Origin: Botryllus schlosseri
Taxonomy: Eukaryota
Length of the DNA: 64,000 nt
Assembly (NCBI GenBank): GCA_051294905.1
Contig: CM119382.1
Span: 12,276,001-12,340,000, forward strand
Reading direction: 5' to 3'
The notes beneath the pieces were generated by a model that did not search any database, was not told the origin of the DNA, and saw only the letters and a list, made by a program, of their open reading frames with translations. Shown here in pieces: positions 1 through 64,000 of the stretch. A program made the position numbers and the translations under genes. How positions within the stretch are numbered: position 1 is the first letter of the stretch; each line of letters starts with the position of its first letter.

Positions 1-1192
1 TCAGTGGCGACATGCAAAATAAGGTCAGTCGCATGCAAAATAAGGTCAGTCACATGCAAAATAAGGTCAGTCACATGCAAAATAAGGTCAGTCACATGCA
101 AAATAAGGTCAGTCACATGCAAAATAAGGTCAGTGGCGACATGCAAAATAAGGTCAGTCACATGCAAAATAAGGTCAGTCGCTAGCAAAATAAGGTCAGT
201 CACATGCAAAATAAGGTCAGTCACATGCAAAATAAGGTCTGTGGCGACATGCAAAATAAGGTCAGTCACATGCAAAATAAGGTCAGTCGCATGCAAAATA
301 AGGTCAGCAGTCACATGCAAAATAAGGTCAGTCACATGCAAAATAAGGTCAGTGGCGACATGCAAAATAAGGTCAGTCACATGCAAAATAAGGTCAGTGG
401 CGACATGCAAAATAAGGTCAGTCGCATGCAAAATAAGGTCAGTCACATGCAAAATAAGGTCAGTCACATGCAAAATAAGGTCAGTCACATTCAAAATAAA
501 GTCAGTGGCGACATGCAAAATAAGGTCAGTCACATGCAAAATAAGGTCAGTCGCATGCAAAATAAGGTCAGTCGCTAGCAAAATAATCTATAAGGTCAGT
601 GGCGCAAAGAAAAAAGTTGGATTTGAAGTAAATATTTGGATTTATACACGGACTGTTAATATTCTAGATGCGACCAATCACCTCGTAATGGTAATAATCG
701 TCTCATTGTATTTTGTTGAAACATCTTCAGCTTTAGGATATAGATAAGGAATCTCGAACATGAAATTACTATATAGGAAAGATATTTTAAATTTATTGTT
801 GATAAGAGAAAGAGTTGGATTTGTAATTGAAATATGGATTTGGATTTATGCGCGGACTGATAATAATATTCTTCATGCGACTGACTTTCATAATCAAGAT
901 AATCATGATTATCTTTTGATTGAAACATCTTAAGACTTAGGATATAGATAAGGAATTTTACTGTTGAAAGTAGGCTACTATATACAGGAAAGATATTTCG
1001 AATTTCGTTTTCATAAGAAAAAGAGTTGGATTTGGAATTGAAGTATAGATTTGGATTTATGCGCGGACTGACCTTATTTTGCATGTCGCGACTGACCTTA
1101 TTTTGCATGTGACTGACCTTATTTTGCATGTCGCGACTGACCTTATTTTGCATGTTTTTGACCTTATTTTGCATGTCATCGCACCAACCCTG
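1..1192. mobile_element. Right part of a non-autonomous TIR element (hAT-like end, foldback-like architecture); left end lies before the window
   Basis: 21/24-bp tandem array (GTCAGTCACATGCAAAATAAG and variants) at 1-~600, an inverted copy of the same array at ~1066-1178, three degenerate ~200-bp GGATTT-rich internal repeats at ~606-1070, and a terminus ...GCACCAACCCTG at 1192 (reverse complement CAGGGTTGG, hAT-type). Confidence 0.7.
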
Positions 1193-1360
1193 TAGCTATA
1201 ACCCGCAGGCCGCGAATTTGAAATTTTCATTAGAAATAAAAACTTAAATTGATGATGATGGCCAAAAACGCACGCACGCGACCGGCCTCAATGCGCATCG
1301 CACTAACCAACTCTCGTGTGAGTCGTGTCTGCGCTCTTTTCGTGGAGGCTCTGTTGCTCG

Positions 1361-2800
1361 CAGTGTTGCCAACTGCCGAACTGCGGACGGACCAAAAGCA
1401 GTGTTGCCAACTCCGGATGGAAGAAAATCGCTAAAACTGGTGTCAAAAATCGCTAGATGGCGCTAAATATTGAGAAAAAAGCGCTAAAAAATAGCGCTAA
1501 ATCTGCAAAAGGTGCTAAAGGTGTTAAATTGAACCATTATATCGATATATTCTCCTCAGCTATATTTTACTCGTCTGGGGCCAAAGTCACTTATCATATT
1601 TCTAGTTCATAATACGTAATAGTCATATCTAAGCGGGACAAAACGGCAGTGCATTTCGATAAAACAGATCGCTTTGCGCAACGATCGCTATACGTGAACA
1701 CTGACCAGGTTTGCACTTTGCAGGCATAACCGCTCACTATATCAGCGTGCCTTACTCGATGCGTCCGTGAATACGTGATGCGATGTACCGTGGTTATGCG
1801 CTTGACTTCTTCTCTAAACTGTGATGGAGTTGGCCTACTTGAACACGACATGCGACTTGACACACGTGTACAGTGTACACGACACGCGACTTGACCCGAC
1901 ACAACACGACATTGAAACGGGTTTGTTTGCCACTATAAGTAGAGACCTTAAGAAAATAATCCGAAGACCAGCCCGGTGTACGAAATGTAATTAATCTGGT
2001 CTTAAACGAATGCCCAGACATTGGAACGACCTCAAAACAGCCCCCAAAGTCTGGAAATCGGCATTGAGAAGAACAATCGCTGGACGAAATTGGTCATTGT
2101 TATGTTCATTGTGTTGAGGCAGTGCCATTGGAGCAATAATGCCGGTTTTCAGACTTTGAGGGCTGTTTCGGGGTGCATGGTCCCATTGTCCGGACGAGAT
2201 TTTATTTTGTATTTTCGAAATCACTGCGACACTATCTTTTGATCATGGCCATTGGCCAATTATATTAAATTTCAGCGTTCAGGTCGCCAGATGTAGCACT
2301 GCCAACTATGCTACTTTTAGATTACTCAGCAAGAAGAGACACTGTTTGCCCATGCGTAACCGCCAGGAGTTGCGTATATCCTACTATCTATCGGTAGGTA
2401 GTAATCTATAATTATATATCATCGGAGTCCGTACTCTGGTGACCGGTATAGCCAATGCAGTCGTCAGCCAGAACTGATCTTTAGTGGTTATTTTCGGTAA
2501 AAAAAGCGCTAAATAATCGCTAAATACTTTTTCAAAAATCGCTAGATTTATCGCTAGGCGCTAGATCCATATTTTTTGGCGCTAAACCGGATGAAAAATC
2601 GCTAGATCTAGCGCGAAAATCGCTAAATTGGCAACACTGACCAAAAGTGCTGAAACTGGTGTTGAAATTCGCTAGATGTCGCTAAATCGTAAAAACAAAA
2701 TCGCTAAAAAGTCGCTAAATATGCTTTGATTCCTAACATTGTTAAATTTGACCAGAATATCGTCACGTTCTTGTCGTCTCTATTTCAATCAATTGTCTCA
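1361..2800. mobile_element. Older hAT-like element (CAGTGTTGCCAA end, TCGCTA subterminal repeats), interrupted 38 bp from its end; right end not resolved
   Basis: CAGTGTTGCCAAC at 1361. After removing the 1399-2639 insert the sequence continues with CGCTAAA repeats similar to the left arm of the insert. Confidence 0.6.
1399..2639. mobile_element. Non-autonomous hAT element, 1241 bp
   Basis: 12-bp TIR CAGTGTTGCCAA / TTGGCAACACTG, perfect 8-bp TSD ACCAAAAG (1391-1398, 2640-2647), many TCGCTA(A/G) subterminal motifs at both ends. Confidence 0.9.
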
Positions 2801-2857
2801 AATGCCAGTTATCATGTGGGTCCATATACTTTGTGAATGTCGGCAATGTCGGCAATG

Positions 2858-3092
2858 TCGATCTCGCTTCCCATGACATGCCGCCCTATTTCTTGTCGCT
2901 TCCTTTTTCTATACTATCTTCTTTACTTTCATTCAGTGTGCATGCCTCCTCTTTACATCGCCTAGGCCAAGGTGGGTGTCCGATTCCACAGACAACTGCT
3001 AGTCGCTTCGACATCTTCCTTTCTTTTCATTGTATCGCATTTTTGTGGTGTATTGAACTGATAAAATTGCTAATAAACCAATGATGATGATG
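2858..3092 (+). mobile_element. CR1/L2-type LINE 3' UTR fragment with (TGA)n tail
   Basis: Homologous to the 3' UTR following the LINE ORF2 remnant at 18660-19305; near-identical to the 59020-59181 copy. Confidence 0.75.
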
Positions 3093-4164
3093 TCGAAATG
3101 TTTATTACCAGATAAGTCAATTACGAAGTATTTTAAGTTAGTTGATGTCAGATAACGGGTATACAATACATTGCTGACATTGCGTAGAATTATCGACATT
3201 GCGCCGGCATTATCGACATTGCGGCACCATCATCGACATTGCTATCTGTCAAGTATAGTATCAGTTATAATTATTTGAATATAAGTAGGCCTATATTGCA
3301 CGGTATAAGTTCGTAGTATTTGTACCTACATTGTGGCGACATTGCGCCGACATTGCTGACATTGCGCAGAATTATCGACATAGCGCCGGCATTGTCGACT
3401 TTGCGGCACCGCACCATCATCGACATTGCTATCTGTCAAGTAGGCTATAATATCAGTTACAATTATTTGAATATAAGTATATTGCACGGCATAAGTTCGT
3501 ATATTGTACCTACATTAGGGTTGCCATACGTCCGGAATTTCACTTAAAAATCTGCGTCCGGCAGGAATTTCTAAAATATGCCTAAATGTCCGGAATTTTG
3601 AAGGCTTGAAGCAGGCTCAAAAGTTTTTTTGTAAATCAACATAAACAATATTATTTTCAGACGGATTTATGCTATTCAAAATTCAAAAGTTTTGAGCTTT
3701 GCCACGGAACATTTTCAATTTGCCATCGAAATGAGGTCGCGACCATAAAAGGTTGGAAATAACCGAATGTGCAACCTGCTGGTGAATTTTATAGTAGCCT
3801 AATATATGGAAGAATCAATAGCATTGACAGAATTCATACATAAAATTTAACAGCCAAATGCATGTAGTCAGTGCCAAACAAGTTACATCGACTACCTTAT
3901 GGTGAGCACAAGATCAGTGCTTTTTTAAGCGGAAGGGGGCAGATGTTGTTTCGGACCTGATTAAAATACGTAGCCAGATAGCCGCACCGACCTAACAAAC
4001 ACAATCCTGACAGGCCAGACACGGACCGCCAGACGATTTCATCCGACCCGTGGAGGAATCTATTGCGGACCATAGCAGGTAGCAATCACCAGAGCAGGTG
4101 AACTCACATTACAGATGGCTCAATTCATGACCTATGTTCCACTCCATTCATGTATAGTGTATGC

Positions 4165-5901
4165 CAGGGGTGTCAGACGCCCGCCAGCCGCATCCCACCC
4201 GCCAGACGGTTTCATCCAGCCCGCGACGCGATTCTGGAAAATGGCACATTTTCAGCACATTTCTAATAAATGGCGATTTCGCAAATCACGATATAATAAT
4301 AATGAACAAAATTTCAACGTCTGCGTTTACGGTTAAATCACTTGTATTCCTCACAATGACTATACAGGACCATATTGTCAGATTATAACTAAATCGAAGA
4401 AATCATAGCAATTTGCCAACATACATCGTCGGTATAACGCCGCTGTTTTAGCAATTTATTATTCAACAGGCCAATCATCGTAATTCTGCCAATTCCATTG
4501 TTTGCTTATAAAGGTATTGATAGAATAGAACCATATGGTCCGTAATATATTTTTATGTGCATAGGCTAGGGTTGCCATACGTCCGGAATTTCCCGGACAT
4601 GTCCGGAATTTCACTGAAAAATCTGCGTCCGGGAGGAATTTCTAAAATATGCCTAAATGTCCGGAATTTTAAAGGCTTCAAGCAGGCTCATTTTTTTTTC
4701 GTAAATCAAGATAAACAGTATTATTTTCAAGCAGATTTACGCTATTCAAAATTTTTCCTCGCGCTGAGCGCGAGTTAATGCAACGTATGTTGATATTAGT
4801 ATGGGCACCTGGCACTACTCTCGCCGAAAATGCAATCAAAATAAATATAAATAACTATCACTTACTGAAATAAATCTGATTGTAACCGCAATTATAAGAT
4901 ATAACGGTAGGCTATATTCCTAGAGTTGGTTAAGGTCGATTGGATGCTTATCGGTCACAGACAGAGGCTCCAAATCTTGCGGTCGTTTGCCATTATCTGG
5001 GGATCGCAATGATGTTGGACGTAATCGGCTTCCTAGGCCGTTAGATAAGTTTGGGCAAGCTGAATTTTTTTAGTAATCCGCTTATCAAGTCTTGAGCTTT
5101 GCCACGGAACATTTTCAAATGGGAAATGAGGTCGCGACCATAAAAGGCTGGAAATCACCGGATGTGCAACTTGTTGGTGCATTTTACAATGGCCTAATAT
5201 ATGGAAGAATCAATATTATTGAGAGAATTCATACATAAAATTTAACAGCCAAATGCATATAGTAAGTGCCCAACAAGTAACATTGACTTTGCAAAAGACC
5301 AATAGGTGATAAGCGCCAAATTTTCCTTTTAATAAACAACAACAACAACAACCCTGTGGTGGCCCCAAGATCAGTACTTTTTTGGACGGAAGGGGGAAGG
5401 GGAGAAAAAATGTTCTTTCGGACCTGATTAAAACACTTAAACAGATAACCGCACCAACCGCAGGGCTCTCAAACACAATCCTGACAGGCCAGACACGACC
5501 CGCCAGATGATATCATCCGGCCCGTAGAGGAATCTATTGTAGACCCTAGCAAGTAGCAATCACCAGAACCCACACTACAAATGGCCCAATTCATGACCTA
5601 TGTTCCACTCCATTCCTGTTTAGTGTATACAGTCGATGGGCAATGATTTGCTATTGTGAAGTCATGACGGTCAATGCGGTACACCTCATTTAAAAATCCG
5701 CTAGTGGGCGCTAAAGAGTGTCCGGAATTTGCTTCACAAAAATATGGTAACCCTAGCATAGGCTTGATATTTGAGTATTCAAGTGAAAAACAAGGGCATA
5801 GATTTTGAGGTAACATTTTGGAACCATTTGACTCGTCCGGCCCGCGGGTGCTCTGACTGTTTCAGTCCGGCCCGCGACGCAAGTTGAGTTTGACACCGCT
5901 G
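4165..5901. mobile_element. Buster/Charlie-like hAT MITE inside family X outer copy
   Basis: Ends CAGGGGTGTCA / TGACACCGCTG; TSD GTGTATGC / GTGTATAC (4157-4164, 5902-5909). The paralogous family X inner copy shows the empty site (GTGTATAC once). Confidence 0.85.
4567..5755. mobile_element. hAT element family X, inner copy, 1189 bp
   Basis: Same TIRs as 3516-6037; perfect TSD GCATAGGC (4559-4566, 5756-5763). Confidence 0.9.
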
Positions 5902-6039
5902 GTGTATACAGTCGGTGGGAAATGCTTTGCTAGTGGCACGTCCTATTGACGGACAATGTGTTACACCTCATTTTAAAATCCGCTAGTGGGCGCTAAAGAG
6001 TGTCCGGAATTTGCTTCACAAAAATATGGTAACCCTAAC

Positions 6040-6304
6040 CAGAGGTGGTCAAAGTAGTCACTGTCGCTGCTCAAGTAGGTGTAGAAGTAACGTCGGAATT
6101 TCTACTCAAGTAGAAGTAGGAGTGGTGGTTCACAAGTAAGTAAGTAAGTAGGTACTATACGCTTATTTTGCCTACAAAACTAAAAACTGTCAAGTAGAAG
6201 TAGAAGTAGTCTAAAATCATAACTACTTGAAAAGTAGTGTGAGTAGGAAAAATCTACTTCAAGTACTTCAAAAAGTAGAAGTACTTCGTTACCGACCACC
6301 TCTG
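6040..6304. mobile_element. Tol2/Ac-like hAT MITE with AAGTA repeats, 265 bp
   Basis: TIR CAGAGGTGGTC / GACCACCTCTG, perfect TSD ACCCTAAC (6032-6039, 6305-6312), dense AAGTA/TACTT pentamers as in Tol2 subterminal regions. Confidence 0.9.
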
Positions 6305-7494
6305 ACCCTAACCTACATTGCAGACATTGCCGACATTGCCGACATTGCGCCGACATTGCCGACATTCACAATCATGCATGATTAATATGCATGTTTATGC
6401 ATGACATTTGTCCACATAAGTAGCATGTTAACACTCAATGAAGCTTGCTGAAATTAAAGTATCGTAAAAAGTATGTTGTGTGGGGGATATTCCGATCATG
6501 TCAGAGCGTTGACATGAATCCGATATAAAATTCTGTAATGTGTTGAGGGCGATCTGAACCACGCTCCATCCCCCGACGGATATCGATAGAAATTGGCACG
6601 AATAGTGGTATGGTAGGCCTAGTGATACGTCTCATGCAGGAATCAAAAGTTCGATGGCGTGGGTGTAAATAGTTCACATATCGGACCTTGTATGGCACAT
6701 TGCATTGGGCGAGCATGATTGTGATGAGGGTCAATTGGTCAGGATCTTGACGAGTTTGGCGAGCATGACGCCGTAGATTTTTATGGCTGGAAAAGTTATG
6801 ACCAGCTTCGCTCCCTTGTCCAGGAAAGTCAGTATCGACGCGCTCTTATCCACGCACACTACCTGAATGCGGAACGGCTATGTGTGCTGACGCTCTGGCG
6901 TACATAGGATATTGTGAACGTTTATGATGTTTGCTGCACAAAACTGATTTATATCATATATTTTTGTAAAAAATCCCTAAAAAATACTGCTACGATGGGT
7001 GGAACCAATCCACTGGCGCATCGGAGGTCGCCGAATTGGGGTGATATGCAGGCCGTGTTATTTTTGGCATTTCGGGAACCAAATGCAAAAACTGTCAAAA
7101 ACAAAAATCTTAAAATGCCAAAAATAAGGCTTTCTGAAAATATAGATTTTTATGAAGGTTTTAGAAAGAAATGTCAATAAGCATTGAAATGAGTGTGCAT
7201 GAAGGCACAAAACAAGTGTGCAACGCTGAATTCCTAACTTGATGTCCGGAATGCTGCGGTCTATTGTCGAAGGGATCTAAGTAATGCGAACGAAAATCTT
7301 AGGGTCGAGGCCAAAAAGTCGAGTACTGAAATTTGGACTGTGGATTGATCAACCCCGGTAATGAATGATATCCAGTAATTAGGAATGTAGCTCAATGACT
7401 AATGAAAATGACAATGTCATTTTCCTGTTGTCCCCGTTCGTGCATTTTTAACCTCATGTAGCCGACACGCGCGACCCATGCTCATCTTCATTTT

Positions 7495-7612
7495 AATTGT
7501 TTTTTTTTAATCAAATCTATACACCACAACATTGCGATATATTAAAAGATAGGAGGGTGCCGAAACGACTTGGAGTAGTCTCTTAATCAGACACTCACCT
7601 TGTCATTTAGGT
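7495..7612 (-). mobile_element. LINE 3' tail fragment (diverged subfamily)
   Basis: Reverse complement contains GTGTCTGATT...GACTACTCCAAGTCGTTTCGGCACC, shared with the other LINE tails. Confidence 0.6.
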
Positions 7613-8463
7613 CCATGCGCAATGCGCATATAGAATTCAATTTACTTTCAACTTGTTATTGAAAATGTCAGCATATGATACAATTGCTGATAGACTGAGA
7701 CACGTTGGATAATACGGATATAGTTTCGTCAATGAACAATTGAACAATGAACATACACACTTTCACAGTGCAAAATTCATGAGCCGCCAAATAGTAACCT
7801 CCATCAATACGTACCATACGCACTGTACTGTATAGGCTTGCAAAGATTCCGTCCTTAATTGTTTTATTTGTTTGCCCGTTGGAGATTTCTCCATATTATA
7901 TTGAATATTAAAGTCACTCGTGATTTCTAACCATTGGTTTGCGAGTGAAGGGCTGAGATTCAAATGTGTCAGCAGCGATTTTGAATTAATATCATAAGTG
8001 GTATTGTGATATGTGCGAATTCAGGTAATTATGCATGTGTATTGAATCGACTATTCGGATAGGATATGTTTCAGTAGCATACGAAGTCGGATGTGTGTCT
8101 TGACATTCATCGGCAAACCCCTTAGAGACTGACTCAGCGAACCCCTGGGTTCGTTTGAACACCCCGCCAAGAAACAATGCACTATGTACTATACCACACG
8201 TTATATAGTAGCCTATTTATGCTGGTGACCCAAGGCTTGGTGACTTATTTTGCAGTTGGACTAGTTCAGGGGTCAGCAGCCTTTCGTACGCAGCGTGGCA
8301 AAATACGTCAATATTACCAATTGGCGTGCCAAACATAATTAGTTTTGTCATAATTATCGTTTCAAGTGAGGAATCCCATCGCTTATCTGAAGCTGACGAC
8401 GGAGTCGGTTACGCCAGTGGTTTCAAAGTGTGGGTCGCAAAGGGTGTAAATTTTGGTCGCTAC

Positions 8464-9059
8464 CAGGATTGTAACCAAGTCACAAGGCTCCGAGTCACAA
8501 GTCAATCTGACTTTTGTAGTTTCGACTCGAGTCACGTCGAGTCATTTTCAATTCACCACCGAGTCAAGTCCTAGTCCAAGTCAGCAAGCAGAGGGTCGAG
8601 TCCGAGTCATGGTATTATGACTCGAGTCGAGTCCAAGTCTTTGTGTTGACTGCTCAGTTTCCAGTTAAAGTCTTGTTAAACCCACATTTTATAACTGTGT
8701 TTGGTGATACCGAAGAATTCGCATTTATAATATACTAATTTTCCTCGCTTTCAGCAATTTCTCGTCGCATTTTCAAGTACCAGTACCAATAGACGAAATC
8801 TCAATAGTGAGGTTATTTCACTTTTCTTCGAAATTACAATGAAATGTCGGTCTTGGCCGTCTGAGTCTCGAGTCATATGACTTGGTTCAAGTCATACGGA
8901 ATGACTCGAGTCGAAGTCGAGTCGATACACAGATTTACTCGAGTCGAGTCGAGTCATTTCAGTATTTTGAGAAAATTACTCGAGTCAAGTCGAGTCATCA
9001 CAAAATCGTGACTCGAGTCGGACTCGAGTCGGGTCATGACTCGAGTCATTACAACCCTG
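8464..9059 (+). mobile_element. GACTCGAGTC-rich hAT MITE, copy 1 (596 bp)
   Basis: Ends CAGGATTGTAA / TTACAACCCTG; perfect TSD GTCGCTAC (8456-8463, 9060-9067). Confidence 0.9.
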
Positions 9060-9443
9060 GTCGCTACAGCATCAGAGCTATCGTTTAATGAACGTAATAT
9101 TTGCTCAATTATTTTGCAAAAATCAAATGCCGGTTCCTAGCAGTTCCGCTCCCACATGTGGCACACCTTAGAACAGTGGTTCCCAACCTTTTACCGCCCG
9201 CGAACCATTTCGAAGTTTTATGCAGTGCTCACGTACCACCTACATCCACCATTTATGACGTCATAATCAGGTATTTGACCTAAGCTAGGTCTATTAAACT
9301 AGGCATCACCAGTCAGGGTTGATGGGATGCATGGAATTGTTTTTTCACCACTAGTCACAAGAAGAACAACATATTGAAATAACAACAAACAAAAGTCTAT
9401 TTATTTAATGCGATGGCTGCATTGCTTATTTTGCACTAGCCGG

Positions 9444-9907
9444 TCGATGCGTGGCATCATAGTGTCATATATGGTGTGGATGTGGACACTAGCAAATCTC
9501 ACGGCTCAGTGAAATTGATCTACGTCACACTTTCCCTTTGGTCAAAGGCAAAGTGTTGAATTGTGACGCAACAATTCTGTTAGCTATACTCTCGGTTGGC
9601 CAGACAGAATTGTTGCGTCACAATGTCAAAACTCGATCACAATCAAAAATTCGAAGCAGATTTTGGGGGGTTCCAGGACCATGAGCAGAATAAAATTTAT
9701 AATTTCGGAATCAGTACAGTAGCAGCTTTCCATTGATACCCGTTTTATCGAATTTAGCGCTCGGCAAGCCGGTGAAAAATGACCGTAAAGTTGCCTTTGA
9801 CTAAATGGAAAGTGTGACGTAGACCAATTGCATTGAACCGTGAGATTTGCTCGTGTCCACATCATATAGGACACTATGGTGGCATACGTTTGCTCACACC
9901 GCATCGA
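9444..9907. repeat. Long imperfect inverted repeat (MITE-like) with an internal perfect hairpin
   Basis: Arms ~9444-9551 and ~9791-9907; inner 19-bp perfect inverted repeat at 9561-9579 / 9605-9623. Confidence 0.65.
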
Positions 9908-10624
9908 AAGTCATGCATGGGTGCAACAAGTCGGTTTCGTTTCTTCGACGTAGGCTATCTTACAACGTACGCATCGTACCACGACGACGACGGCTTCAAA
10001 ATGACAAATCAAAAACAATGACAATCCATTTTTATATTCCGTGTTGCGTCGATGTCTGTTTGCGAATGTATAAATCAGTGGAAAAGACCCATGGCGTCAG
10101 CGATAAACTCATAATAGACTGGCCTCAGTTAGACCGGGTTCAATTTCCGAATGCTAGTTTTTTCGAAATGGGAATACCGGTCGTAGCCTGCTACGGTCAT
10201 GCGAATTGACGAGCTTAGGATATCAGTACAAGGCGTTGGTATCAGCTAATTGGCGATGGAACCCGAATCTCACCAGATTACAGTCGTTTGTCAAAATGCA
10301 GACCTCGATGTGGGCCACGAGAACTGTATTCTCATTGCTCATGCTCACCCATAAAGAATGTAAGTTGGGGTTAAGCTAGATCGGTATATTTACGTTGAGA
10401 TGTTAATTCTGGAACACATACTGTTTTTAATCAGGTCCACGATTTCTGATATCGATATAGCACGTAGGCTTTTATTGCATGCCTGCATGTCTGCGTACCC
10501 CTACACTCCATGACCTCGCCCGGATGATATCATATCTGCGAAACTTGCGGTATTCTGAATATTTAGAACTCTAAACACTGGACTAGGTTTAGCATTCCAT
10601 GCGCCGTTAAACATCATAGCCATA

Positions 10625-11131
10625 TAGGGCTGGGCAAAATCGTGTACCTGAGTGATTCGATTCTGAATCACGTATTACACTTCGAGTCGAGTATTCGAGT
10701 ATGACTCATTATGATATATTAACAAAATGTACTACTACTATTCAGATATGTACTTTCTATGCCACCACAAAAACATAATGCCTGTTATTGGTCACATTAA
10801 AGACACTTTGGTATTTTTTCGACCATACCGATTTCATTGCACTTCTTGACAACGTTATGGGATGATCATGACTTCGGAAATGTGTTATTTCCAGTAAAGT
10901 TCGTAACTTTGTACTATGTCACGTATTCTGCGACACGGCCAATCAAGCTTTCAAGGCTTCCTCAGTGGAAAATAGCATCAAAACTATAATTCTCGTTAGT
11001 AAATTAACTTTCAGTTGCGAGGAGCGTATAATTTCAGTACTCGAAAAAATCGTCTTTTACTCCTCGACTCGAATCATTAAAATTAATACTCGATTCAGAT
11101 TAGAGTACTCGAATCATTGTGCCCTGCCCTA
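10625..11131. mobile_element. hAT-like MITE with GATTC/GAATC/ACTCG repeats
   Basis: Ends TAGGGCTGGGCA / TGCCCTGCCCTA; no clear TSD. Confidence 0.55.
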
Positions 11132-11308
11132 ATCACAACAAAAGGACATAATTATATAGCGTGAGAATAATATGCGGTATAATGATAAAATATCTAAAAG
11201 AGTATATGATTGCGAATTAGACATTACAAGCATGCAGAATTGCAGATATATCTATACACGTGTGTATGTGTAACAGCGTTACTGGAAATATTTCAACGTC
11301 GATAGCGT

Positions 11309-14300
11309 TTAGCTGTCAAAAAGATCAGGAAATATTTCATGTAGCCGTATTTCCTTGGAAGCATTTTCTTTTGCATTGTTAGTTACATCAAAATCCTTGG
11401 CGGCGCGTTGTAATACGTCACTCGCAATGTCGTTTCCATCCGTTCCATGCCTCTTGTTTTCAGTCATGTCGGAATAAAACACTGATCTCATCGGCCATTT
11501 CTGTAAAGCGTTAACAGCGCACTATATTGAGACATGATAGATACGATCATTGTGACAAAGAATCGCAATACAATTGAGCAGAAGCTATATGTTATCTGAT
11601 TGAACGAGCAACGTGGTATAAGCCTACATCCTTCTATTGTATTCACCTAACGTTTCCCTTGGTTGAAATTAAGATGATTATATATTATATGCCATAATTT
11701 TATTCATGATATGATAAGTGTACTGTATATGTATATTTGTGGGTCAAAGTTACGAATATGTTCTTTAAGAAGACGACAGCATGTGATTATCAACAAAAAC
11801 TCAAATAACTCCGATTCTACTTGGTGTCTTTTTACTTAATCTTGTTACTCCGTAAATCTGTATCGGTTGGATTGCAGGGTTGTAACCAAGTCACAAGGCA
11901 CCGAGTCACAAGTCAATCTCAGTTTTATAGTTTTGACTCGAGTCAAGTGGAGTCATTTTCAATTCACCACCGAGTCAAGTTCGAGTCCAAGTCAGCGAAA
12001 ATAGGCTCGAGTCCGAGTCACGGTATTATGACTCGGGTCGAGTCCAAGTCATTGTGTTGACAGCTCAGATTTATGTCAATGACTTGTTAAACCCACCCTT
12101 TATAACTCTGTTTGATGATATCGAATGGTTCGCATTTATAATATACTAATTTCCCTCACTTTTAGCAGTTCGTGGTCGCCATTTTCAAGTACCAGTACCA
12201 ATAGTCGAGATCCCAATTGCGTGGTAACTTTACTATTCTTCGAAATTACAATGAATTGTCGGTCTTCGAAGTCTGAGTCTCGAGTCATATGACTTGGTTC
12301 GAGTCATGCACAATGACTCGAGTCCAAGTCGAGTCAATACACAAGTTGACTCGAGTCGAGTCGAGTCATTTCTGAATTTTGCGAAAATGACTCGAGTCAA
12401 GTCGAGTCATCAGAAAATCGTGACTCGAGTCGGACTCGAGTCGAGTCATGACTCTAGTCATTACAACCCTGGTTGGATGACTCGCGGCAAAGTTTTGGTG
12501 TTTGGTTTCGCAATGACGTTTTAAGTTACTAGCGCTGCGATTAATTATCAAGTTCATTTTTGAACACAATGATTTATCATTGATTGATGACGAATGATCA
12601 TGAACCATTGTTGCGGGCGAAACATTTATGTAAGCTCGATTCGTAAGTTCAATTGCAAAGTTACAGCCCTGTCCTGTACTTTCACCTTGTCCTAAATATG
12701 ACAAGTGTTATGTGAACCATATGGAAGGAGAGAACACGAAAATAATACGCATATTATTGAAACGTGGTAGAATGAATCAATTTTTAATCGGGTTAAACTA
12801 GAGCTACCATATTTTGGAATCGGGAAAGAAGGAAAATTTTTCAAAATTTTCAGAAGTACAATACTAGGGTGAAATCCGGAAAAATTGGCAAATTTTTCCC
12901 GACTTTGCGGTTGGTTGACTGAAAAAAAGGTCGTCTCTCCCGATCGAACCAATGATATCCCGCTACAACGTACGTCTTTGCTATTTAGGGTCATTTGTGC
13001 CCATTTTCACTCGAATCTGTCCATTACCTTGGCTAAAAAGCTGTAAGGAGGACGAATTGCCAAAAAAGAGGATAGTTAGACGTCCTCGGAAGACATTTTC
13101 AAAAACCTGAAAAAGGTGGACAAATCCTCCTAAGTAGGAAGTATGGTAACCCTAGTTTAAACCCTTCTGGCAAAATGACGAAACGTATCTGCATTGTGCA
13201 ATCATTGAAAGCGGCAATCAGAGACTGTAAAAGCCGCAGTTTGCCCATCCCGTAGCATATAGCATCCCGGTAAATGATATATCACCGTTTTCGAAAACTG
13301 CATGGATCAGTGTCCATGTCCACGGATAAATATAGGCTCACCTCATAACTAGGGCTGCTGTGCACAACGATTCGAGAGATTAGTAAGAGTTTATATTTTT
13401 GAGTACCCAAACGATTTGCCCCTTGCGGTTACGAATATATTCATCAACGAATACATAGGCGCCGACTTTTATTTTTGCATGGGGTGGCGGTTGGCGCGTG
13501 GCCAGGGGGTGTCGAAACCCCCTCCTTTTGAAACGCAACACCTCGACCTTTTGAAATGACCATTCTGGCGCTAATATTGTACTGCAATTCAACAAGTCGT
13601 GTTATCAGTGTTACGTGGGGCCACGACCAATTAGCGAGGTTTGTTTGTGCACGCATATCGCATCGCACAATGCAGCGCGACGCGATCTCCCGCTGAGACT
13701 ATTGCGAAATTAGGTCATTGATTGCGGCGCACTCGGCATTCGTCGCTGGACTGAGAACTGAGCAGTACCATGGCACGACAATTCTGGAACACGAAGGACA
13801 GACAAGAATTATGATTACAAACACGCACGGCTTATCATTAATTATCCCTTATCGCCAACACAATGGGTTTTACTTAGTATTGAGTAGCTCGCATCGCGAC
13901 AATTGATTGCTCATTCAAACATAGATTTTGACTGCATTGCTTCATTTTCTGATTTACGTCCGCAAGGCATAATTGGATTAATATTATGGGCACTGGAATA
14001 AATTCAAACTAGCAGACACACACAATAAAACACTGCTCAACTTTGCGCTCCGCGAATATTTATCACAAAATTGGTTCACAAAATATTTTAAACGCGGCTT
14101 GCGGCCTTCATCGATGCAATTAATGCACTTTAATTTGTAGAATGTGAACGTATATTTGGTCGTCAAATCGCGATAGGAGATGGTGTTTCTCAGAGCACGC
14201 GATGGAATCTAGGTTTCTAACGATGAGGTCGAATTAGTACATCTAATAAGGATCGTTACGCATCAGTACGCTGTGAGAAATGCATAGTATTGATCAATTT

Positions 14301-17300
14301 TATCGGACTGTACAATCGGCCGGCAAAGTTGCTCTGATAACGAAATTGCAGACATGTCGCAAACCTGCAATAATTACAATTACAGGGTGCGCTAATCATA
14401 CCCAAATACCCAGATACAGCAATGGCAACGAGCACAATTTGTTCAGACCCGGGCATAAGTTTTAATCAAAAAGATACATAAACACAAACAATATTACACT
14501 CGGAAATTGTTACTGTTAGGCGAAAGTGTTTTTGCGGACGACAGCAGGCCTGCATGCGGACGTGCTAAATCAAAATACCGACGATAGTGCACATGAGATA
14601 TCAATTACCCATTCCGCATACAAATGATTCTAGCTAATTTGCAGTGCGCAGCATCGATAATACGAATTAGTGAATTGGCATTTCGCAAGAACGGGATTTC
14701 TAGTTATAAATGAGAAACTCCTTGGCTGGTTACGCGCTGGTTAATATCAGCTCGGGGCCTATACGGCCTACGCAGGCCCGATCAGCCAGTCGAATTTGAT
14801 CGTAAAATGGTGCGCTTTCAATTATTCACGTGTTATTGCGGTAAGAGCAATATGGGCGCATGGCGCGACCTTATCAATAGAAATACATATCCCAAAGGTT
14901 TGAAATTCTATCCGTGATATGGTTGCGCCCGACAGAGTCCGTCCAGCAGTGAAGTGTATTGGAACATAGAAGGTTCCCGTTCAAACTAATCGAACAAATT
15001 CAGAATTTGCGCTACCGAGAATCTCGTGTTGCATCAATATTTGACAACGTAATTCGACGATGTGCACTGCACAATGCGAGGTATTAATAACAACTCAAAC
15101 ACTGACAAGTGACACCGAGGGAATACGAGTGTATAAAGCAGACAAGAATTAATAGCCTACAGATGATAGCGAACGAGAAAGCGCGCATCTAATCAGTAAT
15201 CCCTCAATTTACGTACAGCACAATGGGGTTCCGAGTCTGACATCGCGACAATTGTTTGCTCATTATAACGACGTTTGAGCTGCATTGTTGCATTTCCAGA
15301 TAAAAGTTGGCAAAGTCATGTTAGAGTAATGAATATGCGTATTGCGCATTTTGCGCAGGAATGACTTTCAATTCGCAGGCATAGGCTACACATACACACT
15401 GTTTTATTTCGCGCTCCAAGCCTCCAATTAAAGAGACTATCACGGAAGTAACTCAACAAATATTTTGTCAACGAATATGGGCGCAAATACACATTAATTA
15501 AGAGGAGAACGTGAATTCGCCCGTCTGGTCGAGAGAGAAGATGGTGTTTCTCAGCGCAAGCGTGTCGAAATCGACGTCGTATACGAGGTTGCTTCGATTG
15601 TCTGATTATTACTAATCACGGATTACAATTGATTGGGGCGTTGTAAGTACTAGTTCGTCGCCGCCGACGAAGCTGCGTATTCAATTATTCGCGCGCGTAT
15701 CGGTTAATGGTAAATAGCTGGCATTTACGTGCTATCACGGACTCGCTAATTGACAGCGCTGATGATTTGAAATCGCAGACGGTGGGCGTTTAATCTTATT
15801 GCATAGGGTGGCCGCCACCCCGTAACTCGGCGCCTATGAACGAATATATCATCGTTTCGATATATTCTACTCAGTGCCTGGGCTACAATGACGTTTTGGT
15901 ATGGTAGCATGTAAGGAACACTCTGCAACAAGGTATAGCGTTGTACTATCATCTTCAAAGATTCAAAAACCGCTGTTGTCAGCACCAATGCGGTCATGTA
16001 AAGGCTTGGCGATCTAAATGGTTCCAAATTGAAAGATGAACGCTTTTGTATTTGTCACAGGTTTCATTTCCGGTCTGGTAAATATGTTTTGGCACGTGGG
16101 CACGAGTGAATGAAGCGGAAATACTTGCCCACGCCTTCATCGCGTATATCAATAGCACGGTAACAAAATGATCTATAACGCGTGACCAACTAACTATCTG
16201 GTGACGGGGTGCAAATATTACGTGAATTCCGTAGTGTTTTGAAACGTAGGAATCTGTAATCCCACTGCACACAAGTCTGATTTATCACAGAAATGGAATA
16301 CTGCGGTTGTAGCCAGGTCCTTGGTATGAATACTTGGCTTGCTGAAGAACTACGGCTCAGGAGTTGACAAGATATATATCGATCACTTTACCGTCCGGAC
16401 TGTAATGTTGGCCCAGAGATTAAATGAGTGGTACGTCATCTCATCCGGAAAGAGCAGGAATTATAATGAATAATAGTCGTACTCTTTGGTTGGCTATCTC
16501 GTCATGAAAATACAACACAAATATCAGATATCAAATCGGTATCAAAATTACTTTTAACGACAAATCATACAAGTACGGATGCAATAAAAATTAATAACAA
16601 GTAAGTAAGTCTATAATTACTGTTTCTAAGTTGAAGATTTTTATACCGGGTACGCGTTTACACGCAACCTCTAGCATTGCAGAACGACGTGAAATTGCGT
16701 GGCGGCTTCTTAATTTGGTTTTTGGTCTTCGATGCGGAATGGAACTACATGCCGATGTCACAACATCAACCAATATATATGTACCATGCGTTCTCATCAG
16801 GCCAGTAGGACTCTGGTAAACTCCAATTTGAACGCTTGCCTTCGATTGTTGGACAGCATTTGCATGGAATTTCCGATTTCTCGATAAATATTGGTTACCG
16901 ACTAGTGTTCCGCACACAGGCTGCCCTTGAATTCACAACTTCGGATCATACAACAACTATAATATTCATGAATCAAAGTGTTGTCTAGTCTAACGATGAC
17001 TTCTGCATAATTGACTTTCGATTACATGATAAACTCGGAAAGCAACGTAGGCCTATTACCAACATTTACTACTATATTGGACTACCGGTACTATGAGTTG
17101 ACTTTTTGCATTATCACGTGCCCATTTTATGTTACCTTCTGTTACTTTTTATTCAGTGTACAACTGAACAACTGTATGTAGCCTACATGCCCCTAATTTA
17201 CGTGTTCTGGGACAAGATGTGTATCTGATGCAATGGCTGCTACCAAGTCGTCTCGACTCCTTGCTATCTTTTCATTTTATAGCAATCTCATGCCGTTTTG

Positions 17301-18050
17301 GAATCGATTAAGATAATAATAACCGAATGAATGGGTAAATGAACAACCGTATTTCTCATAAGCTCAGCTCCGCTGTGCTTTGCGAAACATTACCTTGACC
17401 GGATGCATCATGGTTTCATCGAATTTCTTACAATCAGATGGCGACCAGAAGGTGGTTTCGTTGCATCCTGCATTTAAAATAATTATATTAATTTACCGAC
17501 ATATACTATAAGAAGTCCCCAGAGCTCATATTCACTTACCGCAGCATGTTCGACCTTCCATTGGATATACTTTCTTTGAAAGATGCCTAATGTACGTAGT
17601 AGCCAAGATCAGTATGTCCAGCTTCGATAATTTCGTATCTGGGGGCACCGATGGCAAAATATGTTGCAACTTTGCGAACGCGTTGCGCAATGTCCGTACG
17701 CGATTTCTGAGATATCACATCAAACCGATATCACTCTACACTGCGACCAATATGCCAGCATTTATAATGTGCGTCACGCAATGTTTAGCAAAAAAACGTA
17801 TCAATTTAAAATAATTTTAAACGTAGTATTAAATGCAAAGATTCTTGACATCGCTGCTATCAAGTGCCATACGGACTATCCAATGAGCAAGTATGCCTAA
17901 ATTCACGAGTTTATACCTTTCGCGTGCAGCATTATTAGGATCGCCTCTTTTCCTCGTTGCATTCTTGAACCCACACTTTGTCGTCGCAGAGTTAAATTTT
18001 GATCTCTCTTGAACATGAACCGTCGGGTATCTTGTTTCAGAGTTTCTCAT
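11309..18050 (-). CDS. TCF24: bHLH transcription factor, TCF23/TCF24 type, 188 aa; CDS = complement(join(11309..11500,17394..17467,17540..17706,17917..18050))
   Basis: Spliced product [49 protein letters not shown]...MMHPVK|KWPMRSVFY matches the TCF23/24 bHLH and its HPVKKWPMRS motif. All introns are GT-AG with phases 2,1,0; 567 nt including stop. Confidence 0.9.
11875..12471 (+). mobile_element. GACTCGAGTC-rich hAT MITE, copy 2 (in TCF24-like intron 3)
   Basis: CAGGGTTGTAA / TTACAACCCTG ends; TSD GTTGGAT(T)G / GTTGGATG; colinear with copy 1. Confidence 0.88.
12799..13154. mobile_element. hAT MITE family Y (TAGGGTTACCATA ends, GTCCTC/GAGGAC motifs)
   Basis: Degenerate left end TAGAGCTACCATA, right end TATGGTAACCCTA; TSD GGTTAAAC / GTTTAAAC. 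Confidence 0.75.
13660..15750. repeat. Ancient diverged direct duplication (~1.35-kb offset) with short conserved islands, in TCF24-like intron 3
   Basis: Colinear shared blocks CAGACAAGAATTA (~13799/15139), CACAATGGG (~13859/15219), CATCGCGACAATTGNTTGCTCATT (~13891/15241), CTGCATTG (~13932/15280), AGATGGTGTTTCTCAG (~14177/15540). Confidence 0.7.
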
Positions 18051-18659
18051 TTTTGCTTATTTCATCTGCGTTGAATATTGAGGTTTACTCGGAGAAGGAT
18101 ATCAAGTAAAACACATCACGAAAGCCTATATACTATGTTTTGATAGTAGCAAGATATGACTTCTGTGGACATACTTGATATCGACAGTATGATAGCGCTA
18201 CTTTATAAAGATCACTGCAGAACTGATACGTGCAATGTGCATGTACGCGAGAAAAAGTCTTGGCAGATTACTCTAATGAACGTCGGGCACAAGGATGAGA
18301 AATCTCCTAAGATATGCAGTGGTATAGATATTCTTACCAGGTCCGCTGAATATTACTCGGAAAAGAAATCGAGAGCTATACCTTCATGACACAGTTGCGA
18401 CGTGACAATATAGAGTATAGACCACGTAACAATGAAATTTCAAATATCACAATAACTTGTAACCGCTAACTTTCACTATTGGGGTGTCAGAATACTCGCA
18501 TACTTTATTGAGGTGATATTTACTATTCACGTAAAAGCCTCAAGATGGATTTGACTTTGCGGGAATCGAACTGTAAATCTCTTTTACTTCGTCGCTTAAA
18601 AACCTTTTCTGAATGGAAAAATTCGACGGTATTTTGCGGTAAAATTATATAGCTCATTT

Positions 18660-19305
18660 GCCACTCCATCACGGATATAACTCGCCATGCCCGAAATTAT
18701 ATAACTCAAATAAATCGCTAAACAAAAGATTTGGTGTTCGAAAAATAAAAGATATGAGGAAGCTAGAAATTGCCAAGTTTATGTATCACTTCAATTTCCC
18801 TCAAATTTCAACGACTGCTTCACCTCTGAATCAAAAGCGCACAAGTACGGCACACGCGTGTCAACGAAGAACAACTACCACATGGTCAGAACAAAATACA
18901 AAAAACCGCATTGCTCCATCAAGTATGCCTGACCCTAATTGTGGAACAGCATCTCGTCGGCTATCCGACAGTCGCCGAGCATGTCCGCATTCAAGACGAA
19001 ATACAAGCAATTTCTTCTAAATGAATACTATAGTTAGCCTTCAGGATTACCCGACCACGACTCAACATATCGATCTCGCCTTCCGCCACATGCCACCTCG
19101 TTTTGTCGTTTGCCTTCTGTAATATCTGCTTTACTTTTGATTCAGTGTGCAATCTGAGTATGCCTCTTCTCTACTTCGCCTAGGCCGAGGTATGTGTCTG
19201 ATTTAAAAGACTACCCCAAGTCGTTTCGACACCTTCCGATCTTTTCATTGTATCGCAGTCTTGTGATGTTTTGAAATGATGAAAATAGTAATAAACTGAT
19301 ACTTA
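18660..19305 (+). mobile_element. 5'-truncated CR1/L2-clade LINE (ORF2 C-terminus plus 3' UTR), decayed
   Basis: Frameshifted translation LEIAKFMY...HKYGTR...SIKYA*P*LWNSISSAIRQSPSMSAFKTKYKQFLL fits the typical CR1/L2 ORF2 C-terminus, followed by the conserved 3' UTR. Confidence 0.8.
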
Positions 19306-19917
19306 TGATACCGATCTTACTCGGTGTCGCCTTGGTAGATGTAATAAGTCACAATACAACTTCCGTCACTTTGTTTTTGGCCTTGGGTTTGAGACAAAGA
19401 ATGGCATTTCCCCTTAAACGCCATTTTGATTCGGATAATCTTTCATAAATTTATTATGTCAAAATGGTGATCAAGTTGTCGTTTGCGAAGAGAAAATGCA
19501 TCCAATCCACTGTACGCTGTAAAGGTACTTTCTGAAACTAAATTTTCATATTGCACCCACTCCAATGGGTGAAACGAGTCAAATGCACCAATTGGTATGG
19601 AGATATATCGCAGGGGTGGAGACAATTCCAGGAAGGGGCAATAATGTGGTACACGTTATTGGGATATGTCTCCATATTGATGTATTCGACTCGTTATGGT
19701 GGAAATCCGGTAAATAAACCAATTTCCATCCATGTATTTACAGTTATTGTTCAAAGTATATCTGAAAGATTGCAAGCTATCACTATGTTCATAACTAGGT
19801 GAGGCGTGTATCCAGGTTCCGACGCTGACATCAGACCAAGGAATGACTCATACACGCGCACGAGATATCACGCTATCCGCTCTCTTTCCTTCCTTCCGAC
19901 CAAAACGAAAACACAAT

Positions 19918-19925
19918 TATAAAAG
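19918..19925 (+). promoter_or_regulatory. Candidate TATA box (TATAAAAG) of the MSMB-like gene
   Basis: Consensus TATA 80 bp upstream of ATGAAGAAG|GTAGGA. Confidence 0.45.
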
Positions 19926-19997
19926 GACGGTATTAAAAATGCGCTCTTTTATGGAATTATGAATGCTTCGAACTCGGAACTTTGAAGGAGTATTGAG

Positions 19998-22900
19998 ATG
20001 AAGAAGGTAGGATTCGATTATTTGTACGCATCCATTGTCATATTCGATACGAAGAGATGTTCGTAATTGATATTTTGCCTTGCCAGGGTCTGATTAATGT
20101 GATTTTATAAACTAACTGTAGGAATGTTTTCGGACATGATATGTACCAACTTAGTGACTACGATCTCATGGCGATAACATGTAATGACTCGACTATATAC
20201 GGGGAAGTCATTTCTGACTATTGGGGAAGATCCCTGCTACACGATATATCAACCATCTCACAAAATAAGAAAACCAGCGCCTTTCATTGGGGAACATTTG
20301 CGTCAGTCCTGGTGCCTTTTCCTATTTTCTCATTTAAAAATCTTATTGTCATGAGGATCGCGAAGAAAATAATGGGTGCCAGACACCGATTAATTTATTT
20401 CACTCAATTCAATCAATTTACTTCCTGTTTGCACAGTCGATATTTTAAAATCTTCTAATTATGGCACGCGCTTATCACATCTTAGATATATTCTGAAATT
20501 GGCGAAAAATCCACTTCGTCGGACGCGAGCCCCGATTTTTTTTATAAGATGAGATCCTTATTGTACCAAATATGCAATTAGATAATGTCCGACGAGACAT
20601 ACGTGCCATACAGAAATGCCATTTGAAAACTGTCATCAAAAGTTAAAAAATAAGTCCATGAACTTCGAAATATGAATATAGGATTAGGGTTACCATAGGT
20701 CCTACTTTTTCAGGAAATCAAAAATGTCCTCCGAGGACGCCTAAATGTCCTCTTTTTTGGGAATTCTACCTCCTTTACAGCTTCGACAGCCAGGCAATTG
20801 GACATGCACAATTAATAGACGACATAAATGACGTGAGATCCGCAACGCGGTCTTTCGGGAGTGTGGTTGGAAAAATGAACTTTTGTTAGTCAACCCAACA
20901 TACTTTACCGTAGAGATTCTAGAAAATGCAGTTGTTTGAGTCCGGTAATCTACTTTAAGTAATCTGTAAAAAGTGTCATCCTTTCCTGATCCCAAAATAT
21001 GGTATATTAGTAACCCTAGATAGGATAGATGAGGATAGGGGACCGAAATTACAGCGGTGACATGGGTTATGTCTTTCTGCCTCACGCCCCACCACGCCCC
21101 TCCCCAGTCACTACACAATGTGTAGTACACATGTCATATACGGATCTGAGGAGCCTCATAATCGCATAGAATACGTAATGCATAAGCGATTTCAACTATG
21201 ACCAAGATGATCTTATCAGAATATCAACGCCAGATGTCGCTAGCGTATCACTTTGCACTATGTAACTCGCACCACAGCTGTTAGTCAGCTACCACACTGG
21301 TTGCGAGTTCGAGTCCGATCGAGGTCGACTCGAGAATTCCTACCGAAGCGTCTTAGGTTTATTTAGGCTCCTACTCGACATCTGATTCGCGTAAGCGGAG
21401 TATTAAAGCATAGAAGTACTGGCACCGTCCACTTCGTGGTTGTTGTGACGCTCAAGTTCATTGTCTTTAGCAAACTCAAGTTCATTGTCTTTAGCGTCAT
21501 TACCTAATTAAAAGAAACATCACTAATAATGACCCATAGGCAGAGTTGGTCAAAGTAGTCATCCCTGGTACTCAGGTCGTAATAGAAGTAGCGTCGTATA
21601 TCTCCACTCAAATACAAGTAAAAGTAACAATTTTCATGTAAGTAAAAAGTAAGTAGAGTAAACAATGCAAGAAGGCAAAACCGACTTGAGTAGGCTACTC
21701 CAGAAAATTAAAAGTATTTCGTCACTGACAACCTATGTCCATATAGGCTTATGTGTATCATAGTATTCCATCAGCGGTTAAGATCTACGGATTCGTCAGT
21801 ATTATCTACGACGTAAATGCTATCCCGATTTGTTTGAGAGATTTACGTAGATTTCCCCTGAAGCTGTATATTGTAAGCAGTCTCGTGAGAAGTGTTGAAA
21901 AGTCTCATTGACGTGACCCGCTAGTGATATTATGGGTTCCAGACTTCAAAAGTCATAATGCCGAGAACACATACAATTCCACAACGAAATCAAAAGATAT
22001 TTAAATATATCAACGTGTATGATGCTTTTTTACAGGTTGGCATAATCGCACTCATATTCATATCCATTTCCTCTGGGGTGAGAGGAGCCTGCTATCAAAT
22101 AGACGGATGTGACGCACCGGAAGGGCAAAATCCACTCGAATATTGGTCGCATCCTGTCGAAAAGTGCACGAGCTGCCGATGCGAACTGCAAAGAGTAGAC
22201 ATTGTAAGATTTTTGGCATAACCATATAATTTTCCCTTAAAGGTAATGGTGAAAATTATAATTGATACTTCGGATGTATTTTTTCGAATCTTACGCCGAA
22301 TAAAAAGTACTCGTGATAAAACTCAGGAACAAAAAATATCCATACCAAATCGTTTCCTGAATAAGTCACGTCGATCAGCAAGTTGCGACTGAACGGTGGT
22401 GGGTGGTCCGATAATCGATTCGATAAAGGACCAGTGCATAATATTTTGTGGGCCCACCTTGTCTAACCCGTGTGTTGAATATTGTATGCGATTCTGTTGC
22501 TTCAAAACTCCGCGTAACTTCTATTTTATTCATAAAGAAACAACTTTCATCCGACTGCGTTATTCTCTCTATAGACTACATGCAGTGAATTCTATTATTC
22601 GACGAAAAAAAGCACAGTTGGCCAGTTCGTTGAAAAGGAGGAGGAGACTGAGGTCTTGAAGGAAGATGCTGAGTCAGTACAATGCACGAGCACATTGTCG
22701 TTCCAGTACGATGAAAACCAGGAGCTGGTCATTCCCGCCGGATTGAAGCACGTCACTTATTTCTATTACGACACGACAACGCATTGTTGTTCCACGTGAG
22801 TACAGAAAAAAAGCATTCGCCAACCTATTGTATGTCGATATTGTCATCAAAAATTAATTTGTCCTCCTTGACCATATCTATTTCATAGCGCGTTACGACC

Positions 22901-23406
22901 ACGTTATGGCCCGATCAATATACTTAACCGAGAAGCCTTTTTCCATGAATATATTTGTAGCCTTGTGAAACATGTTTTGGAAGTTGGGAAGGCAAACGGG
23001 GGAGGGGAGGTTCAAGGCTCATGTGGTGGGATTTGGCTGGTACAGCAAAGCAACGTGTGCATAATATCATTATTCCCAAATACCGACTCTCCATACTTGA
23101 CTCAAATGAATTGACTCTCGTCTCGAAGTACTGTGCCGGGCCCCAGTAATGAGTCTAACACTTCTACACGTATCTCCTCATGTGGCTTTTAATCACCTAT
23201 TTCAACGAACCAACAGATTCACTAGCCACAATCCTATCATAGTGTTGATTATATATATGTCCTTTGTTCCTTTCTGCAGGTCATCTTCCTACGGCAATAT
23301 TCCTCCGGGATGCATGGAGATATACGAAGATGAATGCACATCCAGTATCGTTCAAGAAGACGACCCCACCCAACCTTGCAACGGTCCCCTCTTCTTCACA
23401 GGTTGA
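19998..23406 (+). CDS. MSMB: Secreted beta-microseminoprotein (PSP94)-family protein with an extra internal exon, 174 aa; CDS = join(19998..20006,22036..22203,22575..22795,23280..23406)
   Basis: Signal peptide MKKVGIIALIFISISSGVRG, then ACY...C...W...CTSCRC...[insert]...CC...PPGC...C...DP..PC...G, the PSP94 10-Cys pattern plus 2 extra Cys. GT-AG introns with phases 0,0,2; 525 nt. Symbol is family-level only; exon 1 is the least certain. Confidence 0.78.
20685..21018. mobile_element. hAT MITE family Y (MSMB-like intron 1)
   Basis: TAGGGTTAC / GTAACCCTA ends; TSD TATAGGAT / GATAGGAT. Confidence 0.8.
21270..21400 (+). mobile_element. tRNA-derived SINE fragment (family 1)
   Basis: CAGCTACCACAC...GAGTTCGAGTCCGATCGAGGTCGACT...GCTCCTACTCG, similar to the copies at 28686 and 41781. 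Confidence 0.6.
21541..21737. mobile_element. Tol2-like AAGTA MITE, degenerate copy
   Basis: CAGAGTTGGTCAAAGTAGTCA left end as at 6040; degenerate right end GACAACCTATG. Confidence 0.65.
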
Positions 23407-25090
23407 GATATGAAGGCGCGACAATATGTTATAAGTGAATATTTTCTGCATGTCATCAAAATATAGCAATCCGGATGAAATGCACGCATCGCGTATCGTG
23501 CCGTGGGTGGTATAGGCATTACAGGCACCACACTAGGCAGGGATGTCAATCATACGGTCCCGGATGATTTCATTCGACCAGCGTAGCAATGCTGAGTACA
23601 TGAAAATATGCTTATATTATCCAGCACATTTCTATCAGAATTTGACATAAGAAATACTTCTCATCAAAACAGAAGATATCGAACATGCTCTCAGATAATG
23701 CTGCCATTTAACTCCAGTCACCATTAGTAACAAATTTGTGACATCAACACAAAATTTCGAGAGGGTTAAATATACACTTAGTTCAGAGTTTTCACGTCCA
23801 CACCATGCTTAACCGTCGTATACAAGAAATAATATAATGCAAATATCTGTAGTCACCTTGCTGTACAATTTCTGACTCAAAGGGTCCCGGCATCACAAAG
23901 CTATCTGTTCCCTTTTACCCATCAGATGTGCATTTTCAAAGTATGTCAGTTGCGGTAAAAATAATTTATTCGTCCTACCCCCTTTAGTTAGTGTGATGTG
24001 TTGGTTCAATGCGGTGATCTAATAACCTTTGTCATGCCGTGAATCAAAATGCTACCGTGGAAACCAGAATGGTGATTTTTATAAACCGAATTCAAAGAGT
24101 TCGCGTTTACATCTAAACCTCTCGAGGGGTTAACCCTGAGTAACCCTGTCTCGCGCTGTGATTTTCGAAATCAGTTATATCACCGAAACATAACATGCAA
24201 GGTAATCATACCTTTCGTTAGCCTGGGCGCAAAATTGGGGATGTTGATGACTAAAAATGCAAAATTGTCGTAAATCTTTGTTAATGAATTTGAAGTAGAG
24301 TATTTCCAGGCAGATAGTTTTACCATGAATTGTTATCGTGCTTCGCGCGACTATGTGCCCTTAGATTTCTTACTTGGAGTAACCCACCCGTAAAATTAAA
24401 AAATACGCCTATATTGTACAGAATCGAGTCTAATTGCTTTCACAATTACGAGAGAACGGAATATTCCCGGTGTCGCTCGAGGCCGTTATGTGATGCCTCA
24501 GTCTAGTGGTGTACAGCCCACGGGACTGGCATTTCGACGCCAGCCATCTCCTAGCCAGGACACACCATAGACATGAAAGTTTGACCCAAAATTATTGAAA
24601 CGTGTTGGACGAAACCCGTCATTGCATTCTGAGGCCCGCGGTACAAATGCGACACGCAATAAATGCAATATATGCAAGTAACGATACAATATTGACCGAA
24701 TTCATTTGTAAACTTGGAAATGTTTTTGCGCTTCACGCGGCTAGAACATGGATGCACACTTGCACAGTTGCACACCAGCACACTGATCATTCATAACATA
24801 AATGACAGCGAATTTTGGTGCTTACAAGTCCTGTGATCATCATGACCTAATCTAGCTCTAAACAACATGTCATCAATACTCAAGTGGCCCGAGCAATGGC
24901 TTGGGAAAACGCAAGTGGCCCGTTGACGAAAAAGGTTGGTCACCCCTGACAGTGCATACATTTTCAGCAGCATATAGCCATCATGTAGCCTACTTGTAGC
25001 AATGTGGGAATGGAAAATAAACGGACGGATATTGGCATATTTACATTCAATGAACTATTCGCACAGATATATAGACTATTGAGTTCTATA

Positions 25091-26022
25091 TAGGGATGTT
25101 GTGAGCCTCTGAAAGGTTCAGGTTCGAGTGAACGCGAACCTTCATATTGCTAATTCCAACCCTATATTTCAGTGAAGTGATATATATTAATGTACACGAT
25201 ACCTAGCGACGACTCGGGACACATAATATATTGCCACAATGCTGAAGTACATACTGACTTTTTAAACGTAGCCAAATGTATCAACCGGAGCAATCAAATG
25301 ATATATTAATCCCATAAAATCAATATTTTCCGTCGCTTTGCCAACAATATCAACGAGGACTTGCAAGGGAATATAGGTTTGTCCCTTAAGGGTCGACAAT
25401 GTATTTGGCGTCTGAGTGTTGCTACGTTGATATTGAGCAGATTGTGCTATGGGTTTTATCCCATTAACAAGTTCTACAGAAGTAGCCAACACCCCGATGG
25501 CACGGATTTTGTTTTTATGATACAATAAACATATGAAATCGAGATGGACTCCGTACGCTTGCTAGATTTTCCACATCAGACAACGATATCAATTTCATTG
25601 ATTGGTTGAATAAACATCATTCGCTGACTACCTACGTGTAGCGTATTTCGCTCTCGATGTTGTGTGATTGCGGGTCAAGCTCACAGCAGAGAGTCACTAA
25701 ATATTCACAAACAGAAAGTTGGATATTTCGAGCAAACTTTTGTAACAAAGCAGGTAAAATTCTTGAGATTTTCAAGGTGCATGCTCGATTGCTCGTTTAG
25801 TGTTGCTTTTTTATGCTGCCAGCGCCATGCATAGAGTGGCCTGCATCAGTTGAAATGCAATAAATTTCAACAAAAGATGGTAAAATGACGTGGAAATTGC
25901 AATATATGAATAAAGGTTCACAGTGCAGAACCTACCAAGGCTCGTTTGTGAACGTGAGCCTCTAAATTTCCTAGGTTCACATACAGAACGCGAACGCGAA
26001 CCTCACGTTCACACCATTCCTA
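25091..26022. mobile_element. hAT-like element with GAAC/GTTC subterminal repeats
   Basis: Ends TAGGGATG / CATTCCTA, GAACGCGAAC repeats at both ends, imperfect TSD; related fragments at ~40165-40250 and ~42260-42340. Confidence 0.5.
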
Positions 26023-27101
26023 GTCTATATATCCCTGGCACAAATGCTTTGAAACGAAAGTTCAAGTTCCTATATATGGTTATCCAGTTACATGTGACAC
26101 TGTCAGTGAGAGATTGTAACAGCATCGTCGTATTCATATACCGGTATAATCAGTGATACACGATATACTCCGCAACCACTGTATCCGTGTGCTGTGTCTA
26201 CATATGTCTATACCTAATAAAAAGGCATAATGCATAATCCAAAAACATATATCTTGATACACTTAAACAATTTTTCATCGAAATACCCGAGAACCGAGAG
26301 AAGCCGCGTTTTCTCAATTACAATGAAAAATTCCAGGCGTGAGATAAAGTAATTTGTACGTTCAGTCATTTCCACTTCGCGGAAGCGAATATCTCAGTTC
26401 TTGGAAAAGCCATGTCCGATAGAAATCTCTGAGCTCGTTTTGGAGAAAAAGGAATTAATTTTAACCTGCTTAAAATCCAAAATAACGCATTCAATCCAAC
26501 TGTGAGCGTGTTTACGAAAACAGAACTTGAACGGAGTTATGCGGCATCAGAGATCGTGTTTAGTTTGTGAGTCGTTACAACAACAATGAACTGTTACTCA
26601 CGTTGTAATCACGATGGCGGACATCCGACTTTGACAAAATACATGTCGGGATAATTGCAGTCCTGAACTTTTCAAATGACAATTCAGGCGAATATGATTC
26701 GCAATTTACAATCTGTTGCTACGTATATCTTATCCAGATATGAGGGCAGGGGTCGCTATGTATCTGACACGCTCAAAGCAAAATGCATTTTTGGATGTAG
26801 CGGTATTGATTACGCCGTTTCGGACATCATTTCTGATCTGTCGCCGGCGACCTACATTTATCATTTCACTTTCGCCCAATTTTAGTACTCGATATTGCGA
26901 TGTCTCAAATGAACCTCGACAGCACCAGCGAATCATGGCCTAAGGCACACATACGTCAATTCCTGGAAAATTTCGGTCGACTTTCGCGCAAAAATAGCGT
27001 TGCCTATTTCGCTTCCACGCCGGTCGTCATTGTGAATCAGAACAGGGGTATGGTAACTGCTCGGTGATTTTTCTCGGATCTAGATTTCTCAAGAAGAGAA
27101 G

Positions 27102-30100
27102 ATGCCCGAAGATCAAAAGGTTAGCAGGGTTTTTGTCACTTCTTATCTAATGAGTCGAAATGACGCGCATATTGGGTATTTTATGACTGTTGGTATTACT
27201 GGGTTAGATCAAGTGATTCGTAGGTGACATTTTGGTACATGTGAGCGGCAATGGTGATTTCATCCCGGACACTCCTCAAGTGAAAGGAACAGGTAGCAAT
27301 AGCGAAGTGCCAATTTGAACTGGAGGCCTGGAGCGTTCGCGCTTTAATTAGCGACTCACGACAAATTAGGTCGGCATGTATTCAGTGCGATGACATTACT
27401 AGCATAGCTATATCATAAATATCATTGGTCAGGTAGGCCTACCTCACGCTACTGGATGCGGACTCAATGTGGCTATATTGATTGACCCACAATCCAGCAT
27501 CAGTCTTATTGCACAGTCGGGAAAGGCATATTGATCATCGATTTTCTGACTGTTGTCTCAATTGGCAGCTGGCGATTCTAATATCGCTTGTGGAAGTTCA
27601 AATAGTACAAGAACAAATGGGTTTTACAGTGCTCGGAGCCGGTATGAAGCGTGATTTCGTACCCCTTTGCACTATGCACCGATCCAATATATAGTAAAAA
27701 AAGTTAATGACATATAACTATGTCGTTAATACTGCAATGTCGTTAATACCTGGACTTGACATGTGCAAGGTTCACATAGATCTCAATGGCGATGAAATTC
27801 AAACTAAGGGATATCGGAGCTATATATTATTTTATGTTCAGAAGGGTTCATATTGATACCCCGTTTCAATACAAAGTAAGGGAATGAATGTTGTGATAGG
27901 TTATCGTTAAATACGGGTAAACGCTATTTTATAAATATTTGCATGATCGCCTTATTTCAAGAAAAGTAAGATATCCTACACTACTACATGCCCTCTTTTT
28001 TCCCAACAAAAACAAAGCTCTCTTTATTCAGCGCGCCATTGGTAGCAAAATGATCCGCGTTAGGTGGATTAAATATGCAAGTTCGAAAACAAATGATATA
28101 TTTTTATCCCGGGTGACGTATTCCAACACAATCAGCCATCATAGTATAGTCAATAGTCATGCATCAGCTATACGTGTATATTTGTAAATCACGGAAAGGT
28201 TGAATGGCAGTGCATATAAATGTGATGCAGACGGGCTGAGATTCTTCTTTCTTATTCGCAATATAATCATTTGTGAACGTCGCTAACTTTCGTAATCACC
28301 ATTTTAGCAATACTTCAAATACCGGCACCAATACTCGGGGCAACCGCGTCGTCAAGTGATTCCGTCAGGCGAGTCCCGTCTAATTGTAGTCACTATTGGT
28401 TACAACACACGTCCGGGTAACGTATAAATTCCTGAAATATCGAATGAAAAGTACGAATCGTACACGAAATACTAGTTGCAGGCATCATAATAAGGAAAAT
28501 CGGCCTGGTGTAAATGACTATGAATACTAAGACAACAACAACAACAACAACAACTAGTTGTGCTGCTCCCAGATATAGAACAGAGGAATCCATTCGGAAT
28601 AATCAGGGAAACGAAAGCTGCGTAGTGATGCTTGCCTGATGGTCACCACCAGCACCACCACATGACTACGTCTGCGAGCTAATGCGTGTCGCGATAGCGT
28701 ATAGCGGTATAATCCTCAGCTACCACACCAATGGGTTGAGGGTTCGTGTCCGACTGAGGTCGACTCCATAATTCCTACCTAAGAGCTGGGCTCCTACTCG
28801 CCATATCATCCGTGTCCGCGATGTCTTACAAAAAGCCGGAAGTGGGCCGTGCTACAAGTCGGCAGTTACGGAATCAAAAAGTACGAATATCGGCCTGGTG
28901 TAAATGACCAATATGACCATTGTAGTCGGCAAACACCACGAATACCACAAGCAACAACAACTACGAGCTAACCTACCAGACAGATTACGAATATCTAATA
29001 ATAATAGATGCCATGCTTTCGTGTCGAGAATCTGTCGTGGTCACTGATCGGCAAGCTAGGTCACCCAGCTATGGTTAAAGATAAACTGGTGGCCATAACA
29101 AGAATTCATAAGTGTGGTATGCGCATGCGCATTCATGACTCATTTGCTACTTCTAATCCAACCCAGCGTATGAATGCCACCTATGCGTCCAGTCGGTCAT
29201 AATTGCTAGCAAAACACTCTGCCGTTCGCGACTCTGTGTACATGTCATTACAACGTCACACTGACAAAAATAATTTCCATATTTCGAATTTGATTGCCGC
29301 ATTTACTGACGTTCGATCCCGATGAGAGTCAGTCGAAAGGCTTCGAGAGGAATAAACTTGGTAATATGAACGTATTTTTTGCGGCAAAACACTCAGAGCA
29401 ATATAATGGGCTGGGGCGAAGTGTCGATGTAGAATGGGTGTAGTTGGTTAGGCATTATTTGCCGCTAATATTGTCTTATTTTTCCGGAAGAAATGATAAT
29501 TATAGCTGTTACTTTGACAATGTGAAGCAAGCTATTCAGCGCAAGCACGTAACTAAAATTTATTAATAAATGAGATCGTTATTGGTCCGGGCGTGAAAGC
29601 TGCGTTGACAATCGCTTACGCACAATTTACGCGGAAAACATAGAGGAAATTGCGTTATCGTTTTCAAGTCGATCCACGATTTTTGTCCCGCGCGCATTTG
29701 TCGCCCGTCGCCTTGGGCAGGCGATTTTCGCAGAAGTCTCCTGCGCAAATTAAAAACTTGTGTCTTCGCGTAAATTGCTTTTCGCGGCAGGAAATCACGT
29801 TTTCGCCAATCTCGCTCTCCTCGCAATGTCGTGAGGCGGGCGTGAAATTCTTGGGATTAATTGCAATCACGCTAATTTCGGGATCAACATCTCGCCGCCC
29901 GTTCTCAGAACACGGAATACTGGCAGAAGAGACGCAAAAACAACGAGGCCGCGAGACGGTCGAGAGAGAAGCGAAAGATGAATGATGTGATGTTGGAGAA
30001 GAAGGTCAGCTTGTTGACGGAAGAAAATAAAAGATTGAAGGCTATACTGCTGCAATTCAGGATGAAGTTCGGGGAGCTTGGGGATATATACACGCCTTTA

Positions 30101-33100
30101 TCAAGTAAGAATTTATCCAGATTAAAAACCGCAAATAATAAACTTTCGCGTGTAGGCCTATAGACTTAAAGCGCAGACAATACCAATGTGTCGCAAGCTT
30201 GCGTGACTCGAGTTCATATCCATGTCTGACTAGGACAACTAGATAATTCTAGTTTGTCTAATTAGATTAATTAAAGGACAATGCCGGTAATCTAATTCTA
30301 CTCTAAGTTGTGAAAGATTTCTTTGGTCCAATTCCAATTCTAATATAGTTTATAAAATGTGTCTATGCTATGATTTTAATTCTAATCTAATAATTGGTTT
30401 TCCCGAAAATGCTACAGAAGAACTGGTATCGTGCGAAACGAGCTAAGCTTGCGGTGCATACATTTACCATTTACCATTTACCATTATGAGAATGAGCTCT
30501 GGTTTGATATGAACTGAGCTTGATGTTAATTTCAAGTTTTCGCTACTTCAGCAATTCTAATTCTAATCTAATTAAAAGATGGCGTAGCTATAATTCTAAT
30601 TCTAATCTAATTTTGAAAAGCTGAAAATTATCTGGTTATCCAACACTGATCCATGCCTGTCTTTGCAAATGTGCTATCATAATCCATTATGGCCATTACT
30701 ACCAGTGCACTTGGTGGCGTAGATTGGGGAAGGAGAGAGGCGGCCAATCCTAACATACTGTTGCGAGATCAGCGACCTTTTAGTCATGCGGTGGTTATAT
30801 ATTATACGATGTCGCTAAAATACACGCTGTCATTTATGCTATGAGTAAATTATTACAATTTAATAGCGTTATGACTTTCGGAGTGCAGGCCATCAAGGTC
30901 GGATACCTGAATGTTGTTAGAGACGGTGAATTGCCCCGATCCTCCTATGCATTAGTGGCGGGTAACCTTCTGCCCGCGGGCAACACGAGGCCTCTTACAT
31001 TTTCATGATGCCACGCGACGCAAATTTGTAATATCATACAACATAGCAGAAATATGTTTGTATAGATTTCACCACGAAATAAATGAGATTTATCGGTGAT
31101 GTTTAATCAATTTCTCCCTATAAAACTTGATGGCGTCAATCTGTCGTTCAGCCCTACACGCATTCATCCATTTGCTATATTACTGACGCAATACCACCCT
31201 TAGATTGCTGATCATCTTAGGGATACATAGAGACGGTCAGTATAGGCCTACCGAAGTAGGTACACTTTTTCGGAGTACCCAGTAGATTTTGCCTATACTT
31301 GTGCTACCTTATCAAGTGGCTATTATTTCAGACTAAACTATTTCGTCCTAATAGTTTAGGGTTTTTAGGCAAAACTAGAAGACTTACTTGGAAATCGCTG
31401 CTGCTACTCGAACTTGAGTAGAAATTTATAACCTGTTTGGGTTCGGGTTCGACTTTGCAAAATATTTCTCGCTTGAATGTAGCCTTATGACCACTCGACC
31501 AATCAACGATATAAAATTGCTTCTGATACTCGGAGTGAAATCGGGTGCAAGTTATGCTGCAATGAACTTTCGGAATCAGGCCTAATGTACAAGCCTGGAT
31601 TCAATCAATGCCGATTTGACGCGGCTATAGATTATGGTGTTTATGTTTAGTTTGAGTAAACATCGTTTGCTTCACACCAACGAAAGGATCATTCAGCCAT
31701 CCCAATTACCAATAAATGTAAATGCTTTGCATTCTTTTGTACGGAATTGAAAAATAATAATATAATGTGACCCGCAATTCATGCGGCTCACAGTAGCTGA
31801 CCAGTAACTATTTCAGGCACTATAATCGACCACAATACGGTGAGAATACGCACGAAGAGGCCCTTCATTCACACAATGAGAATGATATTTCCAGTTGATA
31901 CTTCATATATATGAGCAGCAAAGGTGCATATCTGAATCGCAAAATGAAACGTAGTGACGTGATACTGTGAAAAAGGGGTGATGGATGAAATTTCGACAAC
32001 GAACTACCGAGTCGCTGTATCTGTATTGTACCGTGACGCTGCTGAATATCTTATATTCGAACGTGATATCACACAAAACTGTGTTGCATATTCAGATCCG
32101 TTGGCGCTAACTCGAGATTTCTACGATCTCACCAAATACGACGATGATAGCAGTGACGGGACATCTGATATATCATCAATCACAAGTAGATCTAAAGGTT
32201 TGTATTTTGGCGAGTTCTTTTATGACTGGATAAATTCGACCAGCACGTAGAAAGTACTGCTCGGTAACTTGCGATGAACCAATACCGAATTCAAACTTAA
32301 GAAAGTACATTATCATCTTCTAATAGAGCATATGCGATAGGTGCCTTTCAACTGCTTGATTCGCGCTCGACCCAACATTGACCTATCTATGATAAACTGC
32401 AATATAATGAATTATTCAACTTGGATGACTTTTACTGTTACTTGTACTACTATACTTAAATCATCACAACTGTTAAGATATAGCCTACTCTGGTTCTTTG
32501 GATGCATGTAACGAATGATTCTTCTCAGAGCTTATGGATTCAACGTCTGCGTCACGTCTATTCACTTCAAAGGTCTTCACAAATGCCTCGGGAGATACCA
32601 GTGCGACTGTCCACGTGAACAAATTGCCAGGTACGGTGTTACAAATTGCATGTAAGTCGTCATGAAATGTAGCAGTTTACAACAAGGAGATGCAGAACAT
32701 TTGGCGTATGGTTGGCGTGAATTTCCTCTTCGTCAGTTAGGCAATATTCAAATTTGTGTGATCAAAGCAAATACCGATTCATACCCCATGGATTTATGCC
32801 AAGTCTTCGAAGGAATTGGGAATTCTCCGTCTTCAAAATGCTCTTACACGAAACTTGTCTTTTGTAGGACAGCTTTCAAACAGAACCAACAAGCTAACGG
32901 TGCTGGCATTGTTGTGGGGCCTATTAGGCGTAATTGTGGCGCTGGTGTTCCTAGTATAAACTCTCACATAACACCAAGGAGTCGCTAACACGGCTGACAA
33001 AGAATTGAATTATGAGAGGTGTACAAATACAAAATTATGCTTTTCGATACGGATGCATCACTGGCTGTGTAATTTGTAACGGGATAGGGGTCGGTTGAGT

Positions 33101-34465
33101 AATGATGACTTTCAATTCGCAAAAACCGCACGGATGTGCTGCATCGTTCTTTGAATGATTTCCTTACATTAATGGGGGATAATGAGAAATGAATGATTCA
33201 TTATATTGTTTTGGCGAATACTTTGGCGACTATTAACAGAAAATGTCATTGCAAGCATTCAAGAAAGATGAGAATGAGGGCCCGAATTCGCACCAACTGA
33301 CACAACTCTTTCGTGGGATTTCCTCATTACAATTTTAAACTGCCAGTTTAGTAATACGGGGATTGATTTACAGAAAGTAGCATACTTTTGTATATGAGCC
33401 ACAGGTTAACTGACAGGCACGATGTCATGCCATTAACGCACGCAGTAGTCGTCTATCCAAAACCTTCGCGCGCAACCGCGTGGGGTAAAACGACACCGTA
33501 CGGCCGGTAATACTTGACAACAACAAACGCCTGGGAATGCTCTTGGATAACGCTTTCGCCAAATGCTGTATCTACTTGTCTCAAAAACTTTTTGTTTCAA
33601 TTTAGGAAGTTCTCAGCTTCACGGAACGAAATTCTCATTTCAAGACATTCCTCACACGCAGGGAAGTTCAATATCGTCAAGCAGAATGGATGTACATGGG
33701 GACTTATCAACATCATCGAGACATCGCCTTCATTCGTTTCAACGAGATCCAACCGTGGAAAGTAGAATGAACAGCTTACATCATAGCTCAACCCTTTTCC
33801 GACGAGACTTGCTACTCTCTACATTAGGAAGCAACGACACGCTGTCAGAGGACATATTTTACAAAACCGACGTCGACAATACGAGATACGAGACAGAGAA
33901 AAAAAAGAGTGCCCCGTTGCTGTTAGCAGCAAAATTCGACGATGATATCACAAAGCAACACCCATTCAATAAACAATCTTCATTATTACATCTAAATAAC
34001 CACTTATCGCGCCACAAACAGCTTTCTCATTGCGACCGAAATGGCCATTCCGAAACAACCTTTTCTGTTATACCGCCACTGTCCATTCCGATGGAAACAT
34101 TCTTCAAAAATTTTCAAAGGAAGCCAAGAAAAGATTCTGAGGAAGGTGATTACTCACCGCGACATGCCACCATGCCAGTCAGTACGTCACCCTCAGCTAG
34201 TGAGGAATCCGATATTGCTCCGATGGACATACCCCCGCCTAATATAGCGAATCAAACGCAATCAAGGCTTTCCTCCCCAGTAAGCCAACTAAGCGACCCA
34301 CCCGCTGGGAAAGTGCGTCGGCTCGATGGCGTAGACACATCCATAAGCATTGAGGACGAACCTACTGCTCAATCCTCGCTTTCTGCAATGACATCGAATG
34401 ACGACCAACTGAAGATCATTCAGTTACCGCACAAATTGAGGCTAAAGAAGAATAGCAAAACTTGA
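27102..34465 (+). CDS. NFIL3: NFIL3/E4BP4/vrille-type bZIP repressor, at least 425 aa; CDS = join(27102..27119,29909..30104,32096..32197,32529..32630,33606..34465); further 5' coding possible (~26900-27048)
   Basis: MPEDQK|[55 protein letters not shown] matches the E4BP4 bZIP; C-terminal LPHKLRLK matches the E4BP4/vrille repression motif. Phases 0,1,1,1 are consistent; AATAAA at ~34735. Confidence 0.88.
28686..28962 (+). mobile_element. tRNA-derived SINE family 1
   Basis: A-box-like TAGCGTATAGCGG, B-box GGTTCGTGTCC (28741), body colinear with 41781-42036, (CAA)n tail. Confidence 0.75.
30226..30648. mobile_element. Degenerate hAT-like MITE with AATTCTAATCT repeats (NFIL3 intron)
   Basis: Right end TTATCCAACACTG; flanking ATCCATGT / ATCCATGC; left TIR degenerate. 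Confidence 0.5.
31228..31500. mobile_element. Degenerate Tol2-like AAGTA MITE (NFIL3 intron)
   Basis: TAGAGACGGTC ... GACCACTC ends and CTACTCGAACTTGAGTAGAAATTT, related to the 6040 element. Confidence 0.45.
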
Positions 34466-35004
34466 AAGGCTAAAATGTCGGGTCATACGCTGTCCCGGGT
34501 GCTCAGCACAGCGACGATGGTTCGTCAGGCGTGTCACGGCATCGCGCTGTAGTAGAAAAATGAAAACTTACTGATCAAACATGTTCCCTCTGTGGGCTTC
34601 AGAGTCTCGACGGATAGTACGGACTATTACGCTATATCTCAGTATAGCTCTATAAAAGATATCGTTACTTTACCGCAAGTTTAACTGGTAGTAATTATGG
34701 ATGTACAACGTGTGTTGTGCAACCATGCAGAAGAATAAACGGAAGTTAAACTTCGGCCGGAATTTTCCAGCATGGAGGCTTATCAGATTCTTGAAATCCT
34801 AATGTTAACTTGTACATCAGTAGCCTGCTGATACATTGAATACAGGAGTGTGTGTGCTGTGTGGGCGATGCAATCGGCTAGGACAGCATTGGCATACGGG
34901 TATACAGCTTATGGAAAAATCTGTAGAGATACATGAAATAACCATCATGGCCGAGACATTGAGGGAACTCGACCGATTACGAAACTTACCCCGATTTGCT
35001 TGAA

Positions 35005-35600
35005 TTCAATCAATCCACAAATCTAAATACCACAAGATCACGATTTATTGAAAATATAGGAGGGTGCCGAAAAGACTTGGAATAGTTTTTTAATCAGACA
35101 CACACCTTCGCCAAGAGCATTAAATAAGGCGTATGTACACTGTACAGTTGTACACTGGATTTAACAAAGGATAACATAAGATGAGGCGACGAAAATGAAT
35201 GCGGCATGGGTCGGTAGGCGAGGTCGATATCTCATATTGTGGTTTAGTAATCTTGGGCTAGTATATTCATTCAGCTGAAATTGCTTTTATTTCGACTTGA
35301 AAGTGGACACTGGACATGCTCGACTGTCGGATAGCCGGCGAGATACTGTTCCACACTTGAGATCCAGCATACTTCATAGAGGGATGCTGAGTTTCCTCGT
35401 ATTTCATTCTGATCATATGGTAGATAGACGAGGACGCACGAGTGTTGTATTCATGCGCTGTTGATTCCGTGGTGAAGTAGTTGTTTAAATTCCTGGGACA
35501 TTGCCCGCAATAGAGTTGATACTCGGCAATTTCTAGCTTCTGTGTTCTATATTCTACGTACGATTGTACAACGCATTTAGTCCCACTTTGCACCATCCAT
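35005..35600 (-). mobile_element. 5'-truncated CR1/L2-type LINE
   Basis: Minus ORF ...AHEYNTR...SMKYAGSQVWNSISPAIRQS resembles the 18660 copy; conserved 3' hairpin at ~35050-35110. Confidence 0.8.
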
Positions 35601-35777
35601 AAGTTATTGTAATATAGCTAGATCGATTTGACCATACTAGCGGACTCATGGCCAACAGTACAATTGTTCCACAATCTTCGTTTACTCGGTATCATCGCAC
35701 GAATACCACAAAAGTGACCTACCGAAAAGGTATATTTTTCTGAGCGAAAAGCACGCAGACTTCGTTAACGTTAGGAT

Positions 35778-36305
35778 TAGGGTTGCATTTCAAGCAAACG
35801 GTATTTTAAAACACTTTGTTTAAAACATGTTTTGAACGGTGTTTAAAACAAATTCCATATTGACAAACAATTTTTTTCAAACGTTGTACATGTGCAAATA
35901 CTTCCGAAGCACATGTAGTATGAGCCCTGTGGGGAGACTGCAACCCTCGAAATCGTCGTCGGTTCAACAGTTATAGCACGTAGATATAGATCATTGGTAC
36001 GGAACGAGTGTTCTGACGATGAAGACCGCTGACCCTAAATATATGCTGCTTAACGATGTAGTCCTGGTTAAAGATATTTTTGGTCTGTTTGTGGCAGTAG
36101 TCGGAAGCCCTTTTCGTTGAAGGAGCCATATTTACCGTATATTTTCAATTCTCAATGCCAATCCACTGCGACGCCACTATTACATATTCGTGACGTCATT
36201 GCTGAAACACAATAAAAATCATGTTAATAAAAATCATGTTTTGAACAGAGGCCGTGTTTTAAACATGTCTGTTTTAAATTGATTTCTGTTTTAAATGCAG
36301 TCCTA
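35778..36305. mobile_element. hAT MITE family Z (TAGGGTTGCATTT; AAAACA repeats), 528 bp
   Basis: Ends TAGGGTTGCATT / AATGCAGTCCTA; perfect TSD GTTAGGAT (35770-35777, 36306-36313). Confidence 0.85.
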
Positions 36306-36629
36306 GTTAGGATGTTTAGATCAAGATTCAGAGTTAGCAGAAGTTGCCAGACCAGATCGAAAATGACATAAGAATTAAACTGTAACGAAGATTTGGATCT
36401 TTAGCACTTGAGCACTGATTCTATAGAGAATTCCTGTCGTTGTAATATCAATGATACGAGTTCGCGGCTAATATGTGCGGTAATGCTGATTACAATATCT
36501 CGCATGACTATCCTTATTCTTGCGGACGAGGTTGATTCAATTTACAGCTTTCGCCGTTTCGTGCAGGGGGAGTTGGCGTAGTGGTGACACCCAGCGTCGG
36601 AAGTTTATCTGGTCTCCTCTTCCCCGGTG

Positions 36630-37005
36630 TAGCGACAAAAGAAGTCCAAAAAATGCGATTGTTTAAAAATGTCCTCGGAGGACGCCCAAATGTCCTCTTT
36701 TTGAGATTTTGTCCTCTTTTCTGAGAATTTCGGTTAAATAGAGGGCAAAATCCGACTGAGATACAGTAAATCAGCACTCAATTGACGCTGCAGCGGCTAT
36801 TTCGGGATCTGAGACGGAAAGTTTACCATTTTTTTAGTCAGCCAACGGATCATACGGAAGAAAAACCTATATTTCCGGTGTTGAGCCGGGAAGTTGACCT
36901 TTTTTTAGTCAACCGAACACGAAGTAGGAAAAATTTACCATTTTCAGGATTCAAAAATTTGGAAAAAGTGCCCCCTTTTCAGATATCCAAAATATGGTAA
37001 CCCTA
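36630..37005. mobile_element. hAT MITE family Y, one end missing
   Basis: Right end TATGGTAACCCTA at 37005; body matches 57647-58043. Confidence 0.7.
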
Positions 37006-38641
37006 TTATATTAACCATCACATTCCCATTTCCAATTTTTAACACATCCACTTGGCAGGATGTGTTAACATTATAATTCACTTTTGTCTAGTTATAAATA
37101 TAGTACGCCAATGAATGTAATTTAAACTTTTGGCTCGGACTGCCAACCTATTTTTTTGCTTCTAATTTGGCCCGCCTGGAACAATAATTGCCTACCTCGG
37201 ATCTAACGGAATATGTAACTACGCTACAGATAAAATCAAACTCAGTTAACATAACTAACCTTGTGACACTTTTGGCGTAACGACGGACACAAATTCCCGA
37301 CTTTCTCGGAAACTGTGGAAGAAACGCGACACATAGTGGTATTAGAGGACCTTCTCGCAGAGTTGTTATTTCAATATACGTGTTTCCGATGTGCCGAGGT
37401 TCTCAAAGGGTGGGCCATGGTCCAGTGGTGGACCCCACGAGTAATTTGAGGTAGGTCACAGAGCTAATTGGAAAATTGAAGAATTGGTGAAAGTTTAGTT
37501 ATATTTGTTACGTTCATATATTCAAAAATATAATAATATTATCGAATTACACGTATGCTACATAAGGCTTTTCATCCAACCCTGATGAGACTTAGTGGCA
37601 CGTATGAAGTCACAATGAACAAGACGAACATGGGAAGGAAAACGGTGGCTTTAGACCACGTGGTTATGACAACCTATCAGCCAACAGCAACGAAAATAAT
37701 TTTCATTGTATAATAACTAGGGCAAGTTTTTGTTGCACTAAAATCACGAGAAAGTTGCATTTAATTTTAACACTCATAATTTTATTGAATTATTATGGTA
37801 TGAGTTACTCGAAAGGCTCCGTTGTATAACCTAGTTCCTGCAGAGCTGTCAAATTTGTTACTTCGCTATTTAAATGTCTGACGAAATCCCCAAAATTACA
37901 TTTTTCCTGGCACACAGCCAGAAAATTACGCAATGCGGGAATAATTTCCACCAAAGTTCCAAACAGCATAGCGATAACCCATTCCCCTAAAACAATATAT
38001 AGAATAACAGACCCAAACCCCCTAGGTCCGCAAACTTGACCCAAGGCATTACAGAAAAACTCACTCTTGGCGACTTTAACAAAATCAATAGCCCGAAGAA
38101 GGGGACCGAAGTGAAAATGTAATTTTGTCTTGCCTTGACGTTCGTGGAATGGGAAACTATTTCAAATGTAAACGACAGAAATAATAAAGCGATCTATTTA
38201 TATATTATTCGGGCACCGTCGTGCTTGGCAGAGGGAGTTGAACTTCTGTCCATTGTGACATAGATAACAATGAGATGCAGCTAACCCATCATATAGCTCT
38301 TTGCTATGCAAATCGAAGAGAGTAGAACCATACTAGAAATAGTTTATAGTATGTTTTTAAACCACTCCTTTACGTTTTTACGCAATATTTGATAAAAGTT
38401 GCAGTAAAAAGTGGCTATGAAAAATAGAGGAAAGCTGCAAAAAGTTACGCTATTAAATCCCTCTAAACAGCTTAAAACACCATAATAGCTAGATTTTGAG
38501 TATCTACGAAGCTGTCGGAAGCTGCAAAAAAAGTTGCAAAAGTTGCAAAAACTTTCCCTAGTAATAACTGGAAGTTAACGCTGAATTAACCAAGTATTTT
38601 GGCAGTGCCATTCGTCGTATGCTCTTGGAAGAGGAATTATT

Positions 38642-38758
38642 GCCGTCGAAAAATTTGGATTATGAATAAAATAGTACTTACGGTGATTAATTAGTTATTA
38701 TAGTGGTGCCCACCGTAAATATTATTTTATTCAAATTCAAATTTTTCGACTAGACGGC
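38642..38758. repeat. Imperfect hairpin within a repeat related to 59690-59783
   Basis: Arms 38642-38685 and 38711-38758; one arm and a flanking CCAAATTTGG segment recur at ~59690-59783. Confidence 0.5.
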
Positions 38759-40271
38759 AATAGCTCTGCTTCCACTGGTGGAAATTTGGTGAACATCGTT
38801 TCTATAGACAACCTAACACTTTCATGGGGTGAACAGAACATTTTCAAATTTTTTGGTATTTATTTTTATATGATAAATAGAAACCTTCTTCTCCTGTAGC
38901 AATGCGGCTACTGGCTGGAATTAGACCAAATTTGGTGTGTAACCAGCACGATTTGAGAAAGAAAAGTCATTTTTGAAGACCCCTATTGCCCACCCCTGAT
39001 TTAAATAGAATTAGAATACAGTTTATATACTCGTCAAACATTGGCGCCGGCTCGAATTGTACCTCATGAATATGTAGGTGGATATAGTGTATTGCATCTG
39101 ATCAATTCGTTTCTCTAATTCATATTCTCAGTGGCTTTGTCTTGTACTCAAGAATTATTCTCACGTGCCTTACCTTTCCCCATGTTCTATTCAACAATGC
39201 AAGGGAGTATTTATCTGACTCCGTTGTAACTTCCCGAATTTCGTCTACTATTCTACTGGTTTGTACATGGATGCCGGAAGAGCACCTCGTCGGTTATTAT
39301 TACAAGCCGCTGTAGGAACCGCTATATGCTGCATTTATCCATGTTAAGCTGGGTAAGTTCGCAATTATGGGTTAATTGAATCTGTTTGATCCAACCGTTT
39401 CTATAGGCCTACTAGGAACTTGGTAAGGCTTTGAGGGTTCCTTATCAGCAATTTCTACTGCGAGTCGACTTCCCGCTCAAGCTACATGGTATTTCTAAAA
39501 TATTTAGACAATATTGATACAATTGTACGAGGTTATAGAAAGGTTTTGTTTAGAACATTATTTACAACATGTTCTAAACAGATTTGTTTAAAACACGCCT
39601 GGTATTAAATGCAACCCAATAGCTTGGTTACTTTTCACGGTACCTTCCACGTTTTCAATGAGACCGTTGTCATAGTAGCGAACTGAATGACTAGAAGATA
39701 TTTGAATTCGTACTGAATTTGAATATTCATTTCGAGTGAGTATTTTGCATTATGGGCAATCTTAGTTGATATATAGAGGCCATAGCGGCTCCAGTAGGTA
39801 TAGTCCCTACAAATATCCCTACAACTTCAATGCTGCAAACTCTTATAATTTACCACCAGAATCTTACAATTATAATGAATCTTCCCGTCAGACTACAGCC
39901 GACATTTTCGTCTGAGCTAAAACAGATAACCCTCAATTCGCGGGCTGGTGACACCATTATTTTACGAGCCACGCCATAGTTCTTTGTATGCCGTAGGTCA
40001 CAAACGTCTGATCTGGATAGTCAACGGTTCATCGACCATTCACTTACTCGACGTCACAGTTATAGCATTGTGTCTATGGTGCCACTATCGTTCGAGGAGT
40101 TATTTTTTCATTTCCATAAATCGAACATACTGGTCTCACACAATTTGCTAACATGCAGTGTGTGGATTTAGTAATGGTGCGAACGTTCGCTTCGCGTTCG
40201 TGTTCAGTATGCGAAAGTGGATAATAGTTCCAAGGTTCACGTTCGCAAAAAAATCTTAGTAGCTTCTTCAC

Positions 40272-41762
40272 CAGGGGCGGGCAACATACGGCCCGCGGGC
40301 CGGATCCGGCCCGCGGACAGTTTCCCGGCTTACATGATAACGTTGTCCGCAGTCCCAGTCTGCCGAGATTCCCCACTTCTTGCTTAAACGTCAAATTTTA
40401 GTGACTGTATGCAAGACCGTAACTGCAGCACCCTAAACCACCGAATTGGGGGGAGCCGAGCTCGAAAGGGGCCAAAAATATTTCGCGAATTTAAACGAAT
40501 TATGGAGTATTTCTTTAGAAATTTATGCAACTTTTTTAAACAAATCTTTCGCGCTGCGCACGATTTAATGTTGAAAATTACCTTCATTATTGGGAACCCT
40601 TCCCCAAACAAAAATACGCATGATTTATAGAAATGGAGACTTTGGCGTTGGCCATTACCGCGCCACGACGCACCAAGACATATGAAGTTATGAGCCATGC
40701 TGCAGCATGCGACTCCGAGAAGTGTGCCAGACCGATCAGCAGCGAGAAGACCTTGGCCGAAAAGGACTGCGGACCGAAAACTTCGATATATATATATGCA
40801 ACTATACATAAAATATATGCTTAAATGCCCATTGGCGCCTAAATGGCTGGCGCCTAATGTTCCTGTTCTGGCGCTCTGACCACCACAAGACAAATGCAAT
40901 ACAGCATGGAAAAATTATATTAGCCAGTAAAGAAATATCAATTTGAAATCGTGTGCGTCATTTAGTTTAGAAAGTTTGGGCGATTTCAATATCTTTTGAC
41001 ATAGCAGATAGGAGGTCACGAAATGGCACCATTTAACGAAGTCATTATGCCAACGGGTCCGCCCGAACATGTTTAATTGTTATTTAGGGGCCTACATTTT
41101 CCAAGACACCTCACTCAGCTCTATTACCGGTAAATATGATTACGTGAACAGAGAGAGGATAAAAATATGATAGCAATACATATGCAATATGCAATCATGA
41201 AATATATAAATTTTTGCGCGCCTCACTCGTTTAGCGTTTAGAGAGGGCAATATCAACGTTTCGGGGGGGGGGGGCAATATCAACGTTTCGGGGGAGGGGC
41301 TGACGAAGTGCTGTTCCTTTCCTGAATGTATGTTAAATTATATACGTGTGTGCGCAACGTACGTGAGTAGAGCTCACGCGTAATTTCGGCGAAGCGAGAA
41401 GACTTGCATTATCGGCATTTGCGCTGTACTCAACTCTAATGAATTGATATCTTGGTAAATTTGGGGTACCGGGCTTATCGAACGCATTGAAATCTTAATC
41501 AAAGATTCCTCCGTGTGTTAATGGATCAGAGAGAATCAGACATGGAGGCGCCTGTATGACAAGGCTGTTCTCAAATCCACATTGCCTCCGTCATTATCGG
41601 CGAGAAATGGCTTTGAAGTGACACTGCTGTCGTGCAAATACATTTATTAAATACGATTTATTCCTTGTATATGTGGATAAGGTATCGATTCAGCAATCCG
41701 GCCCGCCAAGTACCTAATTTTCCTATATCCGGCCCGCCGACTGGAGAAGTTGCCCGCCCCTG
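40272..41762. mobile_element. Buster/Charlie-like non-autonomous hAT element, 1491 bp
   Basis: 14-bp TIR CAGGGGCGGGCAAC / GTTGCCCGCCCCTG, CGGCCCGC subterminal motifs, TSD TTCTTCAC / TTCTACAC. Confidence 0.85.
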
Positions 41763-41780
41763 TTCTACACTGTTAACATC

Positions 41781-42036
41781 GGGGTGGCGAGATAGCGCAG
41801 TGGTGTAATCCGCGGCAGCAACACCAATGGGTTGCGGGTTCGAGTCCGACCGAGGTCGACTTCCGACTAGGCTCCTCCTCGCCACACCATCCGCGGAAGC
41901 GGTGTCTCACAAAAAGCCTAGAAGTGGGCCGTGCTATAAGTCGGCAGTTACGGAATAAAAATGAAGAATATCGGCCTGGTGTAAATGAGCATAGTAGCCG
42001 ACAAACACCATGAATACCACAAACAAATAAACAAAC
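41781..42036 (+). mobile_element. tRNA-derived SINE family 1 (best-preserved copy)
   Basis: A box TAGCGCAGTGG (41793-41803), B box GGTTCGAGTCC (41837-41847), A/C-rich tail. Confidence 0.8.
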
Positions 42037-43387
42037 TGTGAACATCTTTGTCAAGTAGCAAAATTACAGTAATTTCACCATGTCCGTTACCTACTTCATA
42101 TTACTCGAAGTATCGCCGTGACAGGCGGTAAGGAATTAGATCCTAACCTAAACCTTGTGTCGTCAAAAGTTACTTTGATTCTCGAGAATCGGTAGTTGCA
42201 TGTCTACGTTTACAACTTACGGAAACGCTGTCCTTAGAACTTGTAATGTGGCGCCCAAGGTGCGCGTTCACTGTTCAGTATTCAGTGTCTATGTTCACGG
42301 TCGTCTTCACACGAACCTGGGCCTTCATGGGTTCACAGCTCGCACCACCACTGTGGCTATCCAAGTTACCTAAAAGACCAATGCAGGGCACGAGTTAAAA
42401 ATGAACTTGATTAATACCACTTCATGATATCAGGCTATATAATTGACATTAGCGACCTGCCAATACCATTTGCAACAATTACGCAATATTTACCGAATTA
42501 AATGAAAATGTCAACGGCGCGAGTGCGTTATTTATTTGCAGCCGCGATAAAAACGAGTGATATAGTAATTCAACCGGTTTTGTATTCTCTACCGAGAAAG
42601 GCAGGCGAATACGAGCGGAAAGCTAAACGATAAAACTTGAAACATTGCACGCCTTGAGGGCTACAATCCCGTTACTTGAGCTATGTTATTTGTTCAGAAA
42701 AAATCGACACGCTTTATGCAATGTGTAATAACATAATGTTCACGGGACAGTTACCAATACTCGCTTACAAGAAGCATTTCTTAATCTGTCGATGTTGTGC
42801 TACAGAATATCTAAGAAATAAAAAGTTGTGTGTTCTGCACTCTGTGGCGATGTGACAACATTGCTATACCAGAGAGACATGATGGTACGAAAGTTCGCAT
42901 TTCGCCTAAAGGCATTCTGATAAAGACCTGATCACAAGATGTCAAACCATTCAAAACCTGATTTTGCTCATGCCTATCTAACCGTTGATTAAGCTGAGCA
43001 GAACAAATCAACGCAGGAAGCAAAGGGATCTATAGGTAGCATGGCATGTTGATATAATTTAACGGGGTACAAGGAATTAGAATGGTCTCGATGAATTTAA
43101 GAGTGGCGGATTGTTGAAGAGTAATTATTATTAAAGGATTAGGCATCGGCAGGATAACGTTAATTGGGAACGTTTAGATCAGTATTGGCCCGTTCAGTGA
43201 AGCTGAAGAATATTGAGCAACGCCGTAAAACGTTTCATAGTTATCATTCATAACATGCTGAACATGTTACAATAGTTTCTAGGTTGATATAATTGGGCAT
43301 TGTGGTTGTCTGGGGTGAGGATCTATTTCTGCCGCTTCGGCGGATATTATCGTGAAGGATAGACTGAGCACAGACAATCACTGAAAG

Positions 43388-46300
43388 ATGGCCCAACTGA
43401 GTATAAATCCTCATGGTCACGTGGTACGGGACGGTCGGACATTGGCTGAGATTATCGCTGATGAAGAGTACCTTGAACCTGATGAACGGCCAGTTGAAAC
43501 CAAGGAAGAAAAGAAGGAAGAAAAGAAAATGAAATTTTTAAGCTTTGAACTGGACATGACTTATCCAAGGACACTACGCGGATTCGTACGGACTATTCAA
43601 ATAGTAAGTGTATCTCTGAAAAGGAGAATCAATCCCGACTGAATGTTGTGATGAAATCTGAGGGTGATAGTGAATTTTCTGCGTTAACCTTAGCGCCAGT
43701 GTACTTACTGGATGCAAAGCCAATCCAATATATCCACATATAGCATCTCCTAGCGCTGCATTTAAAACAAACGGTGTTTTAAAACACTTTGTTTAAAACA
43801 TGCCTTAAAAGAATTGCTTTTTTTAAAACGTTATATAATTATGCCATTATTGTGCAAAAACTTTCGAAAGACGTGTAGTATGCGCCCACGGAGGATTTGC
43901 ATCAAATAAACTCGACGTATACGATATGGAGCGGCAGGAACGGTCAAAATTGTCGTTGGTTCGACAGTTATAGCAAGTGATGAATATGACCGCCTACCGT
44001 AAAAATGCTGCATAACGATGTAGACCTTGCTAAAAATGTTTTTGGTCTGTTTGTGAAAGTGGTCGAAAGCCCTTTTCGTCGAAGAATTAAAGATTCGTGA
44101 CGTTATGACTAGAAAAGAAGAAGCACAAACAAAAAACAACAACAATAAAAACATGTTTTAAACAAGGGTTATGTTTCAAACATTTTTGTTTTAAATTGAT
44201 TTTTGTTTTAAATGCAACCCCAGATTCCCCCATATACTACTAAGTCAACAGACACAAAGTTCAGAATATTGACATCTGTGGTCTAGGTGCATTTAAGTTA
44301 TCACACGTTGTCTATGTGTGAAATATACGCCGTACTGTACATCGAACTTTCGAAATAGCAATGCCCTGTCAATGGTGAAATGGTAGTAGGCCTACCCCAT
44401 TTCGGAAAACACCGAACACCGAATAAACGAGGCCTCGTAAAATTAGACGACACAATGACACTAACCTCCGTTTACACTAAAAACTTCTATAACTTCTATT
44501 TTTGGACGCTATATATCTGGTCGATTCCGTATGCTTAATGGCATCCACGAAAGTCAATGCTCTGAGCAAGGTATTGTAACCACAAAAATACATATCAAAC
44601 ATGGGAATTGTTATGATATAGCCATGGCAGTTGATGTATCAATAGATCCACAGATGCGCAATTATGCATACGCCTCTCCTATAGGTAAAAAGTGTTTCGG
44701 TTTATTCATCACCAATCACACCTAATGCGACGTGACATATGCATCATCATGACGAGTTTATGTTTTCGATCCCTGCAATAATGTCTTGTTTTGTTTTTCA
44801 GCTGTTGCTGCTTGTTTCGTTTGTGTGCTTAGTCCTTACAAACTGGGGAGACGCCCAAGGAGCTTACACTTTCTACTGCATAGTGCTGGTCGTTGCTGCT
44901 ATCATTAGCGGGTTTCTTTTCTTTTCAATCATCGCCGGAAGCAGAAGCGGCAAAGTTTGTGGTAGGTTTACCGAACTACATTTCGGGTTACCATAGGCCC
45001 TACTTTAGAAGGATCTGTCCTCCCTTTTACCGGAAATGGAAAATGTCCTCCGAGGACGCCCAAATGTCCTCCTTGTTGACAATTCGTCCTCATTTACAGC
45101 TTTTACAGCTAGGCTAATGGACAGGGTCAACTGAAAATCGGCGCAAATGACGCGAAGTAGGTAATGCGGTCGCTCGAGTGGGTCATTTGAGAGTCGAATC
45201 AGAGTAATGGCCTTTTTTAGTCAACACAACAAGATTACCAGTACATATTTCAAAATTAGCTGTTTTCAATTTCGGTAAACTAACCTTTATGACTTTTAAA
45301 AAGTGTCATCATTTCCGGATTCCAAAATATCCTAACTACATTCGAATTCAATGTTCTAATCACGTCCACACCGCGCGCTGGTTTCCAATGCAATTCCATA
45401 CAAAACTGAATAAATGTAGATGTCAAAATTTCAAAGCAAAGCTTCTGGTAAGATGGTTCACACTGCGAGGATTATGAGATATTCATGTGATCACTCATGG
45501 TGTAATCTCTCAGAGTCAATACCAAACAATGATCATGCCGAAGCTCCGGAAACCAGAGCATAATGCAACTTGATCAGATGCACTTTCATTTGTTCGTCTT
45601 TTAGATGAGAGAGAGAGAGAGAGAGAGAGAGATTGAGAGAGAGAGGGGGTATTCGTTTTCGCCTGCACCATCGATATGCTTTTGACGATGGGGATGCGAT
45701 ACGACTGTAAGGTCATCTATAGTCAGCACCCCCGTTTTTTCTCCCCCATGCTATCCGTGGATGCTGAGCGCCTAGCAGTATATCTGCGGATATCAGTTTG
45801 AAAAGTCTTTGGTCTCACCCGACCGGGGTTCGAACCCACAACCTACTGATCAAGAAGCCGGACGCATCACCATAAAACTATCTCGCTCGGTAGATGCATA
45901 GGTTATATTCAATCCACGCGTGATTGAGTGAAATAGAATAACATTATCTTAACAAATGTTACATTTCCATTCTAATCGGATTCTGTTTATCACCACCGGT
46001 GATTATCCGCTGTTTGATATTTTGATGAAATCTGTTACAAGGCATGATCCTGTACGCAACAGGCAATCGAGTAGGGTGAACACTGAAATTAGATGTCTGA
46101 TACAAACAAACCTATACTTTTTCAACGCCTCTAATTTAACAAATGTCACCTACATCACTCTTTTGGGATTTATCATGAAAACGCACCAGTTATTCAAAGC
46201 TCAGTGCACATGTTGGGTGTCCCATACCAATTTTAATTAACAGCCTATCCGTTCTAATCATAAGCGTCCAAATTAAACAATATTAGTAAATGATCGCTGA

Positions 46301-49300
46301 CCGTCTGCGATCCACACCTTCTCTTTTTGTAAGGGTTGATGCGAATTCATAACGTTGCGTGACATCGAATGGTCAATTGGTGAGACAACGTAGGCTACAG
46401 TGCAACAAGACAGCGATTGCTCAGTCACAGAACTATATAATCAGCTAGGACATGGTGAAACGCGATGTCGTATAAAGCGTGTGAAGTTCGTTCGCATTCT
46501 CTACCATGCGTCATTAGCCACCGCAAACTGAAAACATCAATCTCAAAGCGTCATATTATGGTCGCATGTGATATGGTGAGCACTATAGCCAGGGATGAAT
46601 TGGCTTTGGTTTTGTGCTGGTACTTTTACATGATACACAACGCTGCAAGTAAATCGGACTTGACATGTAAATATATATAACTCTGCTAATCTTTTTTAAA
46701 AGTATTTCACTGACAAACCCATTCAATGACTTTTGGAACGCGACTCTTACTATCCCTAGACTATACATATGCAACACATGTCTCGAACATTAGCTGACCC
46801 TATATTTGTATGTGTATGTGTATGTCCTACCCTCTATCGCCTGTGCGGCGATGCGGACCTTAAATAATCCCCGAATACCTAATTGGGATTTTAAGGTCGA
46901 CTTGGATTATCCTGAATCCATCAAGCCATTTGTGTAGTGTTAGCGTATCTACACCCACAACTCCACTATCACATATCAGTGTTGGGGATGTATAAGTATG
47001 GTACGTCGGCGGTAGCAGTTTCAAATCATCCTCACTGCATTATTGCGACTGATTGCACCTCATTACTAACTACACCTCAAATGCATTGGGTAATTCGCAC
47101 TAACTAAAAGAATTCGTGTATGTCGCCTAATTCCACCATGGCGAATGGTGTACATCAGGTAATCGGCATTTTCCGGTACAAAATATTGCTTTCACACCAT
47201 TTCGATGAGTGAAAACGCCTCAAATATACACCAGTTCTCATGTATATATAAGTATATCTCAGGTGTAGACTGGGAATTGATATCTTGTATCACCCCGAGA
47301 AGGCGAAAATGATGTCAGACATAAACAGAACCCACTATACACTCCAGGAATATATATGCATAGGAATTGGTGCATGTGACTCGTTTCACCCATTGGAATG
47401 ACTGTGAAAGAACAAAAATTATACTTTAGAGGAAATCTTATATATGTATAGGCTGCCTATTTTCTATTCATGTATAATATACATTGTATATGTTTACAGT
47501 GTGGGGGGATACAACTTTCACAATGTAGTTTGTACTTGGAATTGGAAAACAATAGGCTTATCATTTGAACGATTGAACGATTTGAACGAAATTGGTTATT
47601 CGGATTTGCATTCCCCATGATCACCCTCATATTGTATTTTAGGATTGACCTGGGTAAAGGTCGAACTTTTATACTTTTTCCTCTTCGGATTTCTTGTATT
47701 CATCGGGGCTTGTCTCGCCGCGAGTAACAACGCCACTGGAAATCCAGCGCTAAATGCAGGAGCGGTGAGATGAAGTTTGAATACTTTTTTTAGGATTACA
47801 TAAACTGTCGCTCAATGACTAATGGGCTTAGCATTCAGCGCTGCGTCAGAAAATTTATGGCTATTCAACTTTCAATTATAGGCATTCGGCTTTATTGCGT
47901 GCATCACATTCGCTCTCTACATATTCTGGACCTGGAAAGATTACAAAAACCCGCCGGCAGAGGACGAAAAGGATGACGAGAACAACGAAGAGAAGAAGAA
48001 CGATGATGACCCGGAAAAGGGTCTTCAGAGTCCTCCCCACGATAACGGCAATGTGGAGCCAAGGACGGAAAGTCAACGCCGAAAAAATAGCCTAATTGAC
48101 CCCCCGGAAAACGAAAACGGCGACTTAAGAATTGATCCTCCCATGAATCGTAGCGACAATTTTCGGTAAGTTGTAAAACTATCCATCAATTCGTAAATGA
48201 CAACGGATGTAGCGTCGCAAATTCTTCGCGGTGGAGGGCGATAACATCAGCCCGATTCGGTTTTCGGAAAAACTGGTTTCCAACGCACCGTCGACACCGC
48301 GTTTTTCGCTCGCGGCACAGATTAGCTCACTGTACGCCGGCCTGGTAATTACAAGTTTTCGCTTTGCGAGTGAAAATACTGCCGAAAAACAGACCTGAGA
48401 AGAGTAACATGAAGTGGAAATCGTGATACTTTGGTCAGAAACGCGGCTTTGATGTCGTTAATTGATATCACCTGAATTTGCATCCGAAACCCGAACACTT
48501 ATTTACTACTTACATGTTCGATTTCGGTCAGCCACAATTGTCGGACTCCAAGAGACCTATGCGTTGCGGAGTAGCTTCACGTTCACACTTATAATATTAT
48601 AGGTAGTTTATTCAGAGCTGGTCAGGAACGAAGTACTCTTATAGTTCCTTCACTGCCTACTTAAGTGGTTACGTTTTTAGACTACTCATATTTATACTAG
48701 AACATTTTTTGGTTGTTTTTCACACTTGTGATACTGGAAATTTAGTAAGTAGTTTTGGAATTCCTTTGCCTAACTGTTGTGAGTGCAAATGTCACACTAT
48801 AGCACACCTATAGCATCACGGTAACTCACTATATTTAATAAAATGTAGTTATTTGTACTGCCATCATCTTGCAAATTCGCAAGTTTTCCATCGATTTACT
48901 GCTGAAAGTATGCAACCCATCAATAAAACCTACTTTCCGAACTACATAGTTGAGAACTTTTGACGTTTCTTCGAAATTGCTACTTCTATTTTTAATTCGG
49001 TACAAATTTACGGAGTTGCTTCTACTTCTAATTCAGTCGCAACGGTGACTACTTTGATCGCTTCTGAGTTAATGGTAATATTTCAGTATCCTTCAGGCAT
49101 TGTCGTCATATTCCTTAAAAATAAGGACATGAATTCAATCACGTTTGTTCTTACCATACTATGATCTGAAATTATTACGCAGAAGCCCGTTCACATCTGT
49201 CACTTTTAATTGCATCTGTTTACGTTATTACTGATTTATGGCTACCCGCGGTAACCACTCATCTTTACTGCAGATCAAGTCAAAGCCGTCGGCTCATTGA

Positions 49301-52300
49301 CAACCCGAGAAGGTCATTAGACGGACAGCTCCCTATATTATCTCGAGATGGAATGATTGATCCGAAAAGGAAAAGCGATCAATTCTATCGACGACACCGA
49401 AGGTATAGCTATAGAATATGTGAGTTATAGGTTAATTTAACCCGCTGCAGCAACCGGGATGGACCAGTGCGTTTTGAACTTGGACTCAAGCTTAAACAGA
49501 GGATCACCAAAAGTAAACGCACATTTGTGGCGAGAGAAAAGATCTTGGGTTTGAGCAAGATCTCGTCGAACCTCTTTCACAAATATATTATGACCCGAAA
49601 CATACCGTACAGTAAGTTACAGATAGACAGACGCATAGACAGTTACAGATAGTATGGTCAGCATAGAGTTGGACTTGTTTGCATAGTTTCTAATGTAATG
49701 TGGGATAGGGCACAACCCGGATACAATGTTATAGACAAGCGGTTTAAGAAGAATCATACATAGTCTTGCCAGAATTATATACCATATCCATCCGTTCTCG
49801 CTGCATCATATCTATCGATATGTTGACCGTTTCGGGGTAAAACATGTTACGTTACAGGTTTACAAATGCATGGGAAATTGAAGGCCCAACCCTTTGTGGA
49901 CTAGCGTAACAAATTCGGTACATACCGAATTACATCATTTTGTGCTGACTTCACGCATACTTGACACGGCCACGACGGCCGTCGTAGAAAGTACACATTC
50001 CGAACATCCCTTTGGCGCCTTTTAAAATAGAGTGTTTGGAGTGAAAGGTGGGTGTCCCGGACGTTGTTTGTTGCATTGGCATGTCTGAGTGAAGTCAGTG
50101 GACCCACGTTCTTTGTTGCTTCAAGGTCGAAGGATTTGGTGAGTATATTCGTTTATAAAAATATGTATAGGATTCTTTACACCATAAATCACATAGCCAG
50201 AAGTGTTTTGGATCAATAATGTGTTATTCTTCTTGGCAAAGTTGAAAATGGGGAGTGATGCGAATTTGCGTCATTAGCCCTTTGTTGGTCAATTCTGACA
50301 ACATTCCTACTACTGAAATATTTCCATATGGAATAGGTATTTACGTGAGAAAAGAGGGGAATAGATTCACCAACTTCACGAGTCAAGAAAGTGCCTTGAT
50401 ACATCACATAATGACAATAAATATGTAAACTAACTACTAGAATAGTGCGAATTAGTAACAAATATTGTCAATAATTTCAATCAGAAATTGCTGTTGCGGA
50501 AATGGATACCAGATGTGTTTATGGGAAAAAATCACTCATCAAGTGACGGTAAACTGGAAAGGCAGTAAAGATGGTGGCAGTGATTCTGACGACGAAGAAC
50601 GTTCTACTGCAGCAACTTCTGCTGCTATGTGATAAATGAGTTCGGATGAATCCTCTTCCACCGATGAATCTGATGAAGATTCCTCAATCGTGTTTTCAAA
50701 AGTAGGGAAAGGGAAAACACCGGGTCATATTGCATGTACACCGCATGAACCAAAACGAAAACCTATATGGAAAACAATTCTAGGTGAAAAGATCCCTGGC
50801 TACTATTTCCCTAATGGAAGGCAGAATTGCTCGACAGTGACTATACTGTTTCTTCTCCGCACGCATATTTCGAATATTTTGTTGTAGCGGAATTGCTGGA
50901 CTGGATTGTTTATGAGAGCAATTTATTTGCCGTTCAAACTAATCCAACGAAGGTAATGCAGATGACTGGAGACGGTATTGAAAAAGACTTGGGAAGTTGC
51001 ATGCATATGTCTATCGTGAAAATGCCAAGATCCTATTTGTAATGGGCAGGGTTGTAATGACTCGAGTCATGACTCGACTCGAGTCCGACTCGAGTCACGA
51101 TTTTCAGAGGACTCGACTTGACTCGAGTCATTTTTTCAAAATACAGAAATGACTAGACTCGACTCGAGTCAATCTGTGTATTGACTCGACTTGGACTCGA
51201 GTCATTGCGCATGACTCGCACCAAGTCATTGACTCGAGACTCAGACAGCCAAGACCGACATTTCATTGTAATTCCGAAGCAAACACACTATTGGGATTTC
51301 GTCTGTTTGTACTGGTACTTGAATATGAGACCAGAAACTGCTAAAAGTGAGGAAAATTGGTATATTATAAATGCGAAACATTCGATATCACCAAACAGAG
51401 TTATAAAAAGTGGGTTTACCAAGACTTTAACTGGAAACTGAGCAGTGTACACAATGACTTGGACTCGGACTCGAGTCATAATTCCATGACTCGGACTCGA
51501 CCCTCTGCTCGCTGACTTCGACTCGGACTTGACTCGGTGGTGAATTGAAATGACTCGACTTGACTCGAGTCCAAAGTATAAAAGTGAGATTGACTTGTGA
51601 CTCGGAGCCTTGTGACTTGGTTACAACCCTGGTAATGGGCCAATGATACTAGATATGATAAAGTTTCTGATATCATGTCCCGAGATCGATGGAAGCAGAT
51701 CAAATCTTTCTTGCTCATAGTTCATCTCGCATGTGATTTTTTGCAGTAGGATCAAACGTGCGATCAAACATACTGAGTGGCTGTCAATTCAGTAATGGCA
51801 CAGACTTCATGACAAGGAGAGTGATATTTGAAGTGAAGGAGGTTTCTCTGGACGGCGTTAGTATTTGGCAGTAAAGTGGTATGACAATCGCAGTGTGATA
51901 CTGGTCAGTACCTTTGTCAAAGCTAATCCTGTTAGTAAGATTGAGATTTATTGGTTGATCTTGCTGTCGTCAATAGTTAATTGCTGTACTGACGACTGTT
52001 TTTGTGCAATTTCCGAAACAGATGCAAAAATATCTGCTTGCACCAAATTATAAGCAGAATACCTGGTAAAGTATGGAAAATTAGTGACAGGGGAAAAAGA
52101 GGGAGGTCATCTCTCTGTATCCAGCAGGAGTATCATAAGAAAATGAAAAGAGGACCAACAAAGCCCACCCCAACGCGACCAAGTGGGTCACTCGCCTTCC
52201 ATGGACACCAGGCAGAGATGCAAGAGACATACCTATGAAGAACAACCTGTTACAAAATGTGTCAAATGTCATGTACATCTGTGCCTGAACAAAAACTATA

Positions 52301-55300
52301 ACTGTTTTGCTAATTTTGACCAATAATTTCAATGGACAAAATTGACCTGTTTTGTTTCGATTTTTGTCGCGAAAGCCTGATGTCGCAAATTTGCGACAAA
52401 CATTTAAAATAATAAATAATAAAAGAAAAATTTGAATTTTGTTGACCAATGTCTAAGTTGAGGCAAAACAATTAAAGTTACGCATAGAAATAATTTTTCC
52501 AACCATAGAGAATATATTCAGTCCACAAAGGGTTAAAACCATTGTAAGAGCAATCGAACGATATTGATCACGGGGATATGATGTAGAGATGATCGGTTAT
52601 GGCTTATGATATTTCTAATTAAAACGTATGAACCATAGATCTTCAGTTCACACATGATTCCATATCCAATTTCATATAACATTCAAATTCAAGTACATAT
52701 CCGGAATAATGACGAAAAGTCGTTCGTCCTAATTTGAAGTCATTCAAAATTTCGCTTTCAAATTCCATTATCCGGTATCATATGGGTCTAAATTAAATCC
52801 AAATTCGCCTACAATTGAATAATATGTTCATATTAAAATAAACCGGAATATTTTCAGTTGGTACAAAAATTAGAATTCAAATTTTCATGCCTGTCATGTC
52901 ATATCTGGTGATACGACTGTTGATAATACAAAGTTCTTTTGAATTCCATCTATTATAGTTGCTGACGATTACCCTTGGCGACCGTTCGACTACAATATTC
53001 GGGTTTATTTCAATATGAATATACCATTCACTTACATATCTAAGTTCTGTAGCTCCAAGAGTCTCTTCAAGTATATCCAAATGTGTGCCAACTGCCAAGT
53101 GCGTATTCCCAGTCGAGCGACGACGGTTTAGTACCTTTTGCGATACAACAATAGTGTCAAATACAGAATAACTTAATTTAGCCTTTTATAATTTTATAGC
53201 GGGTCGGACAAAGATTCAGCTTACAGCGAAGGCTCCATGAATGATCGGGACCGATCGCTGCCCACCAAGATTAGACGGACCGCCAGCATGCGAGATGCCA
53301 ACAGAGCAAGGCAATCAGTCAAAACGTCACGCCATCACGCTGGGGAGAGGAGGATGCACCATTCAGCCGACCGGTATGTTCGCCTCTAGAGTCTAGCCTA
53401 AGTCGGGTATAGTGGGCGAATTATAGCTGTCTCTCACAGTATCAAGTACCGGCATTTAATTCATATACAGGTGCATACAAGCACCAATGAGAGATGAATT
53501 TAAAAAGTTTGCCTGCACAAATCAAGAAACCGGCGAGTAATATGCAAACCCTGTACGATGTCAATGATGATGTACGATGTACGGTCAATATCTTGGGTCG
53601 CGATGATGGATACATTTCGCCAAAATTGCAATCGCGGGCAACTGTAGACATGAAGACGTTCCGGTTATATAGCAAAATGACGATTACAACAATGCCTTTT
53701 CTTATACCTACCCCTTTTATTGTGCGGATATGTGTTTTTTGCGAGTTTGTTAGCATCTGTACATTGGATTTGACCTACAGTTGTGTTGTCCCCGCTGCAT
53801 TGTACGCAGAGATAGTCACCAGTCAGTGACGATCGACTATTATTTGGAGTATACCCGAGTCACGAGCCATCTACTTGCACTATTTACTCAAATGTTTATA
53901 TTTGAACCTATACTTCCTCTTCAATTACAGCAGTTTGTGATGCCAAACTAGCGTGAAGTCGGAAGTTACGCTTATATAAGGTTGCATCACTTTTTGAGTG
54001 AAATGATCACGCACCCCTGATATACGGGTGTGAATACACACTCATGACCCACGAAACCAGAACTGACCTCTGACTTATACCGAGGTATAAATCGAGTACA
54101 AGATTTTCATCCAAATTATATGTATGCATATAGGAAAGTAGCAAGACATGCACTGCACGTAGGTACGTGCGATTTATGACCGCGATATAATTCCGAGTTG
54201 GTTGCCTATACAATACAGTGGATAAAATTGCATCGATGCAGACACACAAAAACAAAGGAATAACTCTTCAGCACACACCAAATAAGTATATGTCAGACAT
54301 ATTGGCTTGAAATCAATGTTGTTTCAGGCGACCGAGACAGCTATCAGCCGCCGAATTAATGAATGATGAACACCGCCAACGCAAATCAGTTCCAAACTGG
54401 CTCAAAGCAGCACTTGATGATGACGAGCCAGACATACCGAGGATTTCCTCCACGATGCCTGCAGCGAGACGAAAAAACGAATTCCCGCTCCTACACACGT
54501 CCGACGAGGAGTCGGTAGCGTACCCATCCGTGTCGCAAACACTCGGGAATCAGAGGGAGCCGAAGTGGGGACACGGCGGTCGCGCCTACCGGGAAAATCA
54601 TCAACATATGCGCAGAGGGATAAACCACGGTCGACATAACGCTGCGTACGGGCAGCACGGAAGGGGTGGGAAGCGGCCGCACGCCCATGGACACAGGATG
54701 CTGCATAATCACGGAAAACGACATGGACATGGTCAAGGACAAAACAGGCAAGTCGAATCAACTATAACACATCACCACTGATTGCCAGGGTTGTGATGAC
54801 TCGAGTCATGACTCGACTTGAGTCCGACTCGAGTCACATTTTTCTGATGACTCGACTTGACTCGAGTTATTTTCTCAAAATACGGAAATGACTCGACTCG
54901 ACTCGAGTCAACCTGTGTATTGACTCGACTTGGACTCGAGTCATTGCGTATGACTCGAACCAAGTCATATGACTCGAGACTCAGACGGCCAAGACCGACA
55001 TTTCATTGTAATTTCGAAGCACATTAAAGTAACCACACTATTGGGATTTCGTCTATTGGTACTGATACTAGAAAATCCGACCAGAAACTGCCAAAAAGTG
55101 AGTAAAATTAGTATATGATCAATGCGAACCATTCGATGTCACCAAACAGAATTTAAAAAAGTGGATTTAACAAGACTTTGACTAGAAACTGAACAAGCAA
55201 CACAATGACTTGAACTCGAACTCGAGTCATAACACCATGACTCGAACTCGACCCTCTGCTCGCTGACTCGGACTCGGACTTGACTCGGTGGTGAATTGAA

Positions 55301-56453
55301 AATGACTCGACTTGACTGGAGTCAAAACCATAAAAGTGAAATTGACTTGTGACTATGAGCCTTTTGACTTGGTTACAACCCTGCTGATTTCATATTGAAT
55401 TTCACCATTTCGTTAAATCAAATTCGGAATTTCTATAAATATTCAAATTCAAATTGTAATTCATTTTCGAATTACGTACGTAGATCGCGACAATGTTGGA
55501 GTTACTTCAACAATTCCAGCTCAGTTAGAAATATTTTGACTGTTTCGACATAATATTATTTTATTTCAACATACATGAGCAATTGATCATTTTACGCCAA
55601 GCCCTTAAGTTTAAAGCAGCATGCATTTCCACTGCGTGATAGCATGGTCTACTTTTGCTCCAGGCTTTTGCAAGGCACGGTCCTATATGCAGCTCGGGTG
55701 ATTCATCGTCGCTAACTTCGAGTCATTTCGATTCACTCCAAATTTTGACTCGAGACAATGAGTGAAACTACGAAGTTCGGGTTATCGACCCGTGGTATAG
55801 AGGCTTAGCCACACCGAATCAGTCTAACTTGGTGCTGTGCATGGACAGCGGTTATTATGTAAATTGTTGAGAATGCTCTACTGAGTATCATATGAGAGTA
55901 TAATTCAATGTAAGCGGTGTTTATCGACTGAATTGCCAAATGACACCTATAACGACAGGCTATTTCGACCGCGGTCAGGCTGGACTCCGTAACCTATTTC
56001 TTTCATAGATGCCGAACGATCGCCACAATATTCTTACTCTGAACACAGCCGTAATCGACTTGACTTTCAGGGGGCATCACCGTCGAGGGGACCGCCAAGG
56101 TCGAATGGGACCAGGGCACCAGCGGACGAGACAGCATCCTTCTCATGGTCGCGTGCGTCCACAAGACGACGCCTTCCTGCGCAAGATGATGGAAAACGAC
56201 CAGTTAGTAGATCGCAAAGCGCCAAACACCAGACCAGGGGTGTGTATGTCGAGTTGTGCTCCTGCCAGTAATTAATATCACTCAAGTTCAGTTTCCTTGA
56301 TTTAAGGAGCAACGGGCCCCGAGGCAGAGGCTGCACGAGACACCGTCCTCTCTACATTTTCCCGAAAGATCGCGTTGGGATGATCACGAGATGGAGATGC
56401 CTGAGCGCGGTGTCACAAAAGCCATGATAGAGAATTATTTAGAATCGGCGTGA
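43388..56453 (+). CDS. MARVEL-domain (CMTM/plasmolipin-like) 4-TM protein with a long His/Arg-rich C-terminal tail, ~606 aa; CDS = join(43388..43603,44802..44961,47643..47764,47882..48165,49274..49402,53200..53373,54328..54747,56071..56239,56307..56453)
   Basis: YPRTLRGFVRTIQILLLLVSFVC / W..VEL / AGAAFGFIA resemble MARVEL motifs across four hydrophobic segments. Nine exons have consistent phases 0,1,0,2,2,2,2,0 and total 1821 nt with no internal stop; one GC donor at 54748; AATAAA at ~56552. Exons 1-4 are more secure than the linkage of the tail exons. Confidence 0.78.
43751..44222. mobile_element. hAT MITE family Z, older copy (MARVEL intron 1)
   Basis: Colinear with 35778-36305; ends TAGCGCTGCATTT / AAATGCAACCCCA; TSD eroded. 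Confidence 0.75.
44983..45334. mobile_element. hAT MITE family Y, 21 bp downstream of the MARVEL exon 2 donor
   Basis: TCGGGTTACCATA left end, truncated right end, perfect TSD ACTACATT (44975-44982, 45335-45342). Confidence 0.8.
45607..45648. repeat. (GA)n microsatellite
   Basis: Direct reading of the sequence. Confidence 0.9.
45722..45890 (-). mobile_element. tRNA-derived SINE family 2
   Basis: Minus strand: tRNA-like head with B box GGTTCGAACCC, followed by ...ACCAAAGACTTTTCAAA...GGCGCTCAGCAT. Confidence 0.6.
47189..47410. mobile_element. Small MITE-like inverted-repeat element
   Basis: CTTTCACA...GTGAAA arms; the right arm matches ~19553-19598 in reverse complement. Confidence 0.5.
48613..49066. 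mobile_element. Tol2-like AAGTA MITE, reverse orientation (MARVEL intron 4)
   Basis: CAGAGCTGGTC left end; right end reverse complement CAGAAGCGATCAAAGTAGTCAC as at 6040; flanks AGTTTATT / AGTTAATG. Confidence 0.6.
49890..52532 (+). mobile_element. Decayed piggyBac transposon (transposase pseudogene) in MARVEL intron 5
   Basis: 13-bp TIR CCCTTTGTGGACT / AGTCCACAAAGGG, TTAA on the right (CCAA on the left). Remnants include PHAYFEYFVVAELLDWIVYESNLFA, DIMSRDRWKQIK, KWYDNRSVILVSTF and C-terminal KCVKCHVHLCLNKNYNCF; stops, frameshifts and internal deletion. Confidence 0.9.
51047..51631 (-). mobile_element. GACTCGAGTC-rich hAT MITE, copy 3, inserted in the piggyBac ORF
   Basis: Perfect TSD GTAATGGG (51039-51046, 51632-51639). 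Confidence 0.92.
54786..55383 (-). mobile_element. GACTCGAGTC-rich hAT MITE, copy 4 (MARVEL GC-AG intron)
   Basis: CAGGGTTGT / ACAACCCTG ends; TSD CTGATTGC / CTGATTTC. Confidence 0.9.
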
Positions 56454-57646
56454 TAGCCCCGGCGTAATCCTATTTTTGTTTATTTGACTGTTATATATAT
56501 ATTCCAATGTCGTTTTTTTGGTGTCAATGTTACCTTGCGGACTCCTGTTTCAATAAACACCATCGCATAATAACGCTTTTAAAATATGGTTGTATGATGC
56601 GGTGGTATTTTTGGTTACTCAGTGTTTTGTTACTTGAGCAATGCTAATGGTGAAAGGAGTCACTACGCACTTGTGCTACTCAAGTTGAGGTACAAGTGTA
56701 AATCAATTTTGGAGGTATAAGCTATATTACTGGGGGATATAGAACTTTAAAACGAATAGTATAAACCACATTTCTTGAATCCATGAGCTACTTCTTGGGT
56801 ACTGATGAATGCGAAAGTCTACCAGTTATACTTCCGCTTTTCATCCGTTGTATGTTGTATGTCTTCACTTAGACATTCACAGCACTGGGCAGGGCTTTCG
56901 CTCCTGACGAAGAGCATATAACGCTCACCGGGACTGACATCAGTGTCTGCAAGTTCAATTGGGTTGCCGCACCGCGCGTCGAATCGCCCATCTTTGCATC
57001 GTAGCTAGGGAATATTAACTACATTACTGTTAAGCATCCGCGGGTGCGAATAAGAGCAACGCCCCGATCGAAAACTGCGCTCGCATGTTCCTTAGGGTCG
57101 ACTGACCGATGTTCAACTGTCTTTCATGTGGAACACTTCTCGTTTCCAGCCTTTGAAGCTCTCATTTGAATATTTTCTACAGCGACCGCGGTTGGCTAAT
57201 TTGGTCCTGGCGAGTGACCTTGAACCGGCGGGCACCGTCTTGATGACACCTGCTATAAACTACAATATCGTTAGTGACTTTACCCTAACCCTAACACTTT
57301 TCCTCCAAAGAGCCTTTTTACGCTATATTTTGAATTGTCAATCTCGCCACACTTAGACGTCACAATTAGAGATTCATGACGTCATGGCTAAAAAACATGT
57401 TCTAAACATGTCTGTTTCAAATTGATTTTTGTTTTAAATGCAAACAGGCGTAGCTAATATAACTGACGCTTTTATGATCTGTCTGTGAAGCATCCGTGCA
57501 GAGTGCGTACAAAAGGCACGAAGTTATGGAGAAATAAAACAATCCCTTATAAGGTCATGTCCTATGGCATGTATAATATGACTTTTGAATCTAAAACGCA
57601 AGGATCTAGATTGAAATGACATGCGGTATAGATGTTGCCCCTACGA

Positions 57647-58043
57647 TAGGGTTACCATATTTTGGAAATCCGAAAAGAGGAAACTTTTTCAAAATTTTCA
57701 GACTTGCAATATCGGAGGAAAATCTTGAAAAGATAGTAAATTATTTTCACTTCATGGTCGGTTGACTAAAAAATGGTCAACTTTCCGACTAAGCTCCGAA
57801 AATACAGTTTTTCTTTCACATTATCGATTGGAGCTTTCCGGCCCAGCTCCCAAAATAGTCGCTGGAGCTTTACTTCAGTGCTGATTTACTGTGTCTCGGT
57901 CGAATTTTACCCTATATTTAACCAAAATTCTCACAAAAGAGGACAAAACCTCAAAAAATTCGTCTTGGGCGTCCTCAGAGGACACTTTCAAAAAAGTCAA
58001 AAAAGAGGCAAATCCCCTTAAAAGAGGACGTATGGTAACCGTA
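57647..58043. mobile_element. hAT MITE family Y, 397 bp
   Basis: TAGGGTTACCATA / TATGGTAACCGTA; TSD CCCTACGA / CTCTACGA. Confidence 0.85.
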
Positions 58044-58456
58044 CTCTACGAGTATGATCAATTAGGACACAGTTTGTAAAATGCCAGTTTTAGGAAGCGA
58101 ATTTCAAGGCAGCCTAAAAAAGTACTCAATTGAATTATTTTCTTGCCGGAGATCTGCGACCCGCAGATAAAACTTGTTACGGAAAGTTTTCTACTGCTTC
58201 TACATCACTGTGTTCCAAACATTTCAAGACAATTCGCAAAACTGTCCCTTGGCATATTTTTCCATGGTTCAAGGTTTCTCACCAAATCAACGCAAAACAA
58301 CGCGTTGGGTTTTATCGAGTCAATATAACGGGTGTAACCAAATTTTTGTGACCATCTCGACCAGGCCCTGCCTATAGTTTCTACGTGTTAGAGGTTTATC
58401 TGGGCTCCTCATAGCCGACCTCACTGGAAATACGGTGTCGCGCAAAAAGTCTAGAT

Positions 58457-59526
58457 CAGTGGTTCTCAACCGGTCCGTGAAGCATTTGCAGGGGCTCCGC
58501 GGAAACTTTAAATTTGTAAAATGATTGACAGCCTAATTTCTCTTTATTTTTTAATTGGGAAAAGCATGAGCCAGTTTCGCTTCGTAACTGCTGAATCTTT
58601 AGAACTCAAATCATTCAAGTGGTCCTCTGAGATGAAATATGCGATTGTGCAAACCTATTTTAATTGTCAAATTGCCAATAGCCTGCTGGTACAAACACAT
58701 TGCTGTTTAGAGAAGTTTTGTTTGGGTTTTGTGGAAAAATGAAATGTTGGAAATAGCAAAATCAAACAGGGTGACTTCAAAATTATTGCAAAACATTTTG
58801 GATATGGTTTTGTCAGTCTCAGCAAATTAGTAAACAGTCGTTTGAAACAGAAATTCCTTAATTTTTTCCTAATCTGTCCCAATGAAGGAATTGAAACCTC
58901 ACCACGAAATTCATTTTCTTCTTTGATATAACCACTAAATTACTTCAATATGAGATGGTAAATAGAAATGACTAGGCTGGACGTGATATGTTAATTAAAA
59001 TTTCACACCATCATCATTGGTTTATTAGCAATTTTATCAGTTCAATACACCACAAAAATGCGATACAATGAAAAGACAGGAAGATGTCGAAGCGACAAGG
59101 AGTAGTCTATGGAATCTGACACCCACCTTGGCCTAGGCGATGTAAAGAGGAGGCATGCACACTGAATGAAAGTCGGAAGCGTTGCGCGTTAATATTACAT
59201 TCGCCAACAATATATCTTTGTGGAAATGGATTTTTCGCACTCGTTCATATCAAATCGAAGACGCGGATTTTCAAGACGATAAATACAGCTGGAAAACTAC
59301 CTTCGAAATAATAAAAGTCTGCCCAATTTCTACATTTAGTGTACTGAAATTTTCAAGAAAAGTCATTTTGTGACTGTTTATCACTAGCCTGCAATTAATA
59401 TTTGCACGAGGCAGATGACGGTTGCACGATAATTAAGCTAACTTTGAACGAAAACTTGAGGGGGTCCGCGGGGGTTCGTGACGGTCGAGAAGGGGTTCGC
59501 GAAGACAAAAAGGTCGAGAGCCACTG
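58457..59526. mobile_element. Charlie/Buster-type hAT element, 1070 bp, with possible degraded transposase C-terminus (-)
   Basis: Ends CAGTGGTTCTCAACC / GGTCGAGAGCCACTG; perfect TSD GTCTAGAT (classic NTCTAGAN). Confidence 0.88.
59020..59181 (-). mobile_element. LINE 3' UTR fragment nested in the Charlie element
   Basis: Near-identical to ~2930-3090, with (TGA)n tail. Confidence 0.75.
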
Positions 59527-59800
59527 GTCTAGATAAATTGAGTGAAGTCGAGGCTTCGAAGATCGACAGCAACAGACACCGACGAGGACACGCGGGAGAG
59601 AGAGAGTGAAAGATGGCGAATGCACGCGTGACCAGAAGTCGTCCGTACGAGAGTAAACGACTTAGGAACGATAGGCTGTCAGTAGAGATGATGCATGCCA
59701 AATTTGGCTCAATTCCAACCACTAGAAGCAAAGTTATTGCAGTAGAAAAATTTGGATTCGAATAAAATAGTATTTACGGCGACTAAGGGTGGATTGCACA

Positions 59801-60575
59801 CAGGGTTGCCAGATTGGCCCTTTTTAGAGGCTGTTGGCCCCAAAATAATAATTTGGCCCCTTGGCCCTTTATTTTCAATTTTTGGCCCTTTTTGGAAGCA
59901 GTTGAGACATACCGTCAAACTAAGTATTCAAATAAATCTATCTCGCAAATTGAGCTGACAATGTTTATGCCAATGTCAAAGATTCGAGTGGAAACACTGT
60001 GGTAGATTTGGATTTGTTTTTGTAGAATGTAGACTGTGTTGGAATTGTAAATACAGATTTGTGAACAGGTGGACGAAAAAGCATCGAACATAGATGGAAG
60101 CTATCTAGCAGAAAAATTCTGAAGAAGAGCACCCTTTTAGTACTTAATGATTGATAGAAATTTCAAAGAAAAAAATGCAACATAACCGTAGAGTTTTTTG
60201 GTGAAAAACCTAAAAATTAGGTATATATATTAAGTTGGATAAGTTTCAAATGTAAAGAAACTATTCTCTCAATGTTTAATGAAAATTCATAAAATTTAAT
60301 CACTCTTATATTATAGCACAAAAAGTTTTATTTTACGATTTTTTATTCAGTCGGAAAAGGCTTGAAACAATGAAGCAGTTATTGCATTTGGATCCAGTGT
60401 AGTTGCAGGTAGTGGATTTGGTGTCCTACAACAGTATCAACAATATAAAACTGGAATTCCAGGTGTCTATGGGTAATGTTGCAACGTTATTGACGTTATT
60501 GAACAATTTGGCCCTTTTTGGCCCCTTTTCCGGCGCTGTTTGGCCCTTTTTCGCAAAAGATGTCTGGCAACCCTG
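59801..60575. mobile_element. hAT element with GGCCC repeats, 775 bp
   Basis: 13-bp TIR CAGGGTTGCCAGA / TCTGGCAACCCTG; perfect TSD ATTGCACA (59793-59800, 60576-60583). Confidence 0.92.
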
Positions 60576-60992
60576 ATTGCACAGATGTCGATTAATTCCT
60601 AATCGCCGATTAAACGTCAGTAATCGGCTGGCTTCCGTGGCACAGATGCCGATCTGCCACTAATCGGTGAATTTTAATCGGCCAAATGTTATCCGCCGAG
60701 CGAGGTGTCTAGAAAGTTAATCGGCTGTGTGCTTCGCGTTGACTGCGGTCTGGGCTGGCTACAGGTACACTAGTATTTGGTATTGAGATGGTGTTAACTG
60801 GATGCTCTGACGTGCAGTTGCGGTATTAGCTGAAAACATTGTACTCAGACACTACTACAACTGTTGGCGCATATTATGGGCGTGGCCCTACCACAGCCGA
60901 TAGTACCTTATGCTATGATTACCGGTATGACATTTTTTACAGACTGTACTGTACACTGTACAGAATTCGATAGTATACTTTGGAAATAAAAT

Positions 60993-62554
60993 ATGAGGAC
61001 GGAAAATTGCAACAGACAGGAAAAGTTTAGAATAATTGAATTGATAGAAGAATATATTGAAACCAAAGAAGACAAAAAGACTGACGGCAAAACAAAAAGA
61101 TGCGGCCTGAGATGTAATCAGTAAGAAATATGCAGCTATGAATACCGGTCCTGCGCGTGCAGCCGTACAACTGGCCAAATCCAGAATGTATTGAAAAATT
61201 TGAAACGAAAAGCAAAAAAGTTGTATGCATCACGACGCGTCGAACGGGCCAAAACTGGCCCACCTCCAGTTGACGAACTCCTTGGAAAAGGTTTTCGATA
61301 GGTAATTTTACTGACAATTCTTTAAAATTCGCAGTAGGAGATGTATTGTTTCCATCTGTGTTTATCGTGACTCTCTGCGTGCTTCATACTCACGTTTTAA
61401 CGCTCGTTTTGAACTGAATAGACAAATTTTGATGATCATGAGAAACATTTATTGTCTTTTTGTAATTCCCAACTACCTAACCATATCCAGAGACTGCTGC
61501 ACGTCATCAGCTATACGAAAACGACACATGGGGAACACTGCTCAGCAAATTCCTAATCTGAACCGCTCCTTGATCAATCTCCAATTGATTTTTATAGCAC
61601 TGGTATATTTATTATCACTTTTCAGACCTTATTCCATCTCAAATTGAATGTTTGAAACATCAGTATGACTACGATTGCGTATTCGATAGTCACACGAACA
61701 ATGGTGAGTGCATTTAGGACATAAACTTTTTTAATATGTTACAACCAACGACAGAGGAACTTGCATCCAATTTTAACTTGCAACAGTCTGGCTTTGCTAC
61801 AGTGCAGGTGCCTGAGCAGTCTCGTTGGCCATATTATTGTTAGGCTTGCAACTTGACTTGAAGATTTGATTTCGAGTCAGGATTTCTCATACCGTATGTC
61901 ATATTGAAGCAGTGACTCGAGTCAAATCCATTCATCCTATTCCAACTCGAGTCAAGTCATGATTTTAGTCATCCATCCTTCCTATGTGTCGCGAGGTTAA
62001 GATAAACCGTGAAAAAATAATTTGAAAGTAACTTTTCTAATGTATTTCGAACTAAAATTTTTAAATAAAATGTTTATTCAGATGCATATTCCGAAGATTC
62101 AGTTTGCATCTTCATCATCGACGAGGATGTGAACACAGAGGCTGGTTCTTCATGTCACAACAGCGATGGTAAGTTGAGGTACTAATTTGAAATCCATATG
62201 AATCGTGTTGGTACTAACATAGCCACACGAATACTTCAAATAGAACATTGCGGGTTGTTTTGATTGACATTAACATTGCTCTATTGAATTTGAACTCTAT
62301 TGAATCAATACAACTGTTGTTAAACATAGCTTTCTTGCAGCAAATGAAATTGCTGCCCTTTTCGTTGTTGATGGCGATGTGACGCTTTCTTAAGTTCCCT
62401 CGACAGACTTCAGGATGGAACACCAGACCGGTAAGTGTTAGCATACAATGATGGTGATGCAACCCACAGTTTATTCATTACTACATTCAGATATGCAAGA
62501 TGAAACAGAGAACACAAAAAGCTCAACGCCAATTGTCTCGAAAAAGAGAGCCAG
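60993..62554 (+). pseudogene. Myb/SANT-like (MSANTD/Harbinger ORF2-type) DNA-binding protein pseudogene
   Basis: Exon 60993-61290 reads across frameshifts as MRTENC..QEKFRIIELIEEY..K.TD..KDAA*DVISKKY...RT.GQIQNVLKNLKRKAKK...RVERAKTG. Candidate downstream exons 62082-62168 and 62491-62554. Confidence 0.65.
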
Positions 62555-62827
62555 GTGTGTTGATGAAAAAAATCATATTTTAAAGGTCAACTGCATCTTC
62601 ATGACAACTTTGCGGAATCATGTTCAGAATTATTTTTCATAACGAAATTACCGACTTTCCGTGTTTCAACTCAATCGGAAATTGCCGTAATTTTGACTGA
62701 AAGTTCCAATATTGGCATGTTTACAGAAAAAGCAGAATGTGCATTGTGACGTCAAGTGAGTGACACATATTATCAACACGGGTCACAGCGGCTGTTTGTG
62801 TTCTCGCAGTTTTTATTCTAGTCAGTT

Positions 62828-63584
62828 ATGGCCGAGGTTTCCATTGTAACGGATTTGCCAAGTGATATTGAGACTGAGTCCGAGTACTCGGATGTCGAAT
62901 GTTAGTGTCATTTTTGCACGTACTTACAAAATTACCGTTTAAATGCCGGATTGGTTCAGGTGTTGATGCGCTCGATACCACGTCAGTGGAACCCCCTGCA
63001 GCTTCATATGATGGGACATAATCAGCTTAGCTTGCTCAGCGCAAGCCACTCGTCGAGACTACATGAAATACAGTAGTATATATATACTCTGTAGTGTAAT
63101 AGCTCGTTTCAGTCATGTAACCTGATATCTGATATCTTGATAAGTTTTTGCTGTAAGGAGGTTCCGAGAGCTACTGACAGGATTAAAGTGTATCACAGAA
63201 TTGCCAGGATGCAATTCTGTGTGTCAGGACGTTGACGTATTGGAGATGTCCTACAATGGATATCAACAGGAATATGGCCGCAGAATAATAACATCGAGTT
63301 CAATGCATGAATGGGATGAGTCTCTGATTCGGTTGCCAAATACTTTTCTCGCACTAATACACTTGTTTTCCCTTTTCAGGAAGTTGAAACATACTGCATA
63401 CAGAAATTGTGTTCGCTGGGTATGGGGATTCTGTGGCAAAAACCAGCAGAAAATCCTGCCTGCATGCGTTGTTACTGCTGTCCGAACAAAATTTACGTCA
63501 AATTCTTACAAAGGATTCCAGTTCAGTACGCCACATTGTGAATGTACACTGTGCAGTTGTATTCCAAATAATAAACACATATAA
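62828..63584 (+). pseudogene. KolX / P2X7-ballast (Zn-coordinating cysteine domain)-like protein, disrupted
   Basis: FCCKE...CITELPGCNSVCQDVDVLEMSYNGYQQEYG and LKHTAYRNCVRWVWGFCGK...ILPACVV.AVRTKF...YKGF match the P2X7 C-terminal-like family pattern; stops and frameshifts upstream. Confidence 0.75.
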
Positions 63585-63665
63585 CTCATCGACCAAAATA
63601 ACTACTGTGTCAGGCAGAAAAGCATATCGGGTTTTATGTCGGGCAATAGCTTCCTCTCTGCTAAT

Positions 63666-64000
63666 TTAGATTATGCTGCGAGTCAGAGGAGGTGGAACGG
63701 TCTCAGCACAATCGCTCAACTCAACAGTTTCTGGTCCAGTTCTGATGAGTGCTTGAACTTCTTCGACAAGCCCATTGCAGTAATCTAGAACAGGCACAAC
63801 AATATGACGAAATCTTATGATGCAGTCAGATCGACGGCAGTTACCAAATGTTGAATTTCCAAGTATCTTGTGGACCGTACATTCCCCATTTTTGTACTTC
63901 TGGTATTTGACCGCGGTGCTCCTTCTTTCAACATTTTCTGAGTTTTCGAGCAATTTTCATTGAAATGCAGGATTGCCAACTGCATCCTACAATAAATGCA
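63666..64000 (-). pseudogene. Kolobok transposase C-terminal remnant
   Basis: RMQLAILHFNEN (LAxLHFNEN motif), then KYKNGECTVHKI..STFG and VPPPLT, with a frameshift. Confidence 0.72.

What the first reader, a model, noticed from the sequence alone, without database searches (positions are those of the whole stretch)
43388..56453. MARVEL 4-TM protein fused to a ~420-aa His/Arg/Gly-rich disordered tail
Seen: nine phase-compatible exons give a ~606-aa protein, with a MARVEL-like domain in about the first 185 aa. After it come an acidic segment, repeated IDP/IDNP motifs and a His/Arg/Gly-rich block (HQHMRRGINHGRHNAAYGQHGRGGKRPHAHGHRMLHNHGKRHGHG). Known: CMTM/MAL/plasmolipin MARVEL proteins are usually ~150-230 aa with short tails, and long-tailed members (occludin/tricellulin) end in an ELL domain that is not recognisable here. 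Inference: a lineage-specific membrane or vesicle protein whose tail could bind metal or polyanions, or drive condensates. This is the most unusual coding architecture in the window.
Basis: partly seen in the sequence, partly recalled or inferred. Interest (0 to 1): 0.72.

Follow-up and report, generated by a model that had tools for sequence, protein, structure and literature searches.

The report
Ascidian MARVEL protein with long tail
This is a real, expressed sea-squirt gene for a four-pass MARVEL membrane protein with a 420-residue, mostly disordered tail; the tail's motifs are conserved across ascidians, and the protein's function is still unknown.

Summary
Nine phase-compatible exons (43388-56453, + strand) give a 606-aa protein with four hydrophobic helices in aa 62-185 and a 420-aa hydrophilic tail. 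Transcript contigs from three independent studies of the same species join exons 3-4-5-6 at exactly the predicted GT..AG sites with no mismatches. Raw RNA-seq reads cross the critical 48165/49274 junction. No run covers the intron after the TAA at 48167.

The model aligns end to end with a cDNA contig of a related species and with annotated "uncharacterized" proteins of Styela clava, Clavelina lepadiformis and Ciona intestinalis.

The N-terminal domain is a divergent MARVEL/CMTM-like domain. Pfam scores it below the curated cut-off but over the full profile. Fold search ranks CMTM7/4/8 first. hhalign gives 91% probability to a canonical MARVEL protein of the same genome.

The tail is not just low complexity. 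It carries islands identical in all five ascidian sequences and an 85-aa block that is 63% His/Arg/Gly/Lys. Non-synonymous change is 3-8 times rarer than synonymous change. No relative of the tail was found outside ascidians, and there is no occludin-type ELL domain.

Function is inferred only: probably a trafficking or scaffold tetraspan. I rate it a new variant of a known kind, of moderate interest.

The parts
43388..43603 (+). Exon 1 (aa 1-72). Holds the start codon in an AAAG-ATG-G context, a conserved N-terminal cytoplasmic segment with a Glu/Lys-rich stretch, and the start of the MARVEL domain and TM1.
   Evidence: Blastn of cDNA contig L002 ends at 43603. The N-terminus aligns with Styela, Clavelina and Ciona proteins.
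44802..44961 (+). Exon 2 (aa 73-125): rest of TM1, a short outer loop and TM2.
   Evidence: The own-genome search matches this exon at E 9.6e-22.
47643..47764 (+). Exon 3 (aa 126-166): TM3 and the second outer loop, which carries an NAT sequon.
   Evidence: Joint 47764/47882 is present in contigs of X1, X2 and X5.
47882..48165 (+). Exon 4 (aa 167-260): TM4, an acidic Asp/Glu/Lys/Asn stretch and two IDPP motifs. Its donor lies just before the in-frame TAA at 48167.
   Evidence: Joint 48165/49274 is present in three contig runs and in five raw RNA reads. Depth is zero at 48200-49199.
49274..49402 (+). Exon 5 (aa 261-303): IDNP and IDP motifs. This is the least conserved exon.
   Evidence: It aligns at protein level but blastn does not find it across species.
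53200..53373 (+). Exon 6 (aa 304-361): conserved islands SGSDKDSAYSEGS and PTKIRRTAS.
   Evidence: Joint 49402/53200 is seen.
54328..54747 (+). Exon 7 (aa 362-501): the KSVPNWLKAAL helix, the EFPLL-SDEES-YPSV cluster and the first half of the His/Arg/Gly block. It ends in a GC donor.
   Evidence: Relatives were found with this exon alone. It is single copy in the genome. L002 blocks meet at 54748/56069.
56071..56239 (+). Exon 8 (aa 502-558): second half of the His/Arg/Gly block and the FLRKMMENDQLV helix.
   Evidence: AlphaFold2 predicts a helix at the matching place in the relative.
56307..56453 (+). Exon 9 (aa 559-606 plus TGA): the conserved HFPERSRWDD island and a C-terminal helix.
56553..56558 (+). 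AATAAA, the likely polyadenylation signal, about 100 nt after the stop codon.
   Evidence: Sequence read. The X5 contig has 857 nt beyond exon 6, which equals exons 7-9 (736 nt) plus about 121 nt of 3' UTR.

Best explanation
Shown: the region is one single-copy, expressed gene of an ascidian (sea squirt). It encodes a 606-aa tetraspan membrane protein. Residues 56-186 form a divergent MARVEL domain of the CMTM type. The family is present in all three ascidian orders sampled and has been kept under purifying selection along its whole length.

Inferred from the positive-inside rule and from the known topology of MARVEL proteins: both termini, and therefore the 420-aa tail, face the cytoplasm.

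Inferred, not tested: the tail is a mostly disordered platform of short linear motifs that couples MARVEL-type membrane microdomains or vesicles to cytoplasmic machinery. The invariant cluster ExxLL + SDEES + YxxV looks like adaptor-dependent sorting signals with a phosphorylatable acidic patch. I-R-R-T-A-S and the Ser-rich SxSxKDSAYSEG look like kinase sites. Three short helices (WLKAAL, FLRKMMEND and the C-terminus) look like docking sites. The 85-aa His/Arg/Gly block, with conserved RGxKRxHxHGxR positions, would add binding of metal ions or anionic partners, or a response to pH.

My odds: one real gene and transcript 0.97; ascidian-restricted constrained family 0.85; trafficking or scaffold role through tail motifs 0.35.
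For: Gene model: phases and splice sites are consistent.

Contigs of X1, X2 and X5 (three studies) join exons 3-6 with no mismatches. Raw RNA reads of X23 cross two junctions. There is no intron depth after 48165. Contigs run 842-857 nt beyond exon 6, which fits exons 7-9 plus UTR. The share of indexed words in the likely RNA runs (0.14-0.24) fits the 0.16-0.18 expected if all of exons 3-9 are present.

Cross-species support: an intronless contig, L002, encodes a 608-aa protein 71.5% identical to the model, and its blocks end at the predicted exon borders. Styela clava (615 aa), Clavelina lepadiformis (611 aa), Ciona intestinalis (594 aa) and a Ciona savignyi fragment share the architecture.

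MARVEL domain: Pfam PF01284 covers positions 1-132 of 135 at E 1.8e-6 to 3e-4. The ten best atlas hits with a family all share a family or clan with the top MARVEL hit. The top Foldseek hits are CMTM7, CMTM4, CMTM8, PLP2, CKLF, CMTM3 and plasmolipin. hhalign gives 91% probability to a Pfam-passing MARVEL ORF of the same genome.

Constraint: pN is 0.10-0.25 against a saturated pS of about 0.8 in every segment, including the His/Arg/Gly block.

Motifs and disorder: invariant islands are listed. AlphaFold2 gives pLDDT below 50 for most of the tail, with short helices only at the conserved islands.

Copy number: the gene is single copy.
Against: The MARVEL score is below Pfam's curated cut-off (best 28.5 bits against 32.8). 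Both structure models are of low confidence (pLDDT 42 and 54), so the fold matches are soft.

The window's own spliced protein could not be given to the family or structure tools. Close relatives stood in for it.

ExxLL is not a textbook [DE]xxxL[LI] or DxxLL signal. No localisation, interaction, phosphorylation or metal-binding data exist for any family member, and no paper mentions these genes.

Tissue of expression is unknown because the runs are coded.

The three 3' junctions were not seen directly in this species.
Confidence: 0.6

Rival explanations
1. The MARVEL gene ends at the TAA just after exon 4, and the tail exons belong to another transcript or are not expressed.
For: There is an in-frame TAA at 48167-48169, directly after the exon 4 donor. 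The tail has no Pfam domain.
Against: Single contigs in three studies, plus five raw RNA reads, cross 48165/49274. Depth is zero at 48200-49199 in all four runs. Relatives carry the same fusion in a cDNA contig and in three annotated proteomes.
Confidence: 0.02
2. The gene is real, but the tail is drifting low-complexity filler with no function of its own. The protein acts as an ordinary CMTM-like MARVEL protein.
For: AlphaFold2 confidence is low over the tail. The tail has no domain hits and a biased composition. The acidic/IDP part and the His/Arg/Gly block change fastest (pN 0.22-0.25).
Against: About 50 tail positions are invariant from Stolidobranchia to Phlebobranchia. pN is far below pS in all tail segments. 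Tail length is held at 594-615 aa in total across four species.
Confidence: 0.05
3. It is the tunicate functional counterpart of the tight-junction MARVEL proteins (occludin, tricellulin), built independently with a different cytoplasmic tail.
For: It is a MARVEL protein with a long cytoplasmic C-tail. The MARVEL + Occludin_ELL pair is listed as a vertebrate-stage domain combination (PMC11788884). From my own knowledge, tunicates have claudin-based tight junctions, which would leave room for an analogue.
Against: There is no ELL domain. The outer loops are only about 6-15 residues, where occludin has long loops (and my own knowledge of occludin). The nearest folds are CMTM7/4/8, and occludin is not in the listed hits. 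There are no localisation data.
Confidence: 0.08
4. Its main role is metal handling. The His-rich cytoplasmic block binds Zn, Ni, Fe or V at vesicle membranes, in animals known for accumulating metals.
For: The 85-aa block is 20% His and contains several HxH units (HQH, HAH, HNH, HGH). His richness is kept in all species, with Ciona highest at 9.8% of the tail. From my own knowledge, His-rich cytoplasmic loops of ZnT and ZIP transporters bind Zn.
Against: The MARVEL fold has no known transport activity. The best-conserved tail parts are not the His block. Nothing links the gene to blood cells or vanadocytes.
Confidence: 0.12

Closest known systems
CMTM family (CKLF-like MARVEL proteins; nearest are CMTM7, CMTM4 and CMTM8)
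   Same: Both have a four-helix MARVEL domain with short loops. These proteins are the best fold matches, at 21-24% identity, TM 0.5-0.6 and probability 1.0. The chordate CMTM4 cluster ranks second by protein-language features.
   Different: CMTM proteins in the hit list are 150-234 aa with short tails. This protein adds about 420 conserved residues. Orthology to a particular CMTM was not resolved, because no tree could be built.
Occludin / MARVELD2 (tricellulin), the tight-junction MARVEL proteins
   Same: Both combine a MARVEL domain with a long cytoplasmic C-terminal tail that holds regulatory phosphosites.
   Different: There is no Occludin_ELL domain and the extracellular loops are short. 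The MARVEL + ELL pair is reported as arising in vertebrates (PMC11788884).
Uncharacterized ascidian proteins: LOC120342644 (Styela clava), LOC100185716 (Ciona intestinalis), LOC143460649 (Clavelina lepadiformis) and H2Z7F1 (Ciona savignyi)
   Same: These are true family members with the same length, domain order and tail motifs. Global identity to the window's protein is 57% (Styela) and 36% (Clavelina).
   Different: None in kind. They are orthologues that carry only automatic names, and no paper was found that mentions them.
Canonical short MARVEL protein of the same genome (G000:C8:7169486-7170097, minus strand)
   Same: It has a MARVEL domain, and hhalign gives 91% probability to this family's profile.
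   Different: It is 203 aa, intronless, passes the Pfam cut-off at 42.5 bits and has a short tail.

Membership tests
MARVEL domain superfamily (Pfam PF01284) | Match to the PF01284 profile at or above the gathering score of 32.8 bits | tested here: inconclusive
   The relatives score 21.2-28.5 bits (E 1.8e-6 to 3e-4) over profile positions 1-132 of 135. That is below the curated cut-off. The window's spliced protein could not be submitted. It is 80% identical to P0005 over aa 1-185, which include this domain.
MARVEL domain superfamily (Pfam PF01284) | Four transmembrane helices with short loops and both termini cytoplasmic | tested here: met
   Four hydropathy peaks lie in aa 62-185. AlphaFold2 predicts four helices in the relative. 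Lys and Arg flank the cytoplasmic sides only, which I read from the sequence. The topology itself is inferred.
MARVEL domain superfamily (Pfam PF01284) | Profile or fold similarity to accepted members | tested here: met
   hhalign gives 91% probability (E 1e-6) to a Pfam-passing MARVEL ORF. The top nine Foldseek hits are all CMTM, CKLF or PLP2 proteins. The model's confidence is low (pLDDT 54).
CMTM subfamily | Orthology to a named CMTM clade in a phylogeny | not tested
I have only fold ranks and atlas ranks.
Tight-junction-associated MARVEL proteins (occludin / MARVELD2) | C-terminal Occludin_ELL coiled-coil domain (PF07303) | tested here: not met
   Three full-length relatives and the isolated tail give no hit at E<=1. 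Only short helices of 8-12 residues are predicted.
Tight-junction-associated MARVEL proteins (occludin / MARVELD2) | Long extracellular loops | tested here: not met
   The loops between TM1/2 and TM3/4 are about 6 and 12-15 residues.

The most novel reading that the evidence does not exclude
Ascidians evolved their own long-tailed MARVEL protein. Its conserved cytoplasmic motif array and His-rich switch would make it a lineage-specific organiser of a tunicate speciality. That could be junctional sealing without occludin, or metal- or pH-responsive vesicle traffic in blood or tunic-forming cells.
Probability: 0.12. Interest if true: 0.7.

Novelty: new variant of a known kind. Interest (0 to 1): 0.4.

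Why it matters
MARVEL proteins organise membrane microdomains, vesicle traffic and, in vertebrates, tight junctions. Here the sister group of vertebrates has a single-copy family member with a long tail. That tail is disordered yet strongly conserved at a handful of short motifs, and it is unrelated to the occludin tail.

It is a clean case for asking how a small tetraspan gains new partners through a motif-bearing disordered extension. Orthologues exist in Ciona, where electroporation and CRISPR are routine, so the question can be tested directly.

On present evidence it remains one more uncharacterised lineage-specific protein, so the interest is moderate.

Tried and rejected
- Pfam on the nine exon peptides one by one found nothing useful, because the pieces are too short.
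- The profile search of solved structures returned only chance matches to the ABCC2 membrane domain.
- The atlas feature search with the tail (aa 260-608 of P0005) gave no usable hit.
- The DNA of the contig encoding P0001 could not be fetched. A canonical GT donor at the same exon 7 border in that relative is therefore only a guess from its read-through peptide.
- An alternative GT donor 3 nt downstream (54750/54751, GTCGAA) would keep the frame and add one residue. I set it aside because the GC site has the classic CAG|GCAAGT context and the L002 blocks meet at 54747/56071 without a 3-nt gap. The data cannot strictly exclude it.
- Paper searches by gene and protein identifiers found nothing.
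- Earlier scan notes added nothing.
- dN/dS as a ratio could not be computed because synonymous sites are saturated. I report pN and pS instead.
Full report

That one is the exon 7 donor, CAG|GCAAGT, which is a consensus GC donor. I located the first four exons from the three-frame translation and the local sequence.

The nine exons are 43388-43603, 44802-44961, 47643-47764, 47882-48165, 49274-49402, 53200-53373, 54328-54747, 56071-56239 and 56307-56453. They sum to 1821 nt and translate without a stop into 606 residues plus TGA. A 19-residue hydropathy scan gives four peaks within aa 62-185. The tail (aa 186-606) is rich in Arg, Asp, Ser, Pro, Gly, Glu and His. The IDPP, IDPP, IDNP and IDP motifs lie at aa 238, 250, 269 and 289. 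The quoted His/Arg/Gly peptide lies inside an 85-aa block (aa 446-530) that is 63% Gly+Arg+His+Lys and 20% His.

**2. Is it one transcript?**

The run search returned 14 runs of the same organism that look like RNA. They hold 0.09-0.24 of the indexed words of 47643-56453. Exons 3-9 plus a short 3' UTR make up 0.16-0.18 of that stretch, so the best of these runs hold about what a full spliced message would contribute.

I laid three such runs from three different studies, plus one raw-read bulk RNA-seq run, on 47600-53599. This was the only call allowed, and it was limited to 6000 letters. The results were:
- In each of X1, X2 and X5, a single contig runs exon 3, exon 4, exon 5 and (in X5) exon 6. 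The joints are GT..AG at 47764/47882, 48165/49274 and 49402/53200, and no letter differs from the window.
- The raw reads of X23 cross 48165/49274 five times, from five start points, and cross 49402/53200 four times.
- Depth is zero in all four runs at 48200-49199.
- The X5 contig continues 857 nt beyond exon 6, and an X2 contig continues 842 nt. Exons 7-9 are 736 nt, which leaves about 106-121 nt of 3' UTR.
- An AATAAA sits at 56553-56558, about 100 nt after the stop, in agreement with that UTR length.

The three 3' joints were therefore not seen directly in this species.

**3. Relatives**

A full HMMER scan of 1.84 billion representative proteins with exon 7 alone found four proteins:
- Two are genomic exon-7-like ORFs of relatives (P0001 at 75% identity, and P0003).
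- One is a 615-aa protein, P0002.
- One is a 295-aa fragment, P0004.

P0002 is "uncharacterized protein LOC120342644" of Styela clava. P0004 is Ciona savignyi H2Z7F1. Searching with P0002, and then with a family profile, added three more:
- P0005, a 608-aa protein on a 1968-nt Logan contig
- P0006, from Clavelina lepadiformis, 611 aa
- P0007, Ciona intestinalis LOC100185716, 594 aa

The window's genome is therefore an ascidian. It is 495 Mb, and the window is G000:C12:12276001-12340000.

The window's model aligns end to end with P0005, P0002 and P0006, with no gap at any exon border. Global identity is 71.5%, 57% and 36% respectively. The P0005 contig (L002) has no introns. Blastn maps it onto the window in eight blocks whose ends fall within 0-3 nt of the predicted borders at 43603, 44802, 47643, 47764, 47882, 53200, 54328, 54747 and 56071. 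At the other block ends (exon 2, 4, 6 and 8 donors, exon 9 acceptor) the blastn blocks stop 8-20 nt inside the predicted exon. Its blocks meet at the GC donor junction. Exon 5 is too diverged for blastn but aligns as protein.

The gene is single copy in this genome.

**4. Constraint**

I compared codons between the window's coding sequence and that of L002. Synonymous sites are saturated, with pS between 0.77 and 0.91. Non-synonymous differences by segment are:

| Segment | pN |
|---|---|
| N-terminus | 0.10 |
| MARVEL domain | 0.10 |
| Exon 6 | 0.12 |
| Motif half of exon 7 | 0.10 |
| C-terminus | 0.20 |
| His/Arg/Gly block | 0.22 |
| Acidic/IDP part | 0.25 |

Every segment of the tail is therefore under purifying selection, though to different degrees.

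Across five ascidian sequences the tail holds islands of identical residues:
- S-x-S-x-K-D-S-A-Y-S-E-G (aa 304-315)
- P-x-K-x-R-R-T-x-S (aa 325-333)
- K-S-x-P-x-W-L-x-A-A-L (aa 381-391)
- T-M-P ... E-F-P-L-L-x-x-S-D-E-E-S-x-x-Y-P-S-x-S (aa 404-431)
- scattered R-G-x-K-R-x-H-x-H-G-x-R positions inside the His-rich block
- L-R-x-M-x-x-x-D-x-L-V (aa 538-548)
- H-F-P-E-x-S-R-W (aa 575-582)

The IDP repeats are conserved only among the closer relatives.

**5. What is the N-terminal domain?**

Pfam gives MARVEL (PF01284) as the best hit for P0002, P0005 and P0006. It covers profile positions 1-132 of 135 at 21-28.5 bits, with E-values from 1.8e-6 to 3e-4. These scores are below the 32.8-bit gathering score.

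In the protein atlas, the top named clusters are MARVEL clusters, and the ten best hits with a family share a family or clan. They include a chordate CMTM4 cluster, and nematode clusters of 303 and 349 aa.

AlphaFold2 with only four or five sequences gives four long helices, but at low confidence (pLDDT 54 for the domain and 42 for the whole protein). Foldseek with the domain model ranks CMTM7, CMTM4, CMTM8, PLP2, CKLF, CMTM3 and plasmolipin first, at TM 0.5-0.6 and 16-24% identity. MAL and synaptogyrin come further down the list.

The same genome has an intronless 203-aa ORF on contig 8 that passes the Pfam MARVEL cut-off at 42.5 bits. The long-tailed family's profile aligns to it with 91% hhalign probability.

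I accept the domain as a divergent MARVEL domain of the CMTM type. Orthology to a named CMTM is open.

**6. What is the tail?**

No Pfam family hits it at E<=1, including Occludin_ELL. The atlas gives nothing for it. The structure databank gives only chance membrane-domain hits.

AlphaFold2 predicts it as unstructured, with pLDDT below 50 for residues 187-380, 393-533 and 546-595 of the relative. The only helices are short and coincide with the conserved islands WLKAAL, FLRRMVEND and the C-terminus.

Lys and Arg flank TM1 on the N-terminal side, lie in the TM2-TM3 loop and follow TM4. The other two loops have no Lys or Arg, and one carries an NAT sequon. By the positive-inside rule, and by the known topology of MARVEL proteins, the tail should be cytoplasmic. 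This is inference.

**7. How it probably works**

MARVEL proteins act in membrane microdomains, vesicle cycling and membrane apposition. This is established knowledge of MAL, the CMTM proteins, synaptophysin and occludin.

The invariant EFPLL - SDEES - YPSV cluster resembles a dileucine-type signal, a phosphorylatable acidic cluster and a YxxPhi signal placed next to each other. Together they suggest adaptor-dependent sorting. I-R-R-T-A-S fits basophilic kinase sites. The His-rich, strongly basic block could bind metal ions or anionic lipids and nucleic acids, or could change charge near neutral pH.

I therefore favour a cycling tetraspan whose disordered tail recruits cytoplasmic partners, at odds of about 0.35. 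All of this is inferred from motif resemblance. The ExxLL spacing is not textbook, and nothing has been tested.

The rival explanations, with odds, are given in their own section. They are a separate tail transcript, a functionless tail, an occludin analogue and a metal-handling role.

**8. Comparison and novelty**

A recent survey lists the MARVEL + Occludin_ELL pair as a domain combination acquired in vertebrates (PMC11788884). A study of the CKLF/CMTM superfamily places the origin of most CMTM groups in the vertebrate stem, from pre-existing animal CMTM genes (PMC10792014). Neither paper mentions this family in the passages I read, and no paper holds its identifiers.

The protein already sits in public proteomes under automatic "uncharacterized" names, so the sequence is not new. 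What is new is the recognition of an ascidian-wide, constrained family of long-tailed MARVEL proteins. I rate it a new variant of a known kind with interest 0.4.

**9. Limits**

- The window's spliced protein could not be passed to the family, structure or database tools, so close relatives served as proxies.
- Both structure models are of low confidence.
- The search tools that found relatives are word-limited or single-sequence, so distant tail relatives could have been missed.
- The coded runs give no information on tissue.

Noticed in passing
window 51042-51636 and 54781-55388: Two copies, 86-96% alike, of a roughly 600-bp element lie in introns 5 and 7 of this gene. The second copy starts 34 nt after the exon 7 GC donor. 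Contigs of the RNA-like runs pile up on the first copy to summed depths of thousands, with loose ends at 51047 and 51631, so it is a high-copy and probably transcribed repeat.
   Followed up: partly
window 50465-52300: Broken + strand ORFs in intron 5 look like a decayed piggyBac-type transposase. The hit is Pfam DDE_Tnp_1_7 at E 0.0016, below the cut-off, plus a WYDNRSV-like peptide. The remnant is interrupted by the 600-bp repeat.
   Followed up: partly
window 52800-53199: A second high-copy repeat lies directly upstream of the exon 6 acceptor, with contig depth up to about 4900 in X1.
   Followed up: no
G000:C8:7169486-7170097 (minus strand; L003:287-898): An intronless 203-aa ORF encodes a canonical short MARVEL protein (Pfam 42.5 bits, above the cut-off). 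Its N-terminus contains a PPPY motif. I used it as an in-genome comparator.
   Followed up: yes
window 47850: All four X23 raw reads that cover this point in the 117-nt intron 3 carry an extra AAG. That suggests unspliced or genomic reads with an indel difference from the assembly. X23 showed no reads across the exon 3/4 joint at the depth sampled.
   Followed up: no
window 45607-45645: A (GA)n microsatellite of about 19.5 copies lies in intron 2.
   Followed up: no
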